A DNA stretch of 59,579 bases, from the NCBI GenBank assembly GCA_963802945.1, contig CAWDKY010000013.1:1-59579 (forward strand), written 5' to 3'. Shown in pieces: positions 1-59,579 of this stretch. Numbering within the stretch: the first letter of the stretch is position 1; each line of letters starts with the position of its first letter. This stretch comes from an uncultured delta proteobacterium. Lineage in GTDB: Bacteria > Desulfobacterota > RBG-13-43-22. Position numbers and translations under genes: made by a program. The notes under the pieces are model-generated. The model was given only the letters and a program-made list of their open reading frames with translations. It did not search any database and was not told where the DNA came from.

Positions 1-15
1 AGGATTGTGGTACAC

Positions 16-44
16 TTGACTTTAAGGGAAAGAGTAAGTATATT
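16..44 (+). promoter_or_regulatory. sigma70-like promoter upstream of tRNA-Leu/tig
   Basis: TTGACT (16-21), 17-bp spacer, TATATT (39-44). Confidence 0.55.
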
Positions 45-81
45 TAAGACTTGAAAATCCTCCTCACGCCTAAGAGAAAGG

Positions 82-168
82 GCGAGAGTGGCGGAATTGG
101 TAGACGCACTGGACTTAGGATCCAGCCCTGGAAACAGGGTGGGGGTTCAAATCCCCCCTCTCGCACCA
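82..168 (+). tRNA. tRNA-Leu (anticodon TAG)
   Basis: Acceptor stem GCGAGAG/CTCTCGC plus ACCA; anticodon arm CTGGA-CTTAGGA-TCCAG; long variable arm CCCTG-GAAA-CAGGG; T loop GGTTCAAATC; usual position upstream of tig. Confidence 0.97.
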
Positions 169-197
169 ATAAAAAAACCGGTAAGGAATAAAAAACC

Positions 198-1482
198 ATG
201 AAGGTACAGTTGGAAGATATATCCCCGATCAAGAAAAAGCTCAATATTGAAGTGGAACAGGAACAGATCAGGAACACATGGGAATCGGTAGTAAAAAATA
301 TTAGCAAAAAAGCAAAACTTAAAGGATTCAGGCCGGGGAAGATCCCGGTTACCGTCCTGGTCAAATATTACGGGCCGCAGATAGAAGAAGAAACGGTTTC
401 ACAAATCATCAATCGCACCTATCCGGAAGCCCTGAAAGGAAACGGGGCTCGTTCCGATCGCCTTGCCGGAATTGGATTATCCGCCTCTGGATAAAGAAGC
501 CACTTTTTCCTATAAGGCACCATTGAACTCAAACCGGAAATACCCATTTCCGAATATAAAGGTTTGGAAGTTAAAACGGCAGGCGGCCAAGATAACCGAA
601 GAAGATATTGAAAAAAGGCTTACTGCCATCCAGACCAGTCATGGTGAGCTGGTTACGCTTGGCGAGAAACGTCCCCTTAAAAAAGGGGATTTTGCGGTTA
701 TTGACTATAAGTCCTTCATGGATGGCAAGGAAGTGTCGGGCGGCTCGGCCCAGAACTTCGATCTGGAAGTGGGTGCCGGGTATTTCAATGCCGAATTTGA
801 AAAAGAGTTGGAAGGGATAACAAAAGGGGAAGAAAAAGAGTTTGAGATTGATTTTCCGGCGGACTATGGAAATAAATCCCTGGCCGGTAAAAAGGTCCTT
901 TATCAGGTTATTCTCAAGGAGATCAAGAAAAGAAATCTTCCAGAACTGAACGATTCATTTGCCCAAAGCCTGGGGGGCAATTTTTCTTCCCTGGAAGATT
1001 TAAGAAAGAAGATCCGGGAAAATTTGGAACAGGAGGAAAATCGCAAGGCGGAATTGAAATTAAAAGAAGATTTGACCGATGGTCTGATTTCCAAAGCTGA
1101 ATTTGAGATCCCCGAGGCCTTGGTCAATTGGGAGATCCGGCAGATGATGATGCGCATAGAACAAGACCTGAGCCGTCAGGGACTTTCCTGGGAAAAGGCC
1201 GGTCTTGAGCCTGCTGGCCTCATGGAAAAATTTCGACCTCCGGCCCAGAAATTGGCCCGAAAAAAATTGATCTTGGAGAAAATTGCCCAATTGGAATCTT
1301 TAACCGTCAGCCCGGAAGAAATCGATGAAGAGCTTCAGCGTATTGCCAAGTCGGTTAATCAGTCGACAGAAATAGTTCGAGAAATATATAATAAAAATAA
1401 GTTAATTCCAGAATTGAGCCAGCAGCTTCTAGAGGAAAAGACCTTGAATTTCCTTCAGGAGCATGCTACGATACAAACATAA
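198..1482 (+). CDS. tig: Trigger factor (three apparent single-base indels near 437, 518 and 574, probably sequencing errors)
   Basis: GFRPGKIP ribosome-binding motif; FKBP domain (DFAVIDY, EFEKEL, FPADY); the TIELKPEIPISEYKGLEV segment lies in another frame between two indels; precedes clpP-clpX-lon. Confidence 0.93.
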
Positions 1483-1563
1483 TAAAAACTTAAACTTATT
1501 TTATGTTCAAGCATACAGAGAAAAAAGGATCTGATAATATTATTTGATTTTCATTTATTGTTA

Positions 1564-1595
1564 TTCTGGATTCTGACTCCTGAATTCTGTATTCT
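1564..1595 (+). repeat. Degenerate heptamer tandem array (TTCTGGA-like)
   Basis: TTCTGGA TTCTGAC TCCTGAA TTCTGTA TTCT; similar units near 3606-3630. Confidence 0.6.
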
Positions 1596-1612
1596 ATAAA
1601 AAGGATTTAACA

Positions 1613-2218
1613 ATGACTTTAATACCTATGGTTGTAGAACAAGATAACCGGGGCGAACGGGCTTTTGATATCTATTCCCGCCTGTTGAAAGACCGGATCG
1701 TCTTTTTAGGGGCGCCCATTGACGACCATGTGGCCAACCTGATGATCGCCCAACTCCTTTTTCTTGAGGGCGATGATCCGGATAAAGATATCCATATGTA
1801 CATTAATTCCCCGGGCGGTGTTGTTTCTTCCGGACTGGCCATCTATGACACCATGCAATACATAAAACCCAACATTTCCACCCTCTGTCTGGGACAGGCT
1901 TCCAGTATGGCCGCTTTATTGTTGGCTGCGGGGACCAAAGGGATGCGTTATGCCTTGCCCCACTCCAGAATTCTCATCCATCAGCCTTTAGGCGGGGTCC
2001 AAGGTCAGGCTACGGATGTGGGTATCCAGGCCAGGGAAATCTTGAGGATCCGGGAAGAATTGAACCAGGTTTTGGTGGAACATACCGGACAGTCCTATGA
2101 CAAAATTGAGAAAGACACCGACCGGGATTTTTATATGACCGGTGAACAGGCAAAAGAATATGGCATTGTCGACAGTGTCATTTCCAAAAGGGAAGAAATT
2201 ACCGGGTTAATGAAATAA
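1613..2218 (+). CDS. clpP: ATP-dependent Clp protease proteolytic subunit
   Basis: [30 protein letters not shown] (catalytic Ser), IHQP. Confidence 0.98.
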
Positions 2219-2291
2219 TCACTATTAACAATCCGTGCTATCGGTCTGTTGAATATTGAAAACCGACACCCTTAACAGAAGGAAATAATTG

Positions 2292-3551
2292 ATGAACAAA
2301 AGAGGAGACGGCAAAGGAAAAGGAAGCGACTTGTTGTGTTCCTTTTGTGGAAAAAGTCAGGATGAAGTCAAAAAACTTATAGCCGGGCCATCGGTTTATA
2401 TCTGTGACGAATGCATCGGCCTGTGCAATGAGATCATTGCCGAAGAATATGAAAAAGAGGAGGCCCATCTTGGTGAGAAGATACCCAAGCCGGCGGATAT
2501 TAAAGGGATTTTAGATGGGTATGTGATCGAACAGGAAAAGGCTAAAAAAATACTTTCCGTGGCCGTTCATAACCACTTCAGACGGATCGATAACAAGATC
2601 GATCTGGAAGGGGTCGAGCTGCAGAAAAGCAACATCTTGTTGATCGGACCTACCGGGTCGGGCAAAACCCTGCTGGCCCAAACCTTGGCTAAAATTTTGA
2701 AAGTCCCTTTTACCATAGCCGACGCCACGACTTTGACCGAAGCCGGGTATGTGGGAGAGGATGTGGAAAACATCATCCTCAATCTGCTGCAGGCGGCAGA
2801 TTACGATGTAGAGCGGGCCTGCCGGGGAATCGTCTATATTGATGAAATCGATAAGATTGCCCGAAAGTCGGAAAACCCCTCCATCACCCGTGACGTCTCC
2901 GGCGAAGGGGTACAACAAGCCTTGTTGAAAATCATTGAAGGGACCCTGGCCAGCGTCCCCCCTAAAGGAGGCCGGAAGCATCCTCAACAGGAATTCGTCA
3001 AGGTGGACACTACGAACATCCTTTTTATCTGCGGCGGGGCCTTTAATGGATTGGATAAAATCATTCAGACCAGAAAAGGGGCCAAGGTCATGGGATTCGG
3101 GGCCGATATCCGCAAGCAATCGGAAAAGAAACGGCTGGGCGAGATATTGGATCAGGTCCAGCCTCAGGATCTTTTGCGTTTCGGGCTGATTCCGGAATTG
3201 ATAGGTCGTTTGCCGGTCATTGCCACCTTGGACGAATTAAGCGAAGAGGCCATGGTGCGCATCCTGACCGAGCCCAAAAATGCCATCGTCAGGCAATATC
3301 AGAAATTGTTTGAGATGCAACGGGTTGATTTGAAATTCACCGATGGAGCCATCAAGGCCGTGGCCCGTGAAGCCCTGAAAAGGAAATCCGGGGCTCGGGG
3401 GCTTCGTTCCATCCTGGAAAAGGCCATGCTGGACATCATGTTTGAAATCCCTTCCATGAAAAACGTCCAGGAATGCGTGGTCAGTGAAGAGGTTATTCTT
3501 CATAACGAATCCCCCATCCTTTTGTTTGAAAATCAGGCGAAATCGGCCTAA
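2292..3551 (+). CDS. clpX: ATP-dependent Clp protease ATP-binding subunit
   Basis: CSFCGK..CDEC zinc domain, GPTGSGKT Walker A, YIDEIDKI Walker B, RKHP and MGF loops. Confidence 0.98.
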
Positions 3552-3768
3552 TAAAATTTAAAGGAAAAAAAATTAGATTATTGAATTCAAGGTTGTTTAT
3601 TTAAGATTCTGGATCTTGAATTCTGGATTTTTAATTATTATTTTTATATTAAAGAATCACCGAACAAAACCGAAAATAGACTTATTGGGAAGATTTCTGC
3701 GGTCCGTCATGAGCGGACTGAGGAAAAAGAAACCTATAAGCTATTATTAAGTAAAGGAATAAATTGCT

Positions 3769-6216
3769 ATGGCCTTATTTTCAAACACCGAAGAAAGTCG
3801 AGAAGGGGGGGGCTTAAAACAGGTAATCCCCGTCCTCCCATTAAGAGATATTGTTGTTTTTCCAGGTATGGTAGCTCCCTTATTTGTAGGTCGGGAAAAA
3901 TCTATTCAAGCTCTCGAATACAGTATGTCTATGGAAAAGGATATCCTTTTATTAACCCAACGCAATGCCAAGGTAGATGAACCCTCGGAGGAGGATCTCT
4001 ATCAAATTGGAACCGCAGGCAGCATTCTGCAAATGCTCCGTCTACCTGACGGGACTGTGAAGGTTCTGATCGAAGGCCGGTTTCGGGCCAAGGTGCAACG
4101 GTATCTCCCCAATCGAGCTTTTTATCTCGTTGAGGTAGAAAAGCTCCAGGACACCATACCAAACCAATCTGAGCAGGAAGCCTTGGTTCGTACAGTCAAA
4201 CAAACCTTTGAGGCCTATCAGAAATTAAACAAGAAGATTCCCCAGGAATTGGTCCACAGCGTCATTGGACTGGAAGACCCAATCCGTTTGGTAGATTCCA
4301 TTGCCCCTCATTTGAGCGCCAAGCTCGAACAGAAGCAAGAACTCTTGGAGTTGACCCAGGTGAGTCGAAAGCTGGAGAAACTCTATGAAATTATGCGCGG
4401 TGAGATGGAAATCCTGGAAATCGAACAGCGCATCAAGGGCCGGGTCAAAAAGCAGATGGAAAAGACTCAGAAGGATTATTACCTCAATGAGCAGATCCGG
4501 GCCATCCAGAAAGAAATGGGCGAGCAGGATGATTTCAAAAGTGAGATCCAGGAATTAGAAAAAAAGATCAAACAAAAAAGGATGTCCAAAGAAGCCACCA
4601 CCAAGATTCGAGCGGAACTGAAGAAACTGAAGATGATGTCTCCTATGTCCGCCGAAGCCACGGTGGTACGAAATTATATCGACTGGATTATCGGCCTGCC
4701 CTGGTATAATCGGACCAAAGATAAACTGGATATTGATGCTGCAGAAAAAATTCTCAACGAAGATCATTACGGTTTGGAAAAACCCAAGGAGCGGATTCTG
4801 GAATATCTGGCCGTTCAAAGTCTGGTTAAAAAAATAAAAGGGCCGATCCTTTGTTTTGTAGGTCCTCCGGGTGTGGGGAAAACTTCGGTGGCCAAATCCA
4901 TTGCCCGGGCCACAGGGAGAAACTTTATTCGGGTCTCCCTGGGCGGGGTCAGAGATGAGGCCGAAATCCGAGGACATCGCCGAACCTATATTGGGGCCTT
5001 GCCAGGGAAAATCATCCAATGCTTGAAAAAAGTCAAATCCAATAACCCGGTCTTCTGCCTGGATGAAGTGGACAAGATGAGTACGGATTTCCGAGGAGAC
5101 CCTTCGGCCGCCTTGCTTGAGGTCCTCGATCCGGAACAGAACTTTGCCTTTAGCGATCACTACCTGGATATGGATTACGACCTGTCTGAGGTCTTTTTTA
5201 TCACGACGGCCAATACCCTCTATTCAATCCCCTTACCTTTGCAGGATCGAATGGAAATTATCAGACTTCCGGGATATACGGAGCCTGAAAAACTCCAGAT
5301 CGCCCGTCAGTTTTTGATCAAAAAGCAGGAGGAAGCCAACGGCTTGACCTCCGAAAATATTCATTTCACCGACAACGCCTTGTTGACCGTGATCCGCCAA
5401 TATACCCGCGAATCCGGGGTCCGTAATCTGGAGCGGGAAATCGCCAACTTGTGCCGTAAAGTGGCTAAAGAAGTCGTTCGCCTGGGCAAGGAAACCAAAA
5501 TTGAGATTACCTCCAAGGCGGTCCAGAAATATTTGGGGGTTCCTAAATTCCGCTATAGTGAGACCGAAGAAAAAGATGAGGTGGGAATTACAACCGGCTT
5601 GGCCTGGACGGAAGTGGGCGGTGAACTGCTTCTGACGGAAGTGGTTCTGATGCCCGGGAAAGGCAAATTGATCATTACCGGGAAATTGGGCGAGGTCATG
5701 CAGGAATCTGCCCAGGCTGCTTTAAGTTACGTCCGCTCCCGAGCGGAACGATTGAACCTGCCGAGAAACTTTTACAATAAAATGGATATTCATATCCATA
5801 TCCCGGAGGGGGCCATTCCCAAAGATGGTCCCTCGGCCGGTATTACGATTGCGACTTCCATTGTCTCCGCATTGCTCCGAAAACCGGTCAAGAGGAAAAC
5901 AGCCATGACCGGAGAGATCACCTTGCGCGGCCGGGTCTTGCCTATTGGCGGGCTGAAAGAGAAAATTATTGCCGCCCATCGAGGCAAAGTCAAGACAGTG
6001 ATCATTCCTAAAGAAAATGAAAAAGATCTGAAAGAAATTCCCCCCCGGATTTTAAAGGCCCTGGAAATAATTCCTGTGGAACACATGGATGAAGTCTTGA
6101 GAGCGGCCTTGGTGGTAGAAGATCCGGCGCTCTTATTTAAAGAAAAGGAAGAAGAGGCGACCCTGCCTTTCTTTCATGAAGAAGTTCCGGTCTCTCCGGA
6201 AATGACCGCCCATTGA
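3769..6216 (+). CDS. lon: Lon protease
   Basis: PVLPLRD N-domain, [26 protein letters not shown] (catalytic Ser), PIGGLKEK. Confidence 0.98.
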
Positions 6217-6252
6217 ATCCAAACTTCTTGACACGTCCCAGTTAAAAACGGT

Positions 6253-6284
6253 ACGGTTATACCCCGGGAAAGGGGTATAACCGT
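6253..6284 (+). terminator. 13-bp perfect hairpin between lon and the TVP38 gene (terminator and/or RBS-sequestering stem)
   Basis: ACGGTTATACCCC-GGGAAA-GGGGTATAACCGT, ending 2 nt before the ATG at 6287. Confidence 0.5.
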
Positions 6285-6286
6285 TT

Positions 6287-6991
6287 ATGAAAAAAACAAT
6301 TGGGGTCAGTGCCCTCCTTTTAGCTTTTTTCTGTCTAACCCTTTACCTGCTGATCTACCACAGCGACATCTATTTGGCTTTTTTCGACCGGAAAAGGTTG
6401 GCCGATTATATTAATTCCTTCGGCCGACTGTCGCCCCTCATTTTTATCGCCCTTCAGGTTTTTCAAGTCCTCTTTGCCCCCATCCCCGGCGAAGTCACCG
6501 GATTTTTAGGTGGATTTCTTTATGGAAATTTTTTCGGCATTCTCTATTCCACTATCGGTTTAGGGGTGGGGTCTTGGCTGGCCTTCGTTTTTGCACGGTG
6601 GGCCGGACAACCCCTGGTGGAACTGGTCGTCAGCTATAAAACCCTCCAACGCTACGACTATCTCATGGCCCACCAAGGAACCTGGATCGCCTTCCTACTC
6701 TTTCTGATTCCCGGTTTTCCCAAAGATTATTTGTGCTATATTTTGGGGTTGAGTCATATGGACCTGAAGACCTTTCTAATCATATCCACCATTGGACGTT
6801 TTTGGGGAACAGTCCTTCTGACCATGCAGGGGCATTTGGTCCGGGAAAAAAATTATCTGGTCCTGGGGATCGTCATTGGACTTTCCCTTATTGCAGTCTT
6901 GATCGCTTTCTTGTTTCGCAATAAAATAGAGGCCTATTTAAAAATGCATCACAAGGCAGATACTTTTTCGAAGATCCAAAGAACAAAATAA
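6287..6991 (+). CDS. TVP38/TMEM64 (DedA, SNARE-associated) family membrane protein
   Basis: Hydrophobic 234 aa; FAPIPGEV..GGFLYG, FLIPGFPKDYLCYILGLS, TIGR motifs. Confidence 0.85.
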   Translation: MKKTIGVSALLLAFFCLTLYLLIYHSDIYLAFFDRKRLADYINSFGRLSPLIFIALQVFQVLFAPIPGEVTGFLGGFLYGNFFGILYSTIGLGVGSWLAFVFARWAGQPLVELVVSYKTLQRYDYLMAHQGTWIAFLLFLIPGFPKDYLCYILGLSHMDLKTFLIISTIGRFWGTVLLTMQGHLVREKNYLVLGIVIGLSLIAVLIAFLFRNKIEAYLKMHHKADTFSKIQRTK

Positions 6992-7013
6992 AATTTTCTT
7001 AATGATGGCTCCT

Positions 7014-7739
7014 TCAGGCCCGCCGAAGATTTCTTTCCTCAACTTTGGTTAAGAAGAGCAATGTCCTTTTCTGTTCTAAAAAAGGCAGGGTCAAAACAAT
7101 CGGTGCTTCTAATCGAAAACCCTTTTCCTTGATTTCAGCCGTTAGAGCGGAAATTTCTTCAACCCCCTGCCTGCCCTTCATCAAGACTAACTGCCCCCTG
7201 TCCGGTAAATAGGGAGAGACCCCGAATAAAAGGTCTGTTATTTTTCCTACAGCCCGGGAAATGATGATCTCGAATGGATCGGCTTTAAACCCATCAGGAG
7301 ATCCTTTTCCTAAAAAGGCCTGATGGATGGAGATAAAATGCAGGTTCAAATGACGGGCAACTTCTTTGAGAAAACTGATTTTTTTAGCCGAGGCGTCTAT
7401 CAAGGTGACCTGTTGGGTTGGCCGAGCGATCTTGATCGGCAGTCCAGGAAATCCGGCCCCTGAACCCAAGTCCAATATTCTCGCTTCTTTCGGCAGATAA
7501 GGTAAAGGGGTTAGAGAATCCAGAAAATGCTTGATAATGATCTCCCGCCAGGAGCGAAGGCCGGTCAAGTTGATATGCCGGTTCCATTTCAATAAAAGCG
7601 CCAAATAATCCATAAATTGTCCTATCTGGCGCTCGGACAAGGAAGTCCCCAACACTTCTGCCCCTTGTTCGAGCATACGTTTGGCTTCCTCTGGACTGAT
7701 GTCTTGTTGAATTGTGGGTTTTTCCAATTTTCGAATCAT
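7014..7739 (-). CDS. rsmG: 16S rRNA m7G527 methyltransferase RsmG (GidB); start uncertain
   Basis: LLKWNRHINLT, HFLDSL, LDLGSGAGFPGLP, SRAV, LMKG. Confidence 0.95.
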   Translation of the reverse strand: MIRKLEKPTIQQDISPEEAKRMLEQGAEVLGTSLSERQIGQFMDYLALLLKWNRHINLTGLRSWREIIIKHFLDSLTPLPYLPKEARILDLGSGAGFPGLPIKIARPTQQVTLIDASAKKISFLKEVARHLNLHFISIHQAFLGKGSPDGFKADPFEIIISRAVGKITDLLFGVSPYLPDRGQLVLMKGRQGVEEISALTAEIKEKGFRLEAPIVLTLPFLEQKRTLLFLTKVEERNLRRA

Positions 7740-7800
7740 TACTTGCAGCAACAGAGTTTGAGGAATCAAGGATTCAATGGAAAGGCATGGAAGTTAAAAC

Positions 7801-7836
7801 CCTTGAACCCTCGAATCCTTGACTCCTTGAACCCTT
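7801..7836 (+). repeat. Octamer tandem array (CCTTGAAC-like) with partial inverted copies near 7760-7776
   Basis: CCTTGAAC CCTCGAAT CCTTGACT CCTTGAAC CCTT; AAGGATTC upstream is complementary to GAATCCTT. Confidence 0.6.
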
Positions 7837-7843
7837 CCCTTAA

Positions 7844-9226
7844 TCATTTCCCAATACAAAACCGGCTGAAAACCCGATCCAAGACATCTTCGCTGGTGGT
7901 CGTTCCGATCAAAGAGCCTAAGTCTTCCAGGGCTTTTTGAAGATCCAGGGCAATAAATTCGGGAGACAGGTTTTCTCCCATCAATTGATAAGCCCGGCTT
8001 AAGGATACGATCATCTGCTCGAAAATCTGCTTCTGCCGTAGAGTAGGAATGAGATCAGGCAAGGCCTCAGGGAAATGAGTTTGAAGAAAAAGTTCATGGA
8101 GTTTCTCTTTGAGCGTTTCAATCCCCTTACCATAGCGGGCAGAGATGGGAAGCGTCGCTGCTCCGGGAAAATTTTTTTGGGTCTCCTCCAGGGAGACTAT
8201 TGATGGAAGGTCCATTTTATTGAGCAGGACGATCACAGGCTTCTCCCCGATTTCTTGAAAGATGGCCCGGTCTTCTTCTTCGAGGACCTTGGAGGTGTCG
8301 ATCAAGAACAAAACAAGGTGGGCATCGTTGACTTTTTCCCGGGTTCTCAAAATGCCCGCTTCTTCCACCTCATCACGGGCTCGGCGAATTCCGGCGGTAT
8401 CCACCAGGCGGAAAGGCAGGCCCTTGAGCAAGATAGTTTCCTCGATGGTATCCCGGGTCGTCCCCGGAATGGAGGTGACGATGGCCCGTTCTTCTTTCAA
8501 AAGTTTATTCAATAAGCTGGATTTCCCGACATTCGGCTTGCCGACGATGACCAAAGAAAGGCCTTCTCGGAAAGGGCGTCCTTCTTCGTAGGCCTGGATC
8601 AGCTCTGATAAAGGCGATAAAACACGGGCTTGAAGAAGACGATTCCAATCACGGCGGTCCAAGATCTCCACTTCCTCTTCAGGAAAATCAATGGCCGCCT
8701 CCAGTTGGGCCAATAAGCCCAGAAGTTCCTCTTGAATGCCCTTTAAAAGTTTTTGTAAATCACCTTGGAGCAATTTATTGGCCTTCTCCAGGGCCTGGTC
8801 GGTCTGGGCTTGAATCAGTTCAATAACCCCTTCGGCCTGGGTTAGATCAATTCGCCCATTTAAAAAGGCCCTCAAGGTGAACTCTCCTGGTTCGGCCAGA
8901 CGGGCACCTTCTTTCAAGACCAGTTCCAGAATTTTTTTTAATACCAGAGGTCCGCTGTGGCAGTTGATTTCAATCACATCCTCCCGTGTATAGGTTCTTG
9001 GGGCTTTCATGTAAGTCAGCAAGACCTGATCCACAATGATCCCACGGGTCGGATCGACGATGTTTCCCAGGGTGAGATGATGAGATGGGAGGGCATCCAT
9101 GGAAGAAGCGGCGGGGAAGAGTGTTTGGGCAATGGCCATTGCCCGCGATCCACTGATCCGGATAATTCCTATACCCCCTATTCCTATCGGTGTGGATATA
9201 GCGGCAATGGTATCTTGATCAGACAT
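7844..9226 (-). CDS. mnmE: tRNA modification GTPase MnmE (TrmE)
   Basis: DTIAAISTP, GKPNVGKSSL, PGTTRD, DTAGIR, NKMD, C-terminal FCIGK. Confidence 0.98.
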   Translation of the reverse strand: MSDQDTIAAISTPIGIGGIGIIRISGSRAMAIAQTLFPAASSMDALPSHHLTLGNIVDPTRGIIVDQVLLTYMKAPRTYTREDVIEINCHSGPLVLKKILELVLKEGARLAEPGEFTLRAFLNGRIDLTQAEGVIELIQAQTDQALEKANKLLQGDLQKLLKGIQEELLGLLAQLEAAIDFPEEEVEILDRRDWNRLLQARVLSPLSELIQAYEEGRPFREGLSLVIVGKPNVGKSSLLNKLLKEERAIVTSIPGTTRDTIEETILLKGLPFRLVDTAGIRRARDEVEEAGILRTREKVNDAHLVLFLIDTSKVLEEEDRAIFQEIGEKPVIVLLNKMDLPSIVSLEETQKNFPGAATLPISARYGKGIETLKEKLHELFLQTHFPEALPDLIPTLRQKQIFEQMIVSLSRAYQLMGENLSPEFIALDLQKALEDLGSLIGTTTSEDVLDRVFSRFCIGK

Positions 9227-9238
9227 GGGTGAAAAAAA

Positions 9239-9412
9239 GGGTCAAGGTATAAGGTAACCGGTACAAGGCCCAAGAACCAAGGGATAGGTTAACAGTTCAA
9301 GACATCAGGTTATGTTAAAGCCCCACTTTGAAATTGGCACTTTGAATTTTAAATTACGTACGTTGACTTTTGAATTTAAACCTTGTGCCTTGAACCTTGG
9401 ACCTTATACCTT
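9239..9412. repeat. Pair of inverted degenerate heptamer arrays between mnmE and jag
   Basis: GGGTCAA GGTATAA GGTAACC GGTACAA GGCCCAA GAACCAA (9239-9280) versus CCTTGTG CCTTGAA CCTTGGA CCTTATA (9381-9408), with a CACTTTG-type array between them. Confidence 0.65.
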
Positions 9413-10153
9413 TTTCGTTTCCGATTCGATCAGGGGTTCTTCAGGGAGATCTTTTTTTGACGCAAAAATGACCATCTTTTTTAATTGCCCTTCTCCCCGG
9501 CTGATGGTCTTAAGACTTTTATCTTTTTCCAGGGTCAAATGAATTATACGACGCTCATGGGCAGGTAAAGGGCTTATGACCACCGGTTTCCCGGTCTGTT
9601 TGGCTTTTGAGGCCATCTTCAAGGCCAAATCCTTAAGATAGCCTTCCCGTCGGCTTCGATAATCACCGCTGTCCAGAATGACTTTGGTTTTATCCGGGCC
9701 TTTTCGATTCAGGATCCTGGAGATTAAATATTGTAAAGCATCCAAGTTTTGCCCTCTTCGTCCGATCAGGAGCCCGCTTTTATCTCCTTCAATCTTGATA
9801 TGAAGAGTTTCCTTTTCTTTGGTGATCTGAAGGGTGGTCTCAACGCCCATCAGATTCAGGATGTCCTGGGTCAGGATTCCGGCTTCAGAAACTATAGATT
9901 CTTCAGATTCTAAAACCGGCGTCGAGGCGGAAAGGGATTCGGTTTCTGCCTGGGGTTCGGAAAGGGTCTCCGCTTTCTCTTCTTTGACCGTAGCCCGCAC
10001 CCTAACTTTTTTGGAGCCCATGATGCCGAAGATTCCGCCTGAACCGGAGTTCAGGACTTCAATCTCCAATCTTTCTTTGGGCACATTCAGTTGAATACAA
10101 GCCGCCTCAACAGCCTCTTCGATGGATTTTCCTTCTGTTTCAAGGGATGCCAT
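9404..10153 (-). CDS. jag: RNA-binding protein Jag/EloR (KhpB)
   Basis: Jag_N (EGKSIEEAV), KH GLLIGRRGQNLDALQYL, R3H ERRIIH; downstream of yidC. Confidence 0.93.
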   Translation of the reverse strand: MASLETEGKSIEEAVEAACIQLNVPKERLEIEVLNSGSGGIFGIMGSKKVRVRATVKEEKAETLSEPQAETESLSASTPVLESEESIVSEAGILTQDILNLMGVETTLQITKEKETLHIKIEGDKSGLLIGRRGQNLDALQYLISRILNRKGPDKTKVILDSGDYRSRREGYLKDLALKMASKAKQTGKPVVISPLPAHERRIIHLTLEKDKSLKTISRGEGQLKKMVIFASKKDLPEEPLIESETKKV

Positions 10154-10175
10154 GAGTCATCACCTCCGCTTTTGT

Positions 10176-11825
10176 TCAGCTGACATATTTATTAATATAA
10201 TATTGTTGGCCTATAGAAAGGACATTATTGACCAGCCAATACAAAACCAGGCCGGCAGCAAAATTAATAAACATAAAAGTGAAAATGACCGGCATAAAAA
10301 GCATCAATTTGGCCTGGGTCGGATCTCCCGCGGTGGGGGTCATTTTCTGCTGAATAAACATCGAGGCCCCCATGAGCAAAGTTAAAACCGGAATTCCGTC
10401 ACCGACATAAGGGATCTGAACCCCGATCGGTAAGCGGTCCGGTGCTGAAAGATCGTTGATCCATAAGAGAAACGGGGCATGACGAAGTTCAATGGCATAC
10501 CCCAACAAACTATAAAGGGCAAAAAAGACCGGGATCTGGATAATCATCGGAAGACATCCGCCCATGGGGTTGACCTTGTAAGTCTTATAAAGGGCCATGG
10601 TCTCCTGATTCAGCTTTTCCCGGTTATCTTTATATTTTTCTCTTAATTTGGCGATCTTGGGCTGAAGCTTTTGCATGTCCTTCATGGACTTGTAACTCTT
10701 TTGGGTCAAAGGCCAAAAAAGGATTTTAACCAGGATGGTCAAAATAATGATCGACCAACCGTAATTATGCAGGAATCCGTTAAAAAACCGAAGGACCCAT
10801 AACAGAGGTTTGGAGATGATATCAAAAAAACCGAAATTGACCGCCTTTTCCAACTCCAGTCCCAAAGGTTGTAAGATGGTGGTATCTCTTGGCCCGAAAT
10901 ACAGGGCATATCGTATCCTTTTTTCTTCCTTGGGGGCCAAAGTCCAGGGTGAAGCCACAAAGGCCATTTTCAATAATTCCGGTTCCGGCTTGGAAACCTT
11001 GAGGCTTGCAGTCTGCTGCTCTTCCAGGGGAACGATAGCCCCCATAAAATAGGTATCTGCCAGGGCCCCCCATCGAATCTTTCCGGTGAGGACTTCTTCC
11101 TTTTCGATTTTCCTTAAGGCTGTTTCTTTATATTTCCCGTCTATGAAGCGCAACGCCCCTTTAAAGGCGGCGGATTTGTTGGATGAAGGAGGAAACTGGT
11201 TTTCCAAAACCAGGGCCAGATTGTCATCTAGGGGCTGCTTGGTGTTGTTGATCACTTGAATATCCAGATCGATCCGGTAGGAATCGTTGGACAGGGAATA
11301 GGTCTTAATGATGGAAAACCCCTGCTTCGAAGTCCAACGAAAAGACACTGTCCCCTTGGGCTGGCTGGGACTTAAACTCAAAGAGGTTTTGTCGGCAATA
11401 AATCGGGCCTGAGTGATTTCCGGTAAGGAATTTTTAATCCACTCCATTTGCAAGGGAAAAGTTGCCGGCTGATCGGACAGGATCAATTCTTTCGAGTCTT
11501 TTCCACCCAATTGTTCCTTGTAAGCAGTCAACTTAAAACTTTTTAAAGACCCACCATACTCTGAAAAAACAGCCTCAAACAGACCGGTTTTGACGGCAAT
11601 ATCCTTGGCCGGTTGTCCAGGAACAGCCTTTTTGACCGCCGGAGGGGCTGAAGTTACCGCTGCCGGGGCGGGGGAGACCGGAGAAGGGGATTCCTTTTGG
11701 GCTGTAACCTCTTTGGCCGATTTTTCCTGAGGAGGCTTTTTAGGCTCTGAAGGAGCGAAGAAGAGAAAATAGACGGCAAAGACCGCCATGGATAAGACAA
11801 AAGCCAGAATTGCATTTTTTTCCAT
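10176..11825 (-). CDS. yidC: Membrane protein insertase YidC
   Basis: N-terminal TM, periplasmic domain, NYGWSII, NPMGGCLP..IQIPVFFALY, WINDLSAPD, GLVLYW. Confidence 0.97.
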   Translation of the reverse strand: MEKNAILAFVLSMAVFAVYFLFFAPSEPKKPPQEKSAKEVTAQKESPSPVSPAPAAVTSAPPAVKKAVPGQPAKDIAVKTGLFEAVFSEYGGSLKSFKLTAYKEQLGGKDSKELILSDQPATFPLQMEWIKNSLPEITQARFIADKTSLSLSPSQPKGTVSFRWTSKQGFSIIKTYSLSNDSYRIDLDIQVINNTKQPLDDNLALVLENQFPPSSNKSAAFKGALRFIDGKYKETALRKIEKEEVLTGKIRWGALADTYFMGAIVPLEEQQTASLKVSKPEPELLKMAFVASPWTLAPKEEKRIRYALYFGPRDTTILQPLGLELEKAVNFGFFDIISKPLLWVLRFFNGFLHNYGWSIIILTILVKILFWPLTQKSYKSMKDMQKLQPKIAKLREKYKDNREKLNQETMALYKTYKVNPMGGCLPMIIQIPVFFALYSLLGYAIELRHAPFLLWINDLSAPDRLPIGVQIPYVGDGIPVLTLLMGASMFIQQKMTPTAGDPTQAKLMLFMPVIFTFMFINFAAGLVLYWLVNNVLSIGQQYYINKYVS

Positions 11826-11855
11826 AACTACTCCAAAAACTGATGGGAACCACGC

Positions 11856-12089
11856 CTATGGTAAAGGGTCCATCCCTCCTATACAGAAGGGATGACACCG
11901 CCCTATTCTTTTAAAGGATAAAATCAATCCCTTGATTAACCCATATGTTTGAATAGCCTGAAAGGAATATTCAGAACAGGAAGGGTAAAACCGGCAGGAA
12001 GACGGAAAAAGGGGGGATAGGACTTTTTGATACACCCGTATCCCTAATAAAAAAAATCCCTGGAGGCCATGGGTCATAAGTCCCATCAA
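11856..12089 (-). CDS. yidD: Membrane protein insertion efficiency factor YidD
   Basis: SCRFYPSCSEY..RIGRCHPFCIGGMDPLP. Confidence 0.95.
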   Translation of the reverse strand: MMGLMTHGLQGFFLLGIRVYQKVLSPLFPSSCRFYPSCSEYSFQAIQTYGLIKGLILSFKRIGRCHPFCIGGMDPLP

Positions 12090-12418
12090 ACCAGCAGGGG
12101 GCTTAACTCTTCGAAAACCTGACGATACGTTAATGGGTCTGATCCTTTTAAAGCAATGATAATGATATCCCGGGAAGGGGGCAGTTTATCTTTAGACCTT
12201 CTGAAAAATTCTCTTAAAAGACGCTTGATCCGATTCCGCTGGACAGCTCCCCCTATGTTTTTCCCGACCGTCAAACCCAAACGCGTTTTGCCTAAATGGT
12301 TGGGCTTAATAATCACTAAAAAATGGGGGAAGGCCCTTTTATTGACGGTTGAGGATTTCCGAATGAAATCGTTCCGTTTCAGGATCTTTTCTTCTTTGGT
12401 CAAAGAAAGAGGTTTCAT
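12086..12418 (-). CDS. rnpA: Ribonuclease P protein component
   Basis: RLGLTVGKNIGGAVQRNRIKRLLRE (RNR motif); lies between rpmH and yidD. Confidence 0.95.
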   Translation of the reverse strand: MKPLSLTKEEKILKRNDFIRKSSTVNKRAFPHFLVIIKPNHLGKTRLGLTVGKNIGGAVQRNRIKRLLREFFRRSKDKLPPSRDIIIIALKGSDPLTYRQVFEELSPLLV

Positions 12419-12448
12419 CCGCTATGTGAAAGGGAATAGGCTTGTCTT

Positions 12449-12583
12449 TTAGACCGAAAGCCTTTTTCTTCCCTTGGCCCGCCTTCTGCTGATCACCTTT
12501 CGTCCGCCGGCAGTGCTCATCCGGACTAAAAATCCATGAGTTCTGGACCGTTTCAGGTTGCTGGGTTGAAATGTTCTTTTCAT
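12449..12583 (-). CDS. rpmH: 50S ribosomal protein L34 (absent from the ORF track)
   Basis: Manual translation [44 protein letters not shown], 44 aa. Confidence 0.97.
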
Positions 12584-12773
12584 GAAACATCATCCTCTCA
12601 AATTTAACATAAACTTAATTTAAACCATAGGTTGTATTTAAAGTCAAGGTTTATTTGAATTTCTAGTTAGTATGTATTTTAATAAAAGTTTAATCGGTTC
12701 ATTAAAAAATAATTTTCCCCCTCCCTTTTGCACCTTTTGCCTCGAACCTTGGACCTATTTTTTGCCCCATCAG

Positions 12774-12806
12774 CTTCTTGCCTCACGCCTCTCGCCTCAT
12801 GCCTCG
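12774..12806 (+). repeat. Heptamer tandem array (CCTCNNG)
   Basis: CTTCTTG CCTCACG CCTCTCG CCTCATG CCTCG, overlapping the 3' end of the 4Fe-4S gene. Confidence 0.55.
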
Positions 12807-13894
12807 TTCCTTTTGTCTTGACTTACCCCCCTTTTCCCCTTTAATACGGCCAGCCCGAGTTCCAAGGTGTTCTTAAAAGGTTCTTGCCGGTCTGTTCTAA
12901 GATGCAAATGGATGGCTTCACTTGGGCAGACACCGGCACATAAACCGCATCCCAAACATCTATCCCGGTTGACCATCGCGGTTTCATCAACAATGATGGC
13001 CTTAACCGGGCATCGATTACCGCACTCTTCACAGGCTACACAGACCTCTGCATCGACCACGGCCTCATACAAGGCATTCATGTATTTTTCTTTATCCTGG
13101 CCCTTGGCGACCATCCCTTTCATCGAAGCGCAGCAGCAAGGGCAGCAATTGCAGATATTGGAAAGATGTTCGGTATTCGCCCCGGCATGAACCAGCCCGG
13201 CCCGGTCGGCTTCTTCGAGAATCCTGATGGCTTCATCGGCCTTGATTTCCCGGCCTATACCGTTTTCAATATAGTATTCGGCGGCAACCCCAAAGCTTAA
13301 ACAGGTTTCCCGGGGATAGTCACAGCCGTGTTGCATAAGGCGAGTCTCTTTTCGGCATACACATTCGGCCACCGATATCTTTCTAGCCGCCCGAACTTCC
13401 GCCTTAAGTTTTTCAAAGGGAAAAAGGACCAGATCGGCGTCCACTTTTTGGGTAACCGGGATGACCTTGAAGCCGGGTACATTGCCTGCCCCCATTTCAT
13501 CCTGATAGGCCTCATCATAATATTGGCGGCAAAATTCGGCCAATTCCCGGTCCATTTTTTCCACCGAATATTCATATAAACCGATCATGAACGGGGCGGT
13601 ATTGTAAAGCGTTTTCCCCTGACGACGAATCCTGAAAATGAGCCCTTTTTTTGACATGGATTCGAGTTTTTCTTCCAATCCTTCCAGGTCAATCGCGTTC
13701 CTCTCGGCAATCTGTCGGGCCTCTTCGGGACCCGGGGTTAAAAGCACGGCCAGTTCCGCCTCGTCCTCTGAAAAAAGTTTTTTTAGAATTTTTAACTCCA
13801 CGCCGGACTCGGTCTTCGGATATCCAAGCGGCAACTGATCGAGAAATTCTCTTAATTTTATATACGGATCACTAGGGATAATCATTCCCTCCAT
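12797..13894 (-). CDS. Multi-iron-sulfur protein (N-terminal HTH-like region, ICNCCxCCC motif, C-terminal 2x[4Fe-4S] ferredoxin domain)
   Basis: ECVCRK, ETCLSFG, ICNCCPCCC, CVACEECGNRCP, CLGCGLCAGVCP. Confidence 0.85.
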   Translation of the reverse strand: MEGMIIPSDPYIKLREFLDQLPLGYPKTESGVELKILKKLFSEDEAELAVLLTPGPEEARQIAERNAIDLEGLEEKLESMSKKGLIFRIRRQGKTLYNTAPFMIGLYEYSVEKMDRELAEFCRQYYDEAYQDEMGAGNVPGFKVIPVTQKVDADLVLFPFEKLKAEVRAARKISVAECVCRKETRLMQHGCDYPRETCLSFGVAAEYYIENGIGREIKADEAIRILEEADRAGLVHAGANTEHLSNICNCCPCCCASMKGMVAKGQDKEKYMNALYEAVVDAEVCVACEECGNRCPVKAIIVDETAMVNRDRCLGCGLCAGVCPSEAIHLHLRTDRQEPFKNTLELGLAVLKGKRGVSQDKRNEA

Positions 13895-14586
13895 GCAAAG
13901 ACAACGACGAGTCTCAAAAATTTATGAGAAGCTCGTGTAAGGTGGCGACTTTCTATTCTGAAGGATAGGCTTCTTAATTAAAAGAGTATAAAAAAAGTCG
14001 AAAGGGTGGTCAAGGAGAAAAAAGGAAATGGGAGATGAGGACGTTGTAGCCTGCTTTGCGTTTTGATTGACTTCTCGCTATGAGTCAAGATAAATTCTGT
14101 TTATGCTTCGTCAGTCTCAATTAGAGAAAACGGGTCAAGTCTGCTCTTGACTCTTGTTGACAATTTGGACCCCACCTCCTTTATCCTATAATCTACGAAC
14201 TCACAACTCCGAACTTATTTCCTTTAAGCTAATTTAAATTTAGAGCTTGTTCGAAGAACTAGGGACAACCGTGCCTAATTATTAAGGACAAAAAAGAGAC
14301 TGTGAGGTTGGAGATTCTTACGAACTATGGGCATAGCCCGCTTAGTAGCAGAAGGATTCTACCTTCTCACCCTACGGGGTAATTATGGTCAAACGGTATT
14401 TGAGACTGGTGAGGATTCCCTGCAAAGAAAAAAAATAACCAAGCGCCACACATAGATAACTGTATTAATTTACTGTTAAATATCAATTTTTCTTTAAATA
14501 GATTTTAACATTATCCAATTATCTAACGGAAAAGCGGTTGGGATCCACAATAGGATGTTTAAGCCTCAACTTTTTAACAAATCAAC

Positions 14587-15438
14587 TTATCTCGGCATCA
14601 TTAGATCGACAATGCGGATCAATTCTTCCTCGGAATGAAAATGGATTTCCAATATCCCCCCCTTCTTTTTCCTTTTCAGCCTGATTCGGGTTTTATATTT
14701 CCGAACCATCTCCTTAACCCAATCTTCTTCATGGGGAACAGCCTTGGAACCCTTTTTGGCCGGAACCGCTCCCAGCTTTTTTATTATCCTATCTAAATCT
14801 CTAACAGAAATTTCCTTTTCAACAACCTCTTTGGCCAGTTTGACTTGGTCTCGGTCCGATCCCAGACTTAGTAGACACTTAGCATGACCAAAAGAGATTG
14901 CCCCTTCGGCTATCTTTTCCTGAATCCAGGAAGGCAATTTTAATAAACGTAAAAAATTGGCAATAGAAGAACGATCTTTGCCTACCCGGCGGCCGACCTC
15001 TTCTTGAGAAATATTAAATTCCTGGATCAGCCTCTGATAAGCTTCAGCCTCTTCCATGGCATTTAAGTTCTGCCGTTGGAGATTTTCTATCAGGGCCAGT
15101 TCCAATTGGGAAGGCGGCTCAGCCTCGCGGATCAACACCGGGATCTCGGTCACGCCGGCCTTCTGAGCCGCACGCCATCTCCTTTCACCGGCGATTAATT
15201 CATACCCGTCAACAGCTTTCCTGACCAACAAGGGCTGGATTATTCCTTTTTCTTTAATGGATTCAGCTAATTGATCTATGTCCGCATCTTTGACTTTTTT
15301 GCGCGGCTGAAATGGATTGGGTCGAACCTCTTCTATGCCCACAAACAAAAAGGACCGGTTTTCTAGTTTGGGTGTCTCCACGGATGGAAACAAAGCTCCC
15401 AGGCCCCGTCCCAATCCTTTTTTTTTAATAGGTTGCAT
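14587..15438 (-). CDS. parB: Chromosome partitioning protein ParB
   Basis: KGLGRGLGAL, PNPFQPRK, IAGERRWRAAQ, ALIENLQR, HTH; GGAG upstream of the ATG at 15438. Confidence 0.97.
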   Translation of the reverse strand: MQPIKKKGLGRGLGALFPSVETPKLENRSFLFVGIEEVRPNPFQPRKKVKDADIDQLAESIKEKGIIQPLLVRKAVDGYELIAGERRWRAAQKAGVTEIPVLIREAEPPSQLELALIENLQRQNLNAMEEAEAYQRLIQEFNISQEEVGRRVGKDRSSIANFLRLLKLPSWIQEKIAEGAISFGHAKCLLSLGSDRDQVKLAKEVVEKEISVRDLDRIIKKLGAVPAKKGSKAVPHEEDWVKEMVRKYKTRIRLKRKKKGGILEIHFHSEEELIRIVDLMMPR

Positions 15439-16219
15439 TTTTATTTCTCCCATCATGTTTCTCCCTTACCAATATTTCTTCAGCTAAATCCATATAGCTT
15501 TGAGCACCTTTGGATTGAGGGTCATAGAGCAGGACAGGCAGCCCATGGCTTGGGCTTTCGCTGATTCGAACATTTCTCGGGATAACGGTTTTAAAAACAA
15601 GTTCTTTCAGATGGGTCCGGACCTCATTTTCCACCTGGTAAGACAGGTTGTTACGAACATCAAACATGGTCAGTAAAATTCCTTCCACATAAAGCGAAGG
15701 GTTCAAGCCTCCCTGAACGATTTGAATGGTATTAAGAAGTTTGCCCAATCCCTCCAGGGCATAATACTCGCATTGAGTTGGAACAATAATGGTCTGGGCC
15801 GCAGTCAGGGCATTAATGGTAAGCAACCCCAAGGACGGAGGACAATCTAGGAGAATATAATCGAATTCTGGAATTAACGGCCCGATTTTTCTCTTGAGTA
15901 CCTGTTCGCGTTGGGGCAAAGGAACCAGCTCAATATCCGCACCGACCAGGTCCATATCGGAAGGAATTATTTTTAATAAGGGGATGTCAGTTGACAACAC
16001 CAGGCTTGCCGGTTCGAGTTGATCGATCAAAAGGTGATAGATGGAATACTCAAATGGTTTTTTATTGGCCCCAACCCCGCTGGTGGCATTCCCCTGAGGG
16101 TCAAAGTCAATAACCAAGGTCCTTTTCTCCAAAAGGGCCAAGGATGCAGCCAGATTAATGACCGTGGCAGTTTTACCCACTCCTCCTTTTTGATTAACCA
16201 CAGCAATGATTTTTCCCAT
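15425..16219 (-). CDS. parA: Chromosome partitioning ATPase ParA/Soj
   Basis: NQKGGVGKT deviant Walker A, DPQGNAT, DCPPSLG, QCEYYALEG, IPRNVRISESPS. Confidence 0.97.
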   Translation of the reverse strand: MGKIIAVVNQKGGVGKTATVINLAASLALLEKRTLVIDFDPQGNATSGVGANKKPFEYSIYHLLIDQLEPASLVLSTDIPLLKIIPSDMDLVGADIELVPLPQREQVLKRKIGPLIPEFDYILLDCPPSLGLLTINALTAAQTIIVPTQCEYYALEGLGKLLNTIQIVQGGLNPSLYVEGILLTMFDVRNNLSYQVENEVRTHLKELVFKTVIPRNVRISESPSHGLPVLLYDPQSKGAQSYMDLAEEILVREKHDGRNKNATY

Positions 16220-16288
16220 TAAACCCTCTTAAAAACAAGAATGTCCCCCACTATTACACAAAAAAAATCTTTTGAAAAGATTTTTAAG

Positions 16289-16304
16289 TGTTCCACGTGG
16301 AACA
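16289..16304. promoter_or_regulatory. parS centromere-like site
   Basis: Perfect palindrome TGTTCCACGTGGAACA matching the chromosomal parS consensus, 70 bp upstream of parA. Confidence 0.92.
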
Positions 16305-16396
16305 TTATTATAACCCTCAAATCCCTCTTGCCAGAGGAAAGACCTTTACCTTTAAAAAAACATCATAGCTCTTGGAAAAATAGAAATTAGATAATT

Positions 16397-16566
16397 TTGA
16401 TGGAATCGTAAAAAGTCCATCAACAGGCCGAAGGCGATTAAGTCCCTGACCAGGATGGTGGAAGCAATAAGAAAAATAAATATTATAAAATCAATTTGTT
16501 ATAAAATTTTGATTGCTTTGTTTCACTCGGAACTATGCTATTAGGGACTTTTTTCAGAATCAACAA
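16397..16566. mobile_element. Possible degenerate MITE / IS-end remnant
   Basis: Imperfect terminal inverted repeats TTGATGGAATCGTAAAAAGTCC and GGACTTTTTTCAGAATCAACAA; internal IHF-consensus match AATCAATTTGTTA at 16489-16501. Confidence 0.35.
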
Positions 16567-16654
16567 TTTTAAACCATAACAGGAGAGCGAACGGCCCCAT
16601 AATCAATTTTATCATTAAATATCAATTAGTTATTATTAATTCTTTTCGTCTTTT

Positions 16655-17813
16655 CTATGGGCTCTTGAATCGCAGCCGTAAAAATCTGGGGTGATAGAAA
16701 CGCGCATCCGATTCTATCAGGGTCGGGTCTATTGAATTGGTTGTATAGGTAACGATGAGCTCTTCTGGAGAGCCTGAGAGACTCAGGATGCCCTTTGGCC
16801 GCATAACAGAAAATTCGCGATTCCCACTCCGCCTCGGGACATCGGTAAAACCGTATCGGCTCGCCCCATGGGCCTTGGAGCTCAGGAGCCAGACGGAAGA
16901 CCATATAATCGGAAAAACTATCCTGGGTGTAGAGCATCAGGTATTGGTTGATGGCCCGCTGAAAAGATACGGAGAATTCATTGGCCACATTCTCGCCCAG
17001 GCGGCTGGCGCGCTCAACCTCCGGCACCCATCCCCCGTTGGCATAGAAACGCCACTGATTGAAATCCATGATTCGGGTCGCCGGCACTCTGGCCAGGATC
17101 AAGTGCTTTCGCCTCCCCTCCCCGGCGGTTTCATCGACGGTGCCAAAGATATAGCAATCCTCACCCTTAAGCAGGACCGCGGAGCCGAATAACCTGTTTT
17201 TGTTAGACCAGGGAAGCTTCTGTTGGTGAAACAGCCAGCGATCGGGGGTATCGTCCGGGTTGCTAACTATGCCCAGCCAAGTGGCGACGGTCCTGAAATC
17301 GAAGCCTGGCGGCCCATCATTACGTTCTAGCTGAATCAGGAAAAGAAAAAGCCCATCTTTTGACCGCACCCCATGATAGGGCCAGAACCAGCCAACCCCG
17401 TCCGCCGGCTGCAGGAAAGCCCCGGGTGTACCCTGGGTTGTCCGGCCGTATAAAAAACCAATGGCGGACTGTGACGGTTCCTTGCCGGTCTGCACGGCGA
17501 TGGTGTTGTTGACCAGAACGGCGTTGATGTGTCGCCCGTCTTTGACCTCACCGATGAACGTGTCGCCGAAGAGCCATAAAATCCGATTGGAATCAAGCCC
17601 AACAGAGAAAACACCGTCCCCGCCGGTCCAGCCTTCGCTGCGTATAAAAAGGGCTTCCTGGCGGGGCAGTGATTCAACCGTAAACTGCGGCAGGTGATGC
17701 TGGCAGGCTGAGGACAGCAGGAATAAAAGGACAATAACCAGACGAGAGACAGGTATCCGACCGATCTTGGTACGAGGATAAAAACTAATTTTTTTTAAGA
17801 TCTCTCCAAGCAT
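16655..17813 (-). CDS. DUF4185/DUF5005-like beta-propeller lipoprotein (apparent frameshift near 16782; corrected stop at 16655)
   Basis: Lipobox LLSSAC; GWTGGDG..LWLFGDTF; ANEFSV; GPWG..CYAAKGHPE; shifted frame continues LSGSPEELIVTYTTN..FYHPRFLRL. Confidence 0.7.
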
Positions 17814-17934
17814 TTTTTACCTCCAATCTGTTGTCGGCTGTAACGGCCTATATCGACGCGCTGTTTATCAAAAAAATTCCACAGCCTCTGAATCAACCCG
17901 GAGATCAGCCAACCAGCCAGTTATTTATTCGCTT

Positions 17935-17973
17935 TTTCTCCTTGATTCCTCATCATGTCTATTTTATATTCTT
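17935..17973 (+). repeat. 39-bp direct repeat, copy 1 (contains TTGATT-17bp-TATATT promoter)
   Basis: TTTCTCCTTGATTCCTCAT-catgt-CTATTTTATATTCTT; 34 of 39 nt identical to 36276-36314. Confidence 0.85.
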
Positions 17974-18051
17974 TTCATTAAAAAGAAAATAGGCTGGAAT
18001 GACTCAAACTGGATTTATTTTTTCGAGTTTTTTCATTAAGGAGGTGCTTAA

Positions 18052-18459
18052 ATGCAATTAAAATCCGTTGATCAAATCAGTTACGCTGTTCAGGATATTG
18101 ATGCGGTCATTGAAAAATGGTCGGCCCTGTATGGTATGGGACCCTGGACCTTCATAGAAAACGGCGGCACTGATGGCAAGGGGCGGCCCTGGAAAATAAG
18201 GATGGCCTTCACTTATGTCGGGCCGGTGCAGATCGAACTGGTTCAATGTACGGAAGGAAGAATTTTTCAGTCCAAATTTCTCGACAAATGGGGAGAGGGG
18301 CTTCATCACTTAGGCTTCTATGTTGACAATGTTGACGCAGAAGCGAAAAAACTGATTGAAAAAGGGGCCAAGCTTCTGATCCATGACCCGGGGAATTTTG
18401 CCTACCTCGATGCAGGCGGTCCCGGAGGAGCTATTTTTGAACTGATGAGAAAGTCTTAG
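18052..18459 (+). CDS. VOC family protein (methylmalonyl-CoA epimerase/glyoxalase-like)
   Basis: DQISYAVQD, QIELVQ, GEGLHHLGFYVD, IFELM; RBS AAGGAGG. Confidence 0.85.
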   Translation: MQLKSVDQISYAVQDIDAVIEKWSALYGMGPWTFIENGGTDGKGRPWKIRMAFTYVGPVQIELVQCTEGRIFQSKFLDKWGEGLHHLGFYVDNVDAEAKKLIEKGAKLLIHDPGNFAYLDAGGPGGAIFELMRKS

Positions 18460-18525
18460 AAAAATTTTTTGACTGGGCTTTCGACTTATATCTATTAACA
18501 AATTATTTAATCAGGAAGTTTCCCT

Positions 18526-19317
18526 ATGCTCCCAAAGGAATATGATATTGAAGGAAAGGTTGTTTTTATCACCGGGGCTGGCCGCGGCATCGGTAAGGGG
18601 ATAGCCCAGGTTCTGGCCGAAGCCGGGGCTGATATTGCCCTTAATGCACTTACCGATCATTATGTCATAAAGACCGCCGGAGATATTGCCCAAGCAAGCG
18701 GTCGTAGGGTAATGCCGATCATGGCCGATGTGACCAAATCCGATGAGGTACAACGGGCGATGGATACGGTGTTGAAGGAGTTCGGACGTATTGACGTCCT
18801 AATCAACAACCTAGGGGATGCCATTCGAAAACCGCTGGTCAAGCTGCCGGATAAAAAGGGAGAAAACGCCTCGGATGCCGATATAAAGAAGATACTGGAT
18901 CTCAACCTTATGGGCGCCATCCTCTGCACTCGGGCCATTGGGCCGCATATGCTTGAACGCCGAAGCGGCAAGATCATTAATATTTCCTCGTTCACCGCAG
19001 GGAAAGGGGGGAAGGAAATCGTTCTTTACTCCCTGGCCAAAGCTGCGGTTGTGGGGTTTACCCGCAGCCAGGCCTTGGAATGGGCCCCTTATAATATTCA
19101 GATCAATTCGATCGCCCCCGGTTTTTTTCCCGAACCGCTGAATATAGTCAATGAAGAAACAGCAAAAGCAATGGCCTCTTACATTGCTAAAAGGACTCCT
19201 CTGGGCAGGGCCGGCCGATTGCGGGAAGCAGGTCTGCTGGCCCTCTATCTGGCCTCCTCGGCTTCCGATTACATGACCGGCCAAACCCTTTATCTCGACG
19301 GTGGGCTGAGCTTGTAA
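18526..19317 (+). CDS. Short-chain dehydrogenase/reductase
   Basis: TGAGRGIG, INISS, YSLAK, NSIAPG, DYMTGQTLYLDGG. Confidence 0.92.
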   Translation: MLPKEYDIEGKVVFITGAGRGIGKGIAQVLAEAGADIALNALTDHYVIKTAGDIAQASGRRVMPIMADVTKSDEVQRAMDTVLKEFGRIDVLINNLGDAIRKPLVKLPDKKGENASDADIKKILDLNLMGAILCTRAIGPHMLERRSGKIINISSFTAGKGGKEIVLYSLAKAAVVGFTRSQALEWAPYNIQINSIAPGFFPEPLNIVNEETAKAMASYIAKRTPLGRAGRLREAGLLALYLASSASDYMTGQTLYLDGGLSL

Positions 19318-19396
19318 TTGAAGCTCTCTGCACCAGGCGCAGGGAATCTTCCATGCCAGGGCATTGTCTATTTTTTGGTGTTCGCTAACCCACGCA

Positions 19397-19415
19397 GTCA
19401 CGCCTGTGGCGTGAC
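19397..19415. repeat. Palindromic hairpin (terminator or IS200/IS605-end-like element)
   Basis: GTCACGCC-TGT-GGCGTGAC followed by GGGGAATGCGCTCGC. Confidence 0.4.
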
Positions 19416-19565
19416 GGGGAATGCGCTCGCCGACCAACGAAGGGAATTACACCGAACCCCTTGAACATTTTAAAGATAGATATTTCCGGAATTTTTAGCT
19501 GATCCCTATCTGGAAAAAATATTCACAGCTTGAACCCAATCTTATAACCTAGAAAGGCCTACACC

Positions 19566-20477
19566 ATGAAAATACTAAGAACCCCAGACGAGCGATTTAC
19601 CAATTTACCCGGATATCCATTCGAACCACATTACGAGGAAATCCCTGACGGAGAAGGAGAGATATTGAGAATACATTATTTGGACGAAGGTCGCAAGGAT
19701 GCCGATGTTGTCTTGCTCATGCACGGCGAGCCTTCGTGGGCTTTCCTTTACCGAAAGATGATCCCGATTATTTTAAAGGCAGGCCATAGAGCGGTTGCCC
19801 CGGATCTGGTCGGCTTTGGCAGGTCCGACAAACCGACCAGCCTCCAGGATTACACCTATCAGCGCCATGTGGACTGGCTGGGGTTATGGATGGATCAGAT
19901 CAAGCTCAAAAGGATCACGCTTGTCTGCCAGGACTGGGGCGGGCTTATCGGGCTTAGACTTTTAACAGCAGAACCTGATCTATTCGACAGGGCCGTTGTC
20001 GCCAATACAGGGTTGCCGACCGGAGACGGTCCGATTTCCGAGGCGTTCATGCAGTGGCAGAATTTCTCTAAGGAATCGCCGATATTCGACGTAGGTAACA
20101 TCATCAAGGGGGCATGCCAAATACCCCTTTCCGACGCCATTGTCGCCGCATACAATGCGCCTTTTCCCGACGAATCCTATAAGGAAGGGGCTCGTATTTT
20201 CCCGTCCCTGGTGCCGACTAGACCGGACGACCCGGCGGCCTCGGCCAATCGTCAGGCCTGGACAATCCTTTCCACCTTCAAGAAACCTTTCCTGACCGCC
20301 TTCAGTGACGGCGATCCGATAACCCGCGGCGGAGAGCGTATTTTTCAAGAACGGGTTCCGGGCGCCAAGGGCCAACCGCATACAACCATTAAAGGGGCCG
20401 GACATTTCCTGCAAGAAGACAAGGGTGAGGAATTCTCCTCAGTGATTTTGGACTTTATCAAAAAGACAGAGGGTTAA
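19566..20477 (+). CDS. Haloalkane dehalogenase (alpha/beta hydrolase)
   Basis: LRTPDERF, LMHGEPSW, PDLVGFGRSDKP, VCQDWGG (Asp nucleophile followed by Trp), AYNAPFPD, GAGHFLQED. Confidence 0.9.
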   Translation: MKILRTPDERFTNLPGYPFEPHYEEIPDGEGEILRIHYLDEGRKDADVVLLMHGEPSWAFLYRKMIPIILKAGHRAVAPDLVGFGRSDKPTSLQDYTYQRHVDWLGLWMDQIKLKRITLVCQDWGGLIGLRLLTAEPDLFDRAVVANTGLPTGDGPISEAFMQWQNFSKESPIFDVGNIIKGACQIPLSDAIVAAYNAPFPDESYKEGARIFPSLVPTRPDDPAASANRQAWTILSTFKKPFLTAFSDGDPITRGGERIFQERVPGAKGQPHTTIKGAGHFLQEDKGEEFSSVILDFIKKTEG

Positions 20478-20567
20478 TCCCTTAATAATGCCGAATTTCG
20501 GCAAGGGCGGGGCAGTATTTTGATCAAGGAATTATCACCTCAGCAAAAAAAAGCCGAATCTCGTTGA

Positions 20568-20614
20568 TGCAAAAGTCGAGGGTGTTACAGATCCGGGGCT
20601 CCTCGACTTTTGCA
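20568..20614. terminator. 14-bp inverted repeat between convergent genes
   Basis: TGCAAAAGTCGAGG ... CCTCGACTTTTGCA. Confidence 0.5.
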
Positions 20615-20691
20615 CTATTTAAGTCGGCCGTTGTCTACCGATAAGTCCATCGAAGATTTGATCCATTGACTTCGCCAAAATTTTATGCCAG

Positions 20692-21438
20692 CTAGGCATG
20701 GGCCATGAGGCCGCCGTCAACATACATGAACTGTCCGGTGGTGAACTCCGTCACATCCGACGATAGATAAACAACCAGCGAACCGATTTCTTCCGGTTGG
20801 CCGTAGCGTTTCACCGGAATGTACCGGGCCAGGGTCTCGTCAATCGGCCGGCCGGATTCGGTGAACCACCCCGTGCCGATGGCATTAACCGTAATACCCT
20901 TTAAGGCCCACTCCAGGGCCAGGGCCCTGGTCATTTGGAGCACACCGCCCATGGCTACGCAGTAGGCTGAGCCGTTGGCTATCCCGCGCTCGGCCAGACC
21001 GGAGACGATATTGATAATCCGGCCGTTTTTCTGCTTCAACATCTGTTTGCCGGCAATGCGGCAGAAATTCAGGGCGGACTTGAAATTATAGTCCATGACT
21101 TTGTTCCATTCATTGCTCTTGATCTTCATGAATGGCCGGAAGAAATGGATGTCCCCGGCGTTGACCAGGATATCGATACGTCCGTATTCGGCGATTACCT
21201 GATGAACGGCCTTCCGCACCTGTGCGGCCTTAGTGACATCCGTGGCGACGGCCATGGCTTTTCGGCCGGTTTTGTGCACGGCTGCCACGGCCTCGGTAAG
21301 TATCGGCGAGTTTTTCGCCACAATGGCGATATCTGCACCGGCGCCGGCCAAGGCCTCTGCCACCGGCTTTGTCCACAGTTTACTATCCCCGGCAACCAGG
21401 GCTATCTTATCTTTTATTTGAAATGCCTTCGCTGTCAT
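20692..21438 (-). CDS. SDR-fold protein with degenerate cofactor and catalytic motifs
   Basis: SDR scaffold (RIDILVNAG, VNAIGTG, TTGQFMYVDGG) but VAGDSKLWT in place of TGxxxGxG and YCVAM in place of YxxxK; ATGA overlap with the upstream SDR. Confidence 0.85.
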   Translation of the reverse strand: MTAKAFQIKDKIALVAGDSKLWTKPVAEALAGAGADIAIVAKNSPILTEAVAAVHKTGRKAMAVATDVTKAAQVRKAVHQVIAEYGRIDILVNAGDIHFFRPFMKIKSNEWNKVMDYNFKSALNFCRIAGKQMLKQKNGRIINIVSGLAERGIANGSAYCVAMGGVLQMTRALALEWALKGITVNAIGTGWFTESGRPIDETLARYIPVKRYGQPEEIGSLVVYLSSDVTEFTTGQFMYVDGGLMAHA

Positions 21439-22271
21439 GACAGACCCTCCTTTAAAGAGACTACGGGTGCATAGCCCGTGGTGGCAAATCCTCCGGCCAA
21501 CCCGCCGCCATCGGCGATAAAACATCCTCCAGTGATATAATCCGAGGCATCCGAGCAAAGGAACAAGGCCACGTAGCCAATATCATCCGGCTTGCCTGAG
21601 TGCCCCACAGGAACAAACAACTTTCTGATGGCGCGTCTCTCGGCCATGACTTTCTGGTAATCCTCCGGCTGAAAGTCATAAGTGTCCACAAAACCGGGCA
21701 CGATGCAGTTGACACGAACATTGTATTCGGCCAAGGTTAAGGCCATAACGCGGGTGAGATTGACGACACCGGCCTTGGCTGTGTTGTACATGAAGCTGTT
21801 GCGCTGCCCGCGGAAACCTTCACCGGAAGCCAGCAGAATAATTTTGCCGCTTTTGCGGTTGGCGAAATACTTGCTGACTGCGCGACTGCAATAGAAACCA
21901 CCGGAAAGATTGACATCGATACCGATGCGCCAGTCCTGATCGGAAATTTCCCACATGGTTTTGGCCCGTTCGCCGCGTACGATGCCGGCGTTATTGATGA
22001 GCACGTCGATTTTGCCCATTTCCGCCAGCGTTTTCTCAATCAGGCGGTTAACCTGGGCCGTATCGGTGACATCCGTGGGGACGATCAGGGCCTTCCTGCC
22101 GCGCTCGCGGACCCCCGCTGCGGTTTCTTCAAGAGGTGGTACACGCCTGGCGGCCACGACGATATCAGCCCCTTCCTCGGCCAGACGAAAGGCCATGGAC
22201 CTCCCCAGTCCCGTCCCCCCGCCAGTAATGATGATGACCTTGCCGTCAAGGGTCCCTTTTCCTTCATTCAT
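21435..22271 (-). CDS. Short-chain dehydrogenase/reductase
   Basis: TGGGTGLG, INNAG, YNTAK, VNCIVPG, DYITGGCFIADGG; strong RBS. Confidence 0.92.
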   Translation of the reverse strand: MNEGKGTLDGKVIIITGGGTGLGRSMAFRLAEEGADIVVAARRVPPLEETAAGVRERGRKALIVPTDVTDTAQVNRLIEKTLAEMGKIDVLINNAGIVRGERAKTMWEISDQDWRIGIDVNLSGGFYCSRAVSKYFANRKSGKIILLASGEGFRGQRNSFMYNTAKAGVVNLTRVMALTLAEYNVRVNCIVPGFVDTYDFQPEDYQKVMAERRAIRKLFVPVGHSGKPDDIGYVALFLCSDASDYITGGCFIADGGGLAGGFATTGYAPVVSLKEGLS

Positions 22272-22348
22272 AAGTTTTCCTCCTTTTTAACAGTGATCTC
22301 ATTTTAGGTTATTAAAATATTAAAACGAAAATAACAACGACTAAGCCT

Positions 22349-22455
22349 TTGGATTGGTTGTTTGCCGTCATGCCGGACTCGATCCGGCATCCAGGGATTT
22401 TGATGCTTAAATTAACCTGGCTTCCGGCTTTCACCGGAATGACAATCCAATCCCA
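22349..22455. repeat. REP-like palindromic element
   Basis: GTCATGCCGGACTCGATCCGGCATCCAG ... CTGGCTTCCGGCTTTCACCGGAATGAC flanked by TTGGATTGG / CAATCCAA. Confidence 0.55.
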
Positions 22456-22537
22456 ACCGAAGTAATATTTTCATGCTTTGTGGTGACCCAAAAGGTCATG
22501 AGGATTTTACATAAAAATGAAAATGGTCTTTTTTGTT

Positions 22538-24139
22538 TTATTTTTGGTAAACGATTTCTCCGTCGATCATAGCCAGTTCCACTGCAATCGACGGCCAGTC
22601 TTCAGGGGCGACTTCGAACAAATTTTTTTCGAACACGGTAAGATCAGCTCGCTTTCCAAGAGTAATGGAACCGAGATCGTTTTCACGTCCTGATGTCCAG
22701 GCAGGAATGCGCGTGAATCCTTCAATGCCTTCCTCCAGGGAAAGACGTTCTTCCGGGAACCATCCCCCCGGCGGCTCTCCCTCGGGGGTCTGCCGGGTTA
22801 CCGCTGCTTGAAGTCCGAGAACAGGATTGATGTGATCAAAGGGCGCATCGGAGCCGAATTGAACGGGAATTCCCGCCTTTCGGAGGGTTTTCCAGGCATA
22901 GGCTTGACGGCAACGGGAGTGCCCCCATTTTTCTTCCGCCTGTTGCCAATCCGTAGCGGTAAACACCGGCTGAACTGAGGCCGTTACTTCCAATTCCCGA
23001 AACAAAGGCAGGTCTTTGGATCGATGGAGCTGGACATGTTCGAGGCGATCCCTTTTTTCCCCAAGTCTTATTCCTTCCATCTTTCTTGCTTCTGTAATGG
23101 CGGTCAGGCAGTTGGTGACGGCCTTGTCCCCAATGGCATGGATAGCCGCGGCCCCGCCCCAGGCATAGATGCGGCGTATCTGGTCCCGGAGAGATTCAAC
23201 AGGAAGTGTGGACAAGCCGCTGTTGGAAGGATCGTCCCTATAAGGTTCGTGCAGCAGGGCGGTACTGGAACCCAGGGAACCGTCCGAAAACAATTTCATA
23301 TGCCCTACCCATAACCGCGGGCTGCCGGAACCGGGCTTGATGTCCTTAGCAGAGAGGGTCTCGATATCTTGAGGACGAAGCAGGTGGTAGATCCGAATTT
23401 TGAGTTTTCCCTCTTTTTCCAGTTCCCCCAATGCTTCGAACTGCGGAAGCATTTCGCAGGAATGAATTCCCGTCAGCCCCGACTTCAAGGCCTCTTGTTG
23501 AGCAGCCAAGGCTGCGGCCTTCAGATCTTCCCGTGAACTTCTGGGCATAAATTTTCTGAGGACACCTATGGCTTCCCTTAGAATCCCTGTAGGTTCACCG
23601 GTTATCGGGTCTCTTTCGATTTTTCCACCCGGAGGATCGGGGGAGTCTTTGGTGATGCCGGCTTTCTCTAGGGCCAAAGAGTTGACCCAAACCGTATGGC
23701 CGTCGGCCCGAAACAACATCAGGGGATTGTCCGGAGTCAGGTCGTCGAGATCGCCGCGGGTGGGTGGCCTGTTTTCCTTCCACTGGCGGTCATCCCATCC
23801 TCGGCCGGTAATCCATTCTCCGGGCGGGTAGTTAGATACAGCGGTTCGGATTTTTTCCCGGCATTGGGCCAGAGAGGAAAGATTCTTAAGGTTCGCCAGG
23901 CTCAAGGTTTGACCGAAGGAACAAAAATGGGCGTGCCCGTCCACAAGTCCCGGAACAACGAGCCTTCCAGGCAGGTCCAGAATTTTCGTATGGCCGGAAC
24001 AAAGCTGTTTTATTTCCTGATCGCTTCCCATGGCTGCTATCCGGCCGTCTTTGATTCCCACAGCCTCGGCCCAGGTGATTTTCGGATCTCCGGTAAAAAT
24101 TTTCGATGATCGGATGGCGATATCCATATTCTTCTTCAT
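22538..24139 (-). CDS. Metal-dependent amidohydrolase (Amidohydro_3/YtcJ-like)
   Basis: PGLVDGHAH, DGHTVWVNS, KLFSDGSLG, IHAIGD, RLEHVQ, FGSDAP, GKRADL. Confidence 0.92.
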   Translation of the reverse strand: MKKNMDIAIRSSKIFTGDPKITWAEAVGIKDGRIAAMGSDQEIKQLCSGHTKILDLPGRLVVPGLVDGHAHFCSFGQTLSLANLKNLSSLAQCREKIRTAVSNYPPGEWITGRGWDDRQWKENRPPTRGDLDDLTPDNPLMLFRADGHTVWVNSLALEKAGITKDSPDPPGGKIERDPITGEPTGILREAIGVLRKFMPRSSREDLKAAALAAQQEALKSGLTGIHSCEMLPQFEALGELEKEGKLKIRIYHLLRPQDIETLSAKDIKPGSGSPRLWVGHMKLFSDGSLGSSTALLHEPYRDDPSNSGLSTLPVESLRDQIRRIYAWGGAAAIHAIGDKAVTNCLTAITEARKMEGIRLGEKRDRLEHVQLHRSKDLPLFRELEVTASVQPVFTATDWQQAEEKWGHSRCRQAYAWKTLRKAGIPVQFGSDAPFDHINPVLGLQAAVTRQTPEGEPPGGWFPEERLSLEEGIEGFTRIPAWTSGRENDLGSITLGKRADLTVFEKNLFEVAPEDWPSIAVELAMIDGEIVYQK

Positions 24140-24293
24140 AGATAGCAAAGGATAAGGACTACTACAACTCCTATTTTTTAGAAACTTGAATTATGACAAG
24201 CCTTTTGATAAACTCACAGTTGCTATCATTTTTCGTTCTTATTAATAATTCATCTTCCATATCTAAAGATACTTATATAGTAAAGGAAAAAAA

Positions 24294-25727
24294 ATGAAAG
24301 GATACGAAAGACTTGCTTTCCTGGATGCCACAGCCTTAGCCAGGCTGATCATGAGAAAAGAAATTCAGGTCAATGAACTCTTGGAATTCACCATTGAACG
24401 GATTGAAAAAATAAATCCGAAGCTTAATGCTGTTATCACCCCCATGTATGATGAGGCGCGCCAGGCAGTCCGGGAACCCATTCCCGACGGTCCTTTCGCC
24501 GGTGTGCCTTTCTTGATCAAAGACCTTCTCGCCTCATACCAGGGTGTACGCATGACCTTTGGGACAAAAAATCTACAGCATTACATTGCCGATCATGACA
24601 GTGAATTGGTATCCCGTTATAAAAAAGCGGGATTTATTACGCTGGGCAAAACGAACACCCCGGAACTGGGCCTCATGCCCACCACTGAATCGCGTTTATT
24701 GGGCCCCTGCCGTAATCCCTGGAATCTTAATCGTACAACCGGGGGATCCAGCGGCGGATCGGCGGCGGCTGTGGCCTCGGGCATGGTCTCTGTCGCCCAT
24801 GGAAACGACGGCGGCGGTTCTATCCGCATTCCCTCCTCCTGTTGCGGGGTGTTCGGCCTGAAACCCACTAGGGGGAGGAACCCTTTGGGGCCTGATTTTG
24901 GAGACATCATGAGCGGCTTGGTGGCTGAACACGTCATCACCCGATCGGTGCGGGATTCCGCAGCCATCCTGGATGCCACCATGGGATGCGACATCGGTGA
25001 TCCTTACTTCGCCCCCCAACCCGCAAGGCCTTTCAAGAAAGAAGTCGGGAAGAATCCCGGACGGCTCCGCATTGCCTATACGAGCCAAACGCTCAGGGGA
25101 GAGGCCTTTGCCGAGGATTGTCTAAAATCCCTCATGGATGCCGTAAAGCTCTGTTCCGACCTCGGCCATGACTTGATTGAAACGAAACCCACTCTCGACG
25201 GGGAACAACTAGGCAGGGCCTTTACAGTCATTTGGGCCGCAGGATGTACCTCTAACATCGAAGGAATTTCCCATATCACGGGGAAGAACCCATCTCCCGA
25301 TCAGTATGAACCGGTCACCTGGGGACTTTATGAAATGGGAAAACGATTTAGCGGTTCGGATTATCTTTTTGCCGTCCAGACCCTTCAGATGATTTCAAGG
25401 AAGGTGGCCCACTTCTTTTTAGACTTCGATATATTCATGACGCCTACCCTTGGCGAATCTCCGGTTGTCCTGGGAACTTTCGATTCTCCTATTGACGATC
25501 CCCTCAAGGGATGGAGGCGGTCGGCCCAGTTTGTCCCCTTCACGCCTATCTGTAATGCCACCGGGCAGCCAGCCATGTCTGTTCCTCTCTATTGGAACGA
25601 TGATGGGCTTCCCATAGGCACCCATTTCATAGGACGCTTCGGCGAAGAAGCTACCCTCTTTCGTCTGGCATCCCAGCTTGAAAAGGCCAGGCCATGGAAA
25701 CGCCGCAGGCCGCCCATTTCAGGTTGA
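24294..25727 (+). CDS. Amidase-signature family amidase
   Basis: [53 protein letters not shown]. Confidence 0.95.
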
Positions 25728-25803
25728 AGAATATTCGGTCTGCAATAAACAAAAAAATAGAGCGCTGTCCCTGCTTATAAAAATAAAAAAGGAGAAACAA
25801 GTG

Positions 25804-26511
25804 ATGAGCAACACCACAATTCTTGATCAGGCATTTCATTTTATTATGAAACGCATGGTGGAAACAGGCCAGGCCCCGTTTTACACGGAACTGGCAATTG
25901 AAGTCGGTCTTCCGATGGAAGAAGGCAGGAAAATCCTCCATGATCTTTTCTCCTCCGGCATAGCGGGATGGCTTTATCCTAAAACCGACCACATCGTCTC
26001 CTTTGCACCTTTCAACAATCTGCCCACCCAATACCGTATCACCATTGAAGGTCAGCAGAAATGGTTCGGCCAGTGAGCCTTTGAATCGCTGGCGGTCTGC
26101 TGGCTCTTTCCCGGCAAGAAAGTAACTATAGATTTCCCCTGCCTCGATTGTGGCGAAACTCTCCGGGTGATGCTTCAAGATGGTCAGATCCTGAATGATC
26201 GGGAATCGGCAGGATACATGACCTACGTCTCTGTGCCTTTCTGGAAATGGTTTGAAGATTCAAGCTATGCCTGAAGCACCATGACAATCTTCCGGTCGGA
26301 AGAGCATGTCCGCAACTGGGCCTCCTTTGTCCAGGGAACCGATGAGGGCCTTACCCCGCTTCCCGATATGGTCAAACTTTTTTCCGGACCTTACTTCAAG
26401 CGACGGATGGATGAGGATTATGTCTCCCACATGTTTGAATACGCCCGGGAAATGATCCCAACCATGAAAGAAATCGGCAAGACCGGGCCTTTCTGGAAGC
26501 GGCCGAAATAA
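25804..26511 (+). CDS. MerB (organomercurial lyase)-like protein with two in-frame TGA codons (26074-26076, 26272-26274) read as selenocysteine, 235 aa
   Basis: One continuous frame apart from the two TGAs; KWFGQ-U-AFESL aligns with MerB YAWC96ALDTL, FPCLDCG with the Cys117 region, SSYA-U-STMTIFRSEEHVRNW with QSFC159CHVHFFASVPTAEDW; RBS GGAG at 25791. Confidence 0.85.
26077..26103 (+). promoter_or_regulatory. SECIS-like hairpin 1
   Basis: CTGGC-GGTCT-GCTGG (26089-26103, includes G-U pairs); loop starts 17 nt after the TGA, like E. coli fdhF GCA-GGUC-UGC. Confidence 0.65.
26275..26308 (+). promoter_or_regulatory. SECIS-like hairpin 2
   Basis: TCTTCC-GGTC-GGAAGA perfect 6-bp stem (26288-26303), extendable by CATG/CATG; loop starts 19 nt after the TGA. 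Confidence 0.75.
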
Positions 26512-26657
26512 TAAGGCGTTGTATGGATGCAGAATAGGACCAACGCTATTCGTATTAACCGGGATAGCCAGATGAAAACCAGGGACAGAATTGCTTTGAC
26601 CGAACAGAATAACCCTCACTATACTTGGCAAAGGACTTGCGTTAGGAAAGCCGAACC

Positions 26658-27950
26658 ATGAAAAAAGAACCCACCCGAGAAGAATTGAAAAAAGAGAATC
26701 TCCTCCTCAGAGAGGAAATTTTTGGCTTGAAACGATTGAAGCAGCCCATCGGTGAAAGCGAAAATTTTTACAAAACCATACTGGAGAACTCGTTAGCCGG
26801 TATTTATGTCCTCCAGGATGGAAAATTCCGGGCCATCAATTCTATCGCCGCTTCTTATACCGGATATCCTCAGGAAGAATTGATCGGAAAAAGAGCGGAC
26901 AGCATCATTTTCCCCGAAGACAAAAAGGAAGCCAAACGAAATTCTCGGGACATGCTCTTGGGAACACGTTTATTCCCCTACGAATTCCGGATCGTCACCA
27001 AACAAAAAGAAATCCACTGGATCATGGAAACCGTCACCTCAACGATTTTTAGGGGGAAAAAGGCTGTATTGGGCAATGCCATGGATATCACTGAACGAAA
27101 AGCAGTGGAACAACGGTTGCAGGAATCCGAAGATCTGTACCGAGCCATATTTGAAACCACCGGAACGGCCATCATCATTATCGAAGAGGATAAGACCATC
27201 TCCTTGATCAATTCCGAATTTGAAAAATTGACCGGATATCGAAAAGAAGAATGGGAAGGAAAAAAGAAATGGACCGAATACGTGGTTAAAATGGACCTGA
27301 ACCGGATGAAGAGATACCATCATCTCCGACGCGTTGACCCCGGGTCCGCCCCCAGAACCTATGAACATGATCTGATAGACAGCCGGGGAAGAATCAGAAA
27401 CATACACCTGACCGTCGGGATGATTCCCGGAACCTCCAAGAGTGTCGCCTCCTTTACCGATATCACTGCCTGGAAAGAGGCGGAGAAAGGATTAAAGAAA
27501 AGGGAGGAGGAATTAAAGATCAAATCACAGAACCTGGAGGAATTGAATACCGCTTTGAGAGTCCTGCTCAAACAGCGGGAAGAAGACCGGGAAGAACTGG
27601 AAGGGAAGGTGTTGTCCAATATCAAGGAGTTCGTCTTGCCCTATGTAGAGCGAATGCATCACAGCAGTATGTCCACCAGAGATAAGGCCTTTGTGGATAT
27701 CCTGGAATCCAACCTCAAGGAGATCCTTTCTCCCTTTTCCCGAAAACTTTCCTCCAGGTATCTTCATCTGACCCCTAAGGAAATTCAGATAGCCCATTTC
27801 GTCAAAGAAGGCCGAACAAGCAAGGAAATCGCCGAGATCCTGAATGTCTCCAAGAGCGCGGTGGATATCCACCGTTACCGGCTGAGGAATAAATTGGGAT
27901 TGAACCATCAAAAAGCCAACCTGCAGTCTCACCTGATCGCTCTGGCTTAA
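26658..27950 (+). CDS. PAS-PAS-LuxR(HTH) one-component transcriptional regulator
   Basis: Two PAS/PAC repeats (DITERK, DITAWK), coiled coil, C-terminal LTPKEIQIAHFVKEGRTSKEIAEILNVS..HRYRLRNKLG. Confidence 0.92.
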   Translation: MKKEPTREELKKENLLLREEIFGLKRLKQPIGESENFYKTILENSLAGIYVLQDGKFRAINSIAASYTGYPQEELIGKRADSIIFPEDKKEAKRNSRDMLLGTRLFPYEFRIVTKQKEIHWIMETVTSTIFRGKKAVLGNAMDITERKAVEQRLQESEDLYRAIFETTGTAIIIIEEDKTISLINSEFEKLTGYRKEEWEGKKKWTEYVVKMDLNRMKRYHHLRRVDPGSAPRTYEHDLIDSRGRIRNIHLTVGMIPGTSKSVASFTDITAWKEAEKGLKKREEELKIKSQNLEELNTALRVLLKQREEDREELEGKVLSNIKEFVLPYVERMHHSSMSTRDKAFVDILESNLKEILSPFSRKLSSRYLHLTPKEIQIAHFVKEGRTSKEIAEILNVSKSAVDIHRYRLRNKLGLNHQKANLQSHLIALA

Positions 27951-28571
27951 TATATTACAATTGACATAAAATAAAACTAATATATTTTTAATATTGTAAA
28001 ATTGTAATCATTACCCTACCCTGGCCGACAAACCCTTCGGCCTGCCGCCAAAATCCAAGAAGGAAGGCCGTTTCAAGGCAGGCTGATAGTATTGGAACCA
28101 TATTATTTATCCAACACAAAGGAGAGTCCTAGGAAAAGAAGATTAACAAGATCGATTAGGGGTCAGGTTTTTATGGTTGTAGTCCCTGGTTGAATTGGCC
28201 CGCCACAGACTGCCCAAAAAGCCAGGTTCTGTTTTTTCGTTGACACCCGAATATTCCCGATGTAATAAAAGATGTAATAAAAGAGATAAAACCTTCTTGT
28301 TACCGAACATTAACAATCACGAAAAAGTGCGGTTCCTATTTAGAAAGCTTTTCCCCCCGCATTTACGCGTTGCTTGCTTCTTGCTGGGTAACTATCTCGA
28401 TCTTTGAAACATTGGAAGTGACCGTTGTCCTAATTTTTCCTTATCGAAATAAAAAATCAGAGCCTAGGCCGATCTTTTATTTAGACCACTCATGGCTAGA
28501 AACGTTTTGCCTCTGCAGACCGCCAAAGCTGCCAGGCCCAGACACTGTCAAATAAAAGGAGTCATGGATCA

Positions 28572-29447
28572 ATGGTGGATAGCTTAGAAGTTGTTTTGGT
28601 TTACTCTTTTGTCTTGGGTTCTATTTATCTTCTTCTTTCCCTGGGATTCTCTCTCATCTGCGGGGTATTGAGGATATTCCATCTGGGATATGCCTACCTG
28701 TTCACCCTCACGGTTTACCTTACTTGGATGTTTATGCAGGAATTGGGCTTGGGATTATGGCCTGCCATTATTGGTATGGTCATCCTCCAGTTTATCATTT
28801 CCATCCTGATCTATGAGGGGATTATCAAAAAATATGTAGATCGGGAGGAGATCCTTCTAACCGGGTTGCTTCTCTTTTCCATTATAGTGGAGCAGGCCGT
28901 CAATTACCGCTACCCAATCCAGTCCGGCGTTTTTATACAAACAACCTTGATTGATGGAAGCACCAAAATCGGATCATCGGTCATCTCCAATCAACTTCTG
29001 GCCGGAGCGGGAATCGCCATCATCCTAACCATTTTGTTTGTCCTTTTCTTCCTCAAGACCAAAACAGGCTTGGCCATACGGGCCATTTCCCAGGACATCA
29101 CCAGCAGCAAGATTATCGGAATCAACGTCCAGAACCTTTATGTGTTCACCATGATGATCGTGCTGATTCCGGTGATCGTCGGTACCCTGGTTGTGGCCCC
29201 GGTTTGGTCCGTTGAACCGGGAATGGGTTCACTTTATTTTATCACGGCCATTTTGGTGGCCATTCTGGGTGGTCTGGGGAATATCAAAGGGACGATTATT
29301 GCCAGTTTTCTTATCGGGATTACCCACGCCCTGGTATCTTTTGTTTTAAAGGAGCCCCGGTTTATGAACCTTTCCGCCTTGGTACTGGTCATGATCATCC
29401 TGATGTTTAGGCCGCAAGGCATAGCTAAGAGTGAGGCTTTATGGTAG
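28572..29447 (+). CDS. Branched-chain amino acid-type ABC permease (LivH-like)
   Basis: LGSIYLLLSLGFSLICG, KTKTGLAIRAISQD, ILGGLGNIKG, FRPQG. Confidence 0.9.
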   Translation: MVDSLEVVLVYSFVLGSIYLLLSLGFSLICGVLRIFHLGYAYLFTLTVYLTWMFMQELGLGLWPAIIGMVILQFIISILIYEGIIKKYVDREEILLTGLLLFSIIVEQAVNYRYPIQSGVFIQTTLIDGSTKIGSSVISNQLLAGAGIAIILTILFVLFFLKTKTGLAIRAISQDITSSKIIGINVQNLYVFTMMIVLIPVIVGTLVVAPVWSVEPGMGSLYFITAILVAILGGLGNIKGTIIASFLIGITHALVSFVLKEPRFMNLSALVLVMIILMFRPQGIAKSEALW

Positions 29448-29507
29448 ATGTCGAAATAAAAAGAGACCGGATCATCATCCGCTGCAGGCGGGAAAAAGTG
29501 GGACTGG

Positions 29508-30482
29508 ATGCTGGAGCCCAGATATTGGAGGAACACCTTCATCTGGGGGGCTTTATTGGTCATCTTTCCCATCTTCTGTTATTTTGTCAGTCCCATCTTG
29601 CTGACGACGGTGATCACGGCCAATCTCTATGCGGCCATCGCCATTCCTCTGGCCCTGATGACGGTGGGAACAGGCCGGCTGAATTTCGGACCGAATTTTT
29701 TCCTCGGCGTAGGGGGCTATACGGCAGCGATACTTTCCATTGCCTATGGCTGGGGACCTCTGAAAACCCTTCCTATCGCCATCTTGATTACCATGATCTC
29801 CGCTCTTCTTTTCAGTCCTTTGGTGATCGTCGCCCGGGGTCTCTATTATGTCCTGCTGACCCTACTTCTGCCCCTGGTCTTTATGGAGGTCACCTTTATC
29901 TACTCGAATATCTTTAAGGGGGATGTCGGACTCTCCGGGGTAAAGCTGTTGGTGGACCTTGGAAAGGTCAAGCTTAATTTTCTGGTCATCGCCTACCTGG
30001 CCATGTTCATGATGCTTTTGTACTTCTCGATCGTCAATAAAATCCTAAAGTCCCGCTATGGTCTGATCATGGCCACCATCAATGACGATGAGGAGGTGGC
30101 CCATGGGATCGGGGTCAACATCAATCTGGTGAAAATTCTATCCTTTCTCTTTCCGGCCGGGATGATCGGGATTGTTGGTTGGTTCTATGCCCATTATTTC
30201 GGGACCTTTGCGGGAATTACCTATCTCCCGCTATCCTTCATGGTAAAGATACTCCTGGTCATCTTCATTGGGGGACGGGCCCAGGTCTTCGGGTGCGTGG
30301 TCGGGGGATATTTCATTGCCTTTCTGGAGATGATCCTGATCGCCACCTTGGGCGACTATCAACCGGTGCTCTTCCCCATTATTCTCTTTATTCTTCTTTT
30401 TGCCTTACCGGAGGGGCTATTTGGAATCTACCGGAAGCGCCGGTATCGTGAGTATTTGCCAACTTTGCACGTACGGAGATGA
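29508..30482 (+). CDS. Branched-chain amino acid-type ABC permease (LivM-like); true start may be 29441 with one indel
   Basis: GRLNFG..FLGVGGY, GLYYVLLTL, SRYGLIM, IGG, PEGLFG. Confidence 0.88.
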   Translation: MLEPRYWRNTFIWGALLVIFPIFCYFVSPILLTTVITANLYAAIAIPLALMTVGTGRLNFGPNFFLGVGGYTAAILSIAYGWGPLKTLPIAILITMISALLFSPLVIVARGLYYVLLTLLLPLVFMEVTFIYSNIFKGDVGLSGVKLLVDLGKVKLNFLVIAYLAMFMMLLYFSIVNKILKSRYGLIMATINDDEEVAHGIGVNINLVKILSFLFPAGMIGIVGWFYAHYFGTFAGITYLPLSFMVKILLVIFIGGRAQVFGCVVGGYFIAFLEMILIATLGDYQPVLFPIILFILLFALPEGLFGIYRKRRYREYLPTLHVRR

Positions 30483-31243
30483 ATGGAATGGACGAGATCT
30501 TGAAAGTCCGAAATATTACCAAGAGCTTTGGGGGTTTAGCCGCCGTCGGAGATGTAAGCTTCGATATCAGAACTGGAGAAACCCTGGGCCTGATCGGACC
30601 GAACGGGGCCGGGAAAACCACCCTGGTCAATCTCCTTTGCGGTTCCTATTATGCCGATTCCGGTGAGATCGAGATGGACGGGAAAAATATCACCCGGTTG
30701 AAGCCTTATCAGCGGTGCCGAATGGGCTTAAGCCGAACCTACCAGATTCCCCGCCCCTTCCCGGAATTGACTGCCCTGATGAGCGTGGTCACCAGTGCCC
30801 TTTGCGGGAAGAAGCGAAAAAACCGGGGGTTTGACGACGCCTCGGCCGAAGCGACCCATTATCTGGAGTTTGTGGGGCTTTTCAGTAAACGCAATATTCT
30901 GGCCCGCGACTTGACCTTTTTCGAACTTCGCATGCTGGAGTTGGCCCGGGCCTTGGCCACCACACCGAAACTGCTCTTCGTTGACGAGGTCATGGCCGGG
31001 CTGAATCCAGGGGAGGCCAGTAAAGCCGTTCGACTCATCGCCCGAGCCAAGGAAGAATTCGGCCTGACCATCTTCTGGATTGAACATGTGATGGCGGTCC
31101 TCATGGAAGCCGCTGACCGGATCATTGCCATTCATTTTGGCGCGAAAATGGCCGAGGGGACTCCGGAGGAGATCGCCAATAATGAACAGGTCATTGAGGC
31201 CTATCTCGGTTCCGGATGGCGCAAGGTGCAAGGGGCCAAGTAA
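30479..31243 (+). CDS. ABC ATP-binding protein (LivG-like)
   Basis: KSFGGLAAV, GPNGAGKTT, LELARALA, DEVMAGLN, IEH, VIEAYLG. Confidence 0.93.
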   Translation: MNGMDEILKVRNITKSFGGLAAVGDVSFDIRTGETLGLIGPNGAGKTTLVNLLCGSYYADSGEIEMDGKNITRLKPYQRCRMGLSRTYQIPRPFPELTALMSVVTSALCGKKRKNRGFDDASAEATHYLEFVGLFSKRNILARDLTFFELRMLELARALATTPKLLFVDEVMAGLNPGEASKAVRLIARAKEEFGLTIFWIEHVMAVLMEAADRIIAIHFGAKMAEGTPEEIANNEQVIEAYLGSGWRKVQGAK

Positions 31244-31337
31244 AAACATAAGCCGGAGATTTGGTTTTTTCCCGCTTTGCCATTTTCACTTTACACCAGA
31301 TATTTAAACTTTTAGCCATTAGGTTTTGAGGCCAATC

Positions 31338-32043
31338 ATGCTTGAGGTAAAAAACCTTAACGTATCCTACGGAGTTCTTCCAGTCCTGCACGACGTCGAT
31401 TTAACGGTCCAGGAAAATGAAGTGGTGGCCTTGCTGGGTTCCAACGGGGCCGGGAAAAGCACCCTATTCAATACCATCCAGGGAATGATGAAGCCCACTT
31501 CCGGAAGCATCCTTTTTTTGGGAAAGCCGATCGAGGGGCTTCCACCCCACAAGGTCATTGCCGAGGGAATTGCCCAGGTTCCCGAGGGACGGCGGCTGTT
31601 CCCTTTTATGACCGTACGGGAAAACCTCCTTCTTGGGGGCTTACCCAGGGAAGGCTTGGCAAGAGAAAGAGAAAAGAATGGAATGGGTCATGGAGCTTTT
31701 CCCGATTCTCAAAGAGAGGGCCCATATGCATTCCCGCCTCCTCTCCGGAGGGGAGCAACAGATGCTGACCATCGGCCGGGGTCTGATGGCCCAGCCTCGG
31801 ATGCTTTTGGTCGATGAGCCCTCTTTGGGACTGGCGCCCGTGATCCTGGACCATCTCTATGAAACCCTGGGAAAACTCCGGGATTCCAAGATCACCATCT
31901 TGCTCTCCGAACAGAATGCCCTGCGGGCCTTAGAGATAGCGGACCGCGGCTATGTGATGCAAGATGGTAAAATCATGCTCGAAGGAAAGTCCGACGACTT
32001 ATTGCAGAGCGATCTGGTGAAACGGGCCTACTTGGGGAGGTAA
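31338..32043 (+). CDS. ABC ATP-binding protein (LivF-like; apparent frameshift in the G-run near 31635)
   Basis: GSNGAGKST, VPEGRRLF, then LSGGEQQML, DEPSLGLAP, EQNA, AYLG in a second frame. Confidence 0.9.
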
Positions 32044-32046
32044 GGA

Positions 32047-33403
32047 ATGGACGATTATTTTTCCTATACGGCCAAACTTTTTAATCAGGCCGACATCAAT
32101 AACAAACCTGAGATTCTCAAAGGGATCCGCGTTCTGGATTTTTCTCACGTGATCTTCGGCCCCACGGCCACCCGGCTTTTGGCCCAATATGGGGCCGAAG
32201 TCATCAAGCTCGAACTCCCTTTTCATGGAGACCTTTGGAGGCCGGCCACCTATTGGGGAAAGTACTGGAAACACACCAACCCTCTATGGCACTTCATCAC
32301 CCAAAATAAATATTTTATGGGTTTGGATTTAAAAAAGCCGGAGGCCAAAGAGACTCATCTACAAGATGGCCGAGACCGCCGATGTGGTTACCGAAAACTT
32401 TGCCGCCGGAACAGCCGAAGCCTGGGGAGTGGGTTACACCCAGATCAGCAAAATCAACCCCAAGATCATTTATTTAAGTTGTTCCACCTACGGCCAGTAT
32501 GGCCCGTTGCGTTTCTATCCGGGATGGGACCTGTTGGCCCAGGCAGCCAGCGGGGTATTAAGCCTGACCGGTTATCCCGATACGGAAAAGTACTACAAGC
32601 TGCCCGATTATCTCGGAGATTACATTCCCGGCAATATGGGGGCCATGGCCATTCTCATGGCCCTTTACTATCGCCACAAATCGGGCAAAGGACAGTATAT
32701 TGACTTGGCCCAGTCCGAGGCCTTGATGCGGCTGCTTTGGCAGTTCACCTACTTCAACCTGACAGGGAAGGAAGTCGGCCGCACGGCGAACATTGATCCC
32801 ACCATGGTTCCGGCCTCTATTTTTAAAACCCGGGATGGAAAATTCTTGGCCCTGGCCTGCGCTACCGAGAAACAATTTGCCGGTCTTTGCCGGGCCATGA
32901 AACGTGAAGATCTTCTCAAGGAAAAAATCTTCACGGACACCCTTGAGAGGTTGAAACCGGCCAATGCCGCTGCCCTCAACCAGACGACCGGCGATTGGAT
33001 AAAGTCATTGGATGCCGAGGAGATTATCCGGAAGGCCAATGTCCAGGAGTTTCCGGCTGCTGAAGTCATGGATGATTACCAGATTTACCAGGATCCCTGG
33101 CGGCGTCAGCGCGGAAGCGTTATCCTGTTCAACGATGAAATGTATAAAGGACTGTTCATGTCTGGACCTTCGGCCCAGTTGAGTAAAACGCCGGCCCGGA
33201 CCAAATGGCTGGCCCGCCCCATCGGCTATCATAACCGGCTGGTCTTGAAAAAATTTATGGGCATGTCGGATGAGGAAATCGCCTCTTTGGAAAAAAAGAG
33301 GATCATCGGGACCTTCGACGATCGGCCGGGGCTTAAACCGCCTGTTTATTATAATCTCAATGAAGATCCGATCTTTAATTACGAGAGAGAGGAAACAAAG
33401 TGA
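32047..33403 (+). CDS. Family III CoA-transferase (CaiB/BaiF), subunit 1 (apparent frameshift near 32350)
   Basis: LKGIRVLDFS..GP..LAQYGAEVIKLE, NK..LDLK; second frame ADVVTENF, YGQYGP..PGWDLLAQAASG, GKGQYID. Confidence 0.88.
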
Positions 33404-34746
33404 GCGGAAAAGGGGAAAAGGAACAAGTATACGCCCGATATGTGGCCTCGGGAAAGACCGTACAACACCTGGCTTCCTGGGGGAAGACCCTGGCTGAGGT
33501 AATGAACCCGGAAGGGAAGCCTGAGGTATTGGATGATATTCTGGTGCTGGATGTAAGTTTAGCCAATTTTTCCGGGATTATTGCCGCCAGCTTTTTTGCC
33601 GAATTTGGGGCCGAGGTGATCAAAATCGAACCGCCTGACGGAGACCCGGCCCGCATGATCACTCCTTATGGTGAAAACGTCAAAGGCGTGGGAATACCCT
33701 TTCTGGTTGAGGGACGGAATAAGAAATATATGACCCTGGATCTTAAAAATTCCTCAAAAGACCGGGAGGATTTTGCTAAACTGGCGGAAAAGGCTGCCGT
33801 GGTTATTGAAACCTTTGCCGCCGGAGAAATGGATTCCTGGGGTATTGGATACCGGCAGCTCAGTCAAAAAAATCCGGGGATGATTTATATTGCCATTACC
33901 CCCTATGGCCAATATACTGACAAGGCCCGGGAGTTTGCCCGCTTGCCGGATGCCGACCTTACGGCCCAGGCCGGATCCGGTCTTCCGGCCCAGGTGGGCG
34001 ATCCGTCGATCAGCCCGGAGCCTTACGACTGGCCATTGAGAGCGGGGATGTGGGCCGGATGGTATATATCCGGAGTGCATGCGGCTATGGGAGGCTTCTT
34101 TGCCCTCATTCATCGCCAGAATACGGGAGAAGGTCAGATGATCGACATAGCCACTATGGATGCTTTCTCCTGTATGGTCGGATTCCCTCCAACGATCGGT
34201 TTTACCTGGGATGAGGCCCGGCCGCGGATCGGGGTTCTGGATTTTATCCTTTACCCCTATGGCTGTTGGAAATGCAAGGACGGCTATGTCGTCATTGCCG
34301 CCCCCCGGGACCATGATTTTCGAGCCCTTTTAAAAATCCTTGGTCTTTGGAGATTGGAAGATGATTGGAGATATACGCCCGACCGGATCCCCGATGTGGT
34401 GGATAAGGCCATGGTTTTATATCAGGCCATTGAGCAGAAGACCGTCTTGTTCACGGCCGATGAACTGGTCAATAAAGCTCTGAGCTACAGCGCCAAAGCG
34501 GCGCGTTCCAAATGGCGAGGCGGCGGGGTGCCCATCGTTATGAAAGTGAATACCCCGCCTATGAGCATGGAGAGCCCGCAGTTCGGCATACGCAAAATCT
34601 TTCAAGAGGTTCAAGACGATACGGTTGGGAAATTCATTATCAATACCGGCTTTGTTAAGATGTCGGAATCCCCGCCCCGTGTCAAATGGGTTTCCTGCGA
34701 TGTCGGCAAGGACAACGAGTATATTCGCAAAAAATATCTCGAGTAA
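33400..34746 (+). CDS. Family III CoA-transferase (CaiB/BaiF), subunit 2
   Basis: LDDILVLDVS, AEFGAEVIKIEPPDGD, RNKKYMTLDLK, PYGQY, DLTAQAGSG, GEGQMID; GTG start overlaps the previous stop. Confidence 0.9.
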   Translation: MSGKGEKEQVYARYVASGKTVQHLASWGKTLAEVMNPEGKPEVLDDILVLDVSLANFSGIIAASFFAEFGAEVIKIEPPDGDPARMITPYGENVKGVGIPFLVEGRNKKYMTLDLKNSSKDREDFAKLAEKAAVVIETFAAGEMDSWGIGYRQLSQKNPGMIYIAITPYGQYTDKAREFARLPDADLTAQAGSGLPAQVGDPSISPEPYDWPLRAGMWAGWYISGVHAAMGGFFALIHRQNTGEGQMIDIATMDAFSCMVGFPPTIGFTWDEARPRIGVLDFILYPYGCWKCKDGYVVIAAPRDHDFRALLKILGLWRLEDDWRYTPDRIPDVVDKAMVLYQAIEQKTVLFTADELVNKALSYSAKAARSKWRGGGVPIVMKVNTPPMSMESPQFGIRKIFQEVQDDTVGKFIINTGFVKMSESPPRVKWVSCDVGKDNEYIRKKYLE

Positions 34747-34831
34747 ATATGAACGATGCAAGAGCGAAAGTGGGGGCGATTGGTAAATCACCCCTAATAA
34801 AAAAATAACAATATAGAAAAAGGAGGAAACC

Positions 34832-36163
34832 ATGAAAAGATTTTCTATGTTTGGTTTTGTAGCTCTGGCAATCCTATTATTACTGGGATTAGGTTTGATA
34901 CCCGCAGTCAATGCTGCCGCTCCCAGTGGTAAGCCGATTGTTATCGGCTACGTTGGCAACGTCGCTTCTCCCGGAACGAAACCCTGTATGGATATCCAGA
35001 AATACGCGGTTGAGGAGATCAACAAGGCTGGTGGAATCTTAGGTCGTCCGGTGGAGTATGTCGTGCTCGACGGCAAGGGGGACACTTCGCTTTCGGTTGA
35101 GGCCGCCCGGCGACTCCTGATGGAGAAGAAGGCCACCTTTATTTCTGTTGAAGGACGCTCGGAAATCTGTCTGGCCGCCCAGGAAAATAACGCGTCCATG
35201 TTCAAGGAATATCCGCACATCCTGGTCTTCAACGGACCCATGGCAGCAGAACTTACGGCCAAGCTTATAGACCACCCTGGAAAGTACGATTTCTGCTTTC
35301 GGGACTGGGATCCGGAACCGGCCCACTATGCCTGGCTGGATAATTACCTGAACAAGCTTCTTAAAGGCGTCCTCAAGGGTAAAAGGATCGCTTTCCTATG
35401 GGAAGATCTGGCCTGGACCGAAGAGTGGCGACATGGCATCTCCTACCTTAAACTGCCCACTTGGGAAGAAGTGGCCAAACAGAAATACGGAATCGAAGTG
35501 GTTTACAGCAAGGCGGTCAAACCCAGGGGGACCATGTACCTGCCCATTTTACAGGAGATCGCTGCGGCCAAGGCTGATATGATCTGGTTTGTGAGTTCAT
35601 GGTTCACCGATACCGAATCATATGCCAAGCAATGGGCCGATTCGGCGGCCAAGGATATTCCCACGGTGCTTTACGGGGGAGTTTCACAAACCCACGATTT
35701 TTGGAGGATGACTGGTGGAAAGGGCCTAGGGATCATGTCTTCCTTCTATGAAGGGGATATTCCTTTTACCCCGAAAACCCTTCCTTTCATCGCCATGATG
35801 AAAAAACTGGGTATCCCGGCGCAGATCCACGTCCATATCGCCTATGCCGATATCTATCATTTCAAGGCGGCGATCGAGAAGGCCGGCGGGACAGACAATA
35901 TAAATAAATTGATCAAGGCCATGGAAGATGTGGAATCGGTTTACTCCTTGGGAAAGTTTAAATATCAAACCGCGAAGATAAAACCCTTTTTTCATTCTCG
36001 AGTCATGTGTGACCCCAATAATCCTTATTACATGTATCCCGAAAGGCACTTCTTGAACATCGCCCAATTCCAGAAGGATGGAAAAATTTCCTGGGTCCTT
36101 AATGAGAAAAGTCAGATCGTCCCAGGAGGTTACATTCCTCCAGCTAAATTGCGCGCTCAGTAA
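34832..36163 (+). CDS. ABC transporter substrate-binding protein (Liv/Peripla_BP_6 type)
   Basis: Signal peptide; PIVIG, AVEEINKAGGILGRPVEYVVLD; RBS AAGGAGG. Confidence 0.9.
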   Translation: MKRFSMFGFVALAILLLLGLGLIPAVNAAAPSGKPIVIGYVGNVASPGTKPCMDIQKYAVEEINKAGGILGRPVEYVVLDGKGDTSLSVEAARRLLMEKKATFISVEGRSEICLAAQENNASMFKEYPHILVFNGPMAAELTAKLIDHPGKYDFCFRDWDPEPAHYAWLDNYLNKLLKGVLKGKRIAFLWEDLAWTEEWRHGISYLKLPTWEEVAKQKYGIEVVYSKAVKPRGTMYLPILQEIAAAKADMIWFVSSWFTDTESYAKQWADSAAKDIPTVLYGGVSQTHDFWRMTGGKGLGIMSSFYEGDIPFTPKTLPFIAMMKKLGIPAQIHVHIAYADIYHFKAAIEKAGGTDNINKLIKAMEDVESVYSLGKFKYQTAKIKPFFHSRVMCDPNNPYYMYPERHFLNIAQFQKDGKISWVLNEKSQIVPGGYIPPAKLRAQ

Positions 36164-36176
36164 TTAACCCCTTTCC

Positions 36177-36220
36177 CCAGGCGGACTTCTTTTTTCGTAA
36201 AGAAGTCCGCCTGGTTGTTT
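36177..36220 (+). terminator. Rho-independent terminator of the ABC/CoA-transferase operon
   Basis: CCAGGCGGACTTCTTT ... AAAGAAGTCCGCCTGG 16-bp stem followed by TTGTTT. Confidence 0.8.
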
Positions 36221-36275
36221 GCACCTTAGGCCTTTTTAGGGGTATCGCTTTGAACTTAAAACGGCCAAGGTGAAA

Positions 36276-36314
36276 TTTCTCCTTGATTCCTCATTGGACC
36301 TATTTTATATTCTT
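36276..36314 (+). repeat. 39-bp direct repeat, copy 2 (putative holB promoter TTGATT-17bp-TATATT)
   Basis: TTTCTCCTTGATTCCTCAT-tggac-CTATTTTATATTCTT; 34 of 39 nt identical to 17935-17973. Confidence 0.85.
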
Positions 36315-36365
36315 ATTATTCAATATCTGAAGTTTTGAATAGCTTTCCTCTTCAATCCAAAAACC

Positions 36366-37349
36366 ATGTCCTTTGCCCTAATTCAAGGCCAGGATCGGGC
36401 CATACAAAATTTAAAGCAATCCCTTAAAAGGGATAAGCTCCACCACGCCTATCTCTTCAGCGGCCCTGAAGGGGTGGGGAAAAAAATAACCGCCTTGGAG
36501 CTGGCCAAGGCCTTGAACTGCGACCAACCCGGCCCGGAGGGGGCCTGCGATCAATGTCCCTCCTGCCTGAAGATCGAAAGACAGATCCACCCCGACTTCA
36601 TCCACATAAAACCGGAAGGGGCCAATATCCGTATCGAACAGATCCGGGATCTGGGTCAGCAGCTTTCTTATGGCCCGGCCATGGGCCGCTTTCGTCTTTG
36701 CCTTTTTGACATGGCTTCAGATCTGAACGAACCGGCAGCCAATGCTTTTTTAAAAACCTTGGAAGAACCGCCGGCGGGGACTCTTTTTGTCCTTCTGGTC
36801 AGGGATCCGGGAGAATTATTACCTACCATTGTTTCCCGGTGTGTCTCCATCGGATTCAATCCCCTTTCCCTTTCCCTTATTGCCGAAAAACTGATGAAAG
36901 AAAAAGGGGTGTCCCGAGAAGAGGCCCTGGCCTTGAGCCTGGTTTCCGGAGGGAGTCTGGGCAAGGCCTTTCAGTATGTCAAAACGAATTTTTGGAAAAA
37001 GCAAGAGGACTGGATAACTCAGCTCGAAGGCTTCTCTCAGGCCGGGATGGCCCAATTGTTTAGTTGGGCCAAAAGCTGGCTGGGTTCCAGAGAAGAGATC
37101 CAGGAAAATCTGGAGATCGGCCAATGGTGCTTACGGGATCTGATTTGGGTTCGGGCCGGGCTGGAGGATAAAGTGTCGATTCAGCCTCATTTGAAACAAA
37201 GGGTCAGGACCCTGGCCTTCAGCCTGCCGGACAAGATGTGGCTAAAACGGATGACCTTGCTCAACCAAGCCGCAAAATATCACAGCCAAAATGTCAACGC
37301 CCAATTGAATTGGGAAGTCCTGTTCCTCAAAATGGCCGAGGCTTGTTGA
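36366..37349 (+). CDS. holB: DNA polymerase III subunit delta'
   Basis: HAYLFSGPEGVGK, C..ACDQCPSC zinc module, HPDF, AANAFLKTLEEPP, LLPTIVSRC. Confidence 0.93.
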   Translation: MSFALIQGQDRAIQNLKQSLKRDKLHHAYLFSGPEGVGKKITALELAKALNCDQPGPEGACDQCPSCLKIERQIHPDFIHIKPEGANIRIEQIRDLGQQLSYGPAMGRFRLCLFDMASDLNEPAANAFLKTLEEPPAGTLFVLLVRDPGELLPTIVSRCVSIGFNPLSLSLIAEKLMKEKGVSREEALALSLVSGGSLGKAFQYVKTNFWKKQEDWITQLEGFSQAGMAQLFSWAKSWLGSREEIQENLEIGQWCLRDLIWVRAGLEDKVSIQPHLKQRVRTLAFSLPDKMWLKRMTLLNQAAKYHSQNVNAQLNWEVLFLKMAEAC

Positions 37350-37410
37350 TGATTCCCCGGGAAATAAAAGGGGCAAACTTAAACGTCCCTTACGGGAATT
37401 CTTGGTCGGG

Positions 37411-38940
37411 TTAATTAACTGACTCATATTCTTTTTGCAGCAGATGCTTCTGAATTTTGCCCATGCTGTTTCGAGGGAGGGCCGAGCGGAAAAAGATTTT
37501 TTTGGGACACTTATATCCGGCCAAGCGAGTCTTACAAAAATCAATCAATTCCAAGGGATCTAGGGAAACTCCTGCTTTTAAGACCACGGCCGCTGTCACC
37601 TGTTCCCCGAAATCTTCGTCTGCCAATCCAAAGACTGCCGAGTCTTGAACGGCTGCATGGTCTTCCAGGATATTTTCGATCTCTTTGGGATAGACATTTT
37701 CCCCACCGGAGATAATCAATTCCTTGTCCCTGCCTGCCAGATAGAGGCGAAGATGGTCTTCGGGGTCCTGATAACCCAGGTCTCCGGACTTGAACCAGCC
37801 TTCTTCAAAAGATTTAGCTGTCTTCTCCGGCTGTTTCCAGTACCCCTTAAAGACATTATTTCCTTTGATCCAGATCTCCCCGACCTCCCCGGGCGTTACG
37901 TCCCGACCGTCTTTTCCCACCACGCGGATCGCCACCCCACTCAACGGATAACCGACACTTTTCACTTTTCTTAATTCCGGATCATAGGGGTTTGAAGCAA
38001 TTATTCCGGTTTCGGTCATGCCGTAACGTTCCAACAGCACATGACCGGTTAGATCTTTAAAGCGAAAAAAAAGGGGCTCCGACAGAGGGGCCGATCCGGA
38101 GATAAAGACCCTGACGGATTTTAGATTCGGCTTTCTTTCCAAAGCTTCCCAAGCCTGGCTCATCCGCTGATAAATAGTGGGAACGGCCATGAGCATGGTA
38201 CATCGTTCTTCTTCAAGAATCCGCCAGGCTTCATAGGGAACAAAACGCTCATTCATAATTATGGTGCTGCCGGCATAAAGTGCGCCGTGCAAGGCCACGG
38301 TCAGGCCGTGGACGTGAAAAAGGGGCAGGATATGTAAAAGCTTATCCCGGTCGGTCCAGCGCCAGGCTTGGTTAAGGGCCTTCATGTTTTGGATCAGATT
38401 TTCATGGGTGATCATGGCCCCTTTGGAACGCCCGGTCGTGCCCGAGGTGTAGCAGAGCATGGCCACATCCTCTTCCCGGGTGGGATAGGGAAGTTTTTCT
38501 ATAGCGGTGGTTACTTCCAATAAACGGGGATAGCAAAAGACGTCGAGGATCTCCTGATCCATAATAAGAAACTGGAGAGAAGGGATCTGCTTTAACACAG
38601 GGGCCAGTTCAAAGTATTTTTCAGAAAAGATAATTACCAGGGAGCTTTCCGAGTCGGAAAGGAAGTACAATATTTCCTCCGGTCGATAGCCGGGATTGAG
38701 TGGCAAAGCAATTGCCCCCAAACTCAAGGCAGCCAAATATAATTCGATAAACTCCAACCCTTTGGGTAAGAGAAAAGCCACCCGGTCGCCTTTGTGGATG
38801 TTAAGGTTCCTCAGAATTCCGGCGGCTTGTTTAACTTGACGATCCAAATCGGAAAAGGATCTTTCTTGTTCACAGAATCGGACGGCCGTCTTGGGACCAA
38901 AAGCCCGAGCCCTGTCCGACAGGATTTGAGCGAGGTTCAT
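37411..38940 (-). CDS. Acyl-CoA synthetase (MatB/malonyl-CoA synthetase-like)
   Basis: YTSGTTGRSKG, LPLFHVHGL, ISGSAPL, ERYGMTET, GWFKSGDLG, PRNSMGKIQK. Confidence 0.9.
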   Translation of the reverse strand: MNLAQILSDRARAFGPKTAVRFCEQERSFSDLDRQVKQAAGILRNLNIHKGDRVAFLLPKGLEFIELYLAALSLGAIALPLNPGYRPEEILYFLSDSESSLVIIFSEKYFELAPVLKQIPSLQFLIMDQEILDVFCYPRLLEVTTAIEKLPYPTREEDVAMLCYTSGTTGRSKGAMITHENLIQNMKALNQAWRWTDRDKLLHILPLFHVHGLTVALHGALYAGSTIIMNERFVPYEAWRILEEERCTMLMAVPTIYQRMSQAWEALERKPNLKSVRVFISGSAPLSEPLFFRFKDLTGHVLLERYGMTETGIIASNPYDPELRKVKSVGYPLSGVAIRVVGKDGRDVTPGEVGEIWIKGNNVFKGYWKQPEKTAKSFEEGWFKSGDLGYQDPEDHLRLYLAGRDKELIISGGENVYPKEIENILEDHAAVQDSAVFGLADEDFGEQVTAAVVLKAGVSLDPLELIDFCKTRLAGYKCPKKIFFRSALPRNSMGKIQKHLLQKEYESVN

Positions 38941-39103
38941 GCATCTTCCTTTGAGGAGAGAGAAGACCCTCTAACCCCTGACCAGTAATTATGGTCTAAT
39001 TTATTTTGAGGGCCTTAATCATTCAACTCTATATTATCATAGATCATTGTGGTATATTAATTAAAAATGATCATTAGAAAAAAATTAGTAAAGGAGAATC
39101 CCT

Positions 39104-39541
39104 ATGAGGCTTCCAGAATACGTAACCAAGAAAGAAGTAAAACGGGTCTGCAAGGCCCTTGGTATTGGCGATTGGACTACCATAAAAAAAGCCAAAGTTA
39201 AAACGGAAGAGGCTCAGATCATTCTAAATGCGGTTAAACCCAAAGGGATGGAAATCCCCCTCGAGGAATTTAAGGTCGGTCTTGAAGTAGAGTTGGAGCA
39301 TGGGACCCGCTATAAGGATGCCAATGTCACCAACAACCATCCTCTGCTGACTGGAAAAATCGTAGTAGCTCACCTGAAGGAATCGATGGATTATTATCAA
39401 AGGTTGGATGTGGCCGAAATAGAAGGGGACCTGCTCAAGGCCTTTGCGGCCAAGAACCTGGTCAAAGCTGCGGCTAAGTATAAAAAACTTGTCCGCGCCA
39501 GGCTTACCCTGGTGCAAACTGAGGGAAAATCTCTTGGGTAA
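39104..39541 (+). CDS. Conserved hypothetical protein (DUF5661-like)
   Basis: GLEVELEHG..NVTNNHP..GKIVVAHLKESMDYYQRL; RBS AAGGAG. Confidence 0.7.
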   Translation: MRLPEYVTKKEVKRVCKALGIGDWTTIKKAKVKTEEAQIILNAVKPKGMEIPLEEFKVGLEVELEHGTRYKDANVTNNHPLLTGKIVVAHLKESMDYYQRLDVAEIEGDLLKAFAAKNLVKAAAKYKKLVRARLTLVQTEGKSLG

Positions 39542-40545
39542 CTTCCATTTAAAAGTTCATTTCGTTGATTAGCGTTTTTGAAATCTTGTCTTTTTTCAAA
39601 AATGATAGTTTGAGGAGTTCAAGGAAGAAGTCACCATCAAACTTGACAATGCCTGTATAGTCAAATCATGACTTTCACAGTTTAATGTCAAAAATCAGTC
39701 GACATTGTGAGATATCAGCTCAATTGCCATCTTTTTATGCCCCTTCCCATCCTAGGCTTTCGGAGGGAATTTTATTCTATATCTTCTTCATTGAAAAGCC
39801 TCTCCACGAGTACATCATCATACTCCTGAATAGCCTCCACAAATATCCTTATAAAAGCGTAATCCATCCGATTGCGACCATCGACATTCTTTTCTAGATT
39901 GTCAAAACGATAAATTTGTAAAAGGGGAGAAAATCCGCTAGACCCTCCTGGGTCACTGCAACCTGGAGACCCTTGGACATGGTCCATTTAATGGAAAAAA
40001 TAAAAACTTTTAAGGAGGAAAAAGTATGTTGTCCCCGAAGAAAATTTATCCATCTTGGATTGCCTGATCATGGGAATATTTATTTCATTGATATGAATGA
40101 TCCCGAAAGGTTTAACAAAATAAAAAGGGATAACTTAGAGGATTTTTTTAAAAATGGCTGGTATAGTAATAACATTGGTAACAAATACTTTTTATGAAAT
40201 AATGGATTTTGTAATATTTAGTTCCTTAACCTATTTAGTAATAAGGGTTGTTATGAAATTTAAATATTTCAAAACCTTCCCAAAGTTTACAGCACTTCCT
40301 AAGCCTCGGGGAGGAAACATCGGGACACCGACCCTCAAAAGACCTTTCCATCCATGATTTCTCGGACTTGACTCCATCTGGTAACTAGGTCCTTCTCTTC
40401 TTATCACCCTTTAATAGATCCTGATCCATTTCATACCCCTGCCAATAAAATTAAATCAACTGATACCGCCATTTTTTTGGCTTACAAATGTTTTAAGAAG
40501 ATAGACCAAAAAGTTAACGATTACTGTTTGAAATGTGCATTAGAG

Positions 40546-40576
40546 TCCATCCGGAAATCTATGATTTCCGGATGGA
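40546..40576 (-). terminator. Hairpin downstream of the aldolase gene
   Basis: TCCATCCGGAAATC-TAT-GATTTCCGGATGGA, 14-bp perfect stem. Confidence 0.55.
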
Positions 40577-40662
40577 GTTGTTAGCTATCCGATTTCAGCA
40601 ATAAATCAACTAAAAAACATTACCTCTTATCGCCGAAAACTCTTTGCTTTTTGGGATTGGTC

Positions 40663-42076
40663 TCAATCCGCCAAGTTTGAGACGTCCTCGTCTTTGGCCT
40701 GGCCAAGCCCAAAATCGGCCTGCTGCTTTTCCACTTTTACCAGGGGAACAAATTTTCGAACTAACTCCTGGGTATCGCCCACTTGAAGCTGGTCAAAATA
40801 AAAGCCGAATTTCTTTTCGAGGTCTAATCGAATAGCCGATCGAATTTCTTCCGCCAATCCCCACATATCGGCCTTAAAAGGTCCCAGGCCTTTTTTGCGG
40901 GTGCTGTAAAGAAATTGTTCCTCGGTCTTGCCGGATTTCCATTCATCGGCATGTTTTGATTTTAGATATTGATAAATATCTTTGTTTTAAACCTTGGGGG
41001 AATTGGGCGTGGTCATAAATCATATTTTGGAATCCGGTGGCCAGATGGACCTCAACCGCATCATTAGCTACGAATTGATGAAAGGCTTCATCCGGCAAGG
41101 TCGAGGCCCCATGCTGGACTGTTCCACCCATCCCATAACTGTTCCTGGCCACCTTCGAGAGGTCTTTTAAGACCTTAAAATCAATGGCCACCTGGGCCAA
41201 GGTGCCGTCGGGCAAAACTACGCCTCCGTGACTCGTCCCGGTTTGTATGCTTATTTTGGACAGACCAGTCAAACCAGGAGATAAGGAGCGCTTAAAGCCG
41301 TCCATATAAGCCCTAAGTTCTGTCTCGTCACTGTTTTTACCGCCTACTTCTCCGATCTCTCCCCCCACGGAAATAGTGATCCCCTTGGGTTGATGTTTGC
41401 GGATAAAGGCCGTGAACCGGGTACATAATTCATAATTGGCCCTTTGTTGTTCCAAAACCGTGGGTTGCCCGAGATCCACCAGGGTGGATGTGTCTATGTC
41501 GATATTGAAAAACCCAGCCCGGATGGCCTCCAGGATCAACTGCTCAATAGCCAGAGCTTCTTCTTCTGGTTTTTCTTTAAATTTTTTTTCGCTGACCTGA
41601 AAATGATCGCCTTGTATAAATAATGGACCTTCAAAACCTTCTTTTATGGCGGCGGCCATGACGGCAGAAAAATATTCTCTGGGCCTCTGGGCCGTATAGC
41701 CGATTTCCGAACGGGCGATCTCAAAAATAACCGCCCCCACCTTCCGCCGAACCGCAGCCCTAAATGCGGCCTGGCCGCAGTCATAGGTCATGGCCCGAAG
41801 GTTGATGGCCGGCACAGTTAAAGGCCGGTCGATTTCTCCACGCCCTACGGCCATATAAAATTCATGGATGGAGGCCGGATAAATTCCTATGGCCTGTCCT
41901 ATTTCCCAGATCAACCAATCGGCCAGGGCCTGTTGATCGGCTTTTCCAAAAACGGCCCAATGAATCAATTGATCGATTGCTTCTTCTTGAAGCTTTTTTT
42001 TATCTTGAATGTTTACTCGGCCTTGGGAATCAATTTGAACGCAATCTTTCAAAAAACCAAAAGAGCTTATATTCAT
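40663..42076 (-). CDS. Class II fructose-bisphosphate aldolase family protein (apparent frameshift near 40983)
   Basis: TVPAINLR, FIQGDHFQ, GGEIGEVGG, IQTGTSHGG, VQHGASTLP, HLATGFQN; shifted frame continues DIYQYLKSKHADEWK..FLYSTRKK into ORF 40663-40866. Confidence 0.88.
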
Positions 42077-42164
42077 GGGGTCCCTCCTAAGATTGGCAAT
42101 TAATAAAGATATTTTAAATCAATTTTGACAGAAAATACAAGGGATAATAACAACGACAAAAGGG

Positions 42165-42193
42165 TTGACTATTGGTAGCCGCCTATTTAAGAT
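42165..42193 (+). promoter_or_regulatory. sigma70-like promoter of the thiolase gene
   Basis: TTGACT, 17 bp, TAAGAT. Confidence 0.45.
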
Positions 42194-42222
42194 TGAAGGA
42201 AAAATAAAAAGGGGGGATTGTT

Positions 42223-43425
42223 TTGAAAAGTCCAAACGATATTGTCATTGTTTCTGCGGCCCGCACACCCATAGGAAAATTTGGGGAAGCCTTTAAGACC
42301 ATAAGAGCACACCAGTTGGCTGCCACCGTGATCACTGAGGTCCTTAAACGTGCAGGTATTTCCGGAGATCAGCTTGATGATGTGATCCTGGGAGATTGCT
42401 GTCAATGCGCCGATGAGGCCAATACGGCCCGGACCGCGGCCTTGAAGGCCGGCATCCCGGTCGAGGTGCCGGCGGTTACTATTCAGCGCCAATGCTCTTC
42501 AGCCATGCAGGCTTTGGCCTTTGGGGTCCAGCAAATCAAGGCTGGGGATTCCCAAATAGTCCTGGCCGGAGGTGTGGAATCCATGAGTTCAGCCCCTTAT
42601 TTGCTAATGACCGCCCGCTGGGGGCAACGTCTAAACCACGGCCAGATGACCGATTCTTTGTGGGAAATGCTCCATTCGGGCAGCAACCTCCTGGAGAAAA
42701 ATGGTTACATTATGGGACAGACGGCCGAGAACCTGGCCGAAAAATATCATATCTCCCGGGAAGAACAGGATATTGTTTCCCTGCGCAGTCACAACAATGC
42801 CGAAGCGGCCATCAAGTCAGGCAAATTTAAAGAGGAAATTATTCCAGTGCCCATTCCGCAAAAAAAGGGCGATCCTCTTCTGGTAGACACCGATGAACAC
42901 GTTCGCTATGGATTGACTATGGGTGATCTTTCTCGCTTGGCGCCAACCTTTAAAAAAGACGGAACCGTAACGGCCGGCAACGCCTCCGGGCTCAACGACG
43001 GGGCCGCAGCCGTGATTATCACCTCTCGGGCCCGCGCCCAGGAGTTGGGCCTGACCCCCAGGGCCAAAATCATCGCCCAGGCCGTAGCCGGTGTGGATCC
43101 CAAGTATATGGGCTATGGACCGGTTCCGGCCACGGAAAATTGTTTGAAGAGGGCCGGGATGACCTTGAGGGATATTCAGCTTATCGAAGTGAACGAGGCC
43201 TTTGCCGCCCAATACCTGGCTTGTGAAAAGGGCTTGGGTTTAAACCGGGAGATCACCAATGTCAACGGCAGCGGTATCGGTTTGGGCCACCCGGTCGGGG
43301 CCACTGGCGTTCGACTTATTATCACCCTGATGTATGAAATGATCCGCCGCAACCTGACCATAGGGTTGGCAACCCTTTGTGTGGGCGGCGGTATGGGCAT
43401 GACCACGATTATTGAAAGGGATTAA
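42223..43425 (+). CDS. Acetyl-CoA C-acyltransferase (thiolase)
   Basis: [15 protein letters not shown] (catalytic Cys), [30 protein letters not shown]; TTG start. Confidence 0.95.
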
Positions 43426-43441
43426 CTCTGTTTATTGCCCC

Positions 43442-43479
43442 ATTAAAAAAGGGCGGATTTTAACCCGCCCTTTTTTAAT
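43442..43479. terminator. Bidirectional rho-independent terminator
   Basis: ATTAAAAAAGGGCGG-ATTTTAAC-CCGCCCTTTTTTAAT between convergent genes. Confidence 0.85.
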
Positions 43480-43496
43480 TCTATGAAGGAAAAAGA

Positions 43497-44417
43497 TTAA
43501 TAAGGAATATGGAATTCGTGGAGTTCTTTTATGTCTTTAAATTCTTTAAATTTATCTACCTGGGGATCCTCGAAAATAAACAAGCGTTTGGCCATAACAA
43601 AGTTCCTGTTAAAATAATCGGAGCCCCGCAGGTTAGTAATAACCACCCCTTTCTTTCTGCTCGAAGAATGAATCATCTGACCTTCGCCGATATACATACC
43701 CGTATGCCCGATCTGCCTGCCATGATTACGCTTGAAAAACAATAGATCCCCGATTTTTAACCGACTCAGGTCCCATTCAGTGGTCACCAATGTTCCCATT
43801 TTGGCCTGTTCCCGGCTGGAGTGCGGCAAAGAGAGGGTGAGGGTCTGATAAATCTTTTTCATAAAACCAGAACAATCGATCCCTTCGTTCCCCTGCCCAT
43901 TCCCTCCCAGACGATAAGACTTTCCTAAAAGCTGTTTGGAAATCTGGACAACAAGATTGGAAAACTTGTTTAAAGGATTTCTTTTCGCTTCGTCGGATTC
44001 TTCCTGTGTTATCCCTTCCTCAAAAATTGGTTTTTTTATCAGACTTAAAGACTCCGTTCCCTGATCGCTGTTTGAAGATGAATCCATAGGCTCGAGTAGA
44101 AATTTCCCGTTATCCAACGGGGTGATCTTTAATAAAGGGGGGGCATCTTTGGGTGTAACAGGATTTTCTTTGGCCACACGTTTAGAATGCCGTTTCTTAG
44201 CGAATTTTTTCAATCGCTTTTTTGGGGCCGTTAAAGACAGTTTAGATTTTTTTTGCGCTTTGAGCTTTGAAGAAGGAGATTTCTTATGACTGACTTTTTT
44301 GGAAACTGTGGTGTTATTCTTTTTGGACACGTTTTTTGGAGAAGCACCAAACACATGCCATGGAAATAATATCAGCAGTGCTATGGTAATAAAGAGAAAA
44401 CCTCTTTTTATTATCAT
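43497..44417 (-). CDS. Secreted NlpC/P60 (C40) peptidoglycan endopeptidase
   Basis: Signal peptide, Lys/Ser-rich linker, YRLGG..GIDCSGF, LPHSSREQ, GDLLFF, HTGMYIG..MIHSSS. Confidence 0.9.
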   Translation of the reverse strand: MIIKRGFLFITIALLILFPWHVFGASPKNVSKKNNTTVSKKVSHKKSPSSKLKAQKKSKLSLTAPKKRLKKFAKKRHSKRVAKENPVTPKDAPPLLKITPLDNGKFLLEPMDSSSNSDQGTESLSLIKKPIFEEGITQEESDEAKRNPLNKFSNLVVQISKQLLGKSYRLGGNGQGNEGIDCSGFMKKIYQTLTLSLPHSSREQAKMGTLVTTEWDLSRLKIGDLLFFKRNHGRQIGHTGMYIGEGQMIHSSSRKKGVVITNLRGSDYFNRNFVMAKRLFIFEDPQVDKFKEFKDIKELHEFHIPY

Positions 44418-44571
44418 AGTCCGGTTCCCTTGATTATTAAATGTTTGTGTGTTTAATTTAAGCGGAAGTGTTTATATACAATAATAATTTTCTTTTGTCA
44501 ACCCTTTTAAATACCTTTTTTTAAAACTATCCAATCTCCAATGAACCGTTGCTGGACTGCCCGCATGGTTT

Positions 44572-47019
<2,448 letters not shown>

Positions 47020-47056
47020 TTTTTATCCTAAATAAACATAGTTGAAATTTCTCTGC

Positions 47057-47120
47057 TGCGAGTTGCGGGTTATGGGTTGTTTGTGAAAAGTTTACGGTTT
47101 TTTAACTCGCAACCCGAAAC
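47057..47120. repeat. Inverted heptamer arrays between gyrB and gyrA
   Basis: TGCGAGT TGCGGGT TATGGGT versus AACTCGC AACCCGA AAC. Confidence 0.55.
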
Positions 47121-47191
47121 AAGAAGTAATATTAGAGAAAAATTCTATAATAATATTATTTAACACTCTAATCTCCATAACAAAATCGGTC

Positions 47192-49600
<2,409 letters not shown>

Positions 49601-49793
49601 TTATCTTCTGCCTATTCATTGTTCTGTTTTTGTATTAAATTTTTATGTCCTCATAATCAGGTAAGGCAAAACATGAAGATTATTCTAAGGATTCAAGGGG
49701 ACCACGACGTCAAAGAATCAATCTCGCCTTTGGTGGGACTGGAATCCTCAAACCCTATTTTCGTGCTACTATATTTGAATAATCTAGGGGGGA

Positions 49794-50933
49794 TTACAGA
49801 TTATCCCCGGCGTCTTCCATAAGCTTCATGGGCATAATTAGAGCAAGAAATCCCGGATCTTTTTCTCCGCTCAAGATGGCCGGACTGACCGAATCATTGA
49901 ATTCCAGAGTAATGGTTTCGCTTTCCATAACCAGAAGGGCGTCAATAAAAAACCGGGCATTAAATCCTACGACCAGTTTGCTTCCTTTATAATCCAAGGG
50001 TATACTTTCTTTGGCTTCTCCGATCTCCGGATTAACCGATAGAATTTCCAAATTTCCTTTAGTCAAGGAAAACTTGACCCCTTTGTATTTATCCGTTGAA
50101 AGGACCCCCATTCTTTTCATGGTATCCATCAGGTTGTTTTTGGGAATAGTGATCACCTTTTCTTTTTTCTTCGGCAAAACCAGGGTATAATCTGGAAAAT
50201 TACTTTCCAATAATCGCATAATCATTAGGCTTTCTTCTTTTTGAAAAACACCAAAGGTGTCCTTAAACCCAAATTGAACCGCACCTGGCTCTTCCAAAAT
50301 TTTTAATATCTCAGTCACGGCTTTTCTGGGTAAAAGAACCCCTTTAGTAAAAACATCTTCTTCCAGCGGTTCAATCTCTTTATCCATCATGGTTAATCGA
50401 TGCCCGTCCGTTGAAACCATGCGAAGAATATTCTTTTTTTCCTTTTGGATGTATTCAAAGTAGATTCCTGATAAATTATAACGTCCTTCATCTAACGAAA
50501 CGGATATAATGGTCTTTTGAATCATGTCCCTCAAGAGGGACCCATCCAGGGTTATGGTTTTTTTTAAATCAACTTCGGGTAAGGGAGGGTAGTCTATAGA
50601 AGGAAGTCCGGAAATCGTAAATTGAGAATTTTTACAGGAAATAAAAAGCTTATTATTTTCCTTAAGTTTGATATAAATTTCTTCATCCGGAAATTCTCTG
50701 ATAATTTCAAAAAATTTCCGAGCTAAAATGGATATTCCCCCATTATGGATAATAGTTGCGGGACATTTCAATCTTATTCCCACTTGTAAATCGGTGGCTA
50801 TGATTTGAATCCCGTCTCTGTCTGTTTCCATAAGAACATTAGAGAGAATGGGCATGGAACTTCTTTTTTCTATGATACCCTGTACCATTTGCAATCCGTC
50901 TAAGAGGGATTGTTTTTGAATAGTCAATTCCAT
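49794..50933 (-). CDS. dnaN: DNA polymerase III beta clamp
   Basis: MPILSNVL, ATDLQV, VSTDGHRL, FPDY, GFNARF, LIMPM; upstream of gyrB. Confidence 0.96.
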   Translation of the reverse strand: MELTIQKQSLLDGLQMVQGIIEKRSSMPILSNVLMETDRDGIQIIATDLQVGIRLKCPATIIHNGGISILARKFFEIIREFPDEEIYIKLKENNKLFISCKNSQFTISGLPSIDYPPLPEVDLKKTITLDGSLLRDMIQKTIISVSLDEGRYNLSGIYFEYIQKEKKNILRMVSTDGHRLTMMDKEIEPLEEDVFTKGVLLPRKAVTEILKILEEPGAVQFGFKDTFGVFQKEESLMIMRLLESNFPDYTLVLPKKKEKVITIPKNNLMDTMKRMGVLSTDKYKGVKFSLTKGNLEILSVNPEIGEAKESIPLDYKGSKLVVGFNARFFIDALLVMESETITLEFNDSVSPAILSGEKDPGFLALIMPMKLMEDAGDNL

Positions 50934-51338
50934 AAAGACATTCTCCTTTTCTCTTATATTATTTTTCTTTAAAAATATTTAGTAACTGTATTAAAATAAA
51001 TTAATATGTGAATATGTAAGATAAGAAATAAAAATTATTATTTAAAAATGATATAACTATATTTAATAACTTATTTAGATTAAATCGATTTCTATAAAAT
51101 AGCTGATGGAGGCCATAAAAATTTTAGGCCATTTTTCTTATTTTCTACCTTCTATTTAATATCCTTGTCTAATTGGGTAATTATTATATAATTTACTGAT
51201 TCCTCACAAAAAACTTATCTTTTATAATATATAAGAGGATATAAAAAAAAGCAACCTAAAAAGTAGTCTTATGACGTAAATATTTGAATAAAATTTTCTA
51301 TTTTCTTGAAAAAAAAGAGGGTCCTTTAAGGGAGGGAT
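50934..51338. other. Candidate oriC / DNA-unwinding region upstream of dnaN
   Basis: Most AT-rich stretch of the window by eye; minus strand TTATCTTACA-TATTCACA degenerate DnaA-box pair (51007-51024), then TAATACAGTTACTAA trio-like tract (50979-50993) and an A/T run before the dnaN RBS. Confidence 0.45.
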
Positions 51339-53336
51339 ATGGGAAGAGAAAAGGCGGTTATTCAAGAAAGAAAAGTCGTTTTCAATCCGGATAAAATTGA
51401 AATACGGGTATCCGAGGGGGAAAATTTATTAAAGGCGGCCCTGCAGGCCGGGGTTCATATCAATGCCTCCTGCGGCGGAGAAGGGGTTTGTGGAAAATGT
51501 AGGGTTATCATAGATAAAGGAGAGGTGGAAAGTGAACATACGGAAAAAATAACCCCAGAAGAACTGGCTCTTGGTGTCCGTCAAGCTTGTAAAACAAGAA
51601 TTATCAGTGACTTAGAATTAACTGTTCCCGTTGAATCCCAGTTGGACCGCAAATTTTTAGATAGGGACAGGCCTAGATCGGGAACCTGGCAGGTCGTCTC
51701 CCAGATCAGGACAGAAGATTTGATGAAGAAAGGAAAATTCCATCCACCCTTTGAAAAAAAATATCTTGAGGTCACCCAACCGACGATGGCCGACAATATA
51801 AGTGATCTTTCCCGGGTCATTAGGTCTTTAAAACAAACATATGGGATAAATAACTTAAACCTTGATTTCCAGATTTTAAAAAAAATGGCCTTAGTATTAA
51901 GGCAAGGAGACTGGAAGGTAACTGTAACTATTGGAATTCCAATAAAAAAGGGAGACAAAACCCAACTTGTTAACCTCGAATCCGGAGACACAACCGGGCA
52001 AAATTATGCCATGGCTGTTGACATTGGAACAACCACCATCTGGGGTCAGTTATTAGACCTTAACAACGGGGAAATCCTGGCCCAACACGTTGAATATAAC
52101 GCCCAGATCAGCTATGGAGAGGATGTCATCTCCCGAATCGTCTATTCCCAGAAACCGGAAGGTCAAAAAAAAATGAAAGACCTGGTAGTTTCAACTATCA
52201 ATGGGGTTATTAAACAATTAATAAGGAAACACACGGTGCCGATGGAAGGAATAACCCTGATTACCCTGGCTGGCAATACTACCATGACCCATCTGTTTTT
52301 AGGAATAGATGCCAAGTACATCAGAGAATCCCCCTACACGCCCCCTATGAATTATATCCCGCCAGTTAGGGCCAAAGAGGTGGGGATTAAACTGGGTGAA
52401 CATGTTCAGGCCTATTTATTTCCCTCTATCGCCAGTTATGTTGGAGGGGATATTATTGCCGGAGTTATGGGTTCTGGGATGTACCGGCAGGATCGATTGA
52501 CCCTATATATCGACCTTGGCACAAATGGCGAAATAGTGATTGGCAGTTCCGAATGGATGACCTGCGCCGCCTGTTCGGCCGGTCCTGCATTTGAAGGGGG
52601 AGGTATTAAACACGGGATGAGGGCCGCTGAAGGGGCCATTGAAGAATTCAATGTCAACCCGACCACCTTTGAGCCCATGCTCCTGACCATTGGAATGGTC
52701 AAACCGAAAGGGATCTGCGGGTCCGGATTAATCAATATTGTTGCCGGATTGCTTGAGTCCTGCCTATTGGATCAAAACGGAAAATTTAAGCAGGGATTAA
52801 AAACAGACCGAATTCGGGAAGGGACGGACGGCCTGGAATACGTCCTGGCTTGGGAGAAAGACACCCAGATCGGCCGCGATCTGGTCATCACTGAGGTGGA
52901 TATTGATAATCTGATCAGGGCCAAGGGGGCCATGTTTGCTGGCTATTTAACCCTGTTGGGGGAAGTAGGTTTAACGATGAATGATTTGGAACAGGTCATT
53001 ATTGCCGGAGGTTTTGGAAATTACATCAATATTGAAAAATCAATCACCATCGGGCTGCTGCCTGAGTTACCTTTAAATAAATTTAAATTTATAGGAAACG
53101 GGTCTTTGTTGGGGGCCCGCCTGATCTGTTTTTCCAACCATCTCCGAACCGAGGTCAAAAGGATTTTTAATAAAATGACCAATATCGAGTTGAGTGAAAA
53201 CAATAATTTTATGAATAATTATATTGCCGCCCTTTTTCTTCCCCACACCGATCAAAAGCTCTTTCCCCGAGTTGTTGAAAAGATAAACTGTTTACAGAAA
53301 AGGGTGGTTGATTCAGGAAGGGATCGATTAAATTGA
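51339..53336 (+). CDS. ASKHA-domain ATP-dependent corrinoid reductive activator (RACo/DUF4445-like) with N-terminal [2Fe-2S] domain
   Basis: CGGEGVCGKC..RQAC, AVDIGTTT, YGEDVISRI, GNTTMTHLF, DLGTNGE, SAGPAFEGG, GICGSG, AGGFG. Confidence 0.92.
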   Translation: MGREKAVIQERKVVFNPDKIEIRVSEGENLLKAALQAGVHINASCGGEGVCGKCRVIIDKGEVESEHTEKITPEELALGVRQACKTRIISDLELTVPVESQLDRKFLDRDRPRSGTWQVVSQIRTEDLMKKGKFHPPFEKKYLEVTQPTMADNISDLSRVIRSLKQTYGINNLNLDFQILKKMALVLRQGDWKVTVTIGIPIKKGDKTQLVNLESGDTTGQNYAMAVDIGTTTIWGQLLDLNNGEILAQHVEYNAQISYGEDVISRIVYSQKPEGQKKMKDLVVSTINGVIKQLIRKHTVPMEGITLITLAGNTTMTHLFLGIDAKYIRESPYTPPMNYIPPVRAKEVGIKLGEHVQAYLFPSIASYVGGDIIAGVMGSGMYRQDRLTLYIDLGTNGEIVIGSSEWMTCAACSAGPAFEGGGIKHGMRAAEGAIEEFNVNPTTFEPMLLTIGMVKPKGICGSGLINIVAGLLESCLLDQNGKFKQGLKTDRIREGTDGLEYVLAWEKDTQIGRDLVITEVDIDNLIRAKGAMFAGYLTLLGEVGLTMNDLEQVIIAGGFGNYINIEKSITIGLLPELPLNKFKFIGNGSLLGARLICFSNHLRTEVKRIFNKMTNIELSENNNFMNNYIAALFLPHTDQKLFPRVVEKINCLQKRVVDSGRDRLN

Positions 53337-53475
53337 TTGATTACCGGCACAGAGAATGAGGATATCCTTTTCTTTTTTTTCGGCGGAGGATGGAATAGAC
53401 TTGTATTTAATGACATAGTTTATCTCTATGCAAACGGATTTGTCAAAAGTCACAGGCTGATACATTTGAACCTCT

Positions 53476-54069
53476 TTACTCCGCTTTGATGCCTTGAAAA
53501 AACACCTTTCGAAAGGTGCGGACATATTCCATCCCGTCGATGTGTGACGCATTGTCGACGGCCTGTTTGAACAGACCCCAGGAAAAGGACTTTGTGAGAT
53601 GCGCAAGTATGGTGGAGTCAATATCCTTTCTCACTAGCCCTTGACTTTTCCCCTGATCGAAAAGATCAACCAGAAAAGCCTCTAGTTTCCGGCCACATCG
53701 AATCCTGATAGGCTCAATATCCTCACCCGCTTTCAAGTCTTCGCTTAAGGAGTAAAACTGGATCGCTGATTTTCGATATTGCAAACCGAGGACGCTGGAA
53801 AAACTGATCAGCCGGTGAAGTTTTTCGATGGCGTTGCCGGTCTGTTCATCGACCCTTTGAATCAATTTATCAATGTAACCTGATTCATATGATTCTATCA
53901 ACCGGCCCAGCAACTGACTTTTGTTCTGGAAATGGGCGTAGAAGGAGCCCTTTGTCAGACCGACGTGGTCGGTGATATCCTTGATTGATGTCCCTTGGTA
54001 GCCGTTTCGGGCCAGCAGATTCAACGCCGTATCCAGTATCTTTTCATAGGTGTTTTCCTGACGCGGCAT
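53476..54069 (-). CDS. TetR/AcrR family transcriptional regulator
   Basis: ILDTALNLLARNGYQGTSIKDITDHVGLTKGSFYAHFQNK HTH; RBS GGGAG. Confidence 0.92.
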   Translation of the reverse strand: MPRQENTYEKILDTALNLLARNGYQGTSIKDITDHVGLTKGSFYAHFQNKSQLLGRLIESYESGYIDKLIQRVDEQTGNAIEKLHRLISFSSVLGLQYRKSAIQFYSLSEDLKAGEDIEPIRIRCGRKLEAFLVDLFDQGKSQGLVRKDIDSTILAHLTKSFSWGLFKQAVDNASHIDGMEYVRTFRKVFFQGIKAE

Positions 54070-54081
54070 AAATAGTCTCCC

Positions 54082-54252
54082 TCATGCATTCCTTAAAAGA
54101 TGAATCACGCACACGCCGCCCGCTCCGACCATATGGGCCAAAGCATAACGGGCGGGTTTCGGAATCTGCCGTTGGCCGCATTCTCCCCGCATCTGCCAAA
54201 GGATTTCGGCGATCTGGCCCACGCCAGTCGGCCCGATGGGGTGCCCCATGGA
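54082..54252 (-). pseudogene. C-terminal fragment of a thiolase-family (SCP-x type) gene, 5'-truncated
   Basis: Manual translation SMGHPIGPTGVGQIAEILWQMRGECGQRQIPKPARYALAHMVGAGGVCVIHLLRNA*; in-frame stop three codons upstream and no N-terminal part. Confidence 0.85.
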
Positions 54253-54578
54253 AACACCTCAAGGCGACGGTGGACGTCGGCAACTACATGACGTGCGGGC
54301 AGGAGGGCGCCGTCGGCACGCGCCTGGCCGCGCCGTTCGCCGCCTACGTTCATTTCAAGGACATGAAGAAGGTCGCCGACGCCGCCGCGCCGGCCGGCTG
54401 GAAGATCAACGCCTGCGTCCTGGGCGAAGGCGATGTAGACCACCGGGCCTGCCTCGACATCCTGAAGAAAGCCGGTTACAACGGCTTCGTCGCGCTCGAG
54501 TACCAGGGGCCGGAAGACGAGAAGACCGGCGTCCCCAGGAGCGTCGCGTTCATGAAGAAAGTGATGAAAGGATTCTGA
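54252..54578 (+). pseudogene. C-terminal fragment of a sugar-phosphate isomerase/epimerase (xylose isomerase-like TIM barrel), 5'-truncated
   Basis: KHLKATVDVGNYM..YVHFKD..LGEGDVD..GYNGFVALEYQG; no plausible N-terminus. Confidence 0.8.
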
Positions 54579-54600
54579 CCGTCGCGAAGCGCAATTCTGT

Positions 54601-54679
54601 TTCACCACAGAGGCACGGAGGACACGGAGAACGCATTTCAGGATTTCTTTCTGCGTGTTCTCCGTGTCTCCGTGGTGAA
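54601..54679. repeat. CACGGAG-unit palindromic repeat (left copy of a 32-bp inverted repeat)
   Basis: TTCACCACAGAGGCACGGAGGACACGGAGAAC with local complement GTTCTCCGTGTCTCCGTGGTGAA. Confidence 0.75.
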
Positions 54680-54705
54680 GAGAGACAGAGAAGGGGGGCC
54701 GTGTT

Positions 54706-55498
54706 ATGAAGACGTTGCGTCGCGGGTTTACGCTGGTCGAGGCGCTGGTGGTCGTGAGCGTCGTGCTGCTCCTGGCCGCGCTGATCGTGCCCGGCGCTGC
54801 GGCTGGCGAGCCGATGAGGAGCCAAGAGGCGTGCAACGAGCAACCTCGCCCAGATCGTCAAGGCGTGCATCACGTATCAGGAGCCGAACGGCGATTTCTT
54901 CCCGGCGCATTCGCAGTACTTCACTGGCACGACGGACGATTTCAAGCCGATGCCCTCGCTGGCGATCTTGTACCCGGCTTACGTTGACAACGCGAAGATC
55001 TTCGGCTGCCCGGCCACAAAAGACAAGCCGTTCATTTCGATCCGCTATCACCGGGGCGCCGGTGGGCCTGCTTCGGGACCGGACGTTCTCGGCCAGCCGG
55101 CCACGAACCCGGCCAGGTACAGCGGGTTCGAACTCAGCACGGAGCTGAAGTGCAGCTACTTCTACGACGAGCGCACGAACTTCCGCAATATCGGGCCCGG
55201 CCAGGCCATCGCCTGCGACGCCGACGGGCAAACGTGGATGACGGCCCGACGGCAGCAAGCCGCCTTATCCGGCCAACTGGACGCGCGCGCCGCGCGCGCC
55301 CAACCACGAGGGCGGCCAGAACGTGATGTACTTCGACGGCCACGTGAAGTGGATGGAGACGGTTTACGCCAGCCGCGACCCGAACGACAACATCTTCTGC
55401 CCGAACGGCGACCGCAGCCGGCCCGTGGAACCCGGACAACGACGCGCTATCTCTGGGACGGCGTGAACGCGAGGGCGATGGAGATCATCCGGCAATAG
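54706..55498 (+). CDS. Prepilin-type N-terminal cleavage/methylation protein with H-X9-DG motif (DUF1559-like); several frameshifts
   Basis: RRGFTLVEALVVVSVV; SNLAQIVKACITYQ; IFGCP; NHEGGQNVMYFDGHVKW; spread over different frames. Confidence 0.8.
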
Positions 55499-55594
55499 GC
55501 CAAGCAGCGAAAACCTTGCGAACGGGAGCGCTTGCGCGCCCCTTTCGGTGCAGCACGAACCTTCGCAAGGTGCTCCAACTGGGCGCCAGACCGG

Positions 55595-55685
55595 GAGATT
55601 GCCGCGTCGTCCGCCTTATGGCGGACTCCTCGCAATGACAAAGAGGCGGTCTTGCTTGTCATTGCGAGCGAAGCGAAGCAATCTC
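55595..55685. repeat. REP-like palindrome
   Basis: GAGATTGC...CTCGCAATGAC / GTCATTGCGAG...GCAATCTC. Confidence 0.65.
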
Positions 55686-55800
55686 GCCGTTCTGCCGCGA
55701 AAGCCGGGTTTGCTGCCCAACGGGGCGCGCCATGATGCGCTCCTGCACATCATGCAGCCGTACTTTCTTGGCATCTGTCAGGCCTTTTCTTCGAGAAGCT

Positions 55801-55832
55801 GTTCTCCGTGTCCTCTGTGCCTCCGTGGTGAA
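55801..55832 (-). repeat. Right copy of the 32-bp inverted repeat
   Basis: Reverse complement matches 54601-54632 at 30 of 32 positions. Confidence 0.75.
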
Positions 55833-55853
55833 TAATCCTTCCGATCGACGCCC

Positions 55854-55902
55854 TTGACATCTGTTGTCAAAAAGGCTACAATTGCAGCCGTTATGACTGC
55901 AA
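55854..55902 (+). promoter_or_regulatory. sigma70 promoter with overlapping palindromic operators
   Basis: TTGACA-17bp-TACAAT; inverted repeats TTGACA-N5-TGTCAA and TTGCAG-N9-CTGCAA. Confidence 0.7.
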
Positions 55903-56519
55903 CCGGCGGCAAGAACAGTCCCGCATACGTCTTGTTCGGCAAGACACGCCGATCGGTGCTGGGGCTCCTCTTCGGCCATCCGGACGATTCGTTCTACCTC
56001 CGGCAGGTCGCGCGGACCGTGGGCATCGCCTCGGGCACGGTTCAGCGGGACCTGCAGCCGCTGGTCCACGCGGGAATCATCATCCGCGTCCGGCAGGGGA
56101 ACCAGGTCTATTTCCAGGCGAACCGAGGCTGCCCGGTTTTCGTGGAACTGCGCGGGCTGGTGGTCAAGACGGTGACGGTCGGCGAGGTGTTCCGCGCGGC
56201 GCTGACGCCGCTGCGGCGGAAAATCCTACTGGCGTTCATCTACGGCTCGTTCGCCCGCGGGGCGCAGCAGCGGGGCAGCGACATGGACCTGCTGATTGTG
56301 GGCGACGTCCGGTTCGGGCGAGGCGGTGGCCGCGCTCGACCGCGCGCAGCGCAAACTCGGCCGCGAAGTGAACCCGACGGTCTACTCCGTCGCGAGTTCC
56401 GGACGAGACTGAGCGCCGGGCAGCAATTCCTGATGAGCGTGCTGAAGGGGCCGAAAATTTTCCTCATCGGAGGCGAGCGTGAGCTTGCAGGACTGGCTGC
56501 GCAACGGGTGGCTCGTTGA
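55893..56519 (+). CDS. wHTH plus minimal nucleotidyltransferase (MNT) antitoxin-like protein (compensating indels near 56318 and 56388)
   Basis: LFGKTRRSVL..FYLRQVAR HTH; YGSFARGAQQRGSDMDLLIVG (GS-X10-DXD); LGREVNPTVYS in a shifted frame. Confidence 0.85.
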   Translation: MTATGGKNSPAYVLFGKTRRSVLGLLFGHPDDSFYLRQVARTVGIASGTVQRDLQPLVHAGIIIRVRQGNQVYFQANRGCPVFVELRGLVVKTVTVGEVFRAALTPLRRKILLAFIYGSFARGAQQRGSDMDLLIVGDVRFGRGGGRARPRAAQTRPRSEPDGLLRREFRTRLSAGQQFLMSVLKGPKIFLIGGERELAGLAAQRVAR

Positions 56520-56926
56520 ACACGCGACGGGTCCGCAGGAGATCGCCGAAGTGCTGGCGGTCGTGGACCGCGACCTGAAGGACTGCAAGGCGCGCGGCCT
56601 GAGCGCGGACTGGCGGATGAGCATCGCCTACAACGCCGCGCTCCAGGCGGCGACGGCCGCGCTGGCCGCCGCGGGCTTCCGCCCTCGGCGCGCGAAGCCC
56701 ACCATTTCCGGACGATCCAGTCCCTGGCGCTTACGGTCGGCCTGGACCAGCAGGAAATCGCGCAGTTCGACCAGTTCCGCAAGAAGCGCAACCAGAGCGG
56801 CTATGAACGCGCCGGCGCGGTCTCCGACCAGGAAGCCGACGGAAATGGCGCAATTCGCGCGGAAACTGCGCGGCAAAGTCGCCGAGTGGTTGCGGGCCAA
56901 CCATCCCGAGACTGATGAAGCGGTGA
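56479..56926 (+). CDS. HEPN-like partner/toxin protein (frameshifted; end approximate)
   Basis: AYNAALQAATAALAAAGFRP, then HHFRTIQSL..FDQFRKKRNQSGYERAG in a shifted frame; overlaps the MNT gene. Confidence 0.7.
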
Positions 56927-57075
56927 CGCGCAGGACGACCGGCCCCTCGGCTTTCGCCCAACTCCATCGGCTCAAACCCGCTGCGAAAACGAAAGGAGAG
57001 AACAGACAACGTTCTGTCGCAGGGGTTCACAATAGGTCGTGTTTCCTCTGGTATCCTCTCCGGAATCCCAACAGA

Positions 57076-58232
57076 TCACTGCCCATGGCCCACGTGATTA
57101 TCAATCTCTTTCATTCCTTTTTTCCTTATCTTCAATGTCCCTCTTGGGATCATACCAGCCCATCCTGTGAAGTCACGAACGCCGCGCTCGTACGCAGCGA
57201 AGGCTTCCTTAGCACGATTCCATGAGGTTTCATCGCCTTTTTCACGCGCTTTTTGCAGCGACTGGAGCGCGAAGGCTTGCAAGTAGTCGATGTTGAGATT
57301 GGGCCGGCCCACGACCACGGCTGCATCCTGAAGCATCCTTTGGTCCAGCCTTTCCAAAACGTCGTTCGCGCATTCCTCGGAAAGATCATTCTGGCTGGTT
57401 GCGGCAAGATACTTGATTGGCAGTTCGTAACTGCCCTTCTCCAAAGCCTGACGAATGCTTTCACGAGAAATACCAAACGTTCTTTCCAGTAAGCATTAGC
57501 TTCTTCATCTATTGACTGGAGTAATTCCTTGGAAACGCCCTTTTGCAGTGCTTCCAAGACCAAGCCACGTAGTTTCGGGAAGCTCAACGTCATCCTTGAT
57601 CGGCTCTGCTATTGCATTAACGTCCTTTTGCGCCGCCTTCTCGCTTCCATTACTCCGCTTCACGCATTCTCGCATGCGCTCTTCCACAATGTCACTCTTT
57701 CTTTTGCACAGACGCGCTTTGAAGAGACACTGCATGGCCCTCTCGTAATCTCCGTCCTTCTCACGCTTCTCAGATTGAGCTAGATACTTATCCACTGCGG
57801 CGCACAAGTATTCCTCAGCGGATGACATCGCTCTCACACACTCACCTAAATCAAAGGCCCATGGCCTCCCAAGCTGCGTTGCGTAGTCGGAGCCCTTCTC
57901 CTTCTCAATGGCCTCCAACGCCATCAATGCCTTCTTATACGCAGCATCGTAGGAGGACGCGAGTCGTCCCACATCTCAACTTCCTTCACAACGTGAGTGC
58001 CCGGTTGCAGCGGGATGATTGTAACTTTCCCGACAATAAGCTCTGATAAGGCTCCAAGCAGTTCTTTCTTTATCTTGCTGTCGGGCAGTTGTTCAACCAG
58101 AATTCCGCGGCTAACCTTTGAGATCACGTCGTAATATGATCCCCATGGCGATGACCAACCTGGCGGTGCCGATGAAGCAGCGATAGCCGCAAAAGAAGCC
58201 GCCGCTATCCAACAAACCACGATATGCTTCAT
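57076..58232 (-). CDS. Hypothetical secreted helical protein, probably one gene broken by ~3 frameshifts
   Basis: Signal-peptide-like MKHIVVCWIAAASFAAIAA with RBS GGAGGG; four overlapping minus-strand ORFs tile the interval. Confidence 0.5.
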
Positions 58233-58282
58233 TTCTTGCCCTCCGAAATGCTTACCAGCCGGGCGGATTCCGGGGACGCACG

Positions 58283-59579
58283 CAATGTCGTTCGGCCCTC
58301 CATTTGCTCAGCAGAGAATAGCGACTGTCGGCGGCGGGAGCAAGGCCCATGAGCGGTTGGAGATTGCTGACTCGGGGCGATGGCGAGACGGCTGCAGGAT
58401 TTGCGAGGGTAGATTCCCCCTTTCGGCGCGGGGGGCGCAGAGGCGCCGGGCGGCCGATTCAGGCTTTTTCGGAAGCGGCTTGTTTTTGCAGGCTCGACAA
58501 TCTCGCGGATGAATTCCGCGTCGCTGACCCAGCCTTGAAGATACAGGGTGACCAACTCGTACGTCCGCCGCCGCGCGGGAAGCCCGGTGTATTCGGCCAG
58601 CAACAGCACGGCGATGAGGGCGGCATACACCTGGATGCTCACCCCCTCGATGGAATCGCTCAACAGATGCCGGCAGCCCAGGACGCTCTTGAGCAGCCGG
58701 AAGAACAACTCGATTTTCCAGCGGTGCAGATAGATCAAGGCGATGACGTCGGCGGGCAGGTCGAGCCGGTCCGTGGCGATGAGCATGTCATAGGGCTTGG
58801 CCCACCGGCTCGCGGAAGGTCTTCTTCGAGGAGACCTTCATCACCGGATACCCTAATCCGCGCGGAGGACTCGCCGAGACGTGGACGACGATCAGGCGAA
58901 CGGGGCGGTCGAACTTCTCGCGGACCTGCCTCCACGCCCAGGCGCACGATCCGGTCGGAAGTGACTGCCGGCGCCGGCCGCCTCCGCCGTCAGAGGTTTC
59001 TCTTCGAGCGTCTCATAGACTGCGTTGGCGCCCAGCCTCACCACGAAGGAGGAATCGGCCTGCACGATCTTCTGGAACAGGTCGAAATCCCGGAACCCCC
59101 GGTCGAGCACGTACAACCGGCCGGCCTTCAGACGCCCCTTCAGGCGCTCATTCTCGGCCGCCGCGCCGGCGGTGATCTCCACTGCCGACGGCACGCCCTT
59201 GATCACCTCGAAGTCCACGTGCGCCTTCGCCCCGCGCTCCCGGTCTCCGAGCCACACCGCCCAGGTCATCCGCGGCAAGGCCGGAAGGATCGTGCCGTCC
59301 GCCACCGTCAGGATCTGCCCCAAATCCTTCAACCTCGGATCGCAGGAGCGCTCCGGCGCACGCTCTGCCAGGCCCTCGAACACCTCCGCGAGCAACTGAG
59401 GATCGAACACCCGCACCGATTCGGACATCGATCCGAGGCTCATGCGTCGAATGCCCAGCGCCTTCTGCACCTTCTCAAACCCGCTGGCCTTCTGCAGCCC
59501 CCGCAACGAACCGATCGCCGGATTGAAAAAGTAGAACAGGACCGCCATCGCATACTCGTCATAGTGAAGTTGCCGATTC
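58283..59579 (-). mobile_element. IS4-family insertion sequence (partial; runs off the window end)
   Basis: DDE transposase gene plus candidate terminal inverted repeat CAATGTCGTTCGGC at 58283-58296. Confidence 0.75.
58459..59579 (-). CDS. IS4-family DDE transposase (5' end outside the window, frameshifted)
   Basis: TVADGT (D1), YVLDRGF (D2), IYLHRWKIELFFRLLK (Y-x2-R-x3-E-x6-K signature). Confidence 0.88.

Follow-up and report, generated by a model that had tools for sequence, protein, structure and literature searches.

The window, by which we mean the whole stretch of 59,579 nucleotides that was analysed, carries on its + strand a single frame of 235 codons (25804-26511), whose sole interruptions, read directly from the sequence, are a TGA at codon 91 and a TGA at codon 157. 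Translation table 11 cuts this gene into two open reading frames, at 25678-26076 and 26281-26511. An earlier, sequence-only reading of this DNA had claimed one frame with TGA at 26074 and 26272, split by standard ORF calling; its coordinates proved exact on re-reading, and the peptide stretches that it quoted match our translation exactly. The features of the locus are given below, where A1 denotes an alignment of 25 rows, comprising the window sequence, 23 relatives (from 14 genomes) and a distant paralogue from the same genome, with the contig-truncated copy L034 excluded.

25790-25794, + strand: Shine-Dalgarno-like AGGAG, 9 nt upstream of the ATG (from the sequence).
25804-26511, + strand: predicted CDS of a 235-residue MerB-like selenoprotein, ATG to TAA, with two in-frame UGA codons (from the frame, Pfam, alignment A1 and the profile).
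26074-26076, + strand: UGA, predicted Sec91, in the column of MerB Cys96, the SaoL Cys and the Cys of the Cys-type homologues.
26083-26085, + strand: GAA, Glu94, at the MerB Asp99 position; Glu in 24 of 25 A1 rows, Asp in the paralogue.
26088-26104, + strand: SECIS-type hairpin 1, stem GCUGGC/GCUGGC of six pairs including two G-U, loop GGUCU, 11 nt past the UGA.
26140-26151, + strand: Cys113-Leu-Asp-Cys116; Cys113 lies in the MerB Cys117 column, and both Cys are invariant in A1.
26272-26274, + strand: UGA, predicted Sec157, in the column of MerB Cys159 and the SaoL Sec.
26280-26308, + strand: SECIS-type hairpin 2, upper stem 26288-26293/26298-26303, loop GGUC (26294-26297), lower stem CAUG/CAUG.
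26509-26511, + strand: TAA stop, followed by a second TAA (from the sequence).

The upper stem of hairpin 2 (UCUUCC/GGAAGA) starts 13 nt past the second UGA, and the hairpin overlaps the codons of a Phe-Arg-Ser-Glu motif. A scan for promoters and terminators returned nothing specific to the two-Sec MerB-like gene. Elsewhere in the window, the frame is broken in genes encoding an ABC ATPase (31326-31817/31633-32043) and a CoA-transferase (32047-32703/32366-33403); in these two genes the breaks are indels, as the sequence-only reading had stated of the window's other errors.

The neighbours, nine of which were scanned with Pfam, include an amidohydrolase (- strand), an amidase (+ strand, 76 nt upstream), a PAS-LuxR regulator and a branched-chain-type ABC transporter; no merA, merR or mer transport gene was found among the nine. 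The best match to MerA in the genome scored 330 bits against a cut-off of 454, and both HgcA and SaoL were below cut-off in the window's own genome as assembled. Across 81 loci carrying the gene, no flanking family recurred in more than nine. The families counted were a pyridine-nucleotide-disulfide oxidoreductase with a rhodanese domain (9/81), an HpaB-like protein (7/81), Radical SAM (6/81) and Amidase (5/81), and a CCG-domain protein adjoins the gene in a further count of 5/81. As the gene stands alone, its context says little about the substrate.

Homology to MerB was confirmed at the level of both the protein and the individual residues. When the read-through protein was searched against the Pfam MerB family (PF03243), as the sequence-only reading had proposed, residues 72-192 matched at 62.5 bits relative to a gathering threshold of 27 (E 4.9e-17), and a scan of the genome contigs with the same model gave 45.9 bits at the locus, with two TGA inside the match. 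The A1 profile aligned with the structure of MerB2 (5C17) at E 3.6e-13 (profile positions 19-189) and with those of Escherichia coli MerB (1S6L, 3F0P and others) at E 4.8e-9 (profile positions 20-181). By residue count in the latter alignment, Sec91 corresponds to Cys96 of E. coli MerB, Glu94 to Asp99, Cys113 to Cys117 and Sec157 to Cys159, which bears out the earlier by-eye placement of the two TGAs on Cys96 and Cys159, with Glu at the Asp99 position. These four positions constitute the MerB signature, as described in the consulted part of a mer-gene survey (PMC8261052), and their alignment argues that both the fold and the active-site geometry are MerB-like, the fold being assigned from profile matches to solved MerB structures. 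Three of the four signature letters differ in the two-Sec protein (Sec91, Glu94 and Sec157) and Cys113 is kept; because Sec is a chemical analogue of Cys, the signature site is kept in kind, though not in letter. An acidic residue is present three positions after the first site in all 25 rows of A1. The protein continues for about 50 residues past the MerB core, in a conserved C-terminal extension that ends Gly-Pro-Phe-Trp and is common to the Cys-type relatives. At the other end, residues 5-60 gave weak matches to winged-helix profiles (TFE, E 0.0062; LrpA, 0.068; LexA DNA-binding domain, 0.2).

We compared the two TGA codons across progressively broader sets of genomes. A search of 61 closely related genomes yielded 27 match rows, 25 of which contain exactly two TGAs (identity 42-99%), the other two being N-terminal pieces; both TGA columns are invariant in the 25 rows of A1. 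A scan of one genome per species returned at least 597 pattern matches, at least 560 of them confirmed as relatives. In the 80 best loci of these (protein identity 61-87%), TGA occupies both sites without exception, and the coding sequence is conserved between and after the TGAs. Such recurrence of the two codons goes far beyond what chance would give. Within an even sample of the phylum (401 genomes), the family was matched in 65 genomes, representing 46 of 254 genera, and 71 of the 88 matches contained at least two TGAs.

Natural homologues with Cys at these columns were also recovered. Proteins P0191 and P0198 have Cys at both columns, while P0192 and P0209 have Cys at the first and are cut at the second site. 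Among 80 metagenome loci found with P0209, 43 were Cys/TGA and 24 TGA/TGA, and in the remaining 13 the second site was missed by the pattern. Thus the homologues with Cys or TGA at both columns for which the sequence-only reading had suggested a search do exist (P0191, P0198, P0209 and the metagenome loci). In one decayed copy, from genome G335, TAA interrupts the frame, the second site is Val and Glu94 has become Gln, which is how a copy that has lost its function should appear. Contigs from four metagenome runs, which come from relatives at 80% likeness, pile up over 26044-26115 and 26260-26331; the TGA bases are unchanged among the relatives' contigs listed at both pile-ups, which is weak evidence. 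In the sequencing runs screened for the organism's own sequence, at most 0.09 of the sampled words were present in any one run, and the listing included no RNA run.

Each UGA is followed by a candidate recoding signal. Bacterial SECIS elements, as defined for bSECISearch and exemplified by E. coli fdhF, are hairpins that lie a short way past the UGA and carry G-U in their apical loop; the fdhF element, too, has a GGUC-like loop, spaced comparably from its UGA. A hairpin of this description is present at both UGAs of the window gene. Over 82 sequences, pairing in the seven-pair upper helix of hairpin 2 is 97.2%, and both sides have changed in three of its pairs (C-G to U-A, n=14; U-A to G-C, n=3; C-G to U-A, n=1). 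Its covariation score was reached by none of 500 shuffles, slid controls paired at 39-54%, and RNAalifold recovered the same helix. The stem of hairpin 1 is near-invariant across 75 distinct sequences, with changes falling mostly in three loop positions, and hence covariation is unavailable for this hairpin. It could instead be compared between site types: among distinct metagenome sequences, all six stem pairs were present in 20/20 of the TGA type, versus 5/33 with Cys at the first site, in which a mean of 3.55 pairs remained even though the peptide is similar. A scan against Rfam yielded four hits (E 2.2-5.4), none of them to a SECIS family or otherwise credible.

The hairpins also leave a mark on codon choice. 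In 24 sequences, Phe163, Arg164, Ser165 and Glu166 are always encoded by TTC, CGG, TCG and GAA, and Leu162, where present, is CTC in 17/17. Codon entropy, once normalised, stands at 0.24 and 0.52 under the two hairpins, versus 0.74 elsewhere. Further, residues 162 and 167 co-vary, Leu occurring with Glu and Cys with Ala, a combination that keeps a base pair of hairpin 2. This codon pattern shows that an RNA signal shapes the sequence of the protein, hairpin 2 fixing the Phe-Arg-Ser-Glu motif.

The genome encodes the machinery that the sequence-only reading had said to look for. We found selA (627 bits), selB (as three frame pieces on one strand of contig C30), selD (with a TGA of its own) and tRNA-Sec (74.3 bits). 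Since the assembly has indels elsewhere, the split of selB is probably an assembly artefact. TGA terminates 570 of the 1725 open frames of at least 300 codons in this genome and is therefore a normal stop, ruling out genome-wide TGA recoding.

We are highly confident, from comparative sequence data, that 25804-26511 is an intact MerB-fold gene in which both UGAs are read as Sec by SelB and tRNA-Sec under the guidance of the hairpins; every point of the sequence-only reading that could be checked held. In vivo, SelB and tRNA-Sec would decode each UGA with the help of a hairpin starting 11-13 nt downstream, with a GGUC-type apical loop. The product would be a cytosolic enzyme of 235 residues in which a Sec pair takes the place of the metal-binding catalytic Cys pair of MerB, and Glu that of the proton-donor Asp.

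The family is broadly distributed, and the two-Sec form is common among bacteria of anaerobic sediments. All of the 80 best loci, from the at least 560 relatives, lie in metagenome-assembled genomes, and most are labelled delta proteobacteria, Syntrophales, Desulfomonilaceae, Desulfobacterales or Syntrophobacteraceae, with single loci from Dehalococcoidia, Abyssobacteria and Poribacteria. The window's own genome encodes a second, distant two-Sec paralogue; neither this copy nor the wide distribution had been anticipated in the sequence-only reading. We built a quick tree of 78 rows from the region up to the second site, with the two-Sec rows thinned to less than 80% identity. Cys/Cys forms are found on deep branches, and a clade with support of 98 comprises 41 Sec/Sec, 12 Cys/Sec and 5 Cys/Cys rows, requiring at least 14 state changes. 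On this tree, Sec and Cys have repeatedly replaced each other, as happens in other selenoprotein families. The paralogue was placed near SaoL, a position that carries a long-branch warning.

In the consulted parts of the literature (the preprint by Haft and Gwadz and the 2022 and 2026 selenoproteome reviews), SaoL is the sole MerB-like selenoprotein described. SaoL alone is likewise named in the portions seen of the deep-Sep and BSepDB papers and of the 2008 ocean-sampling survey. NCBIfam release 20 has no model for the two-Sec form. This form is, then, a real, widespread and apparently uncatalogued variant of MerB-like selenoproteins, and one with two Sec predicted in a single active site (at least 560 relatives; 46 of 254 genera). 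Database entries bear the traces of conventional translation: among the best 150 library hits, 44 stop at query residue 88-91 and 11 begin at residue 160, as expected of UGA-cut fragments, and 8 of 16 database proteins that we fetched carry Trp at both sites, which suggests that the UGAs were translated as Trp. The family therefore exposes a systematic annotation fault, its proteins being split or mistranslated at the UGAs.

Taken as a whole, the explanation that we favour, and which we consider somewhat better than an even bet, is that of a two-Sec MerB-fold enzyme that cleaves a carbon-metal(loid) bond by protonolysis. By analogy with MerB, the reaction would proceed in three steps: (i) the metal of the organometal substrate would be bound by one selenolate; (ii) Glu94 would deliver a proton to the carbon; and (iii) the hydrocarbon would depart, leaving Sec91 and Sec157 to chelate the metal between them pending its transfer. 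Cys113-x-x-Cys116 or small thiols may take over the metal. The substrate would probably be a soft organometal, such as methylmercury. The chemistry has precedents: a MerB-site mimic based on a selone breaks C-Hg bonds, and methylmercury is demethylated by selenoamino acids (both reported in the consulted part of PMC10114901). The specific mechanism, that is, protonolysis of a carbon-metal(loid) bond in a soft organometal substrate outside a mer operon, is modelled on MerB, and we hold the chances for and against it to be equal.

We also examined the distribution of the mercury-methylation marker HgcA, which was above cut-off in 119 of the 401 phylum genomes. It was present in 26 of 54 two-TGA genomes versus 93 of 347 others (odds ratio 2.5; Fisher p 0.002, a value that ignores kinship and is overstated because kin are not independent). 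We treat this co-occurrence as a lead, and not as evidence of function. In the portion seen of the mer survey (PMC8261052), which screened for the Cys signature, no MerB-only genome also has HgcAB. As anaerobic pathways of methylmercury degradation remain unvalidated, according to the part consulted of PMC10114901, the two-Sec family is a candidate for this activity. It is doubtful at present whether this family supplies the organomercurial lyase, independent of mer, that is missing from the picture of anaerobes. If true, (i) methylmercury would be cleaved without MerA in mercury-methylating Thermodesulfobacteriota, with the mercury left on selenium; (ii) the long-known selenium-mercury antagonism would be tied to a dedicated microbial enzyme; and (iii) merB surveys based on predicted proteins would have overlooked, in a systematic way, the potential of anoxic sediments for demethylation.

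The exchange of Asp99 for Glu, the absent mer context, the lack of a conserved neighbourhood and the low score against the canonical MerB equivalog PRK13239 (EC 4.99.1.2; 24.4 bits versus a cut-off of 193) count against the lyase reading. Moreover, two selenolates should be expected to release a bound metal very slowly, a counter-point to mercury turnover. This expectation, together with the lack of MerA, makes the main rival a two-Sec MerB-fold protein that is not a lyase, i.e., either a protein of very high affinity for soft metals or selenium, acting as binder, sink or chaperone, or one with a redox role that cycles a Sec91-Sec157 diselenide, with a CxxC relay. Such a role is possible, and we rate it as on the unlikely side. 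It would accord with the invariant Cys113-x-x-Cys116 pair of A1, with the absence of a mer operon, and with the reasoning that bis-selenolate binding hinders product release, and most known bacterial selenoproteins are redox proteins (PMC9312934, seen in part). The disulfide oxidoreductase with a rhodanese domain near 9/81 loci and the CCG-domain protein adjoining 5/81 point the same way; however, this neighbourhood signal is weak, reaching 9/81 loci at most. The geometry of the MerB triad is kept, including the acidic residue at +3 in 25/25 A1 rows, and this would be needless for a binder or a diselenide pair. No redox members of the MerB fold are known. The weak winged-helix matches of the N-terminus raise another idea, a metal(loid)-sensing transcription factor that binds DNA through this region and uses the Sec pair as its sensor. 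The same N-terminus, however, aligns with MerB's own (profile positions 20-181 against chain positions 32-183), and MerB is an enzyme; nor does a conserved divergent target gene lie alongside in the 81 loci. We consider a sensor very improbable.

The frame breaks elsewhere in the assembly, and the splitting of the region by standard ORF calling, might be taken to mean that there is no single gene here at all, and that the locus is a pseudogene, the product of two sequencing errors, or three short open reading frames with ordinary TGA stops. Those other breaks are frameshifts, though, and the region itself contains no frameshift, just its two TGAs. Both TGAs recur in 80/80 of the best independent loci, the coding sequence that separates and follows them is conserved, SECIS-type hairpins follow both, and homologues have Cys at both columns, so this reading has next to nothing left in its favour; sequencing error and pseudogene decay in particular are contradicted by the 25/25 A1 rows, the 80/80 best loci and the contrast in hairpin 1 between TGA-type and Cys-type sequences. 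Just as improbable is membership in the SaoL family belonging to the SAO system (selenocysteine-assisted organometallic). The fold is the same, Sec occupies the same second position, and there is a weak match to the SaoL model NF040728; yet the scores of 34.1 bits (protein) and 28.1 bits (genome scan) lie far below its cut-off of 140, and on these scores membership was ruled out. Nor were a transporter or other SAO-like neighbours counted at the locus. True SaoL occurs in 3/401 phylum genomes, versus 65/401 for the two-Sec-form family, and one genome (G381) holds both, indicating that the two families are distinct.

The favoured two-Sec enzyme nonetheless has much in common with SaoL: the MerB fold, Sec at the MerB Cys159 position, an acidic residue three positions past the first site followed by CxxC, anaerobic hosts, and database entries truncated at the UGA. 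The single Sec of SaoL is part of a CU motif, and SaoL lies in a nine-gene SAO neighbourhood (Haft and Gwadz, bioRxiv 10.1101/2022.07.06.499078, seen in part); the sequence-only reading had rightly mentioned such a protein, and the window protein falls outside it. The sites differ: at the first site, the second site and +3, SaoL reads Cys, Cys-Sec and Asp, and the two-Sec protein Sec, Ala-Sec and Glu. Identity to a true SaoL of the same phylum is 15%. In addition, the two-Sec protein has about 50 extra C-terminal residues with the conserved Gly-Pro-Phe-Trp end, and its gene is without the nine-gene SAO neighbourhood (neighbours having been assigned by Pfam, with SaoL the one Sao HMM that was run).

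The MerB of plasmid R831b (1S6L, 3F0P) shares with the two-Sec protein the four aligned signature positions and an N-terminal helix-turn-helix-like region. Relative to it, the two-Sec protein has Sec for Cys twice, Glu for Asp and no counterpart of Cys160, and there is neither a mer operon around its gene nor MerA in its genome. The best solved relative is MerB2 of Bacillus megaterium (5C17), which has Cys at both sites, in alignment with the two Sec, and Ser at the Asp99 position (a natural 99Ser variant); it is encoded in a mer context (PMC8261052, consulted in part). Further counterparts are the Cys/Cys and Cys/Sec members of the clade itself (e.g., P0191, P0198 and P0209), which are of equal length and have the same architecture and C-terminal extension. 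Members with Cys at the first site have lost hairpin 1, and carry the source labels 'hypothetical protein' or 'Alkylmercury lyase'. Identity to the two-Sec protein reaches 51% for a Cys/Cys form (P0191) and, over the shared part, 75% for a Cys/Sec form (P0192).

A distant MerB-like paralogue of the window protein is encoded elsewhere in the same genome, outside the window, and it too carries selenocysteine at both the first and second sites (the columns of Sec91 and Sec157 in the window protein).

Own genome, contig C15:407764-408333 (locus L002:1459-2205), minus strand: distant MerB-like paralogue

This protein shares 24% identity with the window protein, scores 52.8 bits against the Pfam MerB profile, has Asp as its +3 residue, and is served by two hairpins of its own. 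We inspected 21 loci of this type, comprising L002 itself and 20 taken from the 25 further two-TGA matches of its type in the phylum sample; 15 conformed to a strict pattern in which both sites are U, and hairpin 2 of these 15 loci displays a compensatory change from U-A to C-G.

Among relatives of the window gene, one decayed copy and three short matches were found.

G335:C14:3900-4900 (locus L144), minus strand: decayed gene copy
G020:C7:188370-188636: N-terminal-only short match
G056:C112:2799-3044: N-terminal-only short match
G324:C10:38205-38477: N-terminal-only short match

The decayed copy is interrupted by an in-frame TAA near codon 23 and retains the first-site TGA, with Val at the second site and Gln replacing Glu94. 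The short matches are separate, lack stops and cover only the N-terminal 82-90 residues; one of the three precedes a full-length copy by approximately 300 bases. These matches could be duplicated N-terminal domains or else remnants.

Two genes in the window are split by a change of frame, and selB, outside the window, is in three pieces on one strand.

Window 31326-32043: ABC ATPase, profile positions 1-80 and 80-136 matched in two frames
Window 32047-33403: family III CoA-transferase, profile positions 1-77 and 81-366 matched in two frames
Own genome, contig C30:178945-180834, minus strand: selB, pieces covering model positions 1-210, 229-346 and 409-580

The breaks in the ATPase and CoA-transferase are either assembly indels or marks of pseudogenes. 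The fragmentation of selB is probably an indel fault of the kind suspected in the window's split genes; alternatively, selB may be inactive.

The sole tRNA in the window is a tRNA-Leu gene (82-168), which scored 36.7 bits against the tRNA-Sec model, below the 47-bit threshold.

In the flanks of relatives, recurrent neighbours (at L120, L077, L109 and other loci) occur in a minority of the 81 loci counted: a CoA-disulfide-reductase-like oxidoreductase with a rhodanese domain in nine, and, immediately upstream, a radical SAM protein in six.

Eight full-length family proteins from public metagenome predictions (P0153, P0155, P0156, P0157, P0159, P0164, P0175 and P0185) have Trp at both Sec positions, suggesting that gene callers applied a TGA-as-Trp code to short contigs. 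In a further database protein, P0186, the first site is Ser and the sequence ends at the second.
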